Source: Candidatus Dormiibacterota bacterium
GTDB lineage: Bacteria; Chloroflexota; Dormibacteria; Aeolococcales; Aeolococcaceae
Direction of reading: 5' to 3'
Assembly (NCBI GenBank): GCA_963718525.1
Contig: OY970355.1
Location: 1,728,001-1,792,000, forward strand
DNA: 64,000 bases
Shown: one piece after another, positions 1 through 64,000 of the stretch
How the letters are laid out: each line of letters begins with the position of its first letter
Numbering within the stretch: the first letter of the stretch is position 1
The notes under the pieces: model-generated
What the model saw: the letters and a program-made list of their open reading frames with translations, nothing else
Told to the model about the DNA's origin: nothing
Database searches by the model: none
Position numbers and translations under genes: made by a program

Positions 1-92
1 CTGCCCGCGAGATCCGCCATCTCGGCAAAGTTGACCTTGCAGCCCAGCACCGTGAGCGCAACGCGAAGCGGGCGTTCTGTCTGCGTGCTCAT
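1..92 (-). CDS. mtaB: tRNA methylthiotransferase MtaB (MiaB family), N-terminal part; runs off window start
   Basis: Minus-strand translation from ATG at 92 gives MSTQTERPLRVALTVLGCKVNFAEMADLAG. LGCKVN is the UPF0004 N-terminal motif. Start overlaps the rsmE stop (ATGA), the usual rsmE-mtaB order. Confidence 0.8.
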   Translation of the reverse strand, partial: MSTQTERPLRVALTVLGCKVNFAEMADLAG

Positions 93-856
93 CGTGGTGC
101 ACGCTCCGGCGCGGGTGCTGCCGCGGCGTCGAGGTCACCCGAACCGGCGAGGAGCAGCGACGTCGCCACAGCACCGGCCAGCCGGCTCGGCAGCGTTCGC
201 GATCCGAGGTGGACGTTGACTGCTCCGGACTCCCCGAGGACGCGGAGGTCGGAGATGTCGAAACCGCCCTCGGGGCCGATGACCAGCCCCACGTTTACCG
301 GGGGGATCGGCACCGCGCTCAGGATCGGCGAGGCGTCCTGGCTGATCACACAGGCGAGGACCTTCGTGCCTGCAGGCAGCGCGTTGAGCGCGTCGCGCAA
401 CGGCAGAATCGAGTGCACCTCGGGGGGTGCCGCCCGGCCCGCGAGCTGCGCTGACTCACGGGCGATCAGCCGCCAGCGTTCGAGTCGGTGGATGACCCGC
501 GATGGATCGGGACGGGCCACGGTCCGATGCGTCAACACGGGACGGATCGTGGCCGCCCCCGCCTCGGTGAGCGCCTCGACGGTTGCGTCCATCGCCTGCG
601 CGGGGACCGCCTGAAGCACATGCACGGCAAGCAGCGGTTCGCCTTCGACCGGCCTCGTCCAGACGATCGTCCCGCTGACGCGCGACGGCGTCACCTCGTC
701 CAGCTGCAGCCCATGTTCCAGCCTGCCGTCCTCGACCACGACGATGGTTTCGCCCACCGTCGCTCGCAACGCGCGCGCGAGGTGGGTCGCGTCGTGTCCG
801 GTGAGGGTGGCGCGGCCATCACCAACCTGGTCGGGTTCGAGGAAAAAGCGCGGCAC
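89..856 (-). CDS. rsmE: 16S rRNA m3U1498 methyltransferase RsmE
   Basis: PRFF start, HLARALR, ESAQLAGR, IGPEGGF and LGSRTLPS motifs. Start is GTG 856 or ATG 868. Confidence 0.9.
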   Translation of the reverse strand: MPRFFLEPDQVGDGRATLTGHDATHLARALRATVGETIVVVEDGRLEHGLQLDEVTPSRVSGTIVWTRPVEGEPLLAVHVLQAVPAQAMDATVEALTEAGAATIRPVLTHRTVARPDPSRVIHRLERWRLIARESAQLAGRAAPPEVHSILPLRDALNALPAGTKVLACVISQDASPILSAVPIPPVNVGLVIGPEGGFDISDLRVLGESGAVNVHLGSRTLPSRLAGAVATSLLLAGSGDLDAAAAPAPERAPR

Positions 857-901
857 GGCAGCGTGCATGGTGCGGCACCCGCATCCCGCTATGGTGGTCG
901 C

Positions 902-1789
902 GTGGCAGAGGTGCATCTCACCGCGCGGACAGCCGAAGGCGTCGCCCTTTCCGTGGTCGTCACCGGCGAGGGCGATCCGCTGCTGCTGATCCCGGGCCTC
1001 GGCGCGGGTCGCTCGGCGTTCACCGTCATCGTTCCCGACCTCGCCAGAGCCCACAAGGTCATCACCTTCGACCCCCGCGGCATCGGCGAGTCCGAGGGGC
1101 CGGCCAACACGACCATGACCGCGATGGCGCAGGACGCCGTGGCCGTGCTCGACGCCGCAGACGTCACCAGCGCTGCGGTGTTCGGTGCGTCAATGGGCGG
1201 TCTGGTCGCCCAGCACGTGGTCGTCGATCACCCCGCGCGGGTCGCCGACCTCGTCCTCGCCGCCACGTCACCCGGAGGAGATCACGGCGTCGAACCCCGC
1301 CCCGAGGACCACGACGCACTCCTCGGCAAGGGTGCGAGAACTCCGGAGGACGCCTACCGGATCGCCTGCACCGTCCTGTACTCGCAGCAATTTCAGCGCG
1401 CCCACCCGGAGTTCATTGAGGCGCAGGTCCGCGAGCGGGCGCTCCATCCCGTGCGACCACGCGTGTTCACTGCCCAGTTCAATGCCATGTGGCAACCTGA
1501 CAACTCGTTCGAGCGCCTGGCGGACGTCGCGGTTCCCACGCTCGTGCTGCACGGCACCGAGGACGTCGTCATCCCATTCGAAAACGCGCGGATCCTGGCG
1601 GGGCAGATCCCGGGCGCGACGTTGCGGCCCTTCGACGGGTGCGGCCACCTGTTCTTCCACGAGCGCCCGGCCGAAACCGCCAGGGTCGTGACCGAGCACC
1701 TCCGCCGGTCGGGTTCGAGCTCCGCTCAGTCCTCGTCGGAGCTGGGCTCGTCCTCGCCGTCGGGCAACTCCTCAGCAGCGGCATCCTGA
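902..1789 (+). CDS. alpha/beta fold hydrolase
   Basis: LLLIPGLG, FDPRGIGES, GASMGG nucleophile elbow, HGTED and GHLFF. GTG 902 lies 6 nt after a TATGGT -10-like box. The 3' end overlaps rny. Confidence 0.85.
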   Translation: MAEVHLTARTAEGVALSVVVTGEGDPLLLIPGLGAGRSAFTVIVPDLARAHKVITFDPRGIGESEGPANTTMTAMAQDAVAVLDAADVTSAAVFGASMGGLVAQHVVVDHPARVADLVLAATSPGGDHGVEPRPEDHDALLGKGARTPEDAYRIACTVLYSQQFQRAHPEFIEAQVRERALHPVRPRVFTAQFNAMWQPDNSFERLADVAVPTLVLHGTEDVVIPFENARILAGQIPGATLRPFDGCGHLFFHERPAETARVVTEHLRRSGSSSAQSSSELGSSSPSGNSSAAAS

Positions 1790-3354
1790 CGCCCGTTGGT
1801 GTGCTCGGCCACAGCCGCACGCACCGGCACCAGCTGAGCCGGCGCCGTGGCGGTGGCCGTCGTCTCGCGGATCACGGTCACCTTGATGACCCCCGGGTAC
1901 TGCATCTCGGATTCGATCTCCCGGGCGATCTCGCTGGTCATCTGCGGCATGTCGGTGTCCTTGACCTGTGACGCCTTGACGAACACGCGGAGCTCCCGGC
2001 CGGCCTGCAGCGGAAAGGCGCGGTCGACGCCGCCGTGGCGGGTCGCGATCGTCTGGAGCTGCTCGAGGCGCAGCAGGTAGGTCGCCAGCGTGTCGCGGCG
2101 CGCCCCTGGACGCGAGGCGCTGATCGCGTCGGCGCAGATGGTGAGCATGGCGAGATCGGTGGACGGCTCCTCGTCAAAGTGGTGGGCCTTGACCGCGTGG
2201 ACGATGCCGGGATCGACGCCGAGGACACGGAGCAGCTCGCCGCCGATGATCGCGTGGACACCCTCGACGTCGTGGTCAACCGCCTTGCCGATGTCGTGGA
2301 GCATGCCCGCCTGCCGCGCGACGCTTTGAGGCAGACCCAGCTCGGCTGCGAGCACGCCGCAGAGGTGGCCGGTCTCCTCGCAATGGAGGAGCGCGTTCTG
2401 TCCGTAGGAGAACCGGTGGTGGAGCGTCCCCACGAGCTCGGCCAGCTCCGGTCGGCCCTCGATCTGCATCATCCACAGCGCTCGTTCGCCGACCTCGACG
2501 ACCCGGCGCTGCGTGGTCCGGCGCGCCTTCTGGATCACCGGCGGGACCTCGGTTGCCTGCATCCGGCGATCGACGACCTCGAGGGCGGCCTGGCGAGCGA
2601 TCTCGCGCCCGATGGGGTCCACGGTCCGCAGCGTCGCCTGGTGCTTCTCGTTGTCGATGCCGAGCTCGGCGCCGGTCTGCTCGGCGATGACCGCAAGCGC
2701 CGAGAGCAGGCGCTCCTGGGCGTGATCGTCGAGACCCTCGAGCGACAGCGGTGACATCCTCGGCGCGCTGTCCACGTTGGAGGCATCCTGCCTTTCAACC
2801 GCCTGCACGATCAGGTCGTTCGCGGTCGTCTCGACACGGTCGCCGACGATCTCCCCAACCGTGGCCTCCACCAGGGCGGTCCGTTCCGCGGCGAGCTCGA
2901 ACTCGAGGCGTTCGAGCACGAGGACCGCGGCCGCATCACGATCGAGCGCCGCCTTGGCGCGGAGCGTCTCGTCGATCTGCAAACCCTGCTCGGCGACCTT
3001 CGACCGCCGCTCCTCGATCTCGTCGCGGCGCTTGCGGTAGGCAAAGCGGCGGTCGTCGAAGATCTCGCGACGCTCGCGCAGGTGCTTGTGGCGCTCGGTG
3101 ATGACCGCCTCTCGCCCTTCTACCGCCGCCAGCCGCTCGTTGACCTCCTCCATGGCGGCCTCGTGCGAGTGGAGGGCGGCGGTGCGGGCCTCGGCGACCA
3201 GCGTGGACGCGTACTGGTTGGCGTCGATCAGGCTCTGGCTGACGAGCGGCGGCGCTGAGGGTTCCTGGATCTCACGCCGTGCGTTGAACAGCGCGACGGC
3301 ACCCACCGCGACCAGGACCACGGCGATGACGATCAGGACGGCGGTGACGATCAT
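1726..3354 (-). CDS. rny: Ribonuclease Y-like protein (N-terminal TM, coiled coil, degenerate KH, intact HD domain)
   Basis: N-terminal TM helix; RFSYGQNALLH, LHDIGKAVDH, AHH, ADAISASRPGARR, QAGRELRV and YPGVIKVTVIRE motifs typical of RNase Y. Confidence 0.85.
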   Translation of the reverse strand: MIVTAVLIVIAVVLVAVGAVALFNARREIQEPSAPPLVSQSLIDANQYASTLVAEARTAALHSHEAAMEEVNERLAAVEGREAVITERHKHLRERREIFDDRRFAYRKRRDEIEERRSKVAEQGLQIDETLRAKAALDRDAAAVLVLERLEFELAAERTALVEATVGEIVGDRVETTANDLIVQAVERQDASNVDSAPRMSPLSLEGLDDHAQERLLSALAVIAEQTGAELGIDNEKHQATLRTVDPIGREIARQAALEVVDRRMQATEVPPVIQKARRTTQRRVVEVGERALWMMQIEGRPELAELVGTLHHRFSYGQNALLHCEETGHLCGVLAAELGLPQSVARQAGMLHDIGKAVDHDVEGVHAIIGGELLRVLGVDPGIVHAVKAHHFDEEPSTDLAMLTICADAISASRPGARRDTLATYLLRLEQLQTIATRHGGVDRAFPLQAGRELRVFVKASQVKDTDMPQMTSEIAREIESEMQYPGVIKVTVIRETTATATAPAQLVPVRAAVAEHTNGRQDAAAEELPDGEDEPSSDED

Positions 3355-3379
3355 TCGTGGAGTGCTCTGAAGTGGACGG

Positions 3380-4294
3380 TCAGGCGCTGACCGCCAGGTC
3401 GAATGGGTCGCGTGCCTCGGCGATGAGTCGCTGGGCGAAGAGATTGGCGGCTGGAGGCAGGGTGCGTCGCCGATCCCAGCAGAGGGCCATGGTACGCGCG
3501 ATGGGTGGATCGCGAAGCGGGATCACTGCCACCCGCGTGCTGGGCACGGGGAGCGGCATGGGCATCAGCGTCGTCCCGAGGCCGGCTTCCACGAGCCCCT
3601 GCACGATCGTGAAGTCGTCACCCTCGTAGGCCACGTGGGTGGTGAGCCCCTGGGCGGCGAAGGCCGCGTCGATCACGCGGCGGAGCCCGCTGCGCGACCG
3701 CGGCAGGATCAGCGGCTCGCTGGCGACGTCCTCGAGCGTGCAGGAGCTCCTGCCGACGAGGCGATGATTGGTCGGGACCACCACGGCAACGCGCTCTCGG
3801 AAGAGGGGATGGATCTCGAGGTCCACGACACCGGTGGGCGGCGGTCCGAGGATGCCGAGGTCGTAGTCCCCGCCGAGGACGCCGCTCATGACCTCGGCGG
3901 TCGTTCCCTCCTCGAGGGTGAAGCGCACCGCCGGGTAGCTCTCGAGGAATCGGGCGAGCCGCTCCGGGAGCCAGCGCGCGCCGACCGTGTGCAGGAAGGC
4001 GACGCAGACCCGGCCGCTCTCGGCTGCCACGGCTCCCTCGGCCTCGGCGATGGCGTCGCGGAGGTCGTCGAGGATGCGCTCGGCCCGCCCGACGAGGCGG
4101 CGGCCGGCCTGGGTGAGGCGGATGTTCCGGCCGATCCGCTCGAAGAGCAGAACCCCGACCTCCTGCTCCAGTCGGGCGATCTTTCGTGACACCGTCGATT
4201 GATCAGCTTGCAGCGCTTCGGCTGCCCGGCTGAGGTGTTCGACTTTGGCAACTTCGACAAAAGTGCGTAGAAGGTCGGCATTGATGCGGTCCAT
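3380..4294 (-). CDS. LysR family transcriptional regulator
   Basis: N-terminal HTH (LSRAAEAL..QSTVSRKIARLEQEVGVLLFER) and substrate-binding domain (VEAGLG). Confidence 0.93.
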   Translation of the reverse strand: MDRINADLLRTFVEVAKVEHLSRAAEALQADQSTVSRKIARLEQEVGVLLFERIGRNIRLTQAGRRLVGRAERILDDLRDAIAEAEGAVAAESGRVCVAFLHTVGARWLPERLARFLESYPAVRFTLEEGTTAEVMSGVLGGDYDLGILGPPPTGVVDLEIHPLFRERVAVVVPTNHRLVGRSSCTLEDVASEPLILPRSRSGLRRVIDAAFAAQGLTTHVAYEGDDFTIVQGLVEAGLGTTLMPMPLPVPSTRVAVIPLRDPPIARTMALCWDRRRTLPPAANLFAQRLIAEARDPFDLAVSA

Positions 4295-4302
4295 GCATCA
4301 AT
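4280..4302. promoter_or_regulatory. LysR recognition box (ATTGATGC-N7-GCATCAAT, contains T-N11-A)
   Basis: Perfect 8-bp inverted repeat overlapping the LysR start codon, just upstream of the divergent promoter. Confidence 0.7.
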
Positions 4303-4320
4303 CTCACCCTAAATGTGCTG

Positions 4321-4349
4321 TTGATGTCAATGACCCCACCCGGTAGGCT
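4321..4349 (+). promoter_or_regulatory. sigma70-type promoter TTGATG-N17-TAGGCT
   Basis: Canonical 17-nt spacing; in-frame GTG 7 nt downstream (4357) suggests a leaderless mRNA. Confidence 0.55.
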
Positions 4350-4356
4350 TGTCAAT

Positions 4357-4839
4357 GTGATACGAGAACCCGAGGTACTGGAGCGTGGTCAGGTAGTCGA
4401 CCCGGGGCTTCTCATCGAGAGTGCCACTGAAGAGGTGCACGCCGCCCGGCGCAGGCATCGCCGCGAGGTTGTCGAGCGGACCCGCTTGCGCCGGCTGGTC
4501 GAACGGGTCGATAGCGCCATTGAGCTTTGCGAGGAAACGCACCTCCAGGGCATCAAAGAGGTCCCGCCGGACGTTGCCGAGCGGGCGCAGAAGGTGTTCG
4601 TCTTCGCGCGCGGCGCTGTCCGCAAGACCGGGGATGTCGACGCGATGGCCACTGTCGAGGCGTCCCTCGCGCGCCGCCAGGTCAAGATCACCGAGGTCAT
4701 GGACATCCTCTGGACGATCCAGGAGGTCGTGTTCGACCTGATGCTCCCGTGGCGCACCCAGCTCCCCGAGGACGTTGAGCCCGAGGGCGATGAGGCGTCG
4801 CTAGTAGGTTTCTGGAGAGAGTTCCGCCTCCACCCTTAA
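4357..4839 (+). CDS. hypothetical alpha-helical protein (ExxH motif), divergent from LysR
   Basis: ORF 4315-4839 with host-like codon usage; probable GTG start at 4357; similar to 44991-45284. Confidence 0.7.
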   Translation: MIREPEVLERGQVVDPGLLIESATEEVHAARRRHRREVVERTRLRRLVERVDSAIELCEETHLQGIKEVPPDVAERAQKVFVFARGAVRKTGDVDAMATVEASLARRQVKITEVMDILWTIQEVVFDLMLPWRTQLPEDVEPEGDEASLVGFWREFRLHP

Positions 4840-4840
4840 T

Positions 4841-4963
4841 ACGGCGGCGCTGGGGCGGCCTGATACGGCGTCGGCTTTCGGTCCTCGTTCGGTCACGCAC
4901 TTAAGTGCGCTTCCTCTCTGCGGTCCGCGCCTCCTTGTCTCAGATTCGCCCCAGCGCCGCCGT
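4841..4963. repeat. long inverted-repeat element (REP/MITE-like), about 123 bp
   Basis: ACGGCGGCGCTGGGGCG (4841-4857) is the exact reverse complement of 4947-4963. Pairing extends inward imperfectly, and there is a central GCACTTAAGTGC palindrome. Confidence 0.7.
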
Positions 4964-5013
4964 CGCCCTGTGACTCGAAACCTGATGGTGCCTGCTAGAT
5001 CCACAATCTGCGG

Positions 5014-6312
5014 ATGTCTTTGCGCGTTGCTATTGATCGGATGGTGGTTACGGGGCATCGGATCGATGTTCCGCTTGACTGGAATGAGCCTGCGGGTGCG
5101 CAGATCAGTGTTCATGCTCGCGAGGTTGTCGCGGCTGAGCATGTGGACGACGCGGCGCGTCCGGCGATCGTGTGGTTTCAGGGTGGTCCGGGACACGAGA
5201 TCGCGTTTCCCGATCATCGCGGGAGCTGGCTCGAACAACTGCTGACGCGGTACCGCGTGCTGCTGCTGGATCAACGTGGCACCGGGTTGAGCACGCCGCT
5301 CGAAGCGCGCTCCCTGCCCCGCTCTGATCCCGAGGCGCTCGGCGCCTTCCTGCGAAATTTTCGGCAGGACTCGATCGTGCGCGACGCGGATCGCCTGCGC
5401 GCGACGCTGTATGGCGAGGACTCCGACTGGTATGTCTTCGGACAGAGCTTCGGCGGCTTCTGCTCGCTCACGTATCTGTCGTATCTGCCGGAACACCTTC
5501 GCGGCGTGATCATCACCGGTGGCTTTGCCCCCGTGCTGCATGAGACCGAGGAGATCTGCACGCGGCTGTTCAACCATGTCGCGGCGCGCAACGCCGACTA
5601 CTACGCGCGGTTTCCCGGCGATGCCCAACGGGTGCGCCGGATTGTCGATCACCTCGATGCCGGCGACGAAGTGGACGGTCGGGGACAGCGTCTCAGTGCG
5701 CGCCGTTTTCTGATGCTGGGTGTGAAGCTGGGATTGCAACATGGGTTTGCCGAGCTGCACGGAATCATCGAGCGCGCGGACAACGATCTCGACCAGCTGC
5801 ATGTGCTCAGTGGTGTGGTTCATGAACATGTCGCGGGCGTGATGTCGCCGGCGACGAATCCGATCTACACGGTGTTGCACGAAGCGGCGTACTCCAACGG
5901 TCCTGCGACGCGATGGGCGGCGGAGCGAGCACGGCTCGCCGATCCCCGCTTTGCGCTCGATGCGCAGCCGGCGCCGTACTTCACAGGCGAGGCCGTGTTT
6001 CCGTGGATGCTGGAGGAGCTCCGAGACTTGCAACCGCTGCGCGAGGTTGCCGATGTGCTCGCGAACTACGATGACTGGTCGCCGCTGTATGACGTCGCCC
6101 GGTTGCGCGCGAATGCCGTTCCCGTCGTGGGGACGGTGTACTGGGACGATGAGTACGTGGAGCGCACCATGGCGGTCGAGACGGTCTCGATGCTCGGCAA
6201 CTGTCGTCCGTGGATCACGAATGAATACGAGCACGGCGCATATCGCGTCGACCCGGTGAGGGTTGCGGGTCGCCTGTTCTCGATGCTGGATGATCTGGCG
6301 TCGCAGGCGTAA
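5014..6312 (+). CDS. proline iminopeptidase-like alpha/beta hydrolase
   Basis: VPLDW, FQGGPG, LDQRGTGLSTP, FRQDSIVRD, GQSFGGFC, YWDDEYV and ITNEYEH motifs. Confidence 0.85.
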   Translation: MSLRVAIDRMVVTGHRIDVPLDWNEPAGAQISVHAREVVAAEHVDDAARPAIVWFQGGPGHEIAFPDHRGSWLEQLLTRYRVLLLDQRGTGLSTPLEARSLPRSDPEALGAFLRNFRQDSIVRDADRLRATLYGEDSDWYVFGQSFGGFCSLTYLSYLPEHLRGVIITGGFAPVLHETEEICTRLFNHVAARNADYYARFPGDAQRVRRIVDHLDAGDEVDGRGQRLSARRFLMLGVKLGLQHGFAELHGIIERADNDLDQLHVLSGVVHEHVAGVMSPATNPIYTVLHEAAYSNGPATRWAAERARLADPRFALDAQPAPYFTGEAVFPWMLEELRDLQPLREVADVLANYDDWSPLYDVARLRANAVPVVGTVYWDDEYVERTMAVETVSMLGNCRPWITNEYEHGAYRVDPVRVAGRLFSMLDDLASQA

Positions 6313-6342
6313 ACAGGCGCGGTTCCCGAAGGCCCGGCTGGC

Positions 6343-6735
6343 TCATGGAGCCAGGGCCAACACCACACAACACGTCATCAGCGCACACCCGAGCGGCGCC
6401 ATGAGAAATCGCTCCCAACGGCTCCGGGAGACGATATTTGCCAGGCTACTCGCGCCGAAAATGGCCGCGAGCACCCAGATCCCGATTCGTATTGGTGCGG
6501 ATGCACTGACTCCTCCCGAGAACAGCCCTCGCTCAAGGACGATGTAGAGCGCAGCGCAGAAGACCAGAGCAGACAGCGCACTTGCGATGCGTAGCTTCGC
6601 GGAGAGCACGGCGTTCGCGCCGCCAAATGCGGCATGGCCGAACGGTAACCCAACCGCCAGCAGGATCTGGAACGTCGCCATCCCGGCGACCCCGCATGCT
6701 GCCAACAGAGTCACCCAGTCGACAGATGAGCTCAT
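6343..6735 (-). CDS. hypothetical membrane protein
   Basis: About four hydrophobic segments; FQILLAVGLPFGHAAFGG and SRSRWER motifs; coupled to the upstream gene (ATGA). Confidence 0.75.
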   Translation of the reverse strand: MSSSVDWVTLLAACGVAGMATFQILLAVGLPFGHAAFGGANAVLSAKLRIASALSALVFCAALYIVLERGLFSGGVSASAPIRIGIWVLAAIFGASSLANIVSRSRWERFLMAPLGCALMTCCVVLALAP

Positions 6736-7379
6736 GTGTGGCTCGTGCTCGTTACGTCAACGGCTCGAGGAGGAATGGTGAGCTCGGCTCGACGTTTTAT
6801 CCCAAGCAGACACTTGCGCATCATCGGGAAGTCCGCCACCTCCGTGAGAACCAGCCATGCTGCTGTCGTTGGGTGGCGCCACGAGGGACGGGCCCGCACA
6901 CGCGTCACCAGCCGCGTGCGTCCGTCTGGCAACTGATCAAGAGCCCACGCCCAGGTGGTGCGCCGGATCCTTCGATCCCACCAGAGCATCCATCGGTTGG
7001 GTTCGAATGCTTTGACCCTCAGCCCACTTTCGCTACCGGGCCCCAGGGGGATGAGGTCTCCGATGGCGACGTGTTGGAGATCGGGAAAGATGCGCTCCGC
7101 GCTGCTGCGACCGAGGTTATCAAGCAGGTCGTAGCTGTACCAGCCGGCCCGACCGAAACCGATCTGGACCAGCCACGGCCAGATGGCCTCTGGGGGCGCG
7201 TTGACGGTAACGCCCCGCGTCGCATTGAATATCGGCGCAGCCACAACGTCATCTCCAGGCATGACCGCGCTGATCTCCTCACGAGTGGCTCCCCAGGTGC
7301 GCTGCCAAGGGCGGTACAGGGTCAGGAAGATCACGGCAAACGCGGCCACGACGATTGCAATACCGCCGATGCCCATCAT
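6732..7379 (-). CDS. SRPBCC-like hypothetical protein
   Basis: WGAT..E....PGD, TRGVTVNAPPEAIWPWLVQIGFGRAGWYSYD and MRKCLLGIKRRAE motifs. Confidence 0.8.
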   Translation of the reverse strand: MMGIGGIAIVVAAFAVIFLTLYRPWQRTWGATREEISAVMPGDDVVAAPIFNATRGVTVNAPPEAIWPWLVQIGFGRAGWYSYDLLDNLGRSSAERIFPDLQHVAIGDLIPLGPGSESGLRVKAFEPNRWMLWWDRRIRRTTWAWALDQLPDGRTRLVTRVRARPSWRHPTTAAWLVLTEVADFPMMRKCLLGIKRRAELTIPPRAVDVTSTSHT

Positions 7380-7532
7380 CCGCCACTCCTTCGCAGTGCC
7401 TGCTCGTCACGAAAGCCGAGAGCGTACCGGCTGGTCGCTCGTTCGCCTCACCCAGTTCACTACAGAAGGGCGATGGCATCCAGTGCCATTCGGCCCGCAT
7501 ATGACGGCCGTTGGCCACCAGTTCGTCTCGGG

Positions 7533-9146
7533 CTATGAGAAGTTCCGTAGCCCTCTCCAGACCTCAGGCAACGGCGCCTTGAGCGTGCACAACGTGACGG
7601 GCGCTCCCTGCTCGAGGTTCACGACCTGATAGGGAACCGTCAGATGCCCAACCACCTTCGCGGCCGAGCACATCCACGCGACGTCGGAAGGTTGATACCC
7701 AACCATGAGCACGTAATTGGCGGACAGTTGCTTCGGCAGCCAGTAATAGTCACTCAACTGCGGGCTGAAACTCGCCGGCAGAAGCGCGGGATTGCCATAG
7801 ATTTGCAGCGCACCGGCAACTCCGTAGTCGGAGGAAACGATCACGGTCGAGGCACGCTCGGATGGAGGAAGCGCTTGATAGATCGCCGTCATCTGGCCGG
7901 TGATCTCTTTCCAGCCCACCGTACTCGCGAAATCGGTGTCGAGGGTATCGAGGCCGGTTGCATGCAGCCGATCCGGTGGCGTGCTCGGGATGGTGATCTT
8001 CGCGAGGGTCAGCACGTCGATGAGACTCGCGAGGACGATCGCAGCTGCAAGCGCCGATCGAAGTCGTGGACGCTGGATACGTGACAGCGCGATCACCCCC
8101 GCTGCCATCACGATGGGAATGGTGGGCGCCGGGTAGTAGAACTTCCCAACGAGGAGATAGACCACCAGAGGAACCGCGCAGGCAATGCCGATCGGGCGCA
8201 GATCGTGATTGCGGAAGAGCGAGATGAGGCCGGCGATCCACAGGGGTGTCAGCAGGAAGAGCAGGATGAGGAAATAGACGAGGAAATTGACGGCGCCTCC
8301 TCCGGACGAGATGTCTCCCTGGTGGTTGAGGACGTACGTGAGCGTGGGAAGGCCGTTGGCAATCTGCCATACAACGTTCGGCAGCCAGATCAGGACCATC
8401 AGCGACGCTCCGATCCATGGACCTCTCGTCCGCAGATCCCTTCGCAGCGATGGGGTGACCAGAATTGCGATGGCGATGCCGGCAACCAGCGGAAGGATCA
8501 GGTACTTGATCTCCAGGCCGATGCCGAGCGTCAGGCCGAGCAGGATCCAGTAGCGAGGCCTGCGATCGATGATGAGCGAGAGAAACCAGTAGAGCGACAG
8601 CATCCAGGCCAGCTGATCGAAGACCACCGTCTGGAAGAGATAGGTGCCCAGCAGAATGGGCTCGGTCACGCCGATGAGCAGGGCGAGCGCCTGAAGCCCC
8701 AGCGAACCGCCGAGCTTGCGAACGTACGCCCCGCACAACATGACGTTGACCGCACCGACAAGGGCCGGAAGCAGTCGCAGGGTCCACGGTGTGACCCCGA
8801 GCAGACCGGTCTCGAGCCGAGCGAGGAGCGGCACGATCGGCGGGTAGTCGACGTATCCGAAAGCCGGGTGCCGTCCGCTCGCCATGTAATAGAGCTCGTC
8901 GATGTGGAATCCGAGGACGCCATTGGTCGCGAAGCGGATGGCGAGGAAGCATGCGGCCGCAACGGCGTACACGAGGAACGTTGCTTCGCGAGGGCGTCGC
9001 CACTGGGACACACGGCGCGCAGTGGTCACGCGGTCGCTCGCGGCATCCTCACCAGCACCTTGGCCTTCCTGCTCACGAGGGGCCAGTATGGGGTCGAACG
9101 CTCCCAGGAGAATCACTCCTCGAAGCCGGTGGCGCTGGCTGTCCAC
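7533..9146 (-). CDS. GT-C fold glycosyltransferase (family 39 / ArnT-PMT-like)
   Basis: FHIDELYY..GRHPAFGYVDYPP motif, many TM helices and a C-terminal DYGVAGAL. Start may be GTG 9029. Confidence 0.82.
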   Translation of the reverse strand: MDSQRHRLRGVILLGAFDPILAPREQEGQGAGEDAASDRVTTARRVSQWRRPREATFLVYAVAAACFLAIRFATNGVLGFHIDELYYMASGRHPAFGYVDYPPIVPLLARLETGLLGVTPWTLRLLPALVGAVNVMLCGAYVRKLGGSLGLQALALLIGVTEPILLGTYLFQTVVFDQLAWMLSLYWFLSLIIDRRPRYWILLGLTLGIGLEIKYLILPLVAGIAIAILVTPSLRRDLRTRGPWIGASLMVLIWLPNVVWQIANGLPTLTYVLNHQGDISSGGGAVNFLVYFLILLFLLTPLWIAGLISLFRNHDLRPIGIACAVPLVVYLLVGKFYYPAPTIPIVMAAGVIALSRIQRPRLRSALAAAIVLASLIDVLTLAKITIPSTPPDRLHATGLDTLDTDFASTVGWKEITGQMTAIYQALPPSERASTVIVSSDYGVAGALQIYGNPALLPASFSPQLSDYYWLPKQLSANYVLMVGYQPSDVAWMCSAAKVVGHLTVPYQVVNLEQGAPVTLCTLKAPLPEVWRGLRNFS

Positions 9147-9158
9147 CCGATCCCGTAC

Positions 9159-9629
9159 TCAGAGATCCTTCTTCATCCGAATCGACGTTTCGCGATAGCC
9201 GAGGCTCACGTAGAGGTCATGAGCAACCCTGTTGTGACCGAACACGTTGAGGGCGAGCGCGTGCAGCCCGTGACGCCTCGCCTCCCCTTCGGCAAGCCTC
9301 ATGGCCTCCCGTCCATAGCCGCGTCGTCTGTACGGCTCGTCGACGACGATGTTGAAGATGTAGCCCACACCCGGATCCCCGAGCGGGTGCTGTAACGAGA
9401 GCCAGAGCCACCCCACCGGTTGGCCTTCGACCTCCAGACGGAAGATCAAGTGTCCTGGTGTGTCGATCCCCTGAGGTAAGAGTTCTGCGTCTTCGCGGCG
9501 CGCTTGTTCCTCAGCCGCGGCGCGACTCAAAGCCCCCGAAGCAACGATTTCGGCGATGTATCCCTCGAGTTCCTGCGCCGACCAGCCATCGTACTCATCG
9601 GCTGTAGGACGGCGGAGCGTAACGGTCAT
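9159..9629 (-). CDS. GNAT family N-acetyltransferase
   Basis: VGWLW, YRRRGYGREAM acetyl-CoA motif, LNVFGHN and LYVSLGY. Confidence 0.88.
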   Translation of the reverse strand: MTVTLRRPTADEYDGWSAQELEGYIAEIVASGALSRAAAEEQARREDAELLPQGIDTPGHLIFRLEVEGQPVGWLWLSLQHPLGDPGVGYIFNIVVDEPYRRRGYGREAMRLAEGEARRHGLHALALNVFGHNRVAHDLYVSLGYRETSIRMKKDL

Positions 9630-9707
9630 TCGCCGATTGTGGCGCCAAACGCACCGCGCCGTCGCCTGCGACCTCATCGCCAACGAGCATTCAGTCTGCG
9701 GCTGACA

Positions 9708-12584
9708 TCACTCCTCGAGGCTGGCGGCGCGTCCCTCATCGCACACGGTGCGGAAATCACATCGCTGGCATTGCCAGCGCGATGGTTTGGGTGGAAATGA
9801 TCCGGTGCTCGAGGCAACCGCCAGGTCACGCGCCGTTGCGGAAAGATGGCCGTGCGCCTTGCGCAGGAAAGCCTTATCGGCAGTGACGCGCGTCACGGCA
9901 CCCTGCAGGTAGTGGAACTCGATCGCAACCTCCGACGCCTGCTCGCGCTGCGCGAGCCCCACCGCGTATGCACGGAGTTGCAAATCAGCGCGGAGCGCGC
10001 TCTCATCCTTCGGCCTGCCGGTCTTGTAGTCGATGACGGTGGGAATGCCGTCGAAGCGCGTGTCCACACGATCGAACCGGCCCGCGACGTCCGCGTGGTC
10101 CAGACTGATGGTGATCGGTTCCTCAACGCTGTTGATGATGGTGTCCGTCCAACCCGGGGATTCCACGTAGCGGCGCAGCTGCTCGTCACCATGAGCGCGC
10201 AGCTCGGAGTGCCGCCCCTTGGGACCATGCGACTGCTCCCACGCGGTCTGCCACATCGCAGCGACGCTGTCAGGGCTCACCACCTCGCCGGCCATGCGCT
10301 GCGTCGCGGCGGAGCGCAGAACCTCGTGGATCATCGTTCCGTACCAGCTGCGCGCGTCGGTGCGCACCGGAAGATGCCAGCGACGCTGATAGTTGTAGCG
10401 GCGCGGACAGCTTCGGAAGAGGCCGAGGTCGGACACCGCGATGGCGAGCCGCTGCAGCACCGGAGTCCCGGCGGGACGCGGCGCGCGGACCGCGAGGGTG
10501 CTGTCCACGGGGACGTCCTTGGCGAGGATCTCGCCGCGAAAGGACATCGCCTGGGTCAGGAAGGACGTGCAGGACTCGTCGCTGGACGGTTGGGGATACT
10601 TGCGCGCCCACGTGTAGATCAGGCGGTCGCGCGCACGAGTTGACGCCACGTAGAAGAGGCGGCGCTCCTCGTCGACGGCGACGTCGCCGGGCGGGGGAGG
10701 CTCCGGGACGAGGTCGTCGGGCAGCTGCAGATCGAACGACGACGTGCCACGCCCCTGCCAGCGGCGCTCGGTGCAACGCGACAGGATCACCACCGGCCAC
10801 TCGAGACCCTTCGAGCCATGCGCGGTCAGCAGCACGACACCATCCTCGATCGGCTCGATGCTCGCGAGCTCGCCGGCCTCACGGCTGTCGCGAAGGACGG
10901 TGAGGTAGCGAAGCGTCGTCGTCACACGCCGGTCGTCGCTCCAGTCGGCGAACGCCTCGAGGAGCTCGCCAAGCTTGTTCAAGTTAGCGCCCATCTGGAG
11001 CCGGGCGACACCGGACTGCTCGTCGATGATGCCGAGGAAGCCACTGGCTTCGAGCGCGAGCTGGAAGAGGTCGCGGACATCCTGGCGCTGGGATTCCGCA
11101 TGCATCCGCTGGATGTCATCGACACAGCGTTGCGCGGCGACAACGTCCGCGTCATCGAGTCCCGTCACCGCCGCATCCGCGATCAGCTGTACCAGTGGAA
11201 GGTCGTGCTCGTGAGCGGCGCGCACCAGCGCAACCCGTCCGGCCGTCGTGACCCCCCAATTGGGCAGCGTGAGGCAGCGGAGCACTGCCTGTCCGTCGTC
11301 GGGATCGTCGATGGCGGCAAGCAGCGCCAGGGCATCCTTGATCTCCCGCTCCTGGAAGAATCCGCGTCCACCCGCAACCTGGTATGGCACACCGACTTGG
11401 CGCAGCGCGCGCATCGCGGATTGCATGTCGATGTGCTGGCGGAACAGCCATGCGATGTCGGCGGGCCTGGTGCCGCCCGCGACCAGACGTGCGCATTCCC
11501 GCGCCACGGCCATCGCCTCACTGCGCTCGTCGGGCGCCTGCCACACCTCGACCGCGGCACCCGGACCGCGATCGGCGACGAGGTGTTTCTCGATGCGCGT
11601 CGCCGGGCTTGCGACGGAGATCACTGCGCGTGACGCGGTGACGATCTGCTCGGTGCTGCGGTAGTTGTGGGTGAGCACGAGCTGGCGATGCTCGGGATAC
11701 TCACGTGAGAAACGGTCGAGGTTGGCGCGGCTCGCACCCCGGAACTTGTAGATCGACTGGTCGTCGTCAGCCACCACGAACAGGTTGCGATGACCCGCCA
11801 CCAGGGTCTCGACCAGCTTTGCCTGCGCGTAGTTGGTGTCCTGGTACTCGTCCACCATCACGTGGCTGATGCGGTCCGCGATCGCGCTGCGAACTGCCGG
11901 CTGCTCGCGGATCAGCCGCTCGGCGTAGAGGATGCAGTCGTCGAAGTCGAAGACGCCGGCACGCCGGTAGCGCTCGTCCAGACGCCCGTAGACGCGCGCG
12001 ACGTCCGCGTGACGCTCGAGGACGATGCGCTCGGCCGGGTCCTCGGCAGTCTGCAGCCGGGCCGAAGCCCAGGCCATGTAGGCATCGGGTGTGACGAGCT
12101 CCTGCTTTGCCGTCCCAATGACGTCGAGGAGCGGGTCCATGAGGTCGTGCGGCCGGAGCGGGTTCCAGAGCAGTGGCGGGCGCAGCTCCTCGAGCACGGC
12201 CTCGACGTGCAGCCAGCGCTCCGCCGCGTCGGCGATGCGCAGCACCGGCGAGATGCCGAGCAGCCATCCCCACTCACGGACGACCCGAAGCGCGAACGAG
12301 TGGTAGTTGGTGAGGGGCGCGTCGTCGGCGAACGAGCCCTGCGCTCGCTCGACACGAGCCCGCATCTCGTCGGCGGCTTTGCGTGTGTAGGTCAGGACGA
12401 GCTGCCTGCCGGCTCCGATACCGAGCGCGGACAGCCGGTGAAAGCGCTCCACGATGATTCGCGTCTTGCCGCTGCCCGGCCCGGCGATGACCAGGCAGGG
12501 ACCGTCGCCGTGCTCGACTGCGATGCGCTGCTCTTCGTCGAGGGCTGCGGCGGGTGGGGCGTCTGGGATCGCGATGCCGGTCAT
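9708..12584 (-). CDS. UvrD/REP-family ATP-dependent helicase fused to PD-(D/E)XK nuclease (AdnA/AddA-like, Fe-S cysteines)
   Basis: AGPGSGKT, VDEYQD, DDDQSIYKFRGA, NYRS, TAHGSKGLEW and EERRLFYVASTRARD; C-terminal CPRRY...GRFDRVD...IDYKTG...QLRAY...CQRCDFRTVC. Confidence 0.9.
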   Translation of the reverse strand: MTGIAIPDAPPAAALDEEQRIAVEHGDGPCLVIAGPGSGKTRIIVERFHRLSALGIGAGRQLVLTYTRKAADEMRARVERAQGSFADDAPLTNYHSFALRVVREWGWLLGISPVLRIADAAERWLHVEAVLEELRPPLLWNPLRPHDLMDPLLDVIGTAKQELVTPDAYMAWASARLQTAEDPAERIVLERHADVARVYGRLDERYRRAGVFDFDDCILYAERLIREQPAVRSAIADRISHVMVDEYQDTNYAQAKLVETLVAGHRNLFVVADDDQSIYKFRGASRANLDRFSREYPEHRQLVLTHNYRSTEQIVTASRAVISVASPATRIEKHLVADRGPGAAVEVWQAPDERSEAMAVARECARLVAGGTRPADIAWLFRQHIDMQSAMRALRQVGVPYQVAGGRGFFQEREIKDALALLAAIDDPDDGQAVLRCLTLPNWGVTTAGRVALVRAAHEHDLPLVQLIADAAVTGLDDADVVAAQRCVDDIQRMHAESQRQDVRDLFQLALEASGFLGIIDEQSGVARLQMGANLNKLGELLEAFADWSDDRRVTTTLRYLTVLRDSREAGELASIEPIEDGVVLLTAHGSKGLEWPVVILSRCTERRWQGRGTSSFDLQLPDDLVPEPPPPGDVAVDEERRLFYVASTRARDRLIYTWARKYPQPSSDESCTSFLTQAMSFRGEILAKDVPVDSTLAVRAPRPAGTPVLQRLAIAVSDLGLFRSCPRRYNYQRRWHLPVRTDARSWYGTMIHEVLRSAATQRMAGEVVSPDSVAAMWQTAWEQSHGPKGRHSELRAHGDEQLRRYVESPGWTDTIINSVEEPITISLDHADVAGRFDRVDTRFDGIPTVIDYKTGRPKDESALRADLQLRAYAVGLAQREQASEVAIEFHYLQGAVTRVTADKAFLRKAHGHLSATARDLAVASSTGSFPPKPSRWQCQRCDFRTVCDEGRAASLEE

Positions 12585-12646
12585 CAGGGTCGATTCTGGG
12601 CTGAGGCGGCGACAGGGGGCTGTCGTCGGGGGTGGAGAATTCGGGG

Positions 12647-13441
12647 ATGGAACCGAGTCCAGCCACGGCCGGCAGCTCGACACCAGGGCTGGCCGAAGCA
12701 CTGCCGTGGCTCCGTCACTCGCGCCGCATCCTGGTGTTTAGCGGGGCGGGGATCTCGACCGAGTCGGGCATCCCGGACTTCCGAGGGCCGAACGGTGTCT
12801 GGAAGACCACCGATCCCGCCAGGTACACGATCCAGAACTACGTCAGGGATCGATCGGTGCGGGTGGAGCGGTGGCGCGCCCGGCTCGAGGGGCGCTTCTC
12901 GGACGCGCAGCCGAATGCGGCGCACCTTGCGGTCACCCGCCTCCAGCGAGCGGGGCTGGCGCCGGTCGTCGTGACCCAGAACATCGACGGCCTCCACCAG
13001 AAGGCGGGCACCGTCAACGTGATCGAGCTCCACGGCACGTCATCCCAGGCGATGTGCCTCGACTGCGATCGACGGATGCCCATCGAGGTCGCTCTTGATC
13101 GCGTCCGCGAGGGTGATGAGGATCCGCGCTGCGAGCTGTGCGGTGGCCTGCTCAAGACGGCGACGATCAGCTTCGGCCAGCCACTGATGGCGGGCGACAT
13201 GGATCGGGCGCTTGAGGAGGCGCGCCTCTGCGACGTCTGCCTCACGGTGGGATCGACACTCTCCGTATGGCCGGCGGCGTCGGTTCCGGTCGAGGCTGTC
13301 CGAGAAGGCGCGAGGCTCGTGATCGTGAACCAGGGGGTCACCGACCTGGACGGGATGGCGACCCTGATCCTCTCGGGCGGGGCGGGGGCGGTGATGACCG
13401 AGTTGACCACCGCTTTCCTTGGTGACGCGAACTCAAGGTAG
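12647..13441 (+). CDS. cobB: Sir2-family NAD-dependent protein deacylase
   Basis: [28 protein letters not shown], two CxxC zinc motifs and [11 protein letters not shown]. Confidence 0.88.
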
Positions 13442-13496
13442 AATTCAAGGTCCGCGCCGGAGATGCGCGGCCCAGCGAAAGGAGGTGATTCCGACC

Positions 13497-13679
13497 GTGT
13501 CGGAAGTTAAGGTCCGCGAAGGCGAGACCTTTGAGAGCGCGCTACGACGGTTCAACAAGAAGATCAAGCAGAACGGCATCCTCTCCGAGGTTCGCAGACG
13601 CGAGCACTACGAGAAGCCGTCCGTGCGCCGCAAGCGAAAGCTGCTTGCAGCGCGGAAGCGTCGCGTCAAGAGCACCTGA
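13497..13679 (+). CDS. rpsU: 30S ribosomal protein S21
   Basis: [18 protein letters not shown]...[12 protein letters not shown]; strong SD AAAGGAGGTGA upstream of GTG 13497. Confidence 0.95.
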
Positions 13680-13692
13680 CGCAGCTGCGTCC

Positions 13693-14148
13693 ATGCGGGT
13701 GAGCGTCATCCGCGATCCGTGCCTCACCCCTCGGCAACGTCGTGTCGTAGCGGAGGCACGCCTCGGTCCGTTGCTCCGCGCGTCCGGTGATCAACTCGAC
13801 GTGCCGGCTCGCGCGAGCCTGAGCGTGCGCCTGACCGGCGACGCGGAGCTCCGGGATCTCAACGCGCGCTTTCTCGGCACTGATGCGCCCACCGACGTGC
13901 TCGCCTTTCCAGGCGACGAGCGCGCTCGGATTGGCGACGTCGCGATCTCGGTGGAGCGCGCCATCGCACAGGCCGCGGATGGTGCCGCGGAACTCCGCCT
14001 GCTCGCCGTCCACGGGCTGCTGCACTGCCTGGGCCACGACCATGCCCTCCCCGAGCCCGCCGCCGCGATGACCGCCGCGACCCGGATGCTGCTGCCGGAC
14101 GCCGATGTCCCCGACCTGCAGACCGCCGAGCTCGCCGGGCGGTCGTGA
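13693..14148 (+). CDS. ybeY: rRNA maturation endoribonuclease YbeY
   Basis: LNARF...PTDVLAF, IGDVAIS and HGLLHCLGHDH. Confidence 0.9.
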   Translation: MRVSVIRDPCLTPRQRRVVAEARLGPLLRASGDQLDVPARASLSVRLTGDAELRDLNARFLGTDAPTDVLAFPGDERARIGDVAISVERAIAQAADGAAELRLLAVHGLLHCLGHDHALPEPAAAMTAATRMLLPDADVPDLQTAELAGRS

Positions 14149-14720
14149 CCCAGCTGATCATCGGGCTCGGCAATCCCGGAGGCGAATACGCCCGTACCCG
14201 GCACAATGTCGGCTGGATGTGCCTGGACGAGCTCGAGCGCCGCGGCAAATTCGGCCGCGAGCGGCGGGAGGGATTGGCTCGCGTCCGAGAGGGAACCATC
14301 GAGGGATATGACGTCCTCACCGCTCGTCCGCACACCTATATGAACCTCAGCGGCAAGGCAGCCGCGCAGCTGACCGGCAAGCACGGCATCGCCCCGGCCG
14401 ACGTTATCGTCATCCATGACGAGGCCGATTTCCCACTTGGGCGCGTCAAGATCAAGCTCGGGGGCAGCGCCGCCGGACATCGGGGCGTGCAGTCGCTGAT
14501 CGATTCCTGGCGCACGGACGAATTTCCCCGAATCCGCATCGGGATCGGGAGAGACGGCGACAGCAACGACCTCATCGAGCACGTGCTCGATCCATTTCTT
14601 CCCGACGAGCGCGCGAAGGCAGAGGCGGCGATCGCGCGCGCCGCGGACATGGCGGTGGCGATCACGCGCGATGGGGTTGCGGCGGCGATGAACACCTGGA
14701 ACCGTGCCGGCACGGACTGA
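14145..14720 (+). CDS. pth: peptidyl-tRNA hydrolase
   Basis: IGLGNPG..Y..TRHNVG, PHTYMNLSG, HDE, GHRG and RIRIGIGR. Confidence 0.95.
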   Translation: MTQLIIGLGNPGGEYARTRHNVGWMCLDELERRGKFGRERREGLARVREGTIEGYDVLTARPHTYMNLSGKAAAQLTGKHGIAPADVIVIHDEADFPLGRVKIKLGGSAAGHRGVQSLIDSWRTDEFPRIRIGIGRDGDSNDLIEHVLDPFLPDERAKAEAAIARAADMAVAITRDGVAAAMNTWNRAGTD

Positions 14721-17700
14721 TCCCCGCCTCACCTCGACCGCGGTGGCGTCTGCGACCCTCCGGGAGCGCCTCGATCAGCTGCCGGAGCTCGCCCGCCTGG
14801 GCGGCGCTCAGGGCGGCATCGTCGCCGGGGTGCCCTCCGGTGCGGTCGGTCTCCTGGCGTGGTGGCTGCGCGAACGGACCTCGCGTACGGTGCTGGTGGT
14901 TGCCGCGGAGTCGGAGCGCGTCTATCTGGATTCGCTGGTCTGGGACGCCGGCTCCGGAGTGGCCATCTTCCCTGCGGGCGATACGCCACCGTTCGACAGG
15001 GTGCCGCCATCCGAAGAGGTGACCCGGGCGCGCCTCGCGACGCTGATGCGGCTGCACGCACGGACCGAACCGCTCGTGGTCGTCGCCTCGCCTCGGGGCC
15101 TGCTCCGGCCGACGCTCGCTCCCAGGGTCGTCCAGGCGGGGCTGACCGAGGTCAAGAAGGGCGCGCGCCTGCCTCGCGATCAGCTCCTGGCCCGTCTCGT
15201 GGAACTGGGCTACCGGCGCGAGAGCGCGGTCTCGGTGCCGGGGGACTTCGCCGTACGCGGCGGCATCGTCGACGTCTTCGGCGTGGACCGCGCCCGCCCC
15301 TGGCGCGCGGAATGGTTCGGCGACGATGTCGAGGACCTGCGCGCCTTCGATCCGGCGACCCAGGAGTCGATCGCCAAGCTCGAATCGGCGCAGGTGTGGC
15401 CGGCTCGTGAGCTCGACCTCAGCCGAGAGTCGGTCGCTCGGGCCGTGGCCTCGGTGTCAGCCCTCGACTCGACCGCCCTGCGCGATGACGTGCGCGAGCA
15501 ATGGGAGCGCGACCGCGAGCTGCTCGAGACCGGTGTCTACGAGGAGGGACTCGACCTGTTCTTCCCCTACCTCGGTGGCGACCCGGCGCCGACCCTGCTC
15601 GACCATCTCGACAACCCGGTCATCCTGCTCGACGGCGGGCGCGAGCGGCTGATCGCCGCGGCCGAGCGCCACGCTGCGGAGATCGAAGGACTGCGCGCGC
15701 AGGAGGAGGCGCGAGGCGAGCTGCCCCACGGCGCGTCGGCCGGCCTGGTGGACGTCGACCAGCTGTTCCGGGCGCTCGATCGCCACACGTCGTTTGAGCT
15801 CGTCCGCGAGGCGTCCGCCGGGGCGGCCACGGACCTCGGCTGGCGCGGCGTCGACAGCTACGTCGGACGTTTCGACGCCTTCGTGCGCGAGGCGATCCAC
15901 GAGCGCGACGAGCGGGGGTGTGTGCTCGTGGTGTCTCGGCAGCAGCACCGCGTCGAGGAGCTCGCAGCGGAGCACGGCGCCGACACGGTGGACGCAGCCG
16001 ATTTCTCGGCCGCTACAACACCGCTGCCGGCCGGCGCGATCGTGGTGGCGTCTGCCGATCTGTCGCAGGGGTTTGCCGTCGCGGATGGATCGGTGCACGC
16101 GTACACGGATGCCGAGCTCTTCGGCGCCGTCAAGCGGCGTCGCTCCGTGCTGGCACGAGGATCACGCCGGGCGGTGTCGACATCGGCGCGCGGCTCACGC
16201 CGCGCCGCCAGCGGCAATGCGGCGCGCGAGGCTTTCGTGCTGCAGTTCGCTCCCGGCGACCTGGTGGTGCATCGCGATCACGGCATCTCGCGGTTTGTCG
16301 AGATGCGTGCGGTCACGGACGACGGCGGCGCCGTGCACGAGTACATGCTCCTCGAGTACGCGGAGGGTGACCGGCTCTTCGTTCCCACCCAGCACCTCGA
16401 CCGCGTTGATCGCTACGTCGGGGGCGCGGAGTCGCATCCCAAGCTCTCGCGGCTCGGCACCGGCGAGTGGGAGCGGACGAGGCGCCGCGTCAAGGAGCGC
16501 ACCGAGGAAGTGGCGCGCGAATTGCTCGGCCTGTACTCGCGACGCGAGCAGGCGCAGGGGCATGCGTATGCACCCGACGGCGCCTGGCAGCAGGAGCTGG
16601 AAGGATCGTTCCCGTACCAGGAGACCCCCGACCAGATCCTCGTGCTCGAGGAGATCAAGCGTGACATGGAGGCGTCACGGCCGATGGATCGGGTTGTCTG
16701 CGGCGACGTCGGCTTCGGCAAGACCGAGCTCGCGATTCGCGCCGCGTTCAAGGCTGCGATCGAGGGCCGCCAGGTCGCGATGCTCGTGCCCACCACAGTC
16801 CTCTGCCAGCAGCACTTCATCACCTTCACAGAGCGCCTCGCCGCCTTCCCGATCACCGTGCGTCAGCTGTCGAGATTCGTCAGCGACGACGAGGTTGCGC
16901 GCACCCTCGCCGGTCTGCGCAGCGGTGCCGTCGACATCGTCGTCGGCACCCATCGCCTCCTCCAAAAAGACGTCGAGTTCAAGAATCTCGGGCTCGTGAT
17001 CATCGACGAGGAGCAGCGATTCGGGGTGCTCCAGAAGGAGCGTTTCAAGGAGCTCCGCGTCGCGGTCGATGTACTGTCGCTGTCGGCGACACCGATCCCG
17101 CGAACGTTGCACATGTCGCTCGCGGGCATCCGCGATCTCTCCGTGATCCAGACGCCTCCCGAGGAACGCCAGCCGATCAAGACCTACGTGACGGCACGTG
17201 AGGACTCGCTCATCCGCGAGGTGGTCACGCGTGAGCTTGCACGCGGAGGCCAGTGCTTCTTTCTGCACAACCGGGTTGCGGGCATCGAGGCCGTGGCGGA
17301 TCGGCTTCGCGCCCTCGTGCCCGAAGCGCGTATCGAGGTGGCCCACGGGCAGATGCCTGAGGGCATGCTCGCTTCGGTCATGCGCAGGTTCGGTGACGGC
17401 GAGATCGACGTGCTGCTGTGCACCACGATCATCGAATCCGGCCTCGACATTCCGAATGCGAATACGATTGTCATCGATGACGCGCATCGGTTGGGACTCG
17501 CTCAGCTGTATCAACTGCGCGGACGTGTCGGCCGGGCAGGGCAGCGCGCCTACGCCTACATGATGTATCCGCCCGCCAGGTCACTGACGGAGAAGGCTGA
17601 CAAGCAACTCGATGTCATCGGCGACCTGCAGGATCTCGGCGCCGGTTTCAAGCTGGCCATGCGCGACCTCGAGATTCGCGGTGCGGGCAACCTGCTCGGC

Positions 17701-18264
17701 GAGGAGCAGCATGGAGAGATCGCCGCAGTCGGGCTCGAGCTGTACAACCACCTGCTTGCCGACGCGGTCACGTCGCTGCAGGGAAAACCCGTTGTGGAAT
17801 CACCCGCGCAGGTCACCGTGACACTTCCCGTCGCCGCGTTCCTCCCGGCGGAGTACGTGTCCGACGAACGCCTGCGACTGCGCTGCTATCAGGAGCTCGC
17901 CGCGTGCATCAGTGAGTCGGAGCTGGACCAGCGTGCGCGTGGGCTCGTCGATCGATTCGGTCCGATGCCTGCGCCGACGTCGGCGCTCATCAACTCGCTG
18001 CGCGTCCGCCTGCTCGCCGCGGCCGCAGGCGCGCTCGGTGTCGAAACCGAGCGTGGCCGCGGGGTGGTCATCCGCCTGACGCTCGACCACGGCCTCGACC
18101 TCCAGAGCGTGGCCTCGCAATTCCGCGATATCACGGCAACCCCGTCGCAGCTGCATCTCGGCGATGCATGGCAGAGCACCCTCACCCCGGTGCTTCGCGA
18201 GCTCGGCCGGCTGGTGCGCGCACGCGATCGTGTTCCGGTTGGTGCGCAGAACGCCCATGCGTGA
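14704..18264 (+). CDS. mfd: transcription-repair coupling factor Mfd
   Basis: UvrB-homology region, [13 protein letters not shown] domain, [27 protein letters not shown] and [13 protein letters not shown]. Confidence 0.95.
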
Positions 18265-19072
18265 CGAGGCCGTCGAGTCGCTGCGCGCGCTGAATGAAGT
18301 GGTCGAACGGCTGCGCGCGCCGGGCGGCTGTCCATGGGACCGCGAGCAGACGCATCGCAGCCTCCGCCCGTATCTCCTCGAGGAGACCTACGAGGTGCTC
18401 GAGGCGATCGACGGCCTCGAGCCCGGAACCTTGCGTGAGGAGCTGGGTGACCTGCTCCTCCAGGTGCTCATGCACAGCGCGATCGCCATGGAGGCTGGTG
18501 ACGGTTTCGACATCGGCGATGTCGCCGACGGCGTGCGCGCCAAGATGATCCACCGACATCCCCACGTCTTCGGTGACGTGACCGTCGACGGGGCGGCGAG
18601 TGTCGTCGTCAACTGGGAGAAGCTCAAGACCGCAGAGAAACGCCAGCGGCTGTCGCTGCTCGACGGCGTGCCTGCGGCGATGCCGGCGCTCGCCCACGCA
18701 CAGGGGGTGCAGAAGCGTCCGGCGAGGGTCGGCTTCGATGAGACGCCGACGGTTCCCGTCGCCCTCGACGGCGTGCGCGTGGCGCTCGAGCGTGTCGAAG
18801 CGGTTTCGGACGAACTCGCGGAGGCTGCACATGGCGAGGACTGGGCCGCGGGCGCCGGTGATCCAGAGGTCGCGATCGGCGACCTGCTCTTCTCGGTGGT
18901 TGCGCTGGCGCGACGGCTTCGGGTCAATCCTGAAGAGGCGCTCCGAAGCCGCGCGATGGGATTCGCGACCCGGTTCCGCGCGCTCGAGGCGCGCGCTCGA
19001 GACGACGGTGTCGACCTGCACGACCTCGACGATGCGGAATGGCGAACGCGCTGGGAGGCGACCGCTTCCTGA
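18257..19072 (+). CDS. mazG: MazG nucleoside triphosphate pyrophosphohydrolase
   Basis: LRAPGGCPWDREQTH, EETYEV, EELGDLL and RHPHVF; second domain degenerate. Confidence 0.9.
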   Translation: MRDEAVESLRALNEVVERLRAPGGCPWDREQTHRSLRPYLLEETYEVLEAIDGLEPGTLREELGDLLLQVLMHSAIAMEAGDGFDIGDVADGVRAKMIHRHPHVFGDVTVDGAASVVVNWEKLKTAEKRQRLSLLDGVPAAMPALAHAQGVQKRPARVGFDETPTVPVALDGVRVALERVEAVSDELAEAAHGEDWAAGAGDPEVAIGDLLFSVVALARRLRVNPEEALRSRAMGFATRFRALEARARDDGVDLHDLDDAEWRTRWEATAS

Positions 19073-19089
19073 AACAGGACCCAGGTCCC

Positions 19090-19653
19090 TTGTCAAATCC
19101 GCCGCCGGGCCGCATCCTATCCCGACACCCGGCGTCACATCGCCTCATTCGTCTCACACATCGCCGGGGAGAGGATCGCGCCATCCGTCCCACTCCACGT
19201 CCAAGCCTCGACAGCCCCATCACGCTGCGCCGGATTGCAGTCGTGCTCATAGCGGGGATCTGTGGACTGGTCGCATTCGCGGTGTACGGGCAGGTTGCGC
19301 AGAGCCGTCACCTCGACGCCCAGGTGAGCGCACTCGCCGCCACGAATGCGGCGCTGACGCAGCAGATCTCGGATCGCGAGCGCGAGATCGCCGACGCGCA
19401 GACCATCGCGTGGCTCGAGCAGCAGGCACGGCAGCTCGGCTACATCTTCCCCGGCGAACAGCTCTACGTGATCGTCCCGCCGGGAGGAGCTCGGGTGTCG
19501 ACCGGAGGCGTGTCAGTGCCCATCCCGACGTTCAAGGCGCTGCCACCCGCGACCCCGACACCGTCACCGACTGCAAAGCCGAGCACATCGCCCAGCCCGA
19601 CACCCAGCCACACCCCGGCGCCCACTCCCACTCCCACGCCGGCGCCACACTGA
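19090..19653 (+). CDS. septum formation initiator (FtsB/DivIC family) with Pro/Thr-rich tail
   Basis: Single TM, coiled coil, EQQARQLGYIFPGE motif. Start uncertain; ORF open from 19039. Confidence 0.7.
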   Translation: MSNPPPGRILSRHPASHRLIRLTHRRGEDRAIRPTPRPSLDSPITLRRIAVVLIAGICGLVAFAVYGQVAQSRHLDAQVSALAATNAALTQQISDREREIADAQTIAWLEQQARQLGYIFPGEQLYVIVPPGGARVSTGGVSVPIPTFKALPPATPTPSPTAKPSTSPSPTPSHTPAPTPTPTPAPH

Positions 19654-19701
19654 TCGGCCTCCGGGCCGAGGAAGGCAATGCCACGTGCGGTATCCTCTGA
19701 G

Positions 19702-19773
19702 GGCGGCGTGGAGCAGTGGAAGCTCGTCGGGCTCATAACCCGAAGGTCGTCGGTTCGAATCCGACCGCCGCAA
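19702..19773 (+). tRNA. tRNA-Met(CAT), initiator type
   Basis: Cloverleaf with anticodon arm TCGGG-CTCATAA-CCCGA (three G-C pairs), 1:72 mismatch and GTTCGAATCC T-arm. CCA not encoded. Confidence 0.93.
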
Positions 19774-19869
19774 TTTCTCTGCCCGGAATAGGGCCTGCGC
19801 CGGGTACGATGGCGACGTGGAGCTCGCACCAATGGGCGTCTCCGCGACCTCATCCCCAGCACATTGCTC

Positions 19870-19945
19870 GGCGGTTTAGCTCAGGTGGTAGAGCAGCCGG
19901 TTCATACCCGGTATGTCCCTGGTTCGAATCCAGGAACCGCCACCA
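19870..19945 (+). tRNA. tRNA-Met(CAT), probably elongator
   Basis: GGCGGTT/AACCGCC acceptor stem, anticodon loop TTCATAC, encoded CCA. Resembles Gram-positive elongator Met rather than Ile2. Confidence 0.9.
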
Positions 19946-19992
19946 CGCACGCGGGATCTGGCCCCCTGCGGCCGCGTGAGCGCACCGCCGCG

Positions 19993-20721
19993 GTGGCCCG
20001 GGTACGGCGCGCGGTCGCGACCGCCGTCGACCGGCGCGGCGTGATCGTTCCCGGCGAGCACGTGCTGATCGCATGCAGTGGGGGACCGGACTCGAGCGCG
20101 CTGGTCGATGTGCTTGCGCGCCTTGCCCCACCGCGCGGATGGCGTCTCTCGGTCGCTCACGTCGATCACGGGCTTCGTCCCGGGTCGGCGGTGGAGGCGG
20201 GCGCCGTCGCGAGACTTGCGGCTGATCACGGGATCGAATTTCGCGCCCTCTCGGTGCATGTCGGGGCGGGCAGCTCACTGCAGGACAGGGCTCGCAGCGC
20301 ACGCCATGCGGCGCTGCGAGCTGAAGCGTCGAGGGTCGGCGCCGGGATGATCGCGCTTGGTCACACCGCGGACGACCAGGCTGAAACCGTCTTGATGCGA
20401 GCGCTGTCGGGCGCGTCCCCGAAAGGGCTGCTCGCGATGGCGGAACGTGAGCGCGGACTGGTGCGCCCACTCCTCCGCGTGTGGCGCGCCGCGACCGTCG
20501 CCTATTGCGCAGCGCTGGGCGTTGACGTGCTCGAGGACCCGAGCAATGCGGATCCTCGATTCCTCCGGAGCCGCGTGCGCCACGAGGTGCTCCCCGCCCT
20601 CGAGGAGGTCTTCCCAGGCGCTCGCCGCCGGCTGGTCGTGCTTGCCGAGCGCCAGCGACGTCTGCTCCAATTGGAGGGCGGCCCGGCCGAGCCGCCCGCG
20701 CGCCGGGGGTTGAGATCGTAG
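19993..20721 (+). CDS. tilS: tRNA(Ile)-lysidine synthetase, short form (catalytic domain only)
   Basis: ACSGGPDS PP-loop, HVDHGLR, GHTADDQAET, VRPLL and EDPSNAD..F.RSRVR; lies upstream of ftsH. Start approximate. Confidence 0.9.
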   Translation: MARVRRAVATAVDRRGVIVPGEHVLIACSGGPDSSALVDVLARLAPPRGWRLSVAHVDHGLRPGSAVEAGAVARLAADHGIEFRALSVHVGAGSSLQDRARSARHAALRAEASRVGAGMIALGHTADDQAETVLMRALSGASPKGLLAMAERERGLVRPLLRVWRAATVAYCAALGVDVLEDPSNADPRFLRSRVRHEVLPALEEVFPGARRRLVVLAERQRRLLQLEGGPAEPPARRGLRS

Positions 20722-20741
20722 ACCCCTGGTAGACTGAATTC

Positions 20742-22697
20742 GTGCCCACGTCTCGACGCAGCGTCACCTATATCGTCATCGCACTTTCCGTGATCGTCCT
20801 GGCCGCGGTCCTGTACAAGACGTTCCCGAGCAGCAATGCCGCGAGCCAACCCGCGGGTGTGCTCGACCACGCCATTTACAACTATGCGAACCCGTCGAAC
20901 GCCACGGGGATTACGATCAGCAGCAACACGTCGCAACCGGCCGAAATCCAGAGCGACGGACAGACGGTTGTCTGGTATTCCACGAGTGGGACGCAATACA
21001 CAACCGTAGAGTCGTCCGCAGACGCCGTCTCGAAGGAGTTCCAGGGTGCCAACTATTTCAACTACAAGGTCGATGCCGCCGGCGGGGGGAATTTCTTGCT
21101 GAGCGTGATCCTTCCCAACCTCATCCTCTTTGGCCTCATGGCGCTGATCCTGCTCTGGATCTTCCGTCAGACCCAGAGCGGCAACAACCAGGCCCTCTCG
21201 TTCGGCCGCAGCCGCGCCCGGCTGCTGGCGGGTGACAAGCCGGCGATCACGTTCGTCGACGTTGCCGGTGTTGACGAGGCCAAGCAGGAGCTCAACGAGA
21301 TCGTCGAGTTCCTCAAGTACCCGGACAAGTTCGTCGCGGTCGGCGCTCGCATTCCGAAGGGAGTCCTCCTGGTCGGCCCTCCGGGTACCGGCAAGACGCT
21401 GCTCAGCAAGGCGGTCGCGGGAGAGGCGGGCGTTCCCTTCTTCAGCATCAGCGGCTCGGAATTCGTCGAGATGTTCGTCGGTGTCGGCGCGAGCCGCGTC
21501 CGCGACCTCTTCGACCAGGCCAAGAAGAACTCACCCTGCATCGTCTTCGTCGACGAGATCGATGCCGTCGGCCGCCAGCGCGGTGCGGGCCTCGGCGGCG
21601 GTCACGATGAGCGCGAGCAGACCCTCAACCAGCTCCTCGTCGAGATGGACGGCTTCGAGACCAACCAGCACGTGATCGTGATCGCGGCCACCAACAGGCC
21701 CGACGTCCTCGACCCGGCGTTGCTTCGCCCGGGCCGGTTCGACCGCCACGTCATGCTCGACCGGCCCGACATCCGCGGCCGCCGCGCAATTCTCGAGGTG
21801 CACGCGCGCAACAAGCCGCTCGACCAGGGTGTCGATCTCGAGGTGCTCGCCAAGCAGACCCCGGGGTTCAGCGGCGCCGACCTGTCCAACCTCATCAACG
21901 AGGCTGCGATCCTCGCCGCGCGCGGCAATCGCAAGGTCATCGTCATGAACGACCTCGAGGAGTCGATCGCGCGCGTCATCGCGGGCCCCGAGCGCAAGAG
22001 CCGGATGATCAGCGACAAGGAGAAGCTGACGATCGCGTTCCACGAGATGGGGCACGCTCTGGTCGGCACCACCCTCGAGCACACCGACCCGGTGCACAAG
22101 GTCACGATCGTCAGCCGTGGCCAGGCACTCGGCTGGACGATGAGCCTGCCCATCGAAGATCGCTACCTGGTGAGCAAGGCCGAGCTCGTCGACCAGCTCG
22201 CCCAGATCCTGGGCGGCCGCTGCGCCGAGGACCTGATCCTCGGAGAGGACAACATCACCACCGGCGCGTCGGACGACATCCGCAAGGCGACGAACCTCGC
22301 TCGCAAGATGGTCACGGAGTGGGGGATGAGCGACAAGCTCGGCCCGCTCACCTTCGGCGAGCGCCCGGAGATGGTGTTCCTGGGCCGCGATCTCGGCGAA
22401 CAGCGCAACTACTCCGAGGGCATCGCTTCCGAGATCGATCAGGAAGTCCATCAGCTCGTCGCCGACGCATTCCAGCGAGCCAAGAAGGTGCTCCGCGATC
22501 GGGAGCACGTGCTCCGCGCGCTTGCCAGCCGGCTCGTCGAGGTCGAGACGATGGACGCACCCGAGATGAAGCGGATCATCGATGAGACCGAGTCGCACAG
22601 CGGCGTGGCCCCGGTGAACGGCAGCGGTCCGCTGCCCGAGGCGCCGCCGGCACCGCCGGACTTTGTTCCGCCGGCCGAGGCAGCAGCCGGAGCCTAG
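20742..22697 (+). CDS. ftsH: ATP-dependent zinc metalloprotease FtsH
   Basis: Two TMs, [19 protein letters not shown] motif and HEMGH. Confidence 0.96.
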
Positions 22698-22791
22698 GGG
22701 TACACTCTGGCCGACTGGCCCCTGGGGCCGTCGACGGGATCGATGCGATCCGGGGACGCGTGACACGCCTCGAGACTCGCTGCCGGCGACG

Positions 22792-22844
22792 GTGTCAGTG
22801 ACCTGATTCGCAGAGCGCTTGGATCCACCCAGGAGGACCGAGAC
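22792..22844 (+). ncRNA. putative pan-motif-like cis-regulatory RNA hairpin in the pantothenate operon leader
   Basis: GTGTCAGTGACCTG...CAGGAGGACCGAGAC forms a bulged stem enclosing the SD and ending at the GTG of the first pan gene. Resembles the Rfam pan motif from memory; no search was run. Confidence 0.5.
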
Positions 22845-23702
22845 GTGGAGGGAGCAGGCACACCAACCCTGGCGATCGTCGGCGCCGGCCGGGCCGGTTC
22901 CGCACTCGCGATCGCTGCGCATGACGCCGGCTACGGTGTCGCCGCCGTCGCCTCCCGACGCGGTGAGATGGCGGCGCGGCTCGCGGACACCGTCGGTGCA
23001 CGAGCCGTCGCCACGCCGCTGGCTGCCGTGACAGCCGCCGACCTCACCCTCCTCGCGGTGCCCGATGGGGCGGTATCGATGGTCGCGGCGTCGATCGCCG
23101 CCTCCGGGGTCTCCTTGCGCGGGCGTGGTGTCGTGCACCTCGGCGCGCGCTTCAGTCCCGAGATCCTCGCGTCGCTCCGCGTCACCGGGGCGGCCGTCGG
23201 CGTGCTCCACCCGCTCCAGGCACTCGCCGGGCCGGACAGCGCCTCACTGCTCGAGGGCGCCTACTTCCGCATCGACGCCGGCGGGCTGCTCCGCCGGTGG
23301 CTCGTCGGACTGGTGTCGGCACTCCACGCCACCGAGCTCGAGATCGATCCCGCGGAGGCGCCGCTGTACCATGCGGCCGCGGTGCTCGCGGGCAACGCAC
23401 CGCTTGCCCTGCTCGCGGAGGCGACCCGGCTGCTCGAGGCCGCGGGGGTGAGCCCGGAGGTCGCCCACGCTGCGCTGGCAGCGCTCCTCGAGGGCGCTGC
23501 CCACAACGCCCGCCGCGCCGGCACGGCTGCCGCGCTCACGGGGCCCGTCGCCAGGGGAGACCAGGACGCAATCGCGGCGCACCTCGATGCCCTCGCGAGG
23601 TATCCCGAGGCACGGGATCTCTACCTCCACCTCACCCGCGCGATGGAATCGCTGATCGCGAACCAGCCGGCCGCGGCTGACGCCGGCACCGCGGTGGCGT
23701 GA
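22845..23702 (+). CDS. Rossmann-like + DUF2520 oxidoreductase (PanG-type ketopantoate reductase)
   Basis: IVGAGRAG, LAVPD, LHPLQA, YHAAAVLAGN and LTGPVARGD; first gene of the panBC operon. Confidence 0.82.
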   Translation: MEGAGTPTLAIVGAGRAGSALAIAAHDAGYGVAAVASRRGEMAARLADTVGARAVATPLAAVTAADLTLLAVPDGAVSMVAASIAASGVSLRGRGVVHLGARFSPEILASLRVTGAAVGVLHPLQALAGPDSASLLEGAYFRIDAGGLLRRWLVGLVSALHATELEIDPAEAPLYHAAAVLAGNAPLALLAEATRLLEAAGVSPEVAHAALAALLEGAAHNARRAGTAAALTGPVARGDQDAIAAHLDALARYPEARDLYLHLTRAMESLIANQPAAADAGTAVA

Positions 23703-24505
23703 CCATGGTCACGGTCAAAGACCTCGCGGCGTGGAAGGCCGATGGGAAGCGGTTCGTGATGCTGACCGCGTACGACTACCCGACGGCCAGGCTCCTTGCC
23801 GAAGCCGAGGTGCCGGTGCTCCTCGTGGGGGACTCGCTCGCGGACAACGTCCTCGGCTATCCCAACACCATCCCGGTGACCATGACCGAGATGCTCCACC
23901 ACGCCCGCGCTGTGGCGCGCGGCGCCTCGAGCCAGCTGCTCGTCGGGGATCTCCCGTTCGGCTCGTACCAGCGGTCGTGCGGAGATGCGATCGACAGCGC
24001 AGTCGAATTTCTCAAGGCCGGCATGCACGCGATCAAGCTCGAAGGCGGCGGGTGGGTGGTCGAGACGGCCGGCCGTCTCACCCAGCGGGGCATCCCGGTG
24101 ATGGGTCACCTGGGGCTGACGCCGCAGTCCGTCAATGCCTTTGGCGGCCCCAAGGTGCAGGCGAGAAATGCCCGTGATCGCGAGCGCCTCATCGCCGACG
24201 CGCACGCTCTCGAGGACGCCGGGGCGTTCGCGCTCGTGCTCGAGGGGATACCGCGCGACCTGGCCGCGCAGGTCACGAGCGAGCTGGCCATCCCCACCAT
24301 CGGCATCGGCGCCGGACCCGACTGCGACGCCCAGGTGCTGGTGATCCACGACCTGCTCGGCATCACCGGCCACCTCCGCGGCGCCGCACCGAAATTCGTG
24401 AAGCAATATGCCGATCTCGGCGGTCTCATCGTCAGTGCCGCGCGCGCCTACGCGGACGACGTGCGCGAGGGCCGGTTCCCCGACGATGCCCATTCCTTCC
24501 ACTGA
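23699..24505 (+). CDS. panB: 3-methyl-2-oxobutanoate hydroxymethyltransferase
   Basis: MLTAYD, LLVGDSL, DLPFGSY, KLEGG, GHLGLTPQ and PTIGIGAG. Confidence 0.96.
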   Translation: MTMVTVKDLAAWKADGKRFVMLTAYDYPTARLLAEAEVPVLLVGDSLADNVLGYPNTIPVTMTEMLHHARAVARGASSQLLVGDLPFGSYQRSCGDAIDSAVEFLKAGMHAIKLEGGGWVVETAGRLTQRGIPVMGHLGLTPQSVNAFGGPKVQARNARDRERLIADAHALEDAGAFALVLEGIPRDLAAQVTSELAIPTIGIGAGPDCDAQVLVIHDLLGITGHLRGAAPKFVKQYADLGGLIVSAARAYADDVREGRFPDDAHSFH

Positions 24506-25382
24506 CCCTCCGGAGCTGCTCGCCACACCCGCAGCGCTCCGCCGGAGGTCCTCCGCATGGCATGCAGCGGGAGCGTCCGTGGGCATGGTGCCGACGATGG
24601 GAGCGCTGCACGCCGGCCATCGGGCGCTGATCGACCGCGCCGTCGCGGAGAACGACAGGGTGGTCGTGACCATCTTCGTCAATCCAGCTCAGTTCGGACC
24701 CACAGAGGACTTCAGCCGGTACCCCCGGAAGCTGGACGCGGACCTGGCGATGCTCGCTTCGGCCGGGGTGCATGCCGCCTTCGTGCCGGCCGTCGAGACC
24801 ATGTATCCGCCCGGCCTCGTGACCCGGGTCGACATCGTCGGGCCGCTTGCCGGCCGGCTCGAAGGGGCGAGCCGCCCGGGTCATTTCAACGGAGTCGCGC
24901 TCATTGTGACCAAGCTGCTGGTCGCCGGTCTGCCCGACCGAGCCTATTTCGGGCAGAAGGACGCGCAGCAGTGCGCGGTGGTTCGCCAGCTTGCCCGCGA
25001 CCTCGACACCGGCGTCGAAATCGTTGTCTGTCCAACGGTTCGGGACACTGACGGTCTCGCCGTCTCCAGCCGCAACGTCTACCTCAGCCCCGAAGAACGA
25101 GTGCGGGCAACGGCCATTCCATCGAGCCTTGCCAAGGCTTTGGCTCGATTCGAGGAGGGCGAGCGAGACGCGACAGCGCTGGCAACAACTGTTCGGTCCC
25201 ACCTGGAGAAGGAAGGACTGGACGTGGACTACGTCGCCGTGGTAAAGGCGGACGACTTCTCCGAGGTCCAAACCGCTGTCCCCACAAACGAAATCGTACT
25301 GGCTGCTAGAATAGGGAGCACACGGTTGATTGATGTCGTTCGGCTGGGGGTCGACACAGCGCCCGTTGGTCGTGGCGTCTAG
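24486..25382 (+). CDS. panC: pantoate--beta-alanine ligase
   Basis: VPTMGALHAGH, IFVNPAQF, RPGHFNGV, FGQKDAQQ, DGLAVSSRN and RLID. Confidence 0.95.
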   Translation: MPIPSTDPPELLATPAALRRRSSAWHAAGASVGMVPTMGALHAGHRALIDRAVAENDRVVVTIFVNPAQFGPTEDFSRYPRKLDADLAMLASAGVHAAFVPAVETMYPPGLVTRVDIVGPLAGRLEGASRPGHFNGVALIVTKLLVAGLPDRAYFGQKDAQQCAVVRQLARDLDTGVEIVVCPTVRDTDGLAVSSRNVYLSPEERVRATAIPSSLAKALARFEEGERDATALATTVRSHLEKEGLDVDYVAVVKADDFSEVQTAVPTNEIVLAARIGSTRLIDVVRLGVDTAPVGRGV

Positions 25383-25390
25383 GGGAGATC

Positions 25391-25579
25391 ATGCAGCGGG
25401 TCATCATGAAGTCGAAAATCCACCGCGCCACGGTGACGCGAGCTGCAGTCGACTACATCGGGTCGTGCGGTGTCGCACCTGAGTTGATGCACGCCGGCGC
25501 ATTGTGCGGCGACTGCACACCGGCGATCGTGCATGCGGACGCCACCAATCGCATTCGCGAGCAGGCGGCGATCGCGTGA
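25391..25579 (+). pseudogene. panD: aspartate 1-decarboxylase with large in-frame internal deletion (62 aa mini-PanD)
   Basis: MQRVIMKSKIHRATVT...YIGS matches PanD residues 1-25 (K9, H11, G24-S25). It then jumps to the C-terminal PAIVHADATNRI; roughly 60 residues including the Arg54/Tyr58 region are missing. Confidence 0.8.
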
Positions 25580-27159
25580 TGCACGGGGCCGCACCGACGG
25601 ATTACGACGTGGTGGTTGTCGGTAGCGGCATCGCAGGACTCTCAGCGGCACTCACGGCGGCGCCGGGCGCGCGTGTCGCGGTGGTGACCAAGGGCGCACT
25701 CGACGACGGGTGCAGCAGGTTTGCCCAGGGCGGGATCGCGGCCGCGGTCGGTGACGGCGACTCGCCGGAATTGCATTACGAGGACACCATCGCCGCCGGA
25801 CGCGGCCTCTGCCATCCTGATGCGGTGCGGGTGCTGGTCGAGGAAGGCCCTGCACGCATCCGCCAGCTGATCGAATGGGGAGTCGCCTTCGACACGCAGG
25901 ACGGTGAATTGCTGCTAGCGCAGGAGGCCGCGCACTCGCGTCCGCGCATTCTCCATGCGCGGGGCGACGCCACCGGCCTCGAGGTCGAGACTGCGCTGAT
26001 CCGCCGGCTGCGTGCCAGCAGCGCGAAGGTCATCGAACACGCCGACGTCACCAGGATCATCACCACGCCCGACGGCATCGGCTGCGGCGTGTCGATCACG
26101 ACGAACCCCTCCGAGTCGCATACCACCACGCTGACGTCAGCGGCGGTCGTGCTCGCGAGTGGTGGGGCGAGCCGTCTCTGGCGGAACAGCACCAACCCGG
26201 ACTCCGCCACCGGCGACGGCGTTGCCCTCGGATATGCGGCCGGCGCCGACGTCGCGGGCATGGAGTTCGCGCAGTTCCATCCGACGGCGCTTGCCATGGA
26301 CGGGGCGCCACGGTTTCTCATCAGTGAAGCCGTCCGCGGCGAGGGCGCGTGGATCGTCAACAGCGACGGCAGGCGCTTCGTGCTCGACGTCGATCCGCGC
26401 GGTGAGCTCGCCGGTCGCGACGTGGTGGCCCGCGCCATCTGGGACGAGTTGCAGCGCAGCGGCGAGCCCTGCGTCTTCCTCGACTGCGCGCCGCTCGGCG
26501 ATCGCGCCCCGGTTCGGTTTCCGACCATCGCGGCGACCTGCGCACGTTACGGCCTCGACATCACGCGTGAGCCGATCCCCGTCTCCCCGGCAGCGCACTA
26601 CATGATCGGCGGTGTCAGGACCGATCTCGATGGCGCGACCAGTGTCCCCGGACTGTATGCGTGCGGTGAAGTTGCGTACAGCGGCGTGCACGGCGCCAAC
26701 CGGCTGGCGAGCAACAGCCTGCTGGAGTCCTTGGTGTTCTCACACCGGGCGATGCACGCGGCGCTGGGATGGGCAGCGGAATCACCACCTGCTCACGCGG
26801 CGCCCACGCAGCGAACATCGAACTCGAGAGGTGCCGGCCTCGATCCTCGTGACGGCTGGAACACCCTGCGCGACACGCTCTGGACTGGAGCCGGCGTGGT
26901 TCGTGACGAACCCGGCCTGCGCGCCGCCGCGCGCGAGTGCGATGCGGTGGCCGTCGCCACCTCGGGAGCTACCACGCTGCCGGCCATGCAGCTGCACGCA
27001 GCCGCATCCACCGCATCGCTGGTGTGCACAGCCGCCCTGGCTCGCGAGGAGAGCCGTGGGTGCCACCTCCGTTCTGATCTCCCCCAAGCAAGCGATCAAT
27101 GGCATGGCGACCTCGTCATGCACAAGGACAGAGGAGCACGCTTTGACCGTCACCTTTAG
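25579..27159 (+). CDS. nadB: L-aspartate oxidase
   Basis: GSGIAGL, AQGGIAA, EAAHS..RILHA.GDATG, QFHPT, SEAVRGEG, AHYMIGG, GVHGANRLASNSLLE and ESRGCH. Confidence 0.93.
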   Translation: MHGAAPTDYDVVVVGSGIAGLSAALTAAPGARVAVVTKGALDDGCSRFAQGGIAAAVGDGDSPELHYEDTIAAGRGLCHPDAVRVLVEEGPARIRQLIEWGVAFDTQDGELLLAQEAAHSRPRILHARGDATGLEVETALIRRLRASSAKVIEHADVTRIITTPDGIGCGVSITTNPSESHTTTLTSAAVVLASGGASRLWRNSTNPDSATGDGVALGYAAGADVAGMEFAQFHPTALAMDGAPRFLISEAVRGEGAWIVNSDGRRFVLDVDPRGELAGRDVVARAIWDELQRSGEPCVFLDCAPLGDRAPVRFPTIAATCARYGLDITREPIPVSPAAHYMIGGVRTDLDGATSVPGLYACGEVAYSGVHGANRLASNSLLESLVFSHRAMHAALGWAAESPPAHAAPTQRTSNSRGAGLDPRDGWNTLRDTLWTGAGVVRDEPGLRAAARECDAVAVATSGATTLPAMQLHAAASTASLVCTAALAREESRGCHLRSDLPQASDQWHGDLVMHKDRGARFDRHL

Positions 27160-28009
27160 ACCCATCACCGAGGCGCTTTCGTCGGAGAGCATCGACCTGC
27201 TCATCGAGTCGGCGCTCGCCGAGGACGTCGGAGCTGGCGATGTCACGACCCAGGCCGTGATTCCGATGGATATGACCTGTCGAGGCAAGATCGTCTGCAA
27301 GCAGGACGGCGTGATCGCCGGCCTGAGCATCGCGCAGCGCGTGTTCCAGCGTGTCGATGAGCGGATTCAGTTCGATCCCAAAACCAAGGATGGCGAGAAG
27401 GTCCAGGCGGACCAGATCGTCGCGCGACTCTTCGGACCGGCTCGCGGCATGATGACCGCGGAGCGTGTCGGCCTCAACTTCCTGCAGCACCTGAGCGGGA
27501 TCGCGACCATGACCGCCAAGTACGTGAAGGCTGTCGACGGCACCAAGGCCAAGATCCTCGACACCCGCAAGACGACCCCTGGCCTGCGTGCCATCGAGAA
27601 GTACGCGACGCGCATGGGTGGCGCCGTCAACCATCGCATGGGGCTGTACGACGCGGTGCTGATCAAGGACACGCACCTCGCGCTCGTCGGCGGGATCACC
27701 CCGGCGCTCCGCGCGGCGCGCAAGGCGTACCCGGAGATGGAGATCCACGTCGAGGTCAGCAACCTCCAGGAGCTCGAGCAGGCGCTCGCGGACAAGGCCT
27801 CGCACATCCTCCTCGACAATTTCTCCTGCGGTCAGGTACGCGAGGCGATGCAGCTGATTCGCGGGCGTGCGACTGTCGAGGTGAGCGGTGGAGTCCAGGT
27901 GACCAATGCGCGTGCGTACGCGCTTGCCGGTGCCGACTACATCAGCGTTGGCGCGTTGACGCACTCGGCGGTGGCTCTGGACTTCAGCATGAAAGTAACT
28001 CGGTACTGA
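27143..28009 (+). CDS. nadC: nicotinate-nucleotide pyrophosphorylase (carboxylating)
   Basis: ALAEDVG.GDVTT, DTRKTTPG, NHRMGL.D, LIKDTH, LLDNF and ISVGALTHS; TTG start after AGAGGAG. Confidence 0.94.
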   Translation: MTVTFRPITEALSSESIDLLIESALAEDVGAGDVTTQAVIPMDMTCRGKIVCKQDGVIAGLSIAQRVFQRVDERIQFDPKTKDGEKVQADQIVARLFGPARGMMTAERVGLNFLQHLSGIATMTAKYVKAVDGTKAKILDTRKTTPGLRAIEKYATRMGGAVNHRMGLYDAVLIKDTHLALVGGITPALRAARKAYPEMEIHVEVSNLQELEQALADKASHILLDNFSCGQVREAMQLIRGRATVEVSGGVQVTNARAYALAGADYISVGALTHSAVALDFSMKVTRY

Positions 28010-28025
28010 ATCAAACGACTCTCGA

Positions 28026-28103
28026 GTGGGTCCTGTCACCGCGGGGACCCCTCGCCGCCGCGCTTTATGGCGCGTCGGCGCTGCCCCCCGCGGTGCCACC
28101 CAC
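28026..28103. repeat. REPIN-like long stem-loop element
   Basis: GTGGGT..CACCGCGGGG pairs with CCCCGCGGTG..ACCCAC; inner hairpin CGCCGCCGCGC-TTTATG-GCGCGTCGGCG; the left arm is itself GT followed by a GGGTCC...GGACCC palindrome. Confidence 0.65.
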
Positions 28104-28202
28104 CGGCTGTCTTGCTTCGGGCGCTCGTAGTGCGCGTTTCTCCGCTGGGTCGTTCCGCGTCCGGTGAGCGGTCTCTGAGCGTTTGACGGGTCCGTTTAAG
28201 TA

Positions 28203-28829
28203 ATGCCTACGGTTGTTGATGGGCCTACGGTTACGTTGCATGCGTTTGCGGTTTCGCATGCTTGGTTGACGCCGATTGTGATTGGGGTGACGGCGGCGTT
28301 CGTTTTCTTGTGTCCGATTCTCTTTGTGGTGGTTTGGGGGAGGGATCGGAGGCTGCGGCCGGGGGTTGCGGCGCTGTTGGGGCTGGCGTTGACGCAGTGG
28401 GCGGCGCATGAGGTGGGGAGGTTGTCGATCAGGCCGCGGCCGTTTGTGGCCATGCATTTCACGCCGCTGTTTCCGCATGCGGCGAACAATTCGTTTCCGT
28501 CAAGTACGACGGCATTCATCGCGGTCGCCGGGATCATTGGGGTGCTGGCGTGGCGGCGCCGGGGAGTGATCCTGGTGGTCGCCACGGCTGTTGTGGCGGT
28601 CGGGTGTGTGTATGTCGGGGTGCACTACGTGAGCGATGTGATCGTCGGCGCGGCGCTCGGGGCTACGTGCGGTGCGGTCACGTGGTTCGTGGCGGGGTTG
28701 CCGCCGGTGACGTGGGCGCTGAGCGCGGTGGAGCGGCGGTTTCCGCGACGGCAGCGTCGTGTCGAGGCGGCCGCGCCGGCCGATCCGCGCACTCGCGATC
28801 GGGTCGAAGTGCCTACAGGAGTGAGTTGA
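28203..28829 (+). CDS. PAP2-family membrane phosphatase-like protein (BcrC/undecaprenyl-PP phosphatase-like), degenerate motifs
   Basis: RPRPF, SFPSS (canonical SFPSGH) and CVYVGVHYVSDV (canonical RVY.GVHY.SD); several TMs. Confidence 0.75.
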   Translation: MPTVVDGPTVTLHAFAVSHAWLTPIVIGVTAAFVFLCPILFVVVWGRDRRLRPGVAALLGLALTQWAAHEVGRLSIRPRPFVAMHFTPLFPHAANNSFPSSTTAFIAVAGIIGVLAWRRRGVILVVATAVVAVGCVYVGVHYVSDVIVGAALGATCGAVTWFVAGLPPVTWALSAVERRFPRRQRRVEAAAPADPRTRDRVEVPTGVS

Positions 28830-29373
28830 CCAGCGCCTCGATCTGACTCAGTGACGCCGGTGTGGCTGTCGCTCCGATCGACACGAGGGTCGATCCCTTG
28901 GTGGCCACGACGCCCTCGTTGTCCTTGCCGGCGCCAAGCGTCACGTAGAAGGATGTCGCCTGGTCTCCCAGCCCCGAAACGCTCTTCACGCCCCCCGGGA
29001 AATTCTTGGTGAAATTGGAAATGATCGAGGGATTGATGTTGAGGAGCACCTCGATGATCACGTTTTCACTGGTTGTGTGGTAGTTGCATACCACGCCGGT
29101 CACACCGGCGGGCAGCTGCCCGCCGCCACCGCCAACGCCGGTCGCATTCGGGAGCGTGGTCCCCAGGGCTGATCCAACCGTCGCGCCCGTGGGGCACACC
29201 GCTGATGCCGCCGACGCGGTCGGCGTCGCCGCTGCCGAGGTCGGCGCTGCCGCAGTCGGCGTCGCGCCTGGTGCGGATGTCGTCGGGCTTGGCGTCGCAC
29301 TGCCGCAAGCTGCAAGCGTCGCTGCGAATGCCAGTGTGGTCAGCGGAATCCACCGCGACATGCTGCCTGTCAT
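28813..29373 (-). CDS. putative lipoprotein
   Basis: Lipobox LAAC after a hydrophobic signal, Ala/Thr/Pro linker, VSGLGDQA motif; SD GGAGGG. Confidence 0.75.
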   Translation of the reverse strand: MTGSMSRWIPLTTLAFAATLAACGSATPSPTTSAPGATPTAAAPTSAAATPTASAASAVCPTGATVGSALGTTLPNATGVGGGGGQLPAGVTGVVCNYHTTSENVIIEVLLNINPSIISNFTKNFPGGVKSVSGLGDQATSFYVTLGAGKDNEGVVATKGSTLVSIGATATPASLSQIEALVNSLL

Positions 29374-29416
29374 GTGGAATGCCCTCCATCTGCGATGTCG
29401 AGGCAGTGCCACCTTC

Positions 29417-29441
29417 GACGGCGCAACTATGCGCGAGTTGC
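29417..29441 (-). promoter_or_regulatory. putative ECF-sigma promoter GCAAC-N16-CGTC
   Basis: AAC/CGT consensus with 16-nt spacer upstream of the lipoprotein gene. Confidence 0.45.
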
Positions 29442-29510
29442 GGCCCGGAGCGCACGGTCATCAAACTCATGCAGTTCGCGCCCGGGTGCCTGTTGCGAGG
29501 AGCTGTGACG

Positions 29511-29825
29511 ATGCCCGACCACCTCGATCCCATTCCGGACCACGCCGACCCCGTTCCGGGTCCGCAGAGCTCGAACGAGCAGCCCCAGGCGCATCTCACC
29601 CCCACGCCGCATGGCGGCGGGTGGCGCATGTTCGCGGCGCCGGTCGAGGTCGAGGCGTTCCTCGGGCAGACCTGGGTCAGGGTGGTGGTGGACGGCGTGG
29701 ATGACGAGAGCGCGGAGATCTGGGCACGCTGGCCACCCGAGGGTCACACCTCGGGGGACGTGCACCACCAGGTCATCGACGCCTCCCATTACCGTCCACC
29801 GCAGGGTGGTTTTCCGCCCTCCTGA
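29511..29825 (+). CDS. hypothetical protein
   Basis: ATG preceded by GAGGAG; host-like codon usage. Confidence 0.6.
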   Translation: MPDHLDPIPDHADPVPGPQSSNEQPQAHLTPTPHGGGWRMFAAPVEVEAFLGQTWVRVVVDGVDDESAEIWARWPPEGHTSGDVHHQVIDASHYRPPQGGFPPS

Positions 29826-29908
29826 GGCACTGGCCGCGGCCACCCGGTCGCTGCCCCGACTGGTGCAACCTCTGTAGGCTGGGTGTTCGGACCGCCAGGC
29901 GATCGGCT

Positions 29909-32084
29909 GTGGCGATGCTCGAAGTCAGCTTCACAAAGAGACCAGTCTCGATGCGAAACCATCTCGAACGCCCGAACCAGATTGCCGTGGACGCCACCGC
30001 GCGCCGCCGCCGCCATCTGGCTCGTCACCACCGGCTCGTTGTCGGCATGTCCCGTGAACGCGAGCATCGCCGCTCACGCCGGATGGTCATCTGGTCGCTC
30101 GCCGGTGTGCTCTGCCTGCCGATCGCGGGCGCAGTGCTGGTCATGTTCGCGCTCGGCGGCGCGGCGGCCTCGACGGCTGCCGCGCGTGCGCGGGTGCTCC
30201 CTGCCGATTCGCTGGTCTTCGACCGCACGGGCGGGCTCATCGCGGATGTCCACCCGGCCGGCGCCACGCGGCTCCCCGTGCCGCTGACCGCGATCTCGCC
30301 GCTTTTGCAGCAGGCGATCGTCGCCGTCGAGGACCGCTCCTTCTGGACGGAGGGTGCCGTCGACGTGCCGCGGATGGCCGCTGCCGCGATCTCCGACCTG
30401 ACCCACGGCACCTCGCAGGGCGCCAGCACCGTCCCCATGCAGCTGGCGAAGATTCTCTACCTCAACAACTCGCGGACCTTTTCGTACAAGGTGCAGCAGA
30501 TCGCGCTCGCGGAGCGGCTGTCCAGCTCGAATTCGCGGGCGGTCATCCTTGACGACTACCTCAACGACATCTACTTCGGCTCCGGCGCCACCGGCATCCA
30601 GGCCGCGGCGCACACGTACTTTGGGATCGATGCGAGCCGGCTCGACCTGGCGCAGGCCGCGATGCTCGCGGGCATCCCCAACAACCCGACCGGCGACGAC
30701 CCGCTGATCAATCCCGCGGGAGCGGTCGCGCGACAGGAGCTGGTGCTGGATGCGATGTACGACACCGGTGCCATCACGCTGCAGGTCGAGCAGGCTGCCT
30801 TGCACGAGCGTCTCGCCTACACGTCGACGAATCCGGACAATGTCAACGTGTTGCCGTTCTTCACGGCGCGCGTCGTGAAGAGTGTGCAGACCACCTGGCA
30901 CCTCAACGCGCTGACGGCCGGCCTGCGAATCCTGTCCACCCTCGATCTCGGGCTCCAGCAGTTCACGCAGCACGCCGTGAGCACGCAGATCGCGCAACTC
31001 GGCCGCCTCCATGTCACCGACGGTGCGGCCGTGGTCATCTCGCCCGCATCGGGAGACGTGCTTGCGTATGTCGGCAGTGCGGGCGCGAACGTGCCCGGTG
31101 GTCAGATCGACATGGCGGCAGCGCCGCGTCAACCCGGATCGTCGTTCAAGATCTTCACGTACACCACGGCAATCCAGGATGCGCGCGTCAGCATGGTGAC
31201 ACCGGTGCTCGACGGGCCGTTGACACTTCCCACCGGCGGTGGACCGAACGGAACCCAGCCCTACAGCCCGCTCGACTACACGCGCACGTGGCACGGAGTT
31301 CCTGCCCGTCGAGGAGGCGCTCGGCAACTCGCTCAACATCCCCGCCATCCGTGTGGAGATGGCGACCGGCATCCCGGTCATCGTGGGCATGGCGCGAGCG
31401 ATGGGTGTCACCACGCTCGGCATGTCGCCACAGTCGTACAACCCGAGCATGACCCTCGGCACCTACCCGATCCCGCCGCTGGAGATGGCGCAGGCGGGGA
31501 CGGTGCTGGCGGACTCCGGAGTCCTCCATCCAGCTCGTTTCATCATTGCCGCCAGCCTCAACGGGCGCGTGCTGCCCCATGCGACCCCGGCAACAAAGAA
31601 GGTCGTCGATCCTCGCGCGGCGTACATCATGAACACGATCCTGAGCAACGACGCGAACCGCGTCCTTGACTTCGGCGCGCATGGCCTGCTGACGCTTCCG
31701 GGCCACCTGGTTGCTGCCAAGACTGGCACCAGCGAGAACTTCAAGGACAACTTCACCGTCGGCTGGACGCCGCAGCTCGCCACGGCGACCTGGGTCGGCA
31801 ACGCGGACGATTCGGCGATGCAGGGCACCACCGGCATCACCGGCGCCGCACCAATCTGGCAGACGGTGATGGCGCACGCGCTCACCGGCATCGCGGATCA
31901 CTGGCCGCCGATGCCCGCCGGGTTGACGACGGCCAGCACGGCATGGGGCACCGCCTACTTCATGCCGGGCACCGACGCCACCACCGGCAAGTCGGCGCTC
32001 GTGCCGAGCGAGCAGCCGGTCGATCCGGCGCTCCGGTCTCCTCCGAGCCAGCCCGGCAAGAAGCACCATCACCACCACCACTGA
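29909..32084 (+). pseudogene. class A penicillin-binding protein (transglycosylase-transpeptidase) with one frameshift near 31300; ends in His6
   Basis: AVEDRSF, QGASTVPMQLAK, YLNDIYFG and RQPGSSFK in the first frame; SLNIPA and AKTGT in the second. The junction TGGCACGGAGTTCCTGCCC has one extra base. May be a sequencing error; start uncertain. Confidence 0.8.
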
Positions 32085-32125
32085 CGGCTCTAAGGGGTAG
32101 ACACTTCGGGCGGCATATATAGGTC

Positions 32126-32600
32126 GTGATGAGCGACGCTGCGACGTTCGCCCTGGCTCCACTGAGGACAGCGATGGCGGCCCAATCGGCAGGCGAGGCG
32201 ATGCGTGGCCAGAGCGTGATGCTCGACGACGTCTATGCAGCCGAGATTCAGCGGCTTGTCGCCCTGGGCACGGTGCTCGCCGGCGACGGCGCCGCGGGTG
32301 AAGACCTTGCTCACGACGCCTTCCTCCGGCTTGTCCAGCGCGTCCGCCGCGATCCCGACTACCTGCGTGGGCCGGCGTGGCCGCTGCTGCGCACCATGGT
32401 GGTCCGGCTCGCGATGCAGCGCCGCCGCGCCTGGGCGCGCGAGCTGCGCCGTCTCGCACGCGTGTGGCAGCCGGCGCCGAGTGAGGGCTGGGAGCCGAGC
32501 GTCGCGGTGCTGGACTGGCACACCGCGCTGCAACAGCTGCCGCCGAGAATGCGGGCGACGGTGGTGCTGTTTTACGGCGAGGACCTCAGCACCGCGCAGA
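32126..32600 (+). pseudogene. ECF sigma factor (SigE-like) truncated in region 4
   Basis: GEDLAHDAFLR region 2 and LQQLPPRMRATVVLFYGEDLSTAQT region 4; similarity stops before the HTH recognition helix. Confidence 0.7.
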
Positions 32601-32613
32601 CCCACGCGCGCCG

Positions 32614-33491
32614 TTGGAACGCAGGACCTCGGCGCGATGGAAGGCGGTCGTGGTCTTCGCTGGGGTCGTGGTCGTCATCAGCGGCGCTGTCGTCGGTGCG
32701 TCCATCGCGTTGCGCGGCTCACCGGTGTCCCATCCTGCTCCCGCGAGTCGGTTCGGTCAATGGAAGGCGTTCCAGCTCGACCCGAACGGAGGAAGCAGCC
32801 CGGATGCCATCTCCTGTCCCGATGCCAACCACTGCGTCGCGGTGGACTACAGCGGTAATGCAATCGCCTCGACGAATCCGGGCGGGGGAAACGCCGCATG
32901 GACGATGACCCCGATCGAGTCGCTCCCATCCATCCCGGGAAATGGACCCGCGGTGATGACCGGCGTCTCTTGCGCCGATCCGTCACTGTGCGTGGCCGTC
33001 GATCAGAGCGGCAACGTCAGCACCTCCACGAACCCGGGTGGCCGAGTGGCCGCCTGGATCGTGAGCGGCATCGACGGTCAGGCGGCCCTCAGCGGCATCT
33101 CGTGTCCCGGCGAGGGCCTCTGCGTGGCGGTTGGTGGCCTCGAGCCCAACCACTCCGGGGTTGTTGTGACCTCCAAGGACCCGAGGGACGGGCCGCGTAC
33201 CTGGACTGTGACGGCCCTTGACAATGCCTCTGCGCTCACCGCGGTCTCGACAGCTCGACCATGTTCGACAGCGTCGCGTGCGTGCGTACACAGTTCTGCG
33301 TCGTCGGCGGACTCTCGGACCACGTCTACATGACCACTGATCCGACCGGCGGATCCGGCGCGTGGATATCGGTGCGCGTGGTATCGCAAGGCGAGGCGGC
33401 GATGTTCGGCCTGGCCTGCCCCAGCCAGGGCTTCTGCGTCGGCGTCGATGGCAGTGGCGGCGTCCACGTCTACACGAACCCGGGCGGGTAG
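32614..33491 (+). pseudogene. membrane-anchored Cys-paired repeat (beta-propeller-like) protein, putative anti-sigma sensor; 5'-deleted and frameshifted near 33250
   Basis: TM helix, then repeats of [IV]SCPxxxxCVAVDxSGNxxxSTNPGG that continue in a second frame (33261-33491). Confidence 0.65.
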
Positions 33492-33515
33492 CCGGCGCGT
33501 CACATACTGGCGAGC

Positions 33516-34331
33516 ATGGTCGACGTTGCTGACTTCGGTGACCTGCACCTCGTCGACGATGTCAGCAGCGCGGACTGGATCGTCGCCGGCGTGCGCAACT
33601 TCGAATATGACGTCGCGTCGCTGCTGCCAGTCACCTTCGAGGCGTACGCGCGGGTGCTCCACCCTGCGTCCCTCAGCGCCGGGAGTGGCGACACGGTCGA
33701 TGTTGCGTGGTCTGAGGTGGCTGCGGCGAACGGCCGCATCGCCCACGCCGCGATGGAATGGGTCGCCATCACGGGCGACTGGAAGTTCGAGCAGCACGCC
33801 GTGCAACCTGGTGTCTGGGACGCGCCGCCTTCAACGGGGTCCTTGCCACCGCGCAACGCTAGGAGCCTCGCCGACGTGCTCGGGAGATTCACCGCGACGC
33901 CATCCGAATGCTGGTTTGGCGTCTGGGAGGGATATGGCGGCGCTCCGTTTCAGCCCGGGACGGTGCCGCTCGTCGCGATGCCCCAGCGCAAGATGGCGCT
34001 GCTGCGAGGTCCGCTGCATGCGGCGGGCACCGCCTTCTCGGGAATGGGATGGCCCGAGAGCCCGAGTCTGTGGTGGCCGGATGACCACAGCTGGTGCGTC
34101 GCCACGGACATCGACCTGATGAGCACGTACATCGGCGGCAGCGCTCCGTGCGTCGAGGCGGTGCTCGCCGACGAGCGGTTGGAAGCCTTCGCCGTGACCG
34201 TCGACCAGACCGTGCACTGGCGGAGCGACACGATCAATCCCACCCCTGATCCGCCGCCACCAACGCGCGGTGTCAAACCGCACCGCTCATGGCGACGCCC
34301 GCAGCCGAGTCCTGGAATCCTTACGAGTTGA
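33516..34331 (+). CDS. hypothetical protein
   Basis: FEAYARVLHPA, CWFGVWEGYG, SPSLWWPDDHSWCVATDID and STYIGG motifs; host-like codon usage. Confidence 0.78.
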   Translation: MVDVADFGDLHLVDDVSSADWIVAGVRNFEYDVASLLPVTFEAYARVLHPASLSAGSGDTVDVAWSEVAAANGRIAHAAMEWVAITGDWKFEQHAVQPGVWDAPPSTGSLPPRNARSLADVLGRFTATPSECWFGVWEGYGGAPFQPGTVPLVAMPQRKMALLRGPLHAAGTAFSGMGWPESPSLWWPDDHSWCVATDIDLMSTYIGGSAPCVEAVLADERLEAFAVTVDQTVHWRSDTINPTPDPPPPTRGVKPHRSWRRPQPSPGILTS

Positions 34332-34770
34332 GGGCCGCGACCAGCTCCTCCTGGAGATACCCCAGGGCGATGAGCACGCCGTACTCGGGCTTCTGCTTGG
34401 TCGCGTCGGTCGCGGTATCCTCCCAGCCATCGCCCTCGATACCGAGGATCTCCCCGGCAGCGACGCGGAGGTGATTGAAGGCTCGGAGCCATGCGAGCGT
34501 CTGGGCCTCCGTGAGCGGGAGGGTGTCCTCGCCGCCGCTGAGGGCATCCCGCACCATGGTCAGGTCGACCTCGCGGCCCTTCTCGATGTCCGGGCGTACC
34601 CAGCGGTCGTACTCGGCCTGAAGCTTGGCGTCGTCATAGGCGCGCGGCGCGGAGGCCAACGGTGCGGCGAGCCGGGGGCTGAGCGAATCGATGATCCCGA
34701 TCAGCGCCTCGCGTTCGCTCCTGTTGACCTTCACCTGGATCCGCCCGCGGCGACGGAGCACCTGAGCCAC
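34321..34770 (-). CDS. DUF2017-like protein
   Basis: PRAYDD, AWLRAFNHLRV and LGYLQEELVAAL; directly downstream of clpS as in actinobacteria. Confidence 0.72.
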   Translation of the reverse strand: MAQVLRRRGRIQVKVNRSEREALIGIIDSLSPRLAAPLASAPRAYDDAKLQAEYDRWVRPDIEKGREVDLTMVRDALSGGEDTLPLTEAQTLAWLRAFNHLRVAAGEILGIEGDGWEDTATDATKQKPEYGVLIALGYLQEELVAALNS

Positions 34771-34790
34771 GTACCGAGCTCCCCGGGAAC

Positions 34791-35102
34791 TCAGGGACGG
34801 CCCAGGGTCGCCTGGAGCCCGAACGAGTGGAGCTGCGCGACGGACACCTCGGCCTGCTCTCGCGGCTGGGTCGCGACCACGGCGCGTCCCTCGTTGTGCA
34901 CCTGGAGCATCAGCCGCGTCGCGGTGGCATGGTCGTAGCCGAACAGGCGGCGGAGCACGAGCACCACGTAGGACATGAGCGTGATCGGGTCATTCCACAC
35001 CATCACGTTCCAGCCGAACTCGCGTTGGTCGCGCTCCTGGCGGCCGGGTGCCTTCGCCGGGGCCGGGGCCTTCGTCGGCGTGGGCGCGGAGGTGGTCGCC
35101 AT
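34791..35102 (-). CDS. clpS: ATP-dependent Clp protease adaptor ClpS
   Basis: WNDPITLMSYV..VL..LFG, LMLQVHNEGRAVV and LHSFGLQATL. Confidence 0.92.
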   Translation of the reverse strand: MATTSAPTPTKAPAPAKAPGRQERDQREFGWNVMVWNDPITLMSYVVLVLRRLFGYDHATATRLMLQVHNEGRAVVATQPREQAEVSVAQLHSFGLQATLGRP

Positions 35103-35207
35103 GCACCTAGCGTAGCTCAGGTCCCGTCGTGCGTACCACCGCCGATCGGTTCCTTCCGCCCCCTCCTCAAGCTGCCGGCAACGGGGCTCCCGAAGGAGCG
35201 ACGTCGC

Positions 35208-35423
35208 TCAGGCGGCGCGGAAGTCGACGACGCCCGCCCACGCGGACGGAGTCCGTGAGGGCTGGGCTGCAGGAGCCGTTGTCGGTGCCGCCACTCCGTC
35301 GAGCACCGCTTGCAGCGGAAGCTCACAGTTGTGGCACACGATCCAGATGGGACCCGGCTCGCTGACCCGTCGTTCGAGACGGTGGCGCTCGCCGCATTCC
35401 TCGCAGGTGATGGTCACTCGCAT
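35208..35423 (-). CDS. small zinc-ribbon protein (CxxC...CxxC)
   Basis: MRVTITCEECGERH...IVCHNCELPL. Confidence 0.6.
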   Translation of the reverse strand: MRVTITCEECGERHRLERRVSEPGPIWIVCHNCELPLQAVLDGVAAPTTAPAAQPSRTPSAWAGVVDFRAA

Positions 35424-35673
35424 TTCGTGGCGCAGCGTCGCACGGCGGCTGCGACGCCTCGCTGATGGCACTGTCGCGGGCGCGGCAACTCCCTGCAACG
35501 AATCGGCGAAAGAGGGCCGATCTGCCATGGGTGATACACTCGGCGAGATCGTGATGGCATTGGCGCAAACGCGCCATTCACCGCTCAAATACGATCATTT
35601 GAAGGCGAAAGCCCGCATCCCTGACCGGCGAGATGGATTGATCTAAGGCAGGAGTACGAGCCAAAGGAGTGCA

Positions 35674-37191
35674 TTGACCCCGACGACGGCCCAGGAGCCT
35701 GAGACGCTCACTATGGAGGACCTCCTGCGGGAGGATCAGAACTCAATCAGGGCCCTGGCCCACGGTGACATCGTCGATGGTGTCGTGGTCCGCGTCGATC
35801 CCGACGAGGTGCTCGTCGACATCGGTGCGAAGAGTGAAGGGATCATCTCGAACCGCGAGCTGTCGGCACGCGGCGAGCAGCCCGTCACCCTCAACTCCGG
35901 CGATCAGGTCAAGGTCTACATCATCCAGCCAGAGGACGAGCACGGCAATGTGGTGCTCAGCCTGCGCAAGGCGCGCGCCGAAGGCATCTGGCAGGCGGTC
36001 GCGGAGAAGGAGTCGGAGGGCGAGATCCTCGACGCCGAGGTTCGCGAGCAGAACAAGGGCGAACTCATTGTCAACATCATGGGGCTGCGCGGATTCCTGC
36101 CCAGCAGCCAGGTGGCGCGCCAGTTCAGCGGCAACCTCATGGAGCTGGTCGGCACCAAGATCCCGGTCAAGATCCTCGAGGTCAACCGCAAGCGCAACCG
36201 GCTCATCGTGTCGCAGCGCGCGGCGCAGGATGAGGATCGCGCGCGCCAGCGCGAGGAGCTCTTCGAGAAGCTCAAGGTGGGCGACGTCATCACCGGCAAG
36301 GTGAGCGGCGTGACCTCGTACGGTGCGTTCGTCAACCTGGGCGGCGCCGACGGGCTCATCCACATCAGCGAGCTCTCCTGGGACCGCATCAACAACGTGA
36401 GCGACGTGCTCACCGTCGGCGATGAGCTGTCGGTCAAGGTCATCAAGCTCGACCCCGAGCTGTCGCGCATCAGCCTCTCGCTGCGCCAGATGTCACAGGA
36501 TCCCTGGGACACCATCGAGCAGCAGTTCCCGCCGGGCAAGGCGGTCCCCGGCATCGTCACCAAGACCAAGAAGTACGGGGCGTTCCTCCAGATCGCCGAC
36601 GGCGTCGAGGGACTCCTGCATATCAGTGAGCTGTCGTGGGATCACGTCGAACGCACCGAAGATGTGCTCAAGGTCGGCGAGGAGGTCGAGGTCATGGTGC
36701 TCAGCGCGGACAAGGTTCGCCGCCGCATCAGCCTCTCGCTGCGCCAGCTGCATGGCGGTGGACCGACCGGCGAGGGCGACGAGATCACCCCACCCTCATA
36801 TGACTATCCCGAAGATGACGATGACGAAAGCGAGACCGTTGTCACGGCGGTAACGCCGATGGCCGCGGCGCTCACCGACGCGGGCGTGGAGGGCACCACT
36901 CGCGCATCCGTTGAGGAAGCTGTCGCGGCCGGCACCGCCACCGCTGAGGAGATTGCCGCTGACAACGCGTTGGCGGACGACGCCGCTGCGTTCGACGAGG
37001 TCGCCGATGACGCCGCCGACGACGTCGAGTCAGAGCTTGAGGCTGAGGTCGAAGAGGCCGCTGAGGCGACTGCCGCGGACGAGGCGGGGGCCGCCGAAGG
37101 CGCGGAAGGCGCACCCGAACCTGCGCCGGACACGGCGGCTGTTGCGGCCGCCGAAAGCGCCGATATCGAGGCTGCGCAACCCAAAGCCTAG
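35674..37191 (+). CDS. rpsA: 30S ribosomal protein S1 (four S1 domains plus long acidic tail)
   Basis: VDIGAKSEG, RGFLPSSQ, YGAFV..DGLIHISELSW and EGLLHISELSW; TTG start after AAAGGAG. Confidence 0.92.
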   Translation: MTPTTAQEPETLTMEDLLREDQNSIRALAHGDIVDGVVVRVDPDEVLVDIGAKSEGIISNRELSARGEQPVTLNSGDQVKVYIIQPEDEHGNVVLSLRKARAEGIWQAVAEKESEGEILDAEVREQNKGELIVNIMGLRGFLPSSQVARQFSGNLMELVGTKIPVKILEVNRKRNRLIVSQRAAQDEDRARQREELFEKLKVGDVITGKVSGVTSYGAFVNLGGADGLIHISELSWDRINNVSDVLTVGDELSVKVIKLDPELSRISLSLRQMSQDPWDTIEQQFPPGKAVPGIVTKTKKYGAFLQIADGVEGLLHISELSWDHVERTEDVLKVGEEVEVMVLSADKVRRRISLSLRQLHGGGPTGEGDEITPPSYDYPEDDDDESETVVTAVTPMAAALTDAGVEGTTRASVEEAVAAGTATAEEIAADNALADDAAAFDEVADDAADDVESELEAEVEEAAEATAADEAGAAEGAEGAPEPAPDTAAVAAAESADIEAAQPKA

Positions 37192-37382
37192 GGCGCAGGC
37201 ACCAGGCCGGCGACCGTCGCTGTTGTGCATAGCGACGTGGTCGTTTCGACGTGGGCACCAGCCCGTATTTGCAAAGTTGCTTAGCTGTCGACCCACCCGG
37301 GTACTATGGGGGACGTTACGGCAGTGCCCGGGCTCTGACCCTTTCCATCCACGGGGGGGCCGGAAGGGCAATGGAGGCGGTT

Positions 37383-39914
37383 TTGTACCCGTTCGAGCGC
37401 TTCACCGAAAGGGCGAAGAAGGTGCTCACGCTTGCGCAGGAAGAGGCCGAGCGTTCGCACCACTCGTACATCGGAACAGAGCACCTGCTGCTTGGTTTGC
37501 TCCGCGAAGGGGAGGGACTTGCGGCCAAGGTCCTGAACAACCTCGGCGTGGAGATCAACAAGGTTCGCAGCACGATTGAGTCGGTGCTCGGCCGCAATGA
37601 GCGGATCATCATCCAGCAGATCATCCCGACGTCGCGCGTGAAGAAGGTCATCGAGATCTCCTTCGAAGAGGCGCGGCGGATGGGCAACAACTATGTGGGC
37701 ACCGAACATCTTCTGCTCGGTCTGCTCATCGAGGGTGAGGGCATCGCCGCCCACGTCCTCGAGGATCTCGGCGCCAACCTCGAGAAGGTTCGCGGCGAGA
37801 TCGACAAGCTGCTCCACGAGTCCGGGATCGACGAGGAGTCGAAGGAGGCGCAGAAGAAGCCGTCCAAGACTCCGCTGCTCGACCAGTTCTGCCGCGACCT
37901 CACCGACCTTGCCATCAAGAACTCGCTGGACCCGGTGATCGGCCGCGCTATGGAGATCGAGCGCGTCGTGCAGATCCTCAGCCGGCGCACCAAGAACAAC
38001 CCCGCGCTCATCGGTGAGCCGGGCGTTGGCAAGACCGCTATCGCGGAAGGTCTCGCGCAGCAGATCATCCTCGGCAACATCCCCGAGTCGCTCATGGGCA
38101 AGCGCGTGCTCACGCTCGACATGGGTGCGCTGGTTGCGGGCACCAAGTACCGCGGCGAGTTCGAGGAACGGCTCAAGAAGATCCTTGACGAGATTCGTGC
38201 GTCGCGCGAGGTCATCCTCTTCATCGACGAGCTGCACACGCTCGTCGGCGCCGGCGCGGCCGAGGGTGCGATCGACGCTGCGAACATCCTCAAGCCGGCG
38301 CTTGCGCGCGGCGAGATTCAGTGCATCGGCGCCACCACGCTCAACGAGTACCGCAAGTACATCGAGAAGGATGCAGCGCTGGAGCGCCGCTTCCAGCCGG
38401 TGTTCGTCGACGAGCCGTCGCTCGCAGAGACCATCGAGATCCTGCACGGCATCCGTCCGTTGTACGAGAAGCACCATCGCGTGAAGATCACCGACGACGC
38501 GCTCAAAGCAGCTGCGGAGCTGTCGGTGCGCTACGTCAGCGACCGCTCGCTTCCGGACAAGGCGATCGACCTCATCGATGAGGCGAGCGCGCGCGTGCGT
38601 ATGAAGCTCACCACCACGCCGGAAGAGCTGCGCTCGATGCAGCGTGAGATTCGTGAGCTGCAGACGCAGAAGGAAGAGGCGATCGCGGCGCAGGACTACG
38701 AGACCGCGGCCAACTTCCGCGACAAGGAAAAGAAGCTCAAGGACAAGTACGTCTCCGAGGAGACCAAGTGGCGTGACGAGCTCGGTGCGACCGTCCCGGA
38801 CGTCACCGAGGAGCACATCGCCGAGATCATCTCGTCGTGGACCGGCGTGCCGGTCTCGCGCCTCGTCGAAGAGGAGACGTCGCGCCTGCTCCGCATGGAA
38901 GAGGAGATCCACAAGCGCCTCATCGGCCAGGACGATGCTGTGAAGGTCATCTCCCAGGCGGTGCGCCGTGCGCGTGCAGGCCTCAAGGACGCCAAGCGGC
39001 CGATCGGTTCGTTCATGTTCCTCGGCCCGACAGGCGTCGGCAAGACCGAGCTCTCGCGCGCGCTCGCGGCCTTCCTGTTCGACAACGAGGACGCCATCAT
39101 CCGGCTCGACATGAGTGAGTTCATGGAGCGCCATTCCACCGCGCGACTGGTCGGGTCGCCGCCAGGGTACGTCGGCTACGACGAGGGTGGCCAGCTCACC
39201 GAAGCCGTGCGCCGTCGCCCGTACTCGGTCGTGCTCTTCGACGAGATCGAGAAGGCGCACCCCGAGGTTTTCAACATGCTGTTGCAGATCCTCGAGGATG
39301 GCCGCCTCAGCGACGCCAAGGGCAAGGCGGTCAACTTCGCCAACACGATCATCATCATGACCAGCAACCTCGGTGTGCACGGGCTGAAGCTCAACATGTC
39401 GCTCGGGTTCCAGCCGGCCGTGCCGGATGAGCGGGCGTCATCGTCGGAGCACGGCAAGATGCGCGACAGCATCATGGACGAGCTCAAGAAGCAGTTCCGT
39501 CCCGAGTTCCTCAACCGTGTCGATGCGGTGGTGGTCTTCCAGCGCCTCGACCATCCGCAGATGCGCCAGATCGTTGATCTGTTGCTCGCCAAGGTGGCGC
39601 TGCACCTCGCAGCTCAGGAGCTGACCTTCACCGTCTCCGACGAGGCCAAGGAGAAGCTCGTCATCGAGGGGTTCGACAAGATCTACGGAGCGCGTCCGCT
39701 GCGACGGGTGATCCAGCGCGTCATCGAGGACCCGCTGAGCGAGGAGTTGCTCCGCCTCAAGCACGGGCCCGGCGATACGGTGATCGTCGAGGTGGTCGAA
39801 GACGAGGTGAAGATGCGCCTCGTGCCCAAGGGCGTCCGCCGCGAGAAGAAGGAAAAGGCCGAAGCGGTCGCCAGCGCGGCGGCCGGTCCGCCGAGCGCTC
39901 CTCCCACGGAGTAG
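37383..39914 (+). CDS. clpC: ATP-dependent Clp protease ATP-binding subunit ClpC
   Basis: FERFTERA N-domain repeats, GEPGVGKT, UVR-like middle domain, GPTGVGKT, RPEFLNR and YGARPLRR. Start TTG 37383 (SD GGAGG) or ATG 37371. Confidence 0.94.
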   Translation: MYPFERFTERAKKVLTLAQEEAERSHHSYIGTEHLLLGLLREGEGLAAKVLNNLGVEINKVRSTIESVLGRNERIIIQQIIPTSRVKKVIEISFEEARRMGNNYVGTEHLLLGLLIEGEGIAAHVLEDLGANLEKVRGEIDKLLHESGIDEESKEAQKKPSKTPLLDQFCRDLTDLAIKNSLDPVIGRAMEIERVVQILSRRTKNNPALIGEPGVGKTAIAEGLAQQIILGNIPESLMGKRVLTLDMGALVAGTKYRGEFEERLKKILDEIRASREVILFIDELHTLVGAGAAEGAIDAANILKPALARGEIQCIGATTLNEYRKYIEKDAALERRFQPVFVDEPSLAETIEILHGIRPLYEKHHRVKITDDALKAAAELSVRYVSDRSLPDKAIDLIDEASARVRMKLTTTPEELRSMQREIRELQTQKEEAIAAQDYETAANFRDKEKKLKDKYVSEETKWRDELGATVPDVTEEHIAEIISSWTGVPVSRLVEEETSRLLRMEEEIHKRLIGQDDAVKVISQAVRRARAGLKDAKRPIGSFMFLGPTGVGKTELSRALAAFLFDNEDAIIRLDMSEFMERHSTARLVGSPPGYVGYDEGGQLTEAVRRRPYSVVLFDEIEKAHPEVFNMLLQILEDGRLSDAKGKAVNFANTIIIMTSNLGVHGLKLNMSLGFQPAVPDERASSSEHGKMRDSIMDELKKQFRPEFLNRVDAVVVFQRLDHPQMRQIVDLLLAKVALHLAAQELTFTVSDEAKEKLVIEGFDKIYGARPLRRVIQRVIEDPLSEELLRLKHGPGDTVIVEVVEDEVKMRLVPKGVRREKKEKAEAVASAAAGPPSAPPTE

Positions 39915-39944
39915 TCAGCCGCGTCAGCGATCCACCTTCGCGGC

Positions 39945-40994
39945 GTGGTCCTCCCCGGCGAGGAGATGCTCGACCTCTGGGTCGACGGTGATCGGATTTC
40001 GCACGAGGCAATCCCTGGCGCCGAGACCGTGATGGATGGCGGCTGGCTGCTTCCGGGATTGGTTGACGTGCACACCCATCCGGGCGCGGACGCGCCTGGC
40101 GATCCCCTCGATGATGCGCTGCTGCGTCGAGATGCCGAGGCGCATCGCGATTCCGGCGTGACGCTCTTTCGCGCTCCGGGCGCGGCGGGACGATTGCCGG
40201 CGTGGCTCGGCGACGATCCGGATCTCCCGCGTGTCCAGTCGGCGGGACCATGGCTCGCGACAGAGAAAGGATTCTTTCCCGGGTGGGGGCGTCGCGAGAG
40301 TTTGGAGATGCTCCCGGACGCCGCCGTCGAGGAAGCCAAGGCGTCGGGCGGCTGGTGCAAGGTCATCGCGGATTGGTCGTTCGACGACGAGCCGGTCCGG
40401 CGCTATGGCCCGACGGTGCCCCCGGATGTCCTTCAGGAGATCGTCATGCGCGTCCATGCCATCGGCGGTCGCGTGGCTGTGCACAGCCAGCACGAGGACG
40501 GATGCTCGGCTGCCGTTCTCGCCGGAGCGGATTCGCTGGAACATGGCATGCATCTCCGCCTGGATCTGCTCGATCGGATGGCTGAGCAGGGAACCGTGCT
40601 GGTGCCGACGATGTGCGCGTTCTCGGGCATCAAGGACAGCCTGCGCCGGCAACCGCCGGAACCCGACGCCTGGGGGCGTTGGAGGTCGGTCGGATGGGAG
40701 CGGCATCCCAATCTTGTCCGCAGCGCATATGAGGCGGGCGTGACCATTCTCGCCGGCACAGATGGTGCTGCCGGCATCATCGCCGACGAGGTCGATTGTC
40801 TGGTGGCGGCAGGCGTGCCCGGAGATGTCGCCGTCGGCGCCGCGTCGTGGCTCGCGCGATCCTGGCTGGGTTTCGGCGGCCTCGAACATGGCGCCCCTGC
40901 GGACATCGTCGGTTACGACGAGGATCCGCGCGCGCATCCCGCCGTGCTCCGCCGACCCACCCGCATCATCCTGCGGGGCCGTATCGTCCGCTGA
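39945..40994 (+). CDS. amidohydrolase family protein
   Basis: PGLVDVHTH, VAVH, SLEHG, ILAGTD and GAPADIV. Confidence 0.85.
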   Translation: MVLPGEEMLDLWVDGDRISHEAIPGAETVMDGGWLLPGLVDVHTHPGADAPGDPLDDALLRRDAEAHRDSGVTLFRAPGAAGRLPAWLGDDPDLPRVQSAGPWLATEKGFFPGWGRRESLEMLPDAAVEEAKASGGWCKVIADWSFDDEPVRRYGPTVPPDVLQEIVMRVHAIGGRVAVHSQHEDGCSAAVLAGADSLEHGMHLRLDLLDRMAEQGTVLVPTMCAFSGIKDSLRRQPPEPDAWGRWRSVGWERHPNLVRSAYEAGVTILAGTDGAAGIIADEVDCLVAAGVPGDVAVGAASWLARSWLGFGGLEHGAPADIVGYDEDPRAHPAVLRRPTRIILRGRIVR

Positions 40995-41096
40995 GCTTCG
41001 ATCGGGAGGGACGCCCGCGGTCGGCGCGCTAGTAACCACTGAGCTCGTTGGCCGCCTTTCCAGCGCTCTGTATCGTGCGGCCCATCTGTCAGCGAT

Positions 41097-41795
41097 ATGG
41101 AGGGACGCGTGGTGACGTTCATCAACACCAACGGGATGGCATTCTTCGGACCAGGCTCGGAGTGGTTCTGGGCCGCGCTCCAGTTCACGGCCCTGCTGGT
41201 CACGTTCATCGCGATTTATCGCCAACTCCGAATAGGCCGGAGCCAGCGTGCGGTTGAGCAGGTCGCCCTGTATACGCGCCAGCTCGAGGACGAGCGTATG
41301 TGTCGCCATCAACTCGCGATCCTAGTCGCCCTCCGCGACGGCGCATCGATACCCCGCGCGGCAGGGAACGCGATTAGCAACTACTTTGAAACGTTAGGCT
41401 CGCTCGGCCGGAGCGGGCACCTTGACATGCAGCAGCTTTGGGGCTTGTTCAGCCTAACTGCCGAAGGGTGGTGGACGATCCTGCAGCCGTACACCCGGGA
41501 GGCCCGCGCTGAGCTCGGCGACACCGTCGGTGAGAACTTCGAGTGGCTTGTCGGAGCGTTTGAGAGGATGGATCGTCGAGGAAAGACAACGCCGGCGCTA
41601 GACGCGATTGTTGCGAGATGGCTTGTGGGTGGCGCGATTGAACGCCTCGAAGACAATATCCGGGTCGAGCAGGAGCTTCGCGCCGTGATCATCGCGTCGC
41701 CGCACGGCCGCGACGCTGCCCAAGTAGCAGCCGCTGCATCGGCTCAAACTCCCAGCCCGACGGCTCAAAACGAACAGAGCCCCCAGGCCGACTGA
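41097..41795 (+). CDS. hypothetical membrane-anchored protein (DUF4760-like)
   Basis: N-terminal TM (..IAIYRQLR), NYFETLG and ENFEWL; lower-GC codon usage. Confidence 0.65.
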   Translation: MEGRVVTFINTNGMAFFGPGSEWFWAALQFTALLVTFIAIYRQLRIGRSQRAVEQVALYTRQLEDERMCRHQLAILVALRDGASIPRAAGNAISNYFETLGSLGRSGHLDMQQLWGLFSLTAEGWWTILQPYTREARAELGDTVGENFEWLVGAFERMDRRGKTTPALDAIVARWLVGGAIERLEDNIRVEQELRAVIIASPHGRDAAQVAAAASAQTPSPTAQNEQSPQAD

Positions 41796-41917
41796 CCACA
41801 CCGTGAAGGAGTGCAGATCGCGAGGTCGAATGCGCAAATCATCCCCGCCTTGTCTGATCTGTTGAACTGCATCGGGAGGTCGTGACCGCCGCCCTTGACG
41901 TGGGGTCGCCAGCGCAC

Positions 41918-41931
41918 CGAACATACGTTTG
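41918..41931. promoter_or_regulatory. LexA/SOS (Cheo-type) box CGAACATACGTTTG
   Basis: Matches GAAC-N4-GTTY, adjacent to a TATGCT -10-like hexamer, about 100 bp upstream of uvrA. Confidence 0.75.
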
Positions 41932-42028
41932 CTATGCTCTGACGCCATGGCTCTCGCCCTGACCCAACGTCTCCAATCCCCACGGCACAGGTTGGTCATC
42001 GACGCCACTTGGGTACGCTAGACGGTCA

Positions 42029-44947
<2,919 letters not shown>

Positions 44948-44990
44948 TCGCACCCCGTTGACACATGGGGTGCGCTAACGTGGTGGAACG

Positions 44991-45284
44991 ATGACCTCCA
45001 TGGACGGCGAGGATCGACGCCTGCGGCTCAGGCGTCTCGACGATTGCCTCGACGTGCTCGAGCAGGCGCACGAGCTCAACCTCACCGAGGTGAGTGAGCG
45101 CATGGCCGAGGCGTTGAGTGAGCGCGTGCCCACCGTGCACCCCGGCATGCTCATCGCCGATGCGATCGAGGAGGTGCTGCGCCAGCAGGAGCCCTACATG
45201 GTGCAGATCCGTCCCGAGGTTTCACGCAGGGTGCGCCGCCGGCGCGACCCGTTCGACGTGAGGCTGCTGCTCCAACGCCGCTGA
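44991..45284 (+). CDS. hypothetical protein (ExxH motif; distant paralog of 4357-4839)
   Basis: 97-aa ORF with host codon usage between uvrA and UPF0182. Confidence 0.72.
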   Translation: MTSMDGEDRRLRLRRLDDCLDVLEQAHELNLTEVSERMAEALSERVPTVHPGMLIADAIEEVLRQQEPYMVQIRPEVSRRVRRRRDPFDVRLLLQRR

Positions 45285-45330
45285 GCCCACGGCGTCTGCG
45301 GGACGTTCCGCAGGTACACTCGGTGAACTC

Positions 45331-48300
45331 ATGAGTGCCTTCGGCTTCGATCCCGAGCAGATCTTTGCTCGGCGGCGGTCCCGGCCGAGGATCGTCAGGC
45401 CGCCGGGGCAGCTCCGGCGGCGGATCATCATCTTCGGCGTCATCGCGGCGATCGTGGTGCTGCTCATCGTCATTCGATGGCTGCTCGGGCTGCGCGCGGA
45501 ATACCTCTATTACCAGAGCGTCGGCCACACCAACGTCTTCTGGACGCCGCTGATCGCGCACATCGTCCTGTTCTTCATCGGCTTCGCCATCGTCGCGGTC
45601 ATCTTTGGCGCGGCGATTGTCGGAATCTCCTTCGCGGCGGCGAATCTCGACCGGCGCGGGCGCCGGATCGTGATGTGGGGCGGCGGGGTGATCGCCGTGC
45701 TCGCCGGGATCGCCGGCGGGTCGACCCTCTCCGGCGAGTGGCAGGACATCCTCGTATGGCTCCACTCGGTGCCCTTCGGGGCCACCGACCCGGTCTTCCA
45801 TATGGACTACTCGTTCTTCGTCTTCACGCTCCCCGCCATCGACGACTTCATGGGCCTGCTCTGGGGAGGGGTGATCCTCGGCGTGCTCGCCTCCATCGCC
45901 ATGGCGGTCGTCGCGATCACGGTGATGAACGCTCCCGAGGAGCTGCCCCTGCCGCTCGAGCCGCCGCCGGGGCGATCCCCGGAGGATGCACTCCGCTCGG
46001 CGGTGATCACGGGTGGCATCGGGGTTGCAGCCATCTTCATACTCGCCTCGCTCGGCGCCCACTTCGGCGTCTATCACCTGGCCACGAGCTCGCACATGAC
46101 CGGCACCGGCACCACCGGGACGCCGTACGTCGGCCTCGACGCGACCCAGCGTGCCGTGATCCAACCGGTGCTCGGGTTCCTCCAGGTCCTCGCCCTCGTG
46201 CTGGCGATCGTGACCCTGGTGCTCGTCGGGCTGCGCTGGCGGCGTGCGTCGACCGGCACCGCGATCGCCTTCGCGTCGATGCTCGGCGGGTGGCTGGTGG
46301 TCGCCGGGCTCACCCAGGGTGTGCCGGCAGCCGTCTACCAGGCAACCAGCGTCGGTCCCAATGAGCAGACCGCCCAGACCCCGACGATCGGCGACTACCT
46401 GACCACGAGCCGCTACGCGTGGGCGATCGAGAGCAGCGGATCGAATCCGCAAGTGGAGCCCCGGACCTTCGGACAACCTCACGCACCGTCGCTCACTGAT
46501 CTCGAGTCCGATCTCGGCACCCTGCAGAACGTGCGCATCCAGGATCCCACCCAGCTTCCCGACACCCTGGCGCAGATCGACCGCAGCCGCAGCTATCAGA
46601 CGTACTCGACGATCACCGTTGACCGCTATCCCAACGCCGCCACCGGGGGCGACACCGAGGTCATGCTCGGGCCGCGGGAGATCGCCGAGGGAGACGTCCC
46701 CAACGCGTCCTTCGTGAACACCTCGCTGACCTACACACATGGCTACGGCGTGACCGCGGTCTCGGTGAACGCCGTCGCCGGCGAGGGCAAGCCGCAGGTC
46801 CTGGTCGGACAGCAGCCGATGACCCAGGTCACCCCGGGCTCGCCACCCGACCTCTCGTTCGACAACTCCACGACCGCGGATCCGGCCATCTATTGCGGGC
46901 TCGACACGACCCAGAGCGTCGTCTCCGGCACCACGCAACCGGAGTTCAACTATCCGTCGGGGAGCGGCGACAACACCGTTCATGGCACCACCAGCGAGGT
47001 CGGGATCCCGATCACCAATCCGATCGACAAGCTCGCGATCTCCCTCGAGGATTTCGGCGGCTTCAACCTCTTCCTCAACAACTCGCTCACCGCCAGCAGC
47101 CGGGCGCTGGTCAACCGGCAGATCGCGACCCGCATCACGTCGATCGCGCCCTTCCTCACCGTCGACGGGGATCCGTACATCGTGGTCGATCCCGGCACCG
47201 GCCACCTCATGTGGATCGCCGATGCGTATGTCAAGTCCTCGCTCTTCCCCGAGTTGTACCAGCAGAGCGACGGCACGTCGTACATGCGCAACGCCGTCAA
47301 GGCGGTGATCGACGCCAAGACGTGCGCGATCACCCTCTACGCGGTGAACATGAATGAGCCGATCACCGCGGCGTGGAACGCGATCTACCCGGGCCTGCTC
47401 ACCCCGCTCAGCAACATGTCGACCTATCTGCGCTCGCATCTGCGCTACCCGGAAGACCTGTTCAACGACCAGGCTCAGGCCTACGCTCAGGTGCACATCA
47501 CGAGCCCAACCGTCTTCTACAACGGCAGCGACCTGTTCAACATCGCGCAGGTGAGCGTCAACGGGACCAACCAGGCGACCACTGCCTACTACGTCGAGGC
47601 GACGCTCCCCGGCACGAACAGCCCGCAGTTCGTGCTGCTTCAGACATTTTCTCCGGGCGCGAGCGGCGGTGGCACCACCGCGAACAACATGACCGCATGG
47701 CTCGCGGCTGAATGTGACTACACCGGCACGAACGAGCCCAAGCTCGTCTCGGTCCGTCTCAACAACGCGGACAACGTCCTTGGTCCGCTGCAGTTCGAAA
47801 ACAACATCAACACCAATCCGACGATCAGCTCGGAGATCACCCTGCTCAGCCAGCACGGGTCGACGGTCACGCTCGGCAACATCATCATCCTGCCGTTCAA
47901 CAACGACTCCTTTCTGTACGTCCGGCCGCTGTATCTATCTGCCGCGTCCAACGGTGGTACCGCGTTTCCACAGTTGCAGGAGGTCATCGTCGGCGACCAG
48001 AACGCCGTGCAGCAGGGCACCTCGTTCAGCGCGGCGGTCGCGAATTTGATCAACAACGGCCTGCCCGTTCCAGGCCTGCCCACCACCGGCACCACCACGG
48101 GGCCGACCCCGTCACCGTCGCCCACCACATCGCCGAGCCCGGGCACCACGCCAACACCCACCACCACACCGACCGGCACCATCCAGGCGCAGATCATCGC
48201 CCTGGACAGCAAGATCGTCGCTGACAACGCGGCTGCGGAAACGGCCCTCATGGCCGGCAACTTCACCGCGTACGGTGCCGACGAGGCCAAGGTGCAGGCG

Positions 48301-48360
48301 GACCTGACGGCGCTGCAGAAGCTGCTCGCCCAGCAGTCGCCGGCAAGCCCGTCACCGTAG
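45331..48360 (+). CDS. UPF0182 family membrane protein
   Basis: FGATDPVFHMDYSFFVFTLP, VDRY, LTYTHGYG, IAPFL..DGDPY, YMRNAVKA.IDA, HLRYPEDLF and LYVRPLY. Confidence 0.9.
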   Translation: MSAFGFDPEQIFARRRSRPRIVRPPGQLRRRIIIFGVIAAIVVLLIVIRWLLGLRAEYLYYQSVGHTNVFWTPLIAHIVLFFIGFAIVAVIFGAAIVGISFAAANLDRRGRRIVMWGGGVIAVLAGIAGGSTLSGEWQDILVWLHSVPFGATDPVFHMDYSFFVFTLPAIDDFMGLLWGGVILGVLASIAMAVVAITVMNAPEELPLPLEPPPGRSPEDALRSAVITGGIGVAAIFILASLGAHFGVYHLATSSHMTGTGTTGTPYVGLDATQRAVIQPVLGFLQVLALVLAIVTLVLVGLRWRRASTGTAIAFASMLGGWLVVAGLTQGVPAAVYQATSVGPNEQTAQTPTIGDYLTTSRYAWAIESSGSNPQVEPRTFGQPHAPSLTDLESDLGTLQNVRIQDPTQLPDTLAQIDRSRSYQTYSTITVDRYPNAATGGDTEVMLGPREIAEGDVPNASFVNTSLTYTHGYGVTAVSVNAVAGEGKPQVLVGQQPMTQVTPGSPPDLSFDNSTTADPAIYCGLDTTQSVVSGTTQPEFNYPSGSGDNTVHGTTSEVGIPITNPIDKLAISLEDFGGFNLFLNNSLTASSRALVNRQIATRITSIAPFLTVDGDPYIVVDPGTGHLMWIADAYVKSSLFPELYQQSDGTSYMRNAVKAVIDAKTCAITLYAVNMNEPITAAWNAIYPGLLTPLSNMSTYLRSHLRYPEDLFNDQAQAYAQVHITSPTVFYNGSDLFNIAQVSVNGTNQATTAYYVEATLPGTNSPQFVLLQTFSPGASGGGTTANNMTAWLAAECDYTGTNEPKLVSVRLNNADNVLGPLQFENNINTNPTISSEITLLSQHGSTVTLGNIIILPFNNDSFLYVRPLYLSAASNGGTAFPQLQEVIVGDQNAVQQGTSFSAAVANLINNGLPVPGLPTTGTTTGPTPSPSPTTSPSPGTTPTPTTTPTGTIQAQIIALDSKIVADNAAAETALMAGNFTAYGADEAKVQADLTALQKLLAQQSPASPSP

Positions 48361-48380
48361 CCGGAGGCGGCCAGGAACCG

Positions 48381-49319
48381 ATGAGCGATGCGATTGAGAT
48401 TGCACCCGGGATCCGCCAGCTCGACACCCTGCTCGGCGGTATGGAGCAGCTCACCGCCGGCTTCCTGATCGACGGGCCGATGCCCGCGCTGGTCGAGACC
48501 GGATCACAGTCCAGCGTCCCCGCCGTGCACGCCGCACTCGATGCGCTCGGTCTCGGGCCCCTCGACCTGCGCTGGATCATCGTCACCCACATCCACCTCG
48601 ACCACGCCGGAGCGGTGGGGGACATCGCCCAGGACTTTCCCAACGCCACGGTGGTCGTGCACGAGCGCGGCGCCCGCCACCTCGTCGACCCGACCAGGCT
48701 CATCGACAGCGCCTCGCGCGTCTATGGACCGCTGCTCGACGGGCTCTACGGGCGGATGACGGCCGTCCCCGAGGAACGCCTCATCGCTGCCGGTGACGGC
48801 TTCCGGATCGACGTGGGCAACGGACGGGAGCTGACGCTCGTGGATTCCCCAGGGCACGCCAAGCACCACCACGCGGTGCTCGACGAGCAGACCGGCACGC
48901 TGCTCGTCGGTGACGCCGTCGGCGTCCTGCTGCCCGACCTCGGTGTGCTCCGGCCGGCGACCCCGCCGCCCGACTTCGACCTCGAGCAGGCGACCCACAG
49001 CCTGCATCGATTCGCGGAGCTGCGCCCCGAGCACATGGTGCTCACCCACTACGGCCCGGTGGCAGACGCGCAGGCCACGCTCGCCGAGGCCGAGGATATG
49101 CTGCACCGCTGGGTGGAGGTCGCCGAGCAGGTGATCGACAGCGCCGCCGACGCGGGAATCGACGACGTCGCCGATGCGCTTGCCGCGGCGTTCGCCATCG
49201 ACCCCGAGGGTCTGCCGCACGGGATCCGCGAAAAGGCAGAGGTCCTGAACGGCGTGCACAGCAACGCGGCCGGCATCGTTCGCTACCTGAGACAGCGAGC
49301 CGCGGCACCCGTCGAATGA
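48381..49319 (+). CDS. MBL-fold metallo-hydrolase
   Basis: THIHLDHAG, PGHAKHH, GDA and THYG. Confidence 0.88.
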   Translation: MSDAIEIAPGIRQLDTLLGGMEQLTAGFLIDGPMPALVETGSQSSVPAVHAALDALGLGPLDLRWIIVTHIHLDHAGAVGDIAQDFPNATVVVHERGARHLVDPTRLIDSASRVYGPLLDGLYGRMTAVPEERLIAAGDGFRIDVGNGRELTLVDSPGHAKHHHAVLDEQTGTLLVGDAVGVLLPDLGVLRPATPPPDFDLEQATHSLHRFAELRPEHMVLTHYGPVADAQATLAEAEDMLHRWVEVAEQVIDSAADAGIDDVADALAAAFAIDPEGLPHGIREKAEVLNGVHSNAAGIVRYLRQRAAAPVE

Positions 49320-50383
49320 CCACCGCGGCCCGGCCGCGCGACCGGCTCATCGCCGCGGTGGTGCTGAGCGCGGTGATCGGCCTGGTGGGCGGCGGCCTCG
49401 CCGCCTGGGGCATCTACGCGCGCTTCGGGCCCGTCGAGCGGGTCACCCAGCAGACCATCGTCGGCTCCGGGAACAGCGGCACGCTCACCGCCGGCTCGAT
49501 CGCCACGGCGAAGTCGGCGTCGGTCGTCGAGGTGGTGACCCAACCGGTGACTCCGGCGTCGCTGCTCACCGGGCCGGCCGGCATCGTCGACGGCTTCGTG
49601 GTCTCGGCGAGCGGCCTGGTGGTGACGAGCATCCATGCGATCCAAGGCGCCGCCACGCTGCGCATCACCACCGCCGACGGTCACAGCTATCCGGCCACGA
49701 TCGTCCGGGCCGATCCGACCCATGGGGTGGTCGTGCTCCAGGCGGACGGGGCCCAGGGCCTGACGCCGCTCACCTTCGCGAGCGTGCTGCCGCGGATCGG
49801 TGACCTCGCGATCGGCGTCGCGCACGCGCCGTTCGTTCCCGTAATCGTGACCACCGGGACCGTGAGCGCGATCGGGGTCAGCGTCACGCTCTCGGGCAGC
49901 GCGCAGCCGCTCCGCGACGTGCTCACCGTCGACGCCATCCCGGATCCGCGCCAGGACGGCGCTCCGCTGCTCGACGGCAACGGCGACGTCATCGGCGTCG
50001 TCGTCAACGCGGGCAGCGCCGCCCCGGGTGTTGCCGCGCTGTCGATGACCGCTGCGGCGAACCTCGTGGTCGAGGCAACCGGCGGCAGCGCCACGCCGAC
50101 GCCGGGGCTCGGCGTCCAGGCGCAACTGATCGACCCGGCCACCGCCGCAGCAGCCGCGGTGCCGGTCGGCGCGCTGATCCTCTCGGTGACCACCGGCGGT
50201 CCCGCGGCAGTGGCCGGCCTGCTTCCCGGGGACGTGGTCACCGCCGTCGGGAGCACGGCGATCGACGCCGACCACCCGCTCGACCCGACCACGCTGGGGC
50301 TCGCCCCCGGTGAGCCGGTGACGCTCACCGTGTTTCGGGACGGGAAGTCAAGGACCATCCAGTTGACGGTCGGCAGCGGCTGA
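49316..50383 (+). CDS. HtrA/DegP-like trypsin-fold + PDZ membrane protein, catalytic residues substituted
   Basis: N-terminal TM, trypsin-like fold (GFVV...VVTSIH, VTTGTVS, TVDA....QDGAPLLD..G.VIGV) and PDZ (GPAAVAGLLPGDVV). Confidence 0.78.
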   Translation: MTTAARPRDRLIAAVVLSAVIGLVGGGLAAWGIYARFGPVERVTQQTIVGSGNSGTLTAGSIATAKSASVVEVVTQPVTPASLLTGPAGIVDGFVVSASGLVVTSIHAIQGAATLRITTADGHSYPATIVRADPTHGVVVLQADGAQGLTPLTFASVLPRIGDLAIGVAHAPFVPVIVTTGTVSAIGVSVTLSGSAQPLRDVLTVDAIPDPRQDGAPLLDGNGDVIGVVVNAGSAAPGVAALSMTAAANLVVEATGGSATPTPGLGVQAQLIDPATAAAAAVPVGALILSVTTGGPAAVAGLLPGDVVTAVGSTAIDADHPLDPTTLGLAPGEPVTLTVFRDGKSRTIQLTVGSG

Positions 50384-50411
50384 ACCCCCAGACCCGGCAC
50401 ACTGGAGTCTC

Positions 50412-52773
<2,362 letters not shown>

Positions 52774-52782
52774 AACCGGCCC

Positions 52783-52837
52783 GCAACGCGGCACGGGCGC
52801 AGTTCGTTACGCGAAACCGCCCGTGCAAGCGCACGTT
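52783..52837 (+). promoter_or_regulatory. two tandem putative ECF-sigma promoters (GCAAC-N17-CGTT; GAAAC-N16-CGTT)
   Basis: AAC...CGT consensus twice, upstream of the lipoprotein gene at 52875. Confidence 0.45.
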
Positions 52838-52874
52838 GCACCGTCACTCGACAAGATTGACGGAGGCACTCTCG

Positions 52875-54065
52875 ATGACCCCGACTCGCGCCGCACTGGC
52901 CATACCAGCAGCACTGGTGGTTCTTTCCGGTTGCGGGATGGCGGCCGCACACAATCCCAAGACAACCACGGTTTCGGTGGCACTCCCCGCCTCCGCGCCC
53001 GCCATTTCACCGGAGCGCCTGACCCGGCCTCTGAAGGTGATCGCTGCCACACCCACGTACGTCGTCGCGACGGTCGGGACCGGTGGCAGCAGCGAATGGC
53101 TGGAGATCATGACCCCGTCGGGCGCGGTTGTCGCCAGGACCGAGATCAACCCGACTGAGACATGGATGACCGCGGCCGGGGCCGGCGGCGCGTACTGGAC
53201 CGCGAACGGCGCGGAGTACGAGCTCAGCGTCTCGGGAACGGTCCGCAAGCTCGGGGTCGTGCCGAGCGATGCGAGCAGCGTCCTCATCGGACCCGACGGC
53301 AGCTCCTACGCGTATGCAACCTCTGACACGTTGAACTCCGACCCGGGCAACTACTCGATCCGGAACAAGATCGTCGTGGTGCACCCGGGTGCCCCCGCCA
53401 AGGTGATCGGCGAGCGCATCGCGACCGCCGCCGATCCGTGGTCCGGGCAGTCCGGCTGGGACTACTACCTGGTGAGCTGGACGGATGCCGGCATCGCCTT
53501 TGCCCGCGTGCCGACGGGCGGCTGTGGCTGCCGCAGCTTCGACATGCAGATGCAGTCGGCATACTCGGCCATCATCGATCCCGTCTCGCTCGGCGAGACC
53601 ACGGTGACGGCCAGCACCTCGTGCCCGCTCAGTGACATCGGCCCGGCCCTCGAGGCGGTGTGCTTCGACGGCTCCTATGCGACGGACGCGATCCGCTTCT
53701 CGTCCGGCGCCACCGTCATCCACAACTACGCGCTCTCCGGCAAGAACTTCGCCGGCGACGCGCTGTTCTCCGATGACGCCAGCCAGCTCGCTTACATCAC
53801 CATCCCGATCACCGAGGATCAATGCAACGGTACAGGCGGGCCGATCACGGCGACCCTGCGGGTCATGAACGTCGCGACCGGCACCGTGGTGAGCCGCGCG
53901 ATGGGCGACTTCGTTCCCTCCGCGTGGGCCGGTGGGGTCATCTTCGGCTCCGTCACCTCTGCGTCCGGCGCCGATTCGTGGCTGGTCGGTGTGAACCCCA
54001 GCACCCTGTCGGTCACCCGCCTCAGCCCCGACACCGCGAATACGGGAATCGTCGGGATCATCTAG
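52875..54065 (+). CDS. putative lipoprotein, beta-propeller-like and Cys-containing
   Basis: Lipobox LSGC; SD GGAGG; beta-rich repeats (IGPDGSSYAY, FSDDASQLAY); GGCGC motif. Confidence 0.75.
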   Translation: MTPTRAALAIPAALVVLSGCGMAAAHNPKTTTVSVALPASAPAISPERLTRPLKVIAATPTYVVATVGTGGSSEWLEIMTPSGAVVARTEINPTETWMTAAGAGGAYWTANGAEYELSVSGTVRKLGVVPSDASSVLIGPDGSSYAYATSDTLNSDPGNYSIRNKIVVVHPGAPAKVIGERIATAADPWSGQSGWDYYLVSWTDAGIAFARVPTGGCGCRSFDMQMQSAYSAIIDPVSLGETTVTASTSCPLSDIGPALEAVCFDGSYATDAIRFSSGATVIHNYALSGKNFAGDALFSDDASQLAYITIPITEDQCNGTGGPITATLRVMNVATGTVVSRAMGDFVPSAWAGGVIFGSVTSASGADSWLVGVNPSTLSVTRLSPDTANTGIVGII

Positions 54066-54086
54066 CTCCTCCGCTACGCTGGAGTC

Positions 54087-55094
54087 GTGAGTACGGCTGC
54101 ACGCGGAGACGTGGCTGCGGAGAAGATGATTCGCGGCAGGAATCGCGGCCTCGAGTTGCTACGCGCAACCGAGGCCGCAGCGCTGTCTGTGGGTCGCTTC
54201 CTCGGTCGCGGTGACAAGGCGGGCACCCGCGACGCCGGTCATGCGGTGATGGAGGAGGCGCTCACCGGCATGCCCTTCGAGGGCCGGGTGGTCATCGGCC
54301 CCGAGGGCTCCAACAACCGGCTGACCACGGGCCGGACGATCGGTGCCGGTCGCGACCGGGTCGACCTCGCGGTGCTGCCGGTGGACGGCATCAGCCTCGT
54401 GGCGGGCGGGCTCAGCCAGGCGCTCAGCCTCGCCGCCGCGGCCGAGACCGGCGGGATCCTGCTGCCGCCGCCGGTCGCGTACATGCACAAGATCGCGGTG
54501 GGCCCGGAGGCGCGCGGCGCCATCGACATCGGCGACACGCCGGAGAACAACCTGCGCCGCGTCGCCTTCGCCATGAACGTGCAGGTGCAGGACCTCACCG
54601 TCGTCCTGCTCGACCGCCCCCGCCACCAGGCGCTGCTCGAGCGCCTGCGCGCGCTCGGGGTGCGCGTCGCCATCGTCAGCGACGGGGACGTCGGGCTGGC
54701 CATGATGGCCGCGTGGCCCGGCTCGGGCATCGACGTGATGATCGGATCGGGTGGGACGCGCGAGGCGATCGTCGCCGCCTGCGCGATGCGCTGCCTCGGT
54801 GGCGAGCTGCAGTGCCGGCCCTGGGTGCGCCACGAGGACGAGGCCGCGGCGATGCGCGAGGCCGGCTACGACCCCGAGGCGTCGTTGAGCATGGAGCAGC
54901 TCGTTCCCGGTCGCGAGATCAGCGTCGCGGTGACCGGGATCAGCGGTGGCGGCCTGCTCCGCGGCGTGCGGTATCACAACTGGTGGGCAGAGACCCACAG
55001 CCTGGTGATGCGCGCGCAGAGCGGCACGGTGCGCGAGATCATCGCCAAGCACCACGTCGCACTCCAGCCGGACGAGGCCCGCAAGGTCCTTTGA
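54087..55094 (+). CDS. glpX: class II fructose-1,6-bisphosphatase GlpX-like protein (degenerate active site)
   Basis: LELLRATEAAAL, GRGDK, YMHKI, LDRPRH, SDGDV, CLGGELQ and THSLVMR..SGTVR. Confidence 0.8.
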   Translation: MSTAARGDVAAEKMIRGRNRGLELLRATEAAALSVGRFLGRGDKAGTRDAGHAVMEEALTGMPFEGRVVIGPEGSNNRLTTGRTIGAGRDRVDLAVLPVDGISLVAGGLSQALSLAAAAETGGILLPPPVAYMHKIAVGPEARGAIDIGDTPENNLRRVAFAMNVQVQDLTVVLLDRPRHQALLERLRALGVRVAIVSDGDVGLAMMAAWPGSGIDVMIGSGGTREAIVAACAMRCLGGELQCRPWVRHEDEAAAMREAGYDPEASLSMEQLVPGREISVAVTGISGGGLLRGVRYHNWWAETHSLVMRAQSGTVREIIAKHHVALQPDEARKVL

Positions 55095-55978
55095 CGCCCG
55101 ACGCGGCGAGGGCGGAGGCACTGCTCGAGCCTCCCTCGAGAGCGCTTCGCGCGGGCATGTGGACAGCAAGCCTGGGGCTGCGAATGCTCGGCTCGGGCCG
55201 GTACGCCATCGGCGACGTCATCGGCACTTGCATCTATGCGGGGTCGCCCAGGAGCCGCAGGCGCTGCGCCGCCAATCACCGGCGCCTCGATCCGGCGCTC
55301 GACGCGCGGGGGGCGCGGCGCCGCGCGCTCGCGTCGTTTCGCAACTACGCGCGCACTTCGGTCGACTTCGTCTGGCAGTACGGGGTGCCGCCGCATGCGA
55401 TGCACCGGCATTTCCGCGCCTACGGGCTCGAGAACGCGCATCGGGCGATCGAGGAGCACGGCGGGGGAGTCTTCGCGCTCGCCCACTTCGGCAGCTGGGA
55501 CGTGGCGGCGTCATGCGGGTTCGCCTCGGGGCTGCGGGTCACCGCCGTGATGGCGCCCGTCGGCAACGACCTCGTCACCAGGATCGCCGCCTGGGCACGG
55601 CGCCGCCAGGACCTCGAGGTGCTGGTGTCATCCAACGCGGCGCGCGGGTTGATCAAGGCGGTGCGGAGGGGCAGGTTCGCCGCGATCCTCAGCGACATCC
55701 CCGAGCGCGGCGACACGGTGGCCGTCGATTTCTGCGGCGGCAGGGTGGCCTTCAGCACCGCCGCCGCGTGGCTGGGGCGGGTAGCGAAGGTACCGGTCAT
55801 GCCGGTGGAATGCTTTCGCCACAAGGGGCTGTATCGCCTGGTGGTGCACCCGCCGGTCGCGATCGAGCCGGGGGACACCGACACCGAGATCACGCAGCGG
55901 ATCGCGACGGAGCTGGAGGTTGCGATCCGGCGCAACCCGGAGTGGTGGTACCCGTTCGGCGAGATCTACCAGCCGTAG
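55091..55978 (+). CDS. lysophospholipid/phosphatidylinositol-mannoside acyltransferase (LpxL/PatA family)
   Basis: SFRNYAR, AHFGSWD (HxxxxD), ILSD, VDFCG and IRRNPEWW. Start approximate (TTG 55091). Confidence 0.8.
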   Translation: MTPDAARAEALLEPPSRALRAGMWTASLGLRMLGSGRYAIGDVIGTCIYAGSPRSRRRCAANHRRLDPALDARGARRRALASFRNYARTSVDFVWQYGVPPHAMHRHFRAYGLENAHRAIEEHGGGVFALAHFGSWDVAASCGFASGLRVTAVMAPVGNDLVTRIAAWARRRQDLEVLVSSNAARGLIKAVRRGRFAAILSDIPERGDTVAVDFCGGRVAFSTAAAWLGRVAKVPVMPVECFRHKGLYRLVVHPPVAIEPGDTDTEITQRIATELEVAIRRNPEWWYPFGEIYQP

Positions 55979-56023
55979 ATTCACGCGGCCGGCCGGTCAG
56001 AGGCTGGGTGCCGTTCCCCAAAT

Positions 56024-56066
56024 TTGCCTTGGAGGCTGTTCGGCTGTAGCATTGTCTTATGACAAT
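56024..56066 (+). promoter_or_regulatory. promoter TTGCCT-N17-TAGCAT with overlapping GntR operator ATTGTC-N4-GACAAT
   Basis: Canonical spacing; ATG 6 nt after the -10; the palindrome overlaps the start codon of the regulator. Confidence 0.65.
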
Positions 56067-56532
56067 AGATAAACCGGCCAGCGCATCGGCGTCACCGATC
56101 GAATTCCGACTGGACCCCGCCTCAGGTGTGCCCACCCACCTCCAGCTCGTGCAGCAGGTCGAGCACGCCATGCGGCTTGGGTACCTCAAGCCCGGCGACC
56201 AGCTGCCCAAGGTGAGGGACGCGGTCGCCTCGCTCGCCATCAACCCGAACACCGTGCTCAAGGCATACCGCGAGCTCGAGATCAAGGGCCTCGCGACCGG
56301 ACGCCCCGGTCAGGGCACGTTCGTCACCGCCACACTCAGCCAGGCCACGCTGCCCGAGCTGACCCGGCTTCGACGCTCGTTGCTCACGTGGCTGGCCACA
56401 GCCGACACCGCAGGGCTGGACGAGGATGGCATCGTCGCGCTCTTCACCAGCGGGCTTCGTGACTTTCGTGAACGTCGCGGGTCCGGCGAACGCCACGGCG
56501 CCGCGAACGGCGACACAGAAGGTGTCGCATGA
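56059..56532 (+). CDS. GntR family (YtrA-type) regulator
   Basis: LKPGDQLPKVR...INPNTVLKAYRELE...GQGTFV; short C-terminus; precedes ABC genes. Confidence 0.9.
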   Translation: MTIDKPASASASPIEFRLDPASGVPTHLQLVQQVEHAMRLGYLKPGDQLPKVRDAVASLAINPNTVLKAYRELEIKGLATGRPGQGTFVTATLSQATLPELTRLRRSLLTWLATADTAGLDEDGIVALFTSGLRDFRERRGSGERHGAANGDTEGVA

Positions 56533-57446
56533 ACGTCATCGAGACCAGTGGCCTGGGCAAGCGCTACGGCACCACCTGGGCGCTGCGCGACTGCAGCCTG
56601 GCGATCCCCGATGGGCACGTCGTCGCCTTGGTCGGACCGAACGGCGCGGGCAAGACCACGCTGCTGAACCTCACAGTCGGTCTCGCGGCGCAGACCGCGG
56701 GCATCGTCAGCGTGCTGGGTGGGATGCCCGCCGGATCGCCGGCCGCGTTGGACGGCATTGCATTCGTCGCCCAGGACACGCCGCTGTACAAGAACCTGTC
56801 GGCCGCCGACATGCTGCATATGACCCGGAACTTGAACCGCCGCTTCGACGAGCGGTACGCCACGGCTCGGCTTGGCGAACTGGGCATCCCGCTGCAGCGG
56901 ACGGCCGGCAAGCTGTCCGGCGGCCAGCAGGCGCAGCTCGCACTGACCCTGGCTCTGGCGAGGCGACCTCAGCTGCTCGTGCTCGACGAGCCGATGGCGA
57001 TGCTCGACCCGCTCGCCCGGCACGACTTCATGGCGACCGTGATGACCGCGATTGCAGACGACGGGGTGTCGGTGCTGCTGTCCTCGCATGTGCTGGCCGA
57101 GCTGGAGCGGGTGGCCGATTACCTTGTCCTGCTCTCCGATGGGAGCGTCCAGGTGTCGGGTGAGGTCGACGACCTGCTCGCCTCCCACCGTGTGCTCACC
57201 GGCCCCGCCGCCGAAGCCGGCGCATACGCGCCGCGCCTGAACGTCGTGCATGTCCGGCGCGGCGAGGCCCAGGCGCACCTGCTGGTCAGGACCAACGGAA
57301 CCAGCGAGCAGGTACCACCGGGCTGGGAGGCACACCCTGTGAGCCTCGAAGAACTCACCCTGGCGTACATGCGCGATCCCAACGCCGCGGCGCTGCCCGG
57401 CCCGGTGCGCGCGACGGTCGGTCAACCGATCGAGGCAAGGAATTGA
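56529..57446 (+). CDS. ABC transporter ATP-binding protein
   Basis: GPNGAGKT, LSGGQ, LDEP and SSH. Confidence 0.92.
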   Translation: MNVIETSGLGKRYGTTWALRDCSLAIPDGHVVALVGPNGAGKTTLLNLTVGLAAQTAGIVSVLGGMPAGSPAALDGIAFVAQDTPLYKNLSAADMLHMTRNLNRRFDERYATARLGELGIPLQRTAGKLSGGQQAQLALTLALARRPQLLVLDEPMAMLDPLARHDFMATVMTAIADDGVSVLLSSHVLAELERVADYLVLLSDGSVQVSGEVDDLLASHRVLTGPAAEAGAYAPRLNVVHVRRGEAQAHLLVRTNGTSEQVPPGWEAHPVSLEELTLAYMRDPNAAALPGPVRATVGQPIEARN

Positions 57447-58495
57447 GCGCCGCGACCCTGCCCGCACGGGCCGGAGACGACGAGAGGCTGCGGCCCCTGC
57501 CGTGGCGGCGGATGGCCTGGGTCACCTGGCGACAGCACAGGCTCACCTTGGCCGGGCTCGTCGCGCTGCTTGGCGCGGCGGCGGTGTACCTGCTGATCAC
57601 AGGCCTACAGATGCACGATGCCTACGCCTCGGTGGCCGGCTGCCGCCCGGCAAATGCACAGATCTGCCAGCAGGTGGACAACGACTTCTTGAAGACCTAC
57701 GCACCCGGCGTGGGCGTGGTCTTCGGGTTGTTCCAGGTGGTTCCAGCGCTGATCGGCGCGTTTGCCGGTGCTCCGGTGCTGGCGAGGGAACTGGAGACCG
57801 GCACCTTCCGCTTTGCGTGGACCCAGGGCTTCGGACGGGCACGCTGGACCATCGCCAAACTGGTGCCGCTCGCGGTCGCGGTCACCGTCGCCGCCGGTGC
57901 GTTCAGCGTGCTGGTCTCCTGGTACGTGCAGCCGATCTTCGGCGCCGGCGACAACAACGGCCCGCTGTATCCCACCCTGTTCGACCTGCTCGGGGTGGCG
58001 CTCGCCGCCTGGACTCTGACCGCGTTCGCGATCGGCGTCCTGGCCGGCTTCCTGATCCGTCGGGTGATCCCCGCAATCTTCGCCACGCTCGCCACGTGGG
58101 CTGCCCTCGCCTTAGGGGCCGGCCTCTTCTTGCGCGCGCACTACGTGGCGCCGCTGGTCACCAGCAATCCCACCATCCCTGTCCAAGCCTGGCTGATCAA
58201 CCAGGGGTGGTTCCGGGGCGGCAGCCCGGCGAGCCTCGACATGATCAACGCCACGCTGGCTCAGGTCGACGTCCGGGCGGTGACCCCCGAACTGTTCCAA
58301 CCCGGACCCGCGACGCCGGCCACCCTCGGCGACCCCGTGCAGTACCTGATCCGGCACGGCTACACGCAGTTGACGACCTACCAGCCGGTCAGCGAGTTCT
58401 GGCGATTCCAATGGATCGAAGGCGGCTGGCTCTTCGCGCTCTCATTGATCCTCATCGCGTCGACCGTCTGGTTGGTCCGCCGGCGCGCCGCCTGA
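57443..58495 (+). CDS. ABC transporter permease
   Basis: WVTWRQHR, GAPVLARELETGT...WTQG and YQP..FWRFQWIE; six TMs. Confidence 0.85.
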   Translation: MSAATLPARAGDDERLRPLPWRRMAWVTWRQHRLTLAGLVALLGAAAVYLLITGLQMHDAYASVAGCRPANAQICQQVDNDFLKTYAPGVGVVFGLFQVVPALIGAFAGAPVLARELETGTFRFAWTQGFGRARWTIAKLVPLAVAVTVAAGAFSVLVSWYVQPIFGAGDNNGPLYPTLFDLLGVALAAWTLTAFAIGVLAGFLIRRVIPAIFATLATWAALALGAGLFLRAHYVAPLVTSNPTIPVQAWLINQGWFRGGSPASLDMINATLAQVDVRAVTPELFQPGPATPATLGDPVQYLIRHGYTQLTTYQPVSEFWRFQWIEGGWLFALSLILIASTVWLVRRRAA

Positions 58496-58522
58496 AGCGC
58501 CCGTTCACGGATCGCCGCCGGA

Positions 58523-59212
58523 TCAGTGCCGCAGCGTGTCCGCGCCAGGGTCGGTGCGTGGACCCATGAGCGGCCGCCCCGGGCGCTCGTCAAAGATGAG
58601 GCGCTGATACGCGCGCCGCCAGAAGTGGCCGTACGTGCGCGCGTCCGTGGGCAGGCCCTCGAGGCGGCGGAGCAGGAGCAGCACCAGGATCGCCAGGCAG
58701 CCGCTGCCGAGGATCCAGCCGTGGGAGTTGCCGAAGACAAACGCGACCGCCGGCAGGATGACGAAGCCCACCAGGACCGCCAGGGCGATGCGGCCGCGAA
58801 TCGCCCCCCACGCGAAGCACATCAGCAGCGCGATCAGGCCCGCGACCGAGAGCGCCGCAACCGCGCCGGTCGCGACCGCGACGCCGCGCCCGCCGTTGAA
58901 GCGCATGTAGACCGGCCAGCCATTGCCGGCCACTGCGCAGACCCCGATGAGCATGGATGCGGTCAGCGGGAGCCCGTCGAGCCGCGACGCCAGCACCGGA
59001 CCGAACCCCTGGGCGAACTGGAGCGGCCCCACGATCACCGCGATATCGATGCCGGCGTGGCGGTACACGTTGCTCGTGCCGATGTTGCCGGTGCCGAAGT
59101 TGCGCAGGTCGAGGCCGTAGCGTTTGCGGCGCACCAGCAGCCAGCCGACCGGCAGGCCGCCGATGAGATAGGCCCCCAGGCACCATCCCGCGACGACCCA
59201 TGGGGAGATCAT
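58523..59212 (-). CDS. plsY: glycerol-3-phosphate acyltransferase PlsY
   Basis: YLIGGLPVG, DLRNFGTGNIGTSNVYR, AKG-like AQG, and GNGWPVY.RFNGGRGVA. Confidence 0.8.
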   Translation of the reverse strand: MISPWVVAGWCLGAYLIGGLPVGWLLVRRKRYGLDLRNFGTGNIGTSNVYRHAGIDIAVIVGPLQFAQGFGPVLASRLDGLPLTASMLIGVCAVAGNGWPVYMRFNGGRGVAVATGAVAALSVAGLIALLMCFAWGAIRGRIALAVLVGFVILPAVAFVFGNSHGWILGSGCLAILVLLLLRRLEGLPTDARTYGHFWRRAYQRLIFDERPGRPLMGPRTDPGADTLRH

Positions 59213-59246
59213 GATGCCGGCAATCATCCTCGCTTGTGTACGGTAG

Positions 59247-60119
59247 GTGACCGTGAGGGATAGAGCGCTGGTTGTGGACGGCGGTGCCGCGCTGCAGGAG
59301 GACCTGGAGCGCGGTGTTGTCGTCGTGCCCCAGCACATCACCGTCGGGCACCGGGAGTTCATCGACGACGGCAATCCCGAGGCATACGCCGACTTCTACG
59401 CACTGCTTCGCGGCGGAGGTGTGACCGCGACGGCAACGCCATCGCCCGGAACCTACCTCGACGCGTTCCGGCGGAGTGATGCCGAAACGATCCTCTGTCT
59501 CACGATCCCCGAACGCTGGAGCGGGATGCACTCGACGGCGAACCTGGCGGCCGGCATGCTCGAGGCTGAGGAGGGGCGGCGCCGGGTGACCGTCGTCGAC
59601 ACCGGCACTGCCGTGGCAGGGTTCTCGCTGGTCGCACGCTGTGCCTCGTACCTCGCCGAGACGACGCCGGATGCGAGCGCGTGGATTGCTGCAGTCCGCG
59701 CCTCCTGCGAACGCGTTCGCGTGTACGGAGCGTTGGCGACGCTCACCTACGTCGCACGCACCGGCCGCGTGCCGGGACTGTTGGCGGGGATCTCCAACAC
59801 GCTGCGGATCCGTCCCGTCTTCCGGCTCGTCGAGGGAGGCAGCACGGGCAGGGTGGGGCTGACGCGCACGGTCAGCGGGGCGATCCGTCAGCTGGCGGCC
59901 GTGGCAGTCGACGAGCTCGGCCCCGGACCGCAGTGGCTGATGGTGTTCCATGCTGATGCCGTCGACGAGGCCGCCGAGCTCGCGCTCCGCCTCGGTGAGG
60001 TGACGCACGTGGTTCGCGCCGAGACCCTCGAGCTGAGTCCGATGTTCGGCGCGCACACAGGCCCTGGGACGATCGGCTTTGCAGCGCTCCCGTGGCCGGG
60101 CGGAGCACCACCGGACTGA
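59247..60119 (+). CDS. DegV family fatty-acid binding protein (FakB-like)
   Basis: TATPSPG, SGMHSTA, VVDT, TLTYVARTGR, L.IRPV and GAHTGPG. Confidence 0.85.
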   Translation: MTVRDRALVVDGGAALQEDLERGVVVVPQHITVGHREFIDDGNPEAYADFYALLRGGGVTATATPSPGTYLDAFRRSDAETILCLTIPERWSGMHSTANLAAGMLEAEEGRRRVTVVDTGTAVAGFSLVARCASYLAETTPDASAWIAAVRASCERVRVYGALATLTYVARTGRVPGLLAGISNTLRIRPVFRLVEGGSTGRVGLTRTVSGAIRQLAAVAVDELGPGPQWLMVFHADAVDEAAELALRLGEVTHVVRAETLELSPMFGAHTGPGTIGFAALPWPGGAPPD

Positions 60120-60167
60120 TCTGAGCGCCGGCGCGCCGCGTGAAGCCACTGGGCATACCATCGATGC

Positions 60168-61241
60168 GTGGTGACGGAGGCAGCTCCTCCTACCGACGAG
60201 CAACGCTCGGTGGAGGAGCATGATCACGACCAATCCGGCGTGGCGCGCCCACGGCGGCGGTGGCTGGCGTACCTGCCGCTGCTGTTCGCCTTTGGTGCCA
60301 TTGCTGCGCTGCTGGTGTATGCGGACCCGCACAAGATCGGCATCGCCTTCCAGCGATTCAACCTTGTCTACGTACCGATCGTCGTCGCGCTCGCGGTCGG
60401 TTTCTACATCGTGCAAGGGGTGCGGTGGTGGACGCTGAACCGCGCGCTCGGCATCAGATTCCCCTTGGTGGACACGGTCTTTCTCACCGAAACCGGACAG
60501 GCGACGGCACTGCTGCCGCTCGGTGAGCTGACCCGCGCGCTGCTGGTATCAAAAGCAGCGAAGGTGCATCTCGGCGTGGTGGTTGCGAGCGAGACGGTGC
60601 AGGAATTGCTGTTCGTGTTCATGCTCTTCGTGCTCGCACTGCCCAAGGCGCTCAGCCTGCACCTCATCGCGATTGCCGTTGCGGTGCCAATGCTTTTCGT
60701 CATCGGCATCGTCGCGATCCTCACTGTCGAAAAGCTGTATGCGCGCGTGCGCCGCATCATCGGGCGAGTGCCATTCCTCAAGCGCATCCGCCCCGCGGTG
60801 GACGAACTGCACCGTGACACGCGTCTGCTGTTCCGGCACGCGGACACGTATCGATACCTGCCGTTGAGCGCCGCCCAGGCGGCGATGGCGGTGACATTGC
60901 TGTGGGCGGTGGCGCAGGCAGTCGACCCGGGCAAGCTCAGCTGGACCAGCGCCGGCTTTGTCTATGCGGTGACCCAGGGGGCTGCGTGGTTGAGCTTCTC
61001 GCCGGGAGGCCTTGGTGCGGTGGAGGCGAGCACCGCCGGCCTGCTGGTGCTGCTCGGCATCAGCTTTGACATTGCCACGGCAATCTCGGTGATGCAGCGG
61101 CTGGCGGACAAGGGGCTGAACACCGTGATCGGTTGGATCTGCTACCTGTTCGCTCGGCGGCGGTACACCCTGACCGGGGCGTCGCTGTTCCGGTTCGAGA
61201 TGCCGCGGGGCGAGGAGGCGGTTGGAGCCGGACCGGGCTGA
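60168..61241 (+). CDS. lysylphosphatidylglycerol synthase TM-domain / flippase-like protein (UPF0104)
   Basis: RW motif, LP..GEL.R, SPGGLGAVE; multiple TMs. Confidence 0.8.
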   Translation: MVTEAAPPTDEQRSVEEHDHDQSGVARPRRRWLAYLPLLFAFGAIAALLVYADPHKIGIAFQRFNLVYVPIVVALAVGFYIVQGVRWWTLNRALGIRFPLVDTVFLTETGQATALLPLGELTRALLVSKAAKVHLGVVVASETVQELLFVFMLFVLALPKALSLHLIAIAVAVPMLFVIGIVAILTVEKLYARVRRIIGRVPFLKRIRPAVDELHRDTRLLFRHADTYRYLPLSAAQAAMAVTLLWAVAQAVDPGKLSWTSAGFVYAVTQGAAWLSFSPGGLGAVEASTAGLLVLLGISFDIATAISVMQRLADKGLNTVIGWICYLFARRRYTLTGASLFRFEMPRGEEAVGAGPG

Positions 61242-61481
61242 CGGGCTAACGTTCCAATCGCGTCTGAATGTAAACGCGGGTATCCATTTCGGATTTGCCG
61301 ACTGGCGGAAATCTTTACCAATCCCTCAGGAATCGCGGCGGCGGCCGAAGCCTTGCAAGGACCTAAACGCGAATGTGCCAGACGGTAGTGCCTTGCCGTA
61401 TCGAAGGCTCTGCAAGCGACCCTCCGAAATTGGTATCCTCCAGCCCAAGCAGTTTTGCTTCGTTTGCAGGAGGGTCTGGCG

Positions 61482-62108
61482 GTGGATTTCAGGAGAGCAG
61501 CGTGCACAGCGCTCTTGGCCCCGCTTGCGCTCGCAGGGGGGATCTTCGTTTCGACCCTGGGTAGCACGAGCGTCCTCGCAGCCTCGAGATCGAGCGTCGC
61601 CGCCAAAACACCGGCAAGCTCTTCAACGCACCACGAGCACGAGAGCGTCGAGTGCACTCCCGGTAAGGTCGCCGAAAAGCATGGACAGTGCGCGGTGGTC
61701 TTCGTCGACAAGAGCAACGCCGAAAACTCGGTCGGACAGAAGGTGTGCTTCAGCGTTAGCAACGACGCCGGGAGCGTACAGACCGGTACCGGGAATTGCG
61801 CGTATATCAATAAGAACGACAAGGCGCTCGGAACCTTCACGACCAGCGGCAGCTACTGCGGCAGAGCGACCATCACGGCGGTCGAGCCCAACGAGGGCGA
61901 TGAGCAGGCCCATCACACCACGATCACCATCGTCTGCCCGACTAAAGCGACGACGACCAGCGTCACGGTCCCCGCGGCGCCTCCGTCTTCACCCATGGGT
62001 TGGCTGCTAGGCGCGATGGGCGTTGGCATTGCGCTCCTTACGGGTTACGCCGTATGGACTCGTCGTTGGTTTGCTGCAAGGAGGCACGGGGCCCGCCAGT
62101 CTGCGTGA
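61482..62108 (+). CDS. secreted Cys-rich protein with C-terminal TM and basic tail (cell-surface sorting-signal-like)
   Basis: SD AGGAGGG; signal peptide; six Cys in the mature domain; VPAAP, hydrophobic helix, then TRRWFAARR. Confidence 0.7.
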   Translation: MDFRRAACTALLAPLALAGGIFVSTLGSTSVLAASRSSVAAKTPASSSTHHEHESVECTPGKVAEKHGQCAVVFVDKSNAENSVGQKVCFSVSNDAGSVQTGTGNCAYINKNDKALGTFTTSGSYCGRATITAVEPNEGDEQAHHTTITIVCPTKATTTSVTVPAAPPSSPMGWLLGAMGVGIALLTGYAVWTRRWFAARRHGARQSA

Positions 62109-64000
62109 GCGACCGCGGGTAGCCCGGAACCCCAGCCACAGCTGATCGGCGCCCCGCCAAGAAAGCGTCGGCGAAAGCGCAGTCGCTGGCCGATCCCACG
62201 CAGGTGGACCGTCGGAGGTGGCCTCGGCATCCTCATGGCGCTCATCGCCCTAGCCGTCGTAGCTGTCGTTAGGTATCTTCCCGCCTACCAGGCGCTTCAG
62301 CAGGGCCGCACCGAGGTGCTAGGGGCCGAGGCGATGCTTCGCAGCGCAGGGCTCGATCCCACAACCGCCCAACTCACCGCGGCCACAGCGATGCTGAACG
62401 ACGCGAAGCAAGACTTCGGCTCCCGCTCGTCCGTGATCGACAACGGATGGATCGCCGGAGCACTCGCCGGCCTTCCGGGAGTCGATCGCCAAGTGGCCGC
62501 CGCGCGCTCCTTGCGGCACGCCGGGGAGGACGGCACGAACCTCGCCCTCGACCTCATCCCGTTGCTCCGTAACCTCCACAGCGGTTCGGCAGCCGGCGGC
62601 GCGGGAGTGATCAAGGAGCTGGCATCACTCGGCGACGTCGAGAGGGCCGCCATCAATCGGGCGCTCGCGGATCTTGGTTCGATGGACGCCGCGGTGAGGT
62701 CGATCCCGACGGGTCCGCTGCTGGGGCCCATCGCACATGCGCGGACCGACGCCCAGCAGGCCGAGCAACGCCTCGATGGCCCGGTGCGAGCCGGTCTCAC
62801 CATCCTGGAGAGGCTGCCCAACGTCGTGGGAACCGGAACGCATCGCTATCTGATCCTTCTGACGAACCCCGGCGAGGAGCGGGGTGGGGGAGGCTTTATC
62901 GGCGCTGTGGGAGTGGTTGTCTTCCAGGACGGTCAGCTCGTCAGTTCGAACTTCATGCCTTCGAGCTTTTCCGACAAGGTGGTGACCAACATCCCGGCGC
63001 CGGCACCCATCAGGGAAATCACGGGCACCAACCTCGTTCTCGCGGATTCCGACTGGTCACCCAACTTTCCAACCTCAGCGGCCCTCGCTTCCAAGTTCTA
63101 CACTCGCGCCACCGGGCTGCCGATCGATGGCGTGATCAATGTCGATCCTGTCGCGCTCTCCTACGTGCTCCAGGTGGTTGGCAGTGTCCAGGTGCCCCCG
63201 TATCCGCAGGTCGTCAGTGCGAGCAACGCCCTCCTCGAACTCAACTACATCATCAACGCGGCGCGCCCGGGGGATCCTGGCAAGGTGTACCTCGCGCCCT
63301 TCGGACATGCGGTCGTCGATGCAGCACTCAAGACGCCGCGGAGTCAATGGCTGTCGCTGGCGATAGCATTGGAGCTCGGCGCTGCCGAGAAGCACATCGT
63401 GGTCAATTTCGTCAATGCGCAGTTGGAGCAACTCGTTGTCAGCGCTGGGATTGGCGGCGTGCTGCCCCAAAAACCAAGTGGCGATGCCGTGCTCGTTGTC
63501 GACTCCAATCTATCGGGAACCAAGGGCGACCTCTTTGTCACACGCCACTACGATCTCCATGCAACGGTGAATTCGCAGGGACATGTGCAGGATCGACTGA
63601 CCCTCACCTACCACGATCCTCTCGAGACAGCGCCGGCGAATGCCGCGCTACAGCTCAACTCGGGTGGACTCTATGAGGACTACATCAGGGTGTATCTCCC
63701 ACCGTCGGCGAACTTTGATGACCTGCTGGTCAGCCAGAATGGAGGACCCGCGATTTCAGAGAGTCCGGAGGACTTCGGCGTCGAGAACAACCGCCAGTGG
63801 GTGGCCTATCGCCTCATTGTCGACGTCAACGCGACGATTTCCGTGGCGTTTCTGTATGACGGTTCCTTTGCACACGTGGCATCCAATGGATCGGTTAGTT
63901 ACCAGCTCGCATGGGAAAAGCAAATCAACGCGCTCACATGGCCGGTCAGTGTCGACATACAACTCCCCGGCGGTCACAACTACGCGCTTCAAAGCGATCT
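62105..64000 (+). CDS. DUF4012 domain protein, partial (runs off window end); probable 1-nt frameshift right after the GTG start
   Basis: Open frame from 62109 with basic stretch, TM, YLILLTNPGEERGGGGFIG, DSDWSPNFPTSA, IDGVINVDP and SNLSGTKGD. GTG 62105 joins this frame if one G of GGG (62117-62119) is removed. Confidence 0.78.

Follow-up and report, generated by a model that had tools for sequence, protein, structure and literature searches.

Organization of the nadC-PAP2 locus

The locus lies in a 64,000-nucleotide stretch of DNA (the window, to which the five-digit coordinates refer) of a genome available as a single contig of 3,336,189 bases, with an estimated completeness of 88.9%, for which we used a home-made set of 2732 gene calls. 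It comprises the following features:

27113-28009, + strand: nadC, quinolinate phosphoribosyltransferase (Pfam QRPTase_C, 1.3e-57; QRPTase_N, 3.4e-22)
28026-28104, + strand: GC-rich stem-loop of a small palindromic repeat family, 17 nt past the nadC stop
28105-28202, + strand: non-coding spacer (A7 C26 G35 T30), strongly T>A, about 50% identity
28203-28829, + strand: PAP2 gene, ORF with a PF01569 match
28203-28427, + strand: core of the keto tract, PAP2 codons 1-75, with G or T at 72/75 third positions
28428-28829, + strand: remainder of PAP2, with G or T at 94/133 third positions, bias weaker
28813-29412, - strand: convergent 199-aa ORF of ordinary composition (keto3 0.50), which bounds the skewed domain

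The PAP2 ORF matches PF01569 over residues 55-163 (E 4.5e-15, 56 bits vs a gathering cut-off of 27.2); PAP2 is a small membrane phosphatase, and the host is an uncultured soil bacterium. The last 17 nt of the gene overlap the convergent ORF, for which no Pfam family was found. No sigma-70 consensus was found in the spacer in a simple promoter scan, and no Shine-Dalgarno-like motif was found in it or before PAP2 in any ortholog examined.

A keto-biased tract at the start of PAP2

A sequence-only reading of this DNA had claimed that the first 32 codons of PAP2 are free of C- and A-ending codons and that C-ending codons return within the same gene. Both claims are confirmed by reading: codons 1-32 all end in G or T, the first C- or A-ending codon being codon 33 (TTC), and from about 28518 onward C-ending codons reappear. 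The third positions of codons 1-75, whose G+T share we call k75, are A0 C3 G51 T21, and those of the last 133 codons are A7 C32 G71 T23. The bias is stronger than had been reported, this being the most keto-skewed stretch of the genome. The absolute skew (G+T-A-C) is the largest of the whole genome at PAP2 in sliding windows of 300, 450 and 600 nt (0.42, 0.364 and 0.353, with genome standard deviations of 0.064, 0.056 and 0.051), and PAP2 ranks first among the 2732 genes both for keto3 (0.80, z 8.3) and for codons 1-75 (0.96, z 7.2; genome mean of keto third positions, 49%). Its 72/75 is attained by one of 776,321 75-codon windows, the runner-up having 61/75. Given the amino-acid sequence and the codon usage of the genome, 71 of 74 are observed in codons 1-75 where 34.3 would be expected, and none of 20,000 simulations exceeds 49; in the remainder of the gene 94/133 are observed vs 60.0 expected, and the corresponding share (krest, 0.707) is again the genome maximum. 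GC3 of PAP2 is 0.75 (genome mean, 0.81) and its codon-model score is low (16.7). In six genes k75 reaches 0.70 or more, and there is no amino-side counterpart among the 2732 genes (minimum k75 0.267, z -3.3). Other windows of extreme skew (842.6 kb, 2985.5 kb and 1186.4 kb) proved to be low-complexity coding repeats, of a different kind, and replication was rejected as the cause of the tract, the locus (1.756 Mb) being far from both the minimum (1.21 Mb) and the maximum (2.45 Mb) of the cumulative GC skew.

The cumulative keto walk is flat until 28100, climbs to 28750 and is flat again, so that the skewed domain begins at the hairpin's 3' edge, ends some 80 nt short of the PAP2 stop codon and takes in the non-coding spacer. 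In fact, the T-A skew of the 100 nt upstream of PAP2 (0.62) exceeds that of all 922 other upstream regions. On the other side of the hairpin, the third positions of the last 75 nadC codons are of ordinary composition (A4 C30 G28 T13), and the skew in 150-nt bins runs from -0.11 to +0.07. The polarity proposed in the sequence-only reading holds, therefore, for the one-sided tract starting at the 3' edge of the hairpin, but the mirror G->A bias suspected in nadC is absent.

That reading had also described the bias as C->T plus A->G. At the four-fold sites of the tract (G36 T10 C1 A0), however, C is replaced by G and not by T, glycine codons have become GGG and not GGT, and the GGN and CGN boxes are shifted to G (0.84 and 0.95), far above the genome G:T ratio. 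Conversion of C to T and of A to G is thus too simple a description.

Assembled contigs from runs of three studies cover 28037-29400 (7 differences), 28302-28762 (2) and 27926-28342 (12) and contain the tract, which is therefore not the read or assembly artefact considered earlier. The seven strain differences listed inside the tract at contig level (T>G twice, C>G twice, G>A, G>C and G>T) are few, C->T and A->G are not dominant among them, and rare variants go unseen in contigs. Metatranscriptome contigs of one run (X20) reach over nadC to 28010, none over PAP2.

The hairpin element

Folded as DNA, the stem-loop has a predicted stability of -32.3 kcal/mol (z -3.79), which none of 200 shuffled sequences attains, and contains two invariant C-rich internal loops. 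Across 15 sequences, four of the 26 predicted pairs have both sides changed with pairing retained (for example CG to UA, in 6 of the 15) and the loop bases are unchanged; compensatory changes of this kind point to a structured nucleic-acid element under selection. Identity among the listed nadC-PAP2 copies of the genus is 92-97% for most and 81-97% overall. This genome carries three canonical copies and about six variants or partials, and 42 genomes of the genus yield 0-5 matches each at E <= 1e-8; no Rfam match was found.

The claim that this is a repeated element is borne out by the three canonical copies and the conserved structure, whereas its supposed kinship with REP elements fares poorly. 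As in REP/BIME elements, we find an intergenic, GC-rich, imperfect palindrome that is repeated and often located at gene 3' ends or between convergent genes. Unlike them, the family is tiny, its copies keep orthologous sites across species instead of scattering, and no partner RAYT was found: the search for a Y1/HUH (RAYT-type, Y1_Tnp) gene with PF01797 at E <= 0.01 gave no match in the 3.34-Mb contig, the control search being positive in 6 of 14 known genomes. Between 27900 and 29500 there is no terminator-like site of the kind formed by a GC-rich stem and a T-run, the stem being followed by CCACCCACCGGCTG; this test covers the T-run type, and a U-less terminator would escape it.

Orthologous loci in the genus

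We compared 38 orthologous PAP2 loci of the genus, in 36 of which PAP2 is syntenic with nadC. Where the hairpin lies 83-241 nt upstream of PAP2 (22 loci), k75 is 0.69-0.96; it is 0.67-0.71 with a diverged variant at 75-83 nt (3 loci), 0.61-0.67 with the hairpin 444-699 nt away (2 loci) and 0.43-0.67 where the hairpin has long been absent (7 loci). The four loci with a decayed hairpin (L002, L005, L015 and L016) have k75 of 0.84-0.88; we do not take them as proof that the hairpin is unneeded, since their branches (0.026-0.073) are so short that the expected decay would be undetectable, and they are uninformative either way. The sole ortholog clade with neither hairpin nor bias also lacks the whole spacer (49 nt), so that an effect of the hairpin is inseparable from that of a promoter. 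The comparison with relatives lacking the element, put forward in the sequence-only reading, therefore gave a mixed answer: the bias is strong where a hairpin is adjacent and weak or lacking where the hairpin has long been gone, but the association is confounded with spacer loss and phylogeny.

The spacers of 14 hairpin-bearing loci have a pooled composition of A165 C432 G506 T399, and in a locus with a 241-nt spacer the hairpin-proximal half is already T>A (31:6). Between orthologs with less than 70% amino-acid identity, four-fold third bases agree at 0.633 vs 0.587 from composition alone. Agreement at silent sites is thus near that given by composition, yet k75 is 0.69-0.96 in the 22 hairpin-bearing loci, which shows the bias to be an equilibrium state and not a relic. 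It is old and is maintained in at least 26 species.

Hypervariability of PAP2 (58-89% amino-acid identity vs 97-99.7% for nadC in 19 loci of the genus) was rejected, as the downstream genes are equally diverged. The high identity of nadC arises because it is a constrained protein; its silent sites differ normally (0.199 per site), and a nuoF-like gene is 90-97% identical.

Other hairpin copies and other keto-biased genes

A copy of the hairpin family lies upstream of the nuoF-like gene, whose k75 is only 0.55; it is present in 20 of 28 orthologous loci, with k75 of 0.41-0.69 and a mean of 0.57 with the element vs 0.56 without it. Since this copy is equally old, the hairpin is not sufficient for the bias. 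The flanks of the remaining copies examined have no comparable coding-strand tract; where local + strand skews occur, reaching at most 0.31, the DNA is a low-complexity tail or the 3' end of a minus-strand gene, and the skew beside the copy at 2542827 comes from the Ala/Glu/Pro-rich tail of rpsP read in antisense.

Among all genes, a perfect stem of at least 10 bp upstream leaves k75 unchanged (0.488 for 250 genes with such a stem vs 0.487 for 2482 without); of the six genes that reach 0.70, three have one, vs 250 of 2732 overall. The outliers other than PAP2 are nth, an aminopeptidase-like gene, a VWA-like ORF and a large surface protein, which have no common function. At nth, which ranks 3-4 among the 2732 genes by k75, a second family copy lies 45 nt upstream; an upstream element is present in 25 of 30 nth loci, and the tract is always sense-oriented, regardless of the orientation of that element. 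In the aminopeptidase-like gene the bias tracks the clade and not an upstream inverted repeat (G002 has a 14-bp stem and k60 of 0.47), in a search limited to perfect stems, which misses imperfect ones.

Substitution pattern at silent sites

In the PAP2 5' tract of six independent sister pairs, 15 transitions are seen at 228 four-fold sites vs 18.5 expected from the rate in control genes, and 19 G<->T differences vs 3.3 expected (P 2e-9); these counts are small, and the controls may differ in history, nadC and PAP2 diverging discordantly in some pairs. The G<->T rate is 4-6 times that of control genes (5.8 times in the six pairs), and composition explains about 2-fold. By our own calculation, a pure-selection model giving the observed bias predicts about 4.5 transitions and about 7 G<->T differences, and a pure 30-fold drain predicts about 25-39 transitions. 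G<->T makes up 28 of 73 four-fold PAP2 differences in nine biased pairs vs 7 of 68 in five unbiased ones (Fisher p 1.6e-4), and G<->C makes up 18/73 vs 35/68. The differences per four-fold site are 0.216 in the 5' tract, 0.206 in the 3' part and 0.199 in nadC, and raised G<->T with an unchanged total rate is what G->C->T and T->A->G paths through a C->T/A->G drain would predict.

The 5'/3' ratio of keto<->amino differences, tested with clade-average bias, is 0.80 in biased and 0.92 in unbiased pairs, between the predictions of selection and drain and within about 1.5 sd of each. Parsimony polarisation (40 keto->amino vs 10 amino->keto in the tract) was left unused, because a composition of 87% keto and a saturated outgroup would give such a ratio at equilibrium. 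The unpolarised spectrum, with a normal transition rate and G<->T in excess, is compatible with a drain and is no proof of one. Unreduced silent turnover together with the G<->T excess argues against pure selection, and the pattern seems to fit a mutational component better.

Possible origin of the bias

The cause of the bias is unsettled, and we infer that a mechanism involving open DNA is the most likely. The reading we lean towards, tentatively and with rather less than even confidence, is that the non-template strand of the PAP2 unit has long been under a mutational regime that follows the transcript and turns amino into keto bases. The unit, taken with the limits of the skewed domain given above, would have undergone strand-asymmetric substitution over a long time, stripping the amino bases (C and A) from the coding, non-template strand. 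R-loops are reported to expose the non-template strand to deamination. While being transcribed, the promoter-proximal stretch of PAP2 may often stay open in a stalled open complex or an R-loop. A transcript that is rich in G, poor in C, poorly translated and devoid of a Shine-Dalgarno site would favour this, and on the displaced strand deamination and oxidation would then be more frequent than on the template strand, which is protected. A G-rich tract could promote further opening; such a self-reinforcing state would account for the small number of genes that reach the keto state and for their uniform sense orientation. As a terminator, an insulator or a protein site, the nadC-terminal hairpin would delimit the unit and perhaps help to trap the open state; it would not be a nick site that mutates its neighbour alone. 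Some mRNA-level selection may add to the mutational pressure.

The skew is oriented as transcription asymmetry would have it, being sense-oriented, with keto-side outliers only among the 2732 genes, and reaching into the spacer, which is at the top of 923 upstream regions. In its favour, too, the first 225 nt of PAP2 are not unusually unstructured, as 17.7% of 300 random genes fold less stably. Points against such a regime include the nature of PAP2, which one would not obviously expect to be heavily transcribed, the G preference in the GGN and CGN boxes, which goes beyond what deamination alone predicts, the number of transitions, lower than a pure 30-fold drain predicts, and the strain differences, in which C->T and A->G do not dominate. 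We consider quite unlikely the more specific proposal that the conserved structure at the end of nadC and the start of the next unit together set up a self-sustaining R-loop-like state, with strand-specific damage over about 650 bp at many times the genomic rate through evolutionary time. If true, a bacterial chromosome, here in Dormibacterota, would hold a polar mutational domain that is natural and programmed in cis.

Selection on mRNA or DNA composition, with C and A disfavoured in the 5' transcript and purifying selection at silent sites, is a somewhat unlikely alternative to this mutational regime; candidate reasons for it would be, for example, binding of a G/U-rich mRNA to the C-rich hairpin loops or to a protein, slow decoding of the N-terminus of a membrane protein, or avoidance of a C/A-dependent nuclease. 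Equilibrium of the bias in at least 26 species would suit it, as would the lack of a Shine-Dalgarno motif in the orthologs examined, the four-fold G:T ratio (36:10), which equals that of the genome (0.384:0.096) as though C and A were forbidden, and the further preference for GGG and CGG, which suggests a demand for G runs. The unreduced silent turnover, the transitions at control rate and the G<->T excess speak against it, as do the outlier genes without a common function and the skew of a spacer that is non-coding and only 50% conserved. The native 225-nt coding start is 17.6 kcal/mol less stable than synonymous recodings (-84.4 vs -102.0, sd 6.7), but its fold stability is ordinary among genes, and mRNA unfolding was rejected as the purpose. 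In other bacteria, those with runaway transcription, a coding-strand purine bias is selected to avoid Rho (PMC13323073). In both cases a constraint on the base content of the sense strand would shape codon choice; the bias described there is, however, genome-wide, purine (A+G) and Rho-dependent, whereas that of PAP2 is keto (G+T) and concerns one gene. Rho was not found in this genome (PF07497, no match; TIGR00767, best 37.6 bits vs a cut-off of 509), so Rho avoidance cannot be the selective agent.

We regard as improbable the mechanism advanced in the sequence-only reading, in which nicking, extrusion or polymerase stalling at the hairpin exposes the downstream + strand to distance-dependent deamination, independently of transcription. 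The polar tract at the hairpin and a mutational component are the parts of it that stand: the skew starts within about 50 nt of the hairpin 3' end, as the spacer of 241 nt also illustrates, k75 falls from loci with an adjacent hairpin to those where it is distant or long absent, and the nth copy and the upstream stems at three of the six most biased genes point the same way. Nicking is not supported, since no HUH/Y1 nuclease gene was found in the 3.34-Mb contig, and the other copies lack a comparable tract, the nuoF-like one included. The 250 genes with upstream stems show no shift in k75, the aminopeptidase-like gene follows its clade, the skew is one-sided although a palindrome offers both strands, and the unbiased clade that lost the hairpin lost the spacer too, which confounds the test. 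Lastly, acquisition of the gene from a donor whose codon usage differs, or an accident of statistics or assembly, could be invoked for the low codon-model score and GC3, but is highly improbable and already refuted as far as present data reach, given the synteny with nadC, the gradient within a single gene, the persistence of the bias with silent sites near saturation among species, the independent assemblies from three studies and a simulated probability below 1 in 20,000.

Relation to known systems

In vertebrate mitochondrial DNA there are deamination gradients, in which skew scales with the time spent single-stranded. PAP2 resembles them in the near-complete silent loss of two bases from one strand, with a positional gradient, but their cause is the replication of a whole small genome, whereas PAP2 is a single gene on a chromosome, remote from the origin and terminus as inferred from skew. 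Transcription-associated strand asymmetry has reportedly been described in enterobacteria by Francino and Ochman and by Beletskii and Bhagwat. In vertebrate genes, transcription leads to strand-specific substitution asymmetries with TA and GC skews and an excess of G+T on the non-template strand that is strongest near the transcription start (PMC2927911). The PAP2 tract is likewise sense-oriented (G>C, T>A), decays along the gene, includes non-coding DNA and belongs to a genome with keto-side outliers only. It differs in magnitude (96% vs a genome mean of 49% keto third positions), in its restriction to about 650 bp of one gene, with weaker tracts in about 5 others of 2732, in the gain of G rather than T at four-fold sites and in the raised G<->T turnover.

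Hairpin and G4 motifs (non-B DNA) promote Mfd-dependent, transcription-linked mutagenesis in Bacillus subtilis (PMC8231525, abstract), and the PAP2 locus would similarly pair a hairpin-forming motif, transcription and local mutagenesis in a bacterium. The B. subtilis case is, however, a laboratory reversion assay at the motif, and its abstract gives no evolutionary footprint or downstream polar tract (PMC8231525).

Bacterial strand asymmetries are as a rule weak and averaged over the genome, whereas PAP2 alone stands 7-8 standard deviations from its genome, in a state that is conserved across dozens of species and starts sharply at a conserved structure, with sister lineages that lost the bias as natural controls. 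The tract being extreme, conserved and bounded, the question of mutation versus selection in codon usage becomes directly testable on one 0.8-kb locus, as does the question whether bacterial genomes bear evolutionary footprints of R-loops or non-B DNA. Gene finders and detectors of horizontal gene transfer that rely on codon usage will misjudge such genes, as the caller score of only 16.7 for PAP2 illustrates.

The keto-rich tract of the PAP2 gene

The source genome, G000, is a single contig of 3,336,189 bases with 66% G+C (the window spans G000:C1:1728001-1792000), in which the PAP2 gene lies downstream of nadC and of a stem-loop, hereafter the hairpin.

Features around the PAP2 gene (window coordinates)
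27113-28009, + strand: nadC (Pfam QRPTase_N/C)
28026-28104: hairpin, GC-rich, 79 nt (DNA fold -32.3 kcal/mol, z -3.79, equalled by 0 of 200 shuffles)
Between hairpin and PAP2 gene: spacer, 98 nt
28203-28829, + strand: ORF of 208 codons, PAP2-family membrane protein (PF01569, E 4.5e-15)
28813-29412, minus strand: convergent ORF of 199 codons, sharing the last 17 nt of the PAP2 gene

An antisense ORF of 327 codons (27116-28099, minus strand), which spans all of nadC, starts inside the hairpin and was ranked above nadC by a naive codon-model caller, is probably the usual high-GC artefact.

Reading the sequence confirmed that none of the first 32 PAP2 codons ends in C or A, as had been claimed from the sequence alone. 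Third positions are A0 C3 G51 T21 in codons 1-75 and A7 C32 G71 T23 in the remaining 133. With the protein kept and codons drawn by genome usage, 34.3 keto (G- or T-ending) codons are expected in the 5' part, where 71 of 74 were observed (best of 20,000 draws, 49), and 60.0 in the remainder, where 94 of 133 were observed. Among 2732 rough gene calls (self-trained codon model, longest ORFs, uncertain starts), PAP2 ranks first for the G+T share of third positions (keto3), whether taken across the full gene (0.80; mean 0.475, sd 0.039), in codons 1-75 (k75, 0.96; mean 0.487, sd 0.066) or beyond codon 75 (0.707), and only one of 776,321 75-codon windows reaches 72 of 75, the runner-up having 61. 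A Shine-Dalgarno-like 4-mer at -20 to -4 precedes only 28% of these rough gene starts, against 15% in a control window.

The genome-wide sliding comparison likewise placed the locus first for absolute keto skew, with 0.42, 0.364 and 0.353 in 300-, 450- and 600-nt windows (genome-wide sd 0.064, 0.056 and 0.051). Cumulated along the sequence, keto skew stays level as far as 28100, rises steadily up to 28750 and levels off again, so that the skewed domain runs from the 3' edge of the hairpin through the non-coding spacer to just short of the gene end. In the 100 nt before the PAP2 start, T-A skew is 0.62; none of the other 922 upstream regions whose gap is 120 nt or more reaches this value (mean -0.02, sd 0.17). 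The mirror bias suspected at the end of nadC is absent: its last 75 codons have A4 C30 G28 T13, and bins left of the hairpin range from -0.11 to +0.07. An assembly artefact was ruled out, as contigs of runs from three studies carry the tract with 2-12 differences.

Distribution of the bias in the genus

PAP2 is present in 39 of the 41 other genus genomes (no match in G005 and G013), and 38 loci including that of G000 were analysed after partial hits in G054 and G049 were dropped.

Hairpin state and k75 at 38 PAP2 loci
Full hairpin 83-241 nt upstream: 22 loci, k75 0.69-0.96, mean 0.86
Hairpin recently decayed or deleted (L002, L005, L015, L016; short branches): 4 loci, k75 0.84-0.88
Diverged long variant at 75-83 nt: 3 loci, k75 0.67-0.71
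Element 444 or 699 nt away: 2 loci, k75 0.61-0.67 (at L020, the one examined, an extra ORF lies between element and PAP2)
No element: 7 loci, k75 0.43-0.67, mean 0.56 (the sister pair G002/G047 belongs here)

Where protein identity is below 70%, orthologs share the third base at 0.633 of four-fold sites, barely above the 0.587 expected from composition, which argues that the bias is continuously re-created in each lineage and not inherited as sequence. Judged from these orthologs, the keto bias is old and maintained.

Mutation and selection at silent sites

Since every transition swaps keto and amino (A/C) bases, mutation and selection models differ in the silent-site turnover that they predict. 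We compared six phylogenetically independent sister pairs, with other genes of the same genome pairs as controls; discordant divergence of nadC and PAP2 in some pairs, indicative of recombination between the two, limits this comparison.

Four-fold site differences in six sister pairs
PAP2 5' tract: 228 sites; 15 transitions, 19 G<->T, 15 other transversions
Control genes: 2014 sites; 163 transitions, 29 G<->T, 187 other transversions
Expected in tract at control rate: 18.5 transitions, 3.3 G<->T (P 2e-9), 21.2 other transversions

In a second set, restricted to 5' four-fold differences within PAP2 (nine independent pairs with the bias and five without it), G<->T accounts for 28 of 73 differences in biased against 7 of 68 in unbiased pairs (Fisher p 1.6e-4), G<->C for 18 of 73 against 35 of 68, and transitions for 25 of 73 against 21 of 68. 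Per four-fold site, the total rate of the 5' tract (0.216) matches those of the 3' part (0.206) and of nadC (0.199). By a back-of-envelope population-genetic calculation, the bias of G000 would need selection with 4Ns of about 3.4, for which roughly 4.5 transitions, 7 G<->T and 4.6 other transversions are predicted; under the average bias of the clade, the rate differences expected fall within 1-1.5 sd of the data, and counts are small. As total rates are equal and G<->T changes are 4-6 times too frequent for selection alone, the silent sites of the tract are not frozen and a mutational component seems to be needed, within the small counts. Under a pure 30-fold drain by C->T and A->G, about 25-39 transitions would be expected, against the 15 seen, and G->C and T->A events would soon be converted so as to appear as G->T and T->G. 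In 18 orthologs the GGN and CGN boxes shift to G (0.84 and 0.95) more than deamination predicts.

Tentatively, the reading that we find most plausible is that the PAP2 unit has long been subject, on its non-template strand, to sense-oriented substitution of keto for amino bases, a regime that would arise from frequent promoter-proximal opening. The promoter-proximal stretch would open often, in an R-loop-like state, and the opening would lead to amino-to-keto substitution on the non-template strand; the resulting transcript, G-rich and C-poor, may make the regime self-reinforcing. Mitochondrial DNA has single-strand deamination gradients, which the tract resembles in working. We know of nothing as local and extreme in bacterial chromosomes, and keyword searches of open-access text returned no description of a single-gene keto tract in bacteria. 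The tract also resembles transcription-associated strand asymmetry (PMC2927911).

Selection on composition seems to us unlikely as the explanation, though the nearest competitor. Particular selective accounts did badly: the 5' mRNA is not unusually unstructured, the outlier genes have no common function, and Rho was not detected in the whole of G000 (no PF07497 match; the best TIGR00767 score, 37.6 bits, lies below the cut-off of 509).

The hairpin family and its role

G000 holds three canonical 78-nt copies (1756026, 1998514 and 2542826) and about six longer or partial variants, and matches at E <= 1e-8 occur in 33 of 42 genus genomes (0-5 per genome). When 13 nadC-PAP2 copies were aligned with two further copies from G000, compensatory changes appeared at four of 26 pairs, and no base varied in two C-rich internal loops. 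Most nadC-PAP2 copies listed share 92-97% interspecies identity (81-97% over all listed), whereas the neighbouring spacer is only about 50% and PAP2 65-80% identical. Given these compensatory pairs, invariant loops and stronger conservation than the surroundings, the hairpin is a functional structured element, acting as either RNA or DNA. It matches no Rfam family, no T-run was found after the stem, and other copies tend toward gene ends or positions between convergent genes. The family does not form a REP/RAYT system, both defining features that were tested being absent.

The sequence-only reading had an HUH enzyme nick the hairpin and expose the + strand, with C->T and A->G changes in the neighbouring gene. 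We now consider this improbable and favour the transcript-oriented regime. The skew does begin at the hairpin edge, T already exceeds A in the hairpin-proximal half of a 241-nt spacer, and adjacent full hairpins go with high k75 across the 38 loci. That part of the ortholog comparison stood; the sole clean long-term loss, however, in the sister pair G002/G047, took the spacer too (only 49 nt separate nadC and PAP2), so that a hairpin effect is inseparable from loss of the gene's own promoter. A long, 134-nt variant of the family precedes nth (endonuclease III; G000:C1:2043996-2044929, L025/L029) by 45 nt, and the k75 of nth, 0.77, ranks 3-4 of 2732; the 5' part of nth is keto-biased in most of 30 orthologs (keto3 0.53-0.87 in codons 20-95 against 0.41-0.59 in the remainder), with an upstream element in 25. 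Yet the canonical copy at 1998514 is equally old (20 of 28 orthologous loci), and the nuoF-like gene 208 nt downstream has k75 0.55 (0.41-0.69 across loci; 0.57 with and 0.56 without the element). Beside the remaining copies there is no coding-strand tract of the PAP2 kind: + strand skews of 0.2-0.3 next to three copies fall within a low-complexity tail, a minus-strand gene at its 3' end, or nth itself.

Of the six genes with k75 >= 0.70, half are preceded by a perfect stem of 10 bp or more; such stems occur at 250 genes, 3 of them in this group, and the other 3 come from the 2482 genes that lack one. Mean k75, however, is 0.488 with and 0.487 without a stem (Mann-Whitney p 0.62). One of the three stems, a unique 17-bp perfect inverted repeat with an 89-nt loop (window 4841-4963), precedes an aminopeptidase-like gene (5014-6312) by about 50 nt. 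Of the first 60 codons of this gene, 83% end in G or T, and T is prominent (A1 C9 G26 T24); the corresponding share (k60) is 0.43-0.83 across 30 loci and tracks clade, not stem, G002 having 0.47 with a 14-bp stem. This k60 also correlates with PAP2 k75 (rho 0.77, 28 genomes, not phylogeny-corrected); the genes are about 23 kb apart. A search of the G000 contig found no Y1/HUH transposase gene, nor was there any other nuclease candidate. Our conclusion is that the hairpin does not suffice, is not demonstrably necessary, and is at most one ingredient of a configuration of structured element, spacer and first gene of a unit.

Foreign origin or chance is very improbable for a bias that is old and maintained, and the probability left by these four readings goes to causes that we have not thought of.

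Additional observations

In some pairs (L008/L122, L005/L121; window 27113-28829) nadC and PAP2 diverge discordantly, for example at 55 of 119 four-fold sites in nadC against 4 of 35 in the PAP2 5' part, a pattern suggestive of a recombination breakpoint between them, at the hairpin or close to it. Upstream of the nuoF-like gene (G000:C1:1998800; L059-L086), the best-scoring strand of the element differs between genomes, being + in some and minus in others, which reflects either flipping or near-palindromy. The long, Ala/Glu/Pro-rich C-terminal extension of ribosomal protein S16 (rpsP; G000:C1:2542775-2542903, minus strand) has two copies of the family, one full and one partial, within it or right at its end. 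Two further minus-strand genes of G000 are keto-biased, at G000:C1:785113-785646 (k75 0.81) and 373440-378050 (k75 0.77), with an upstream stem detected at neither.
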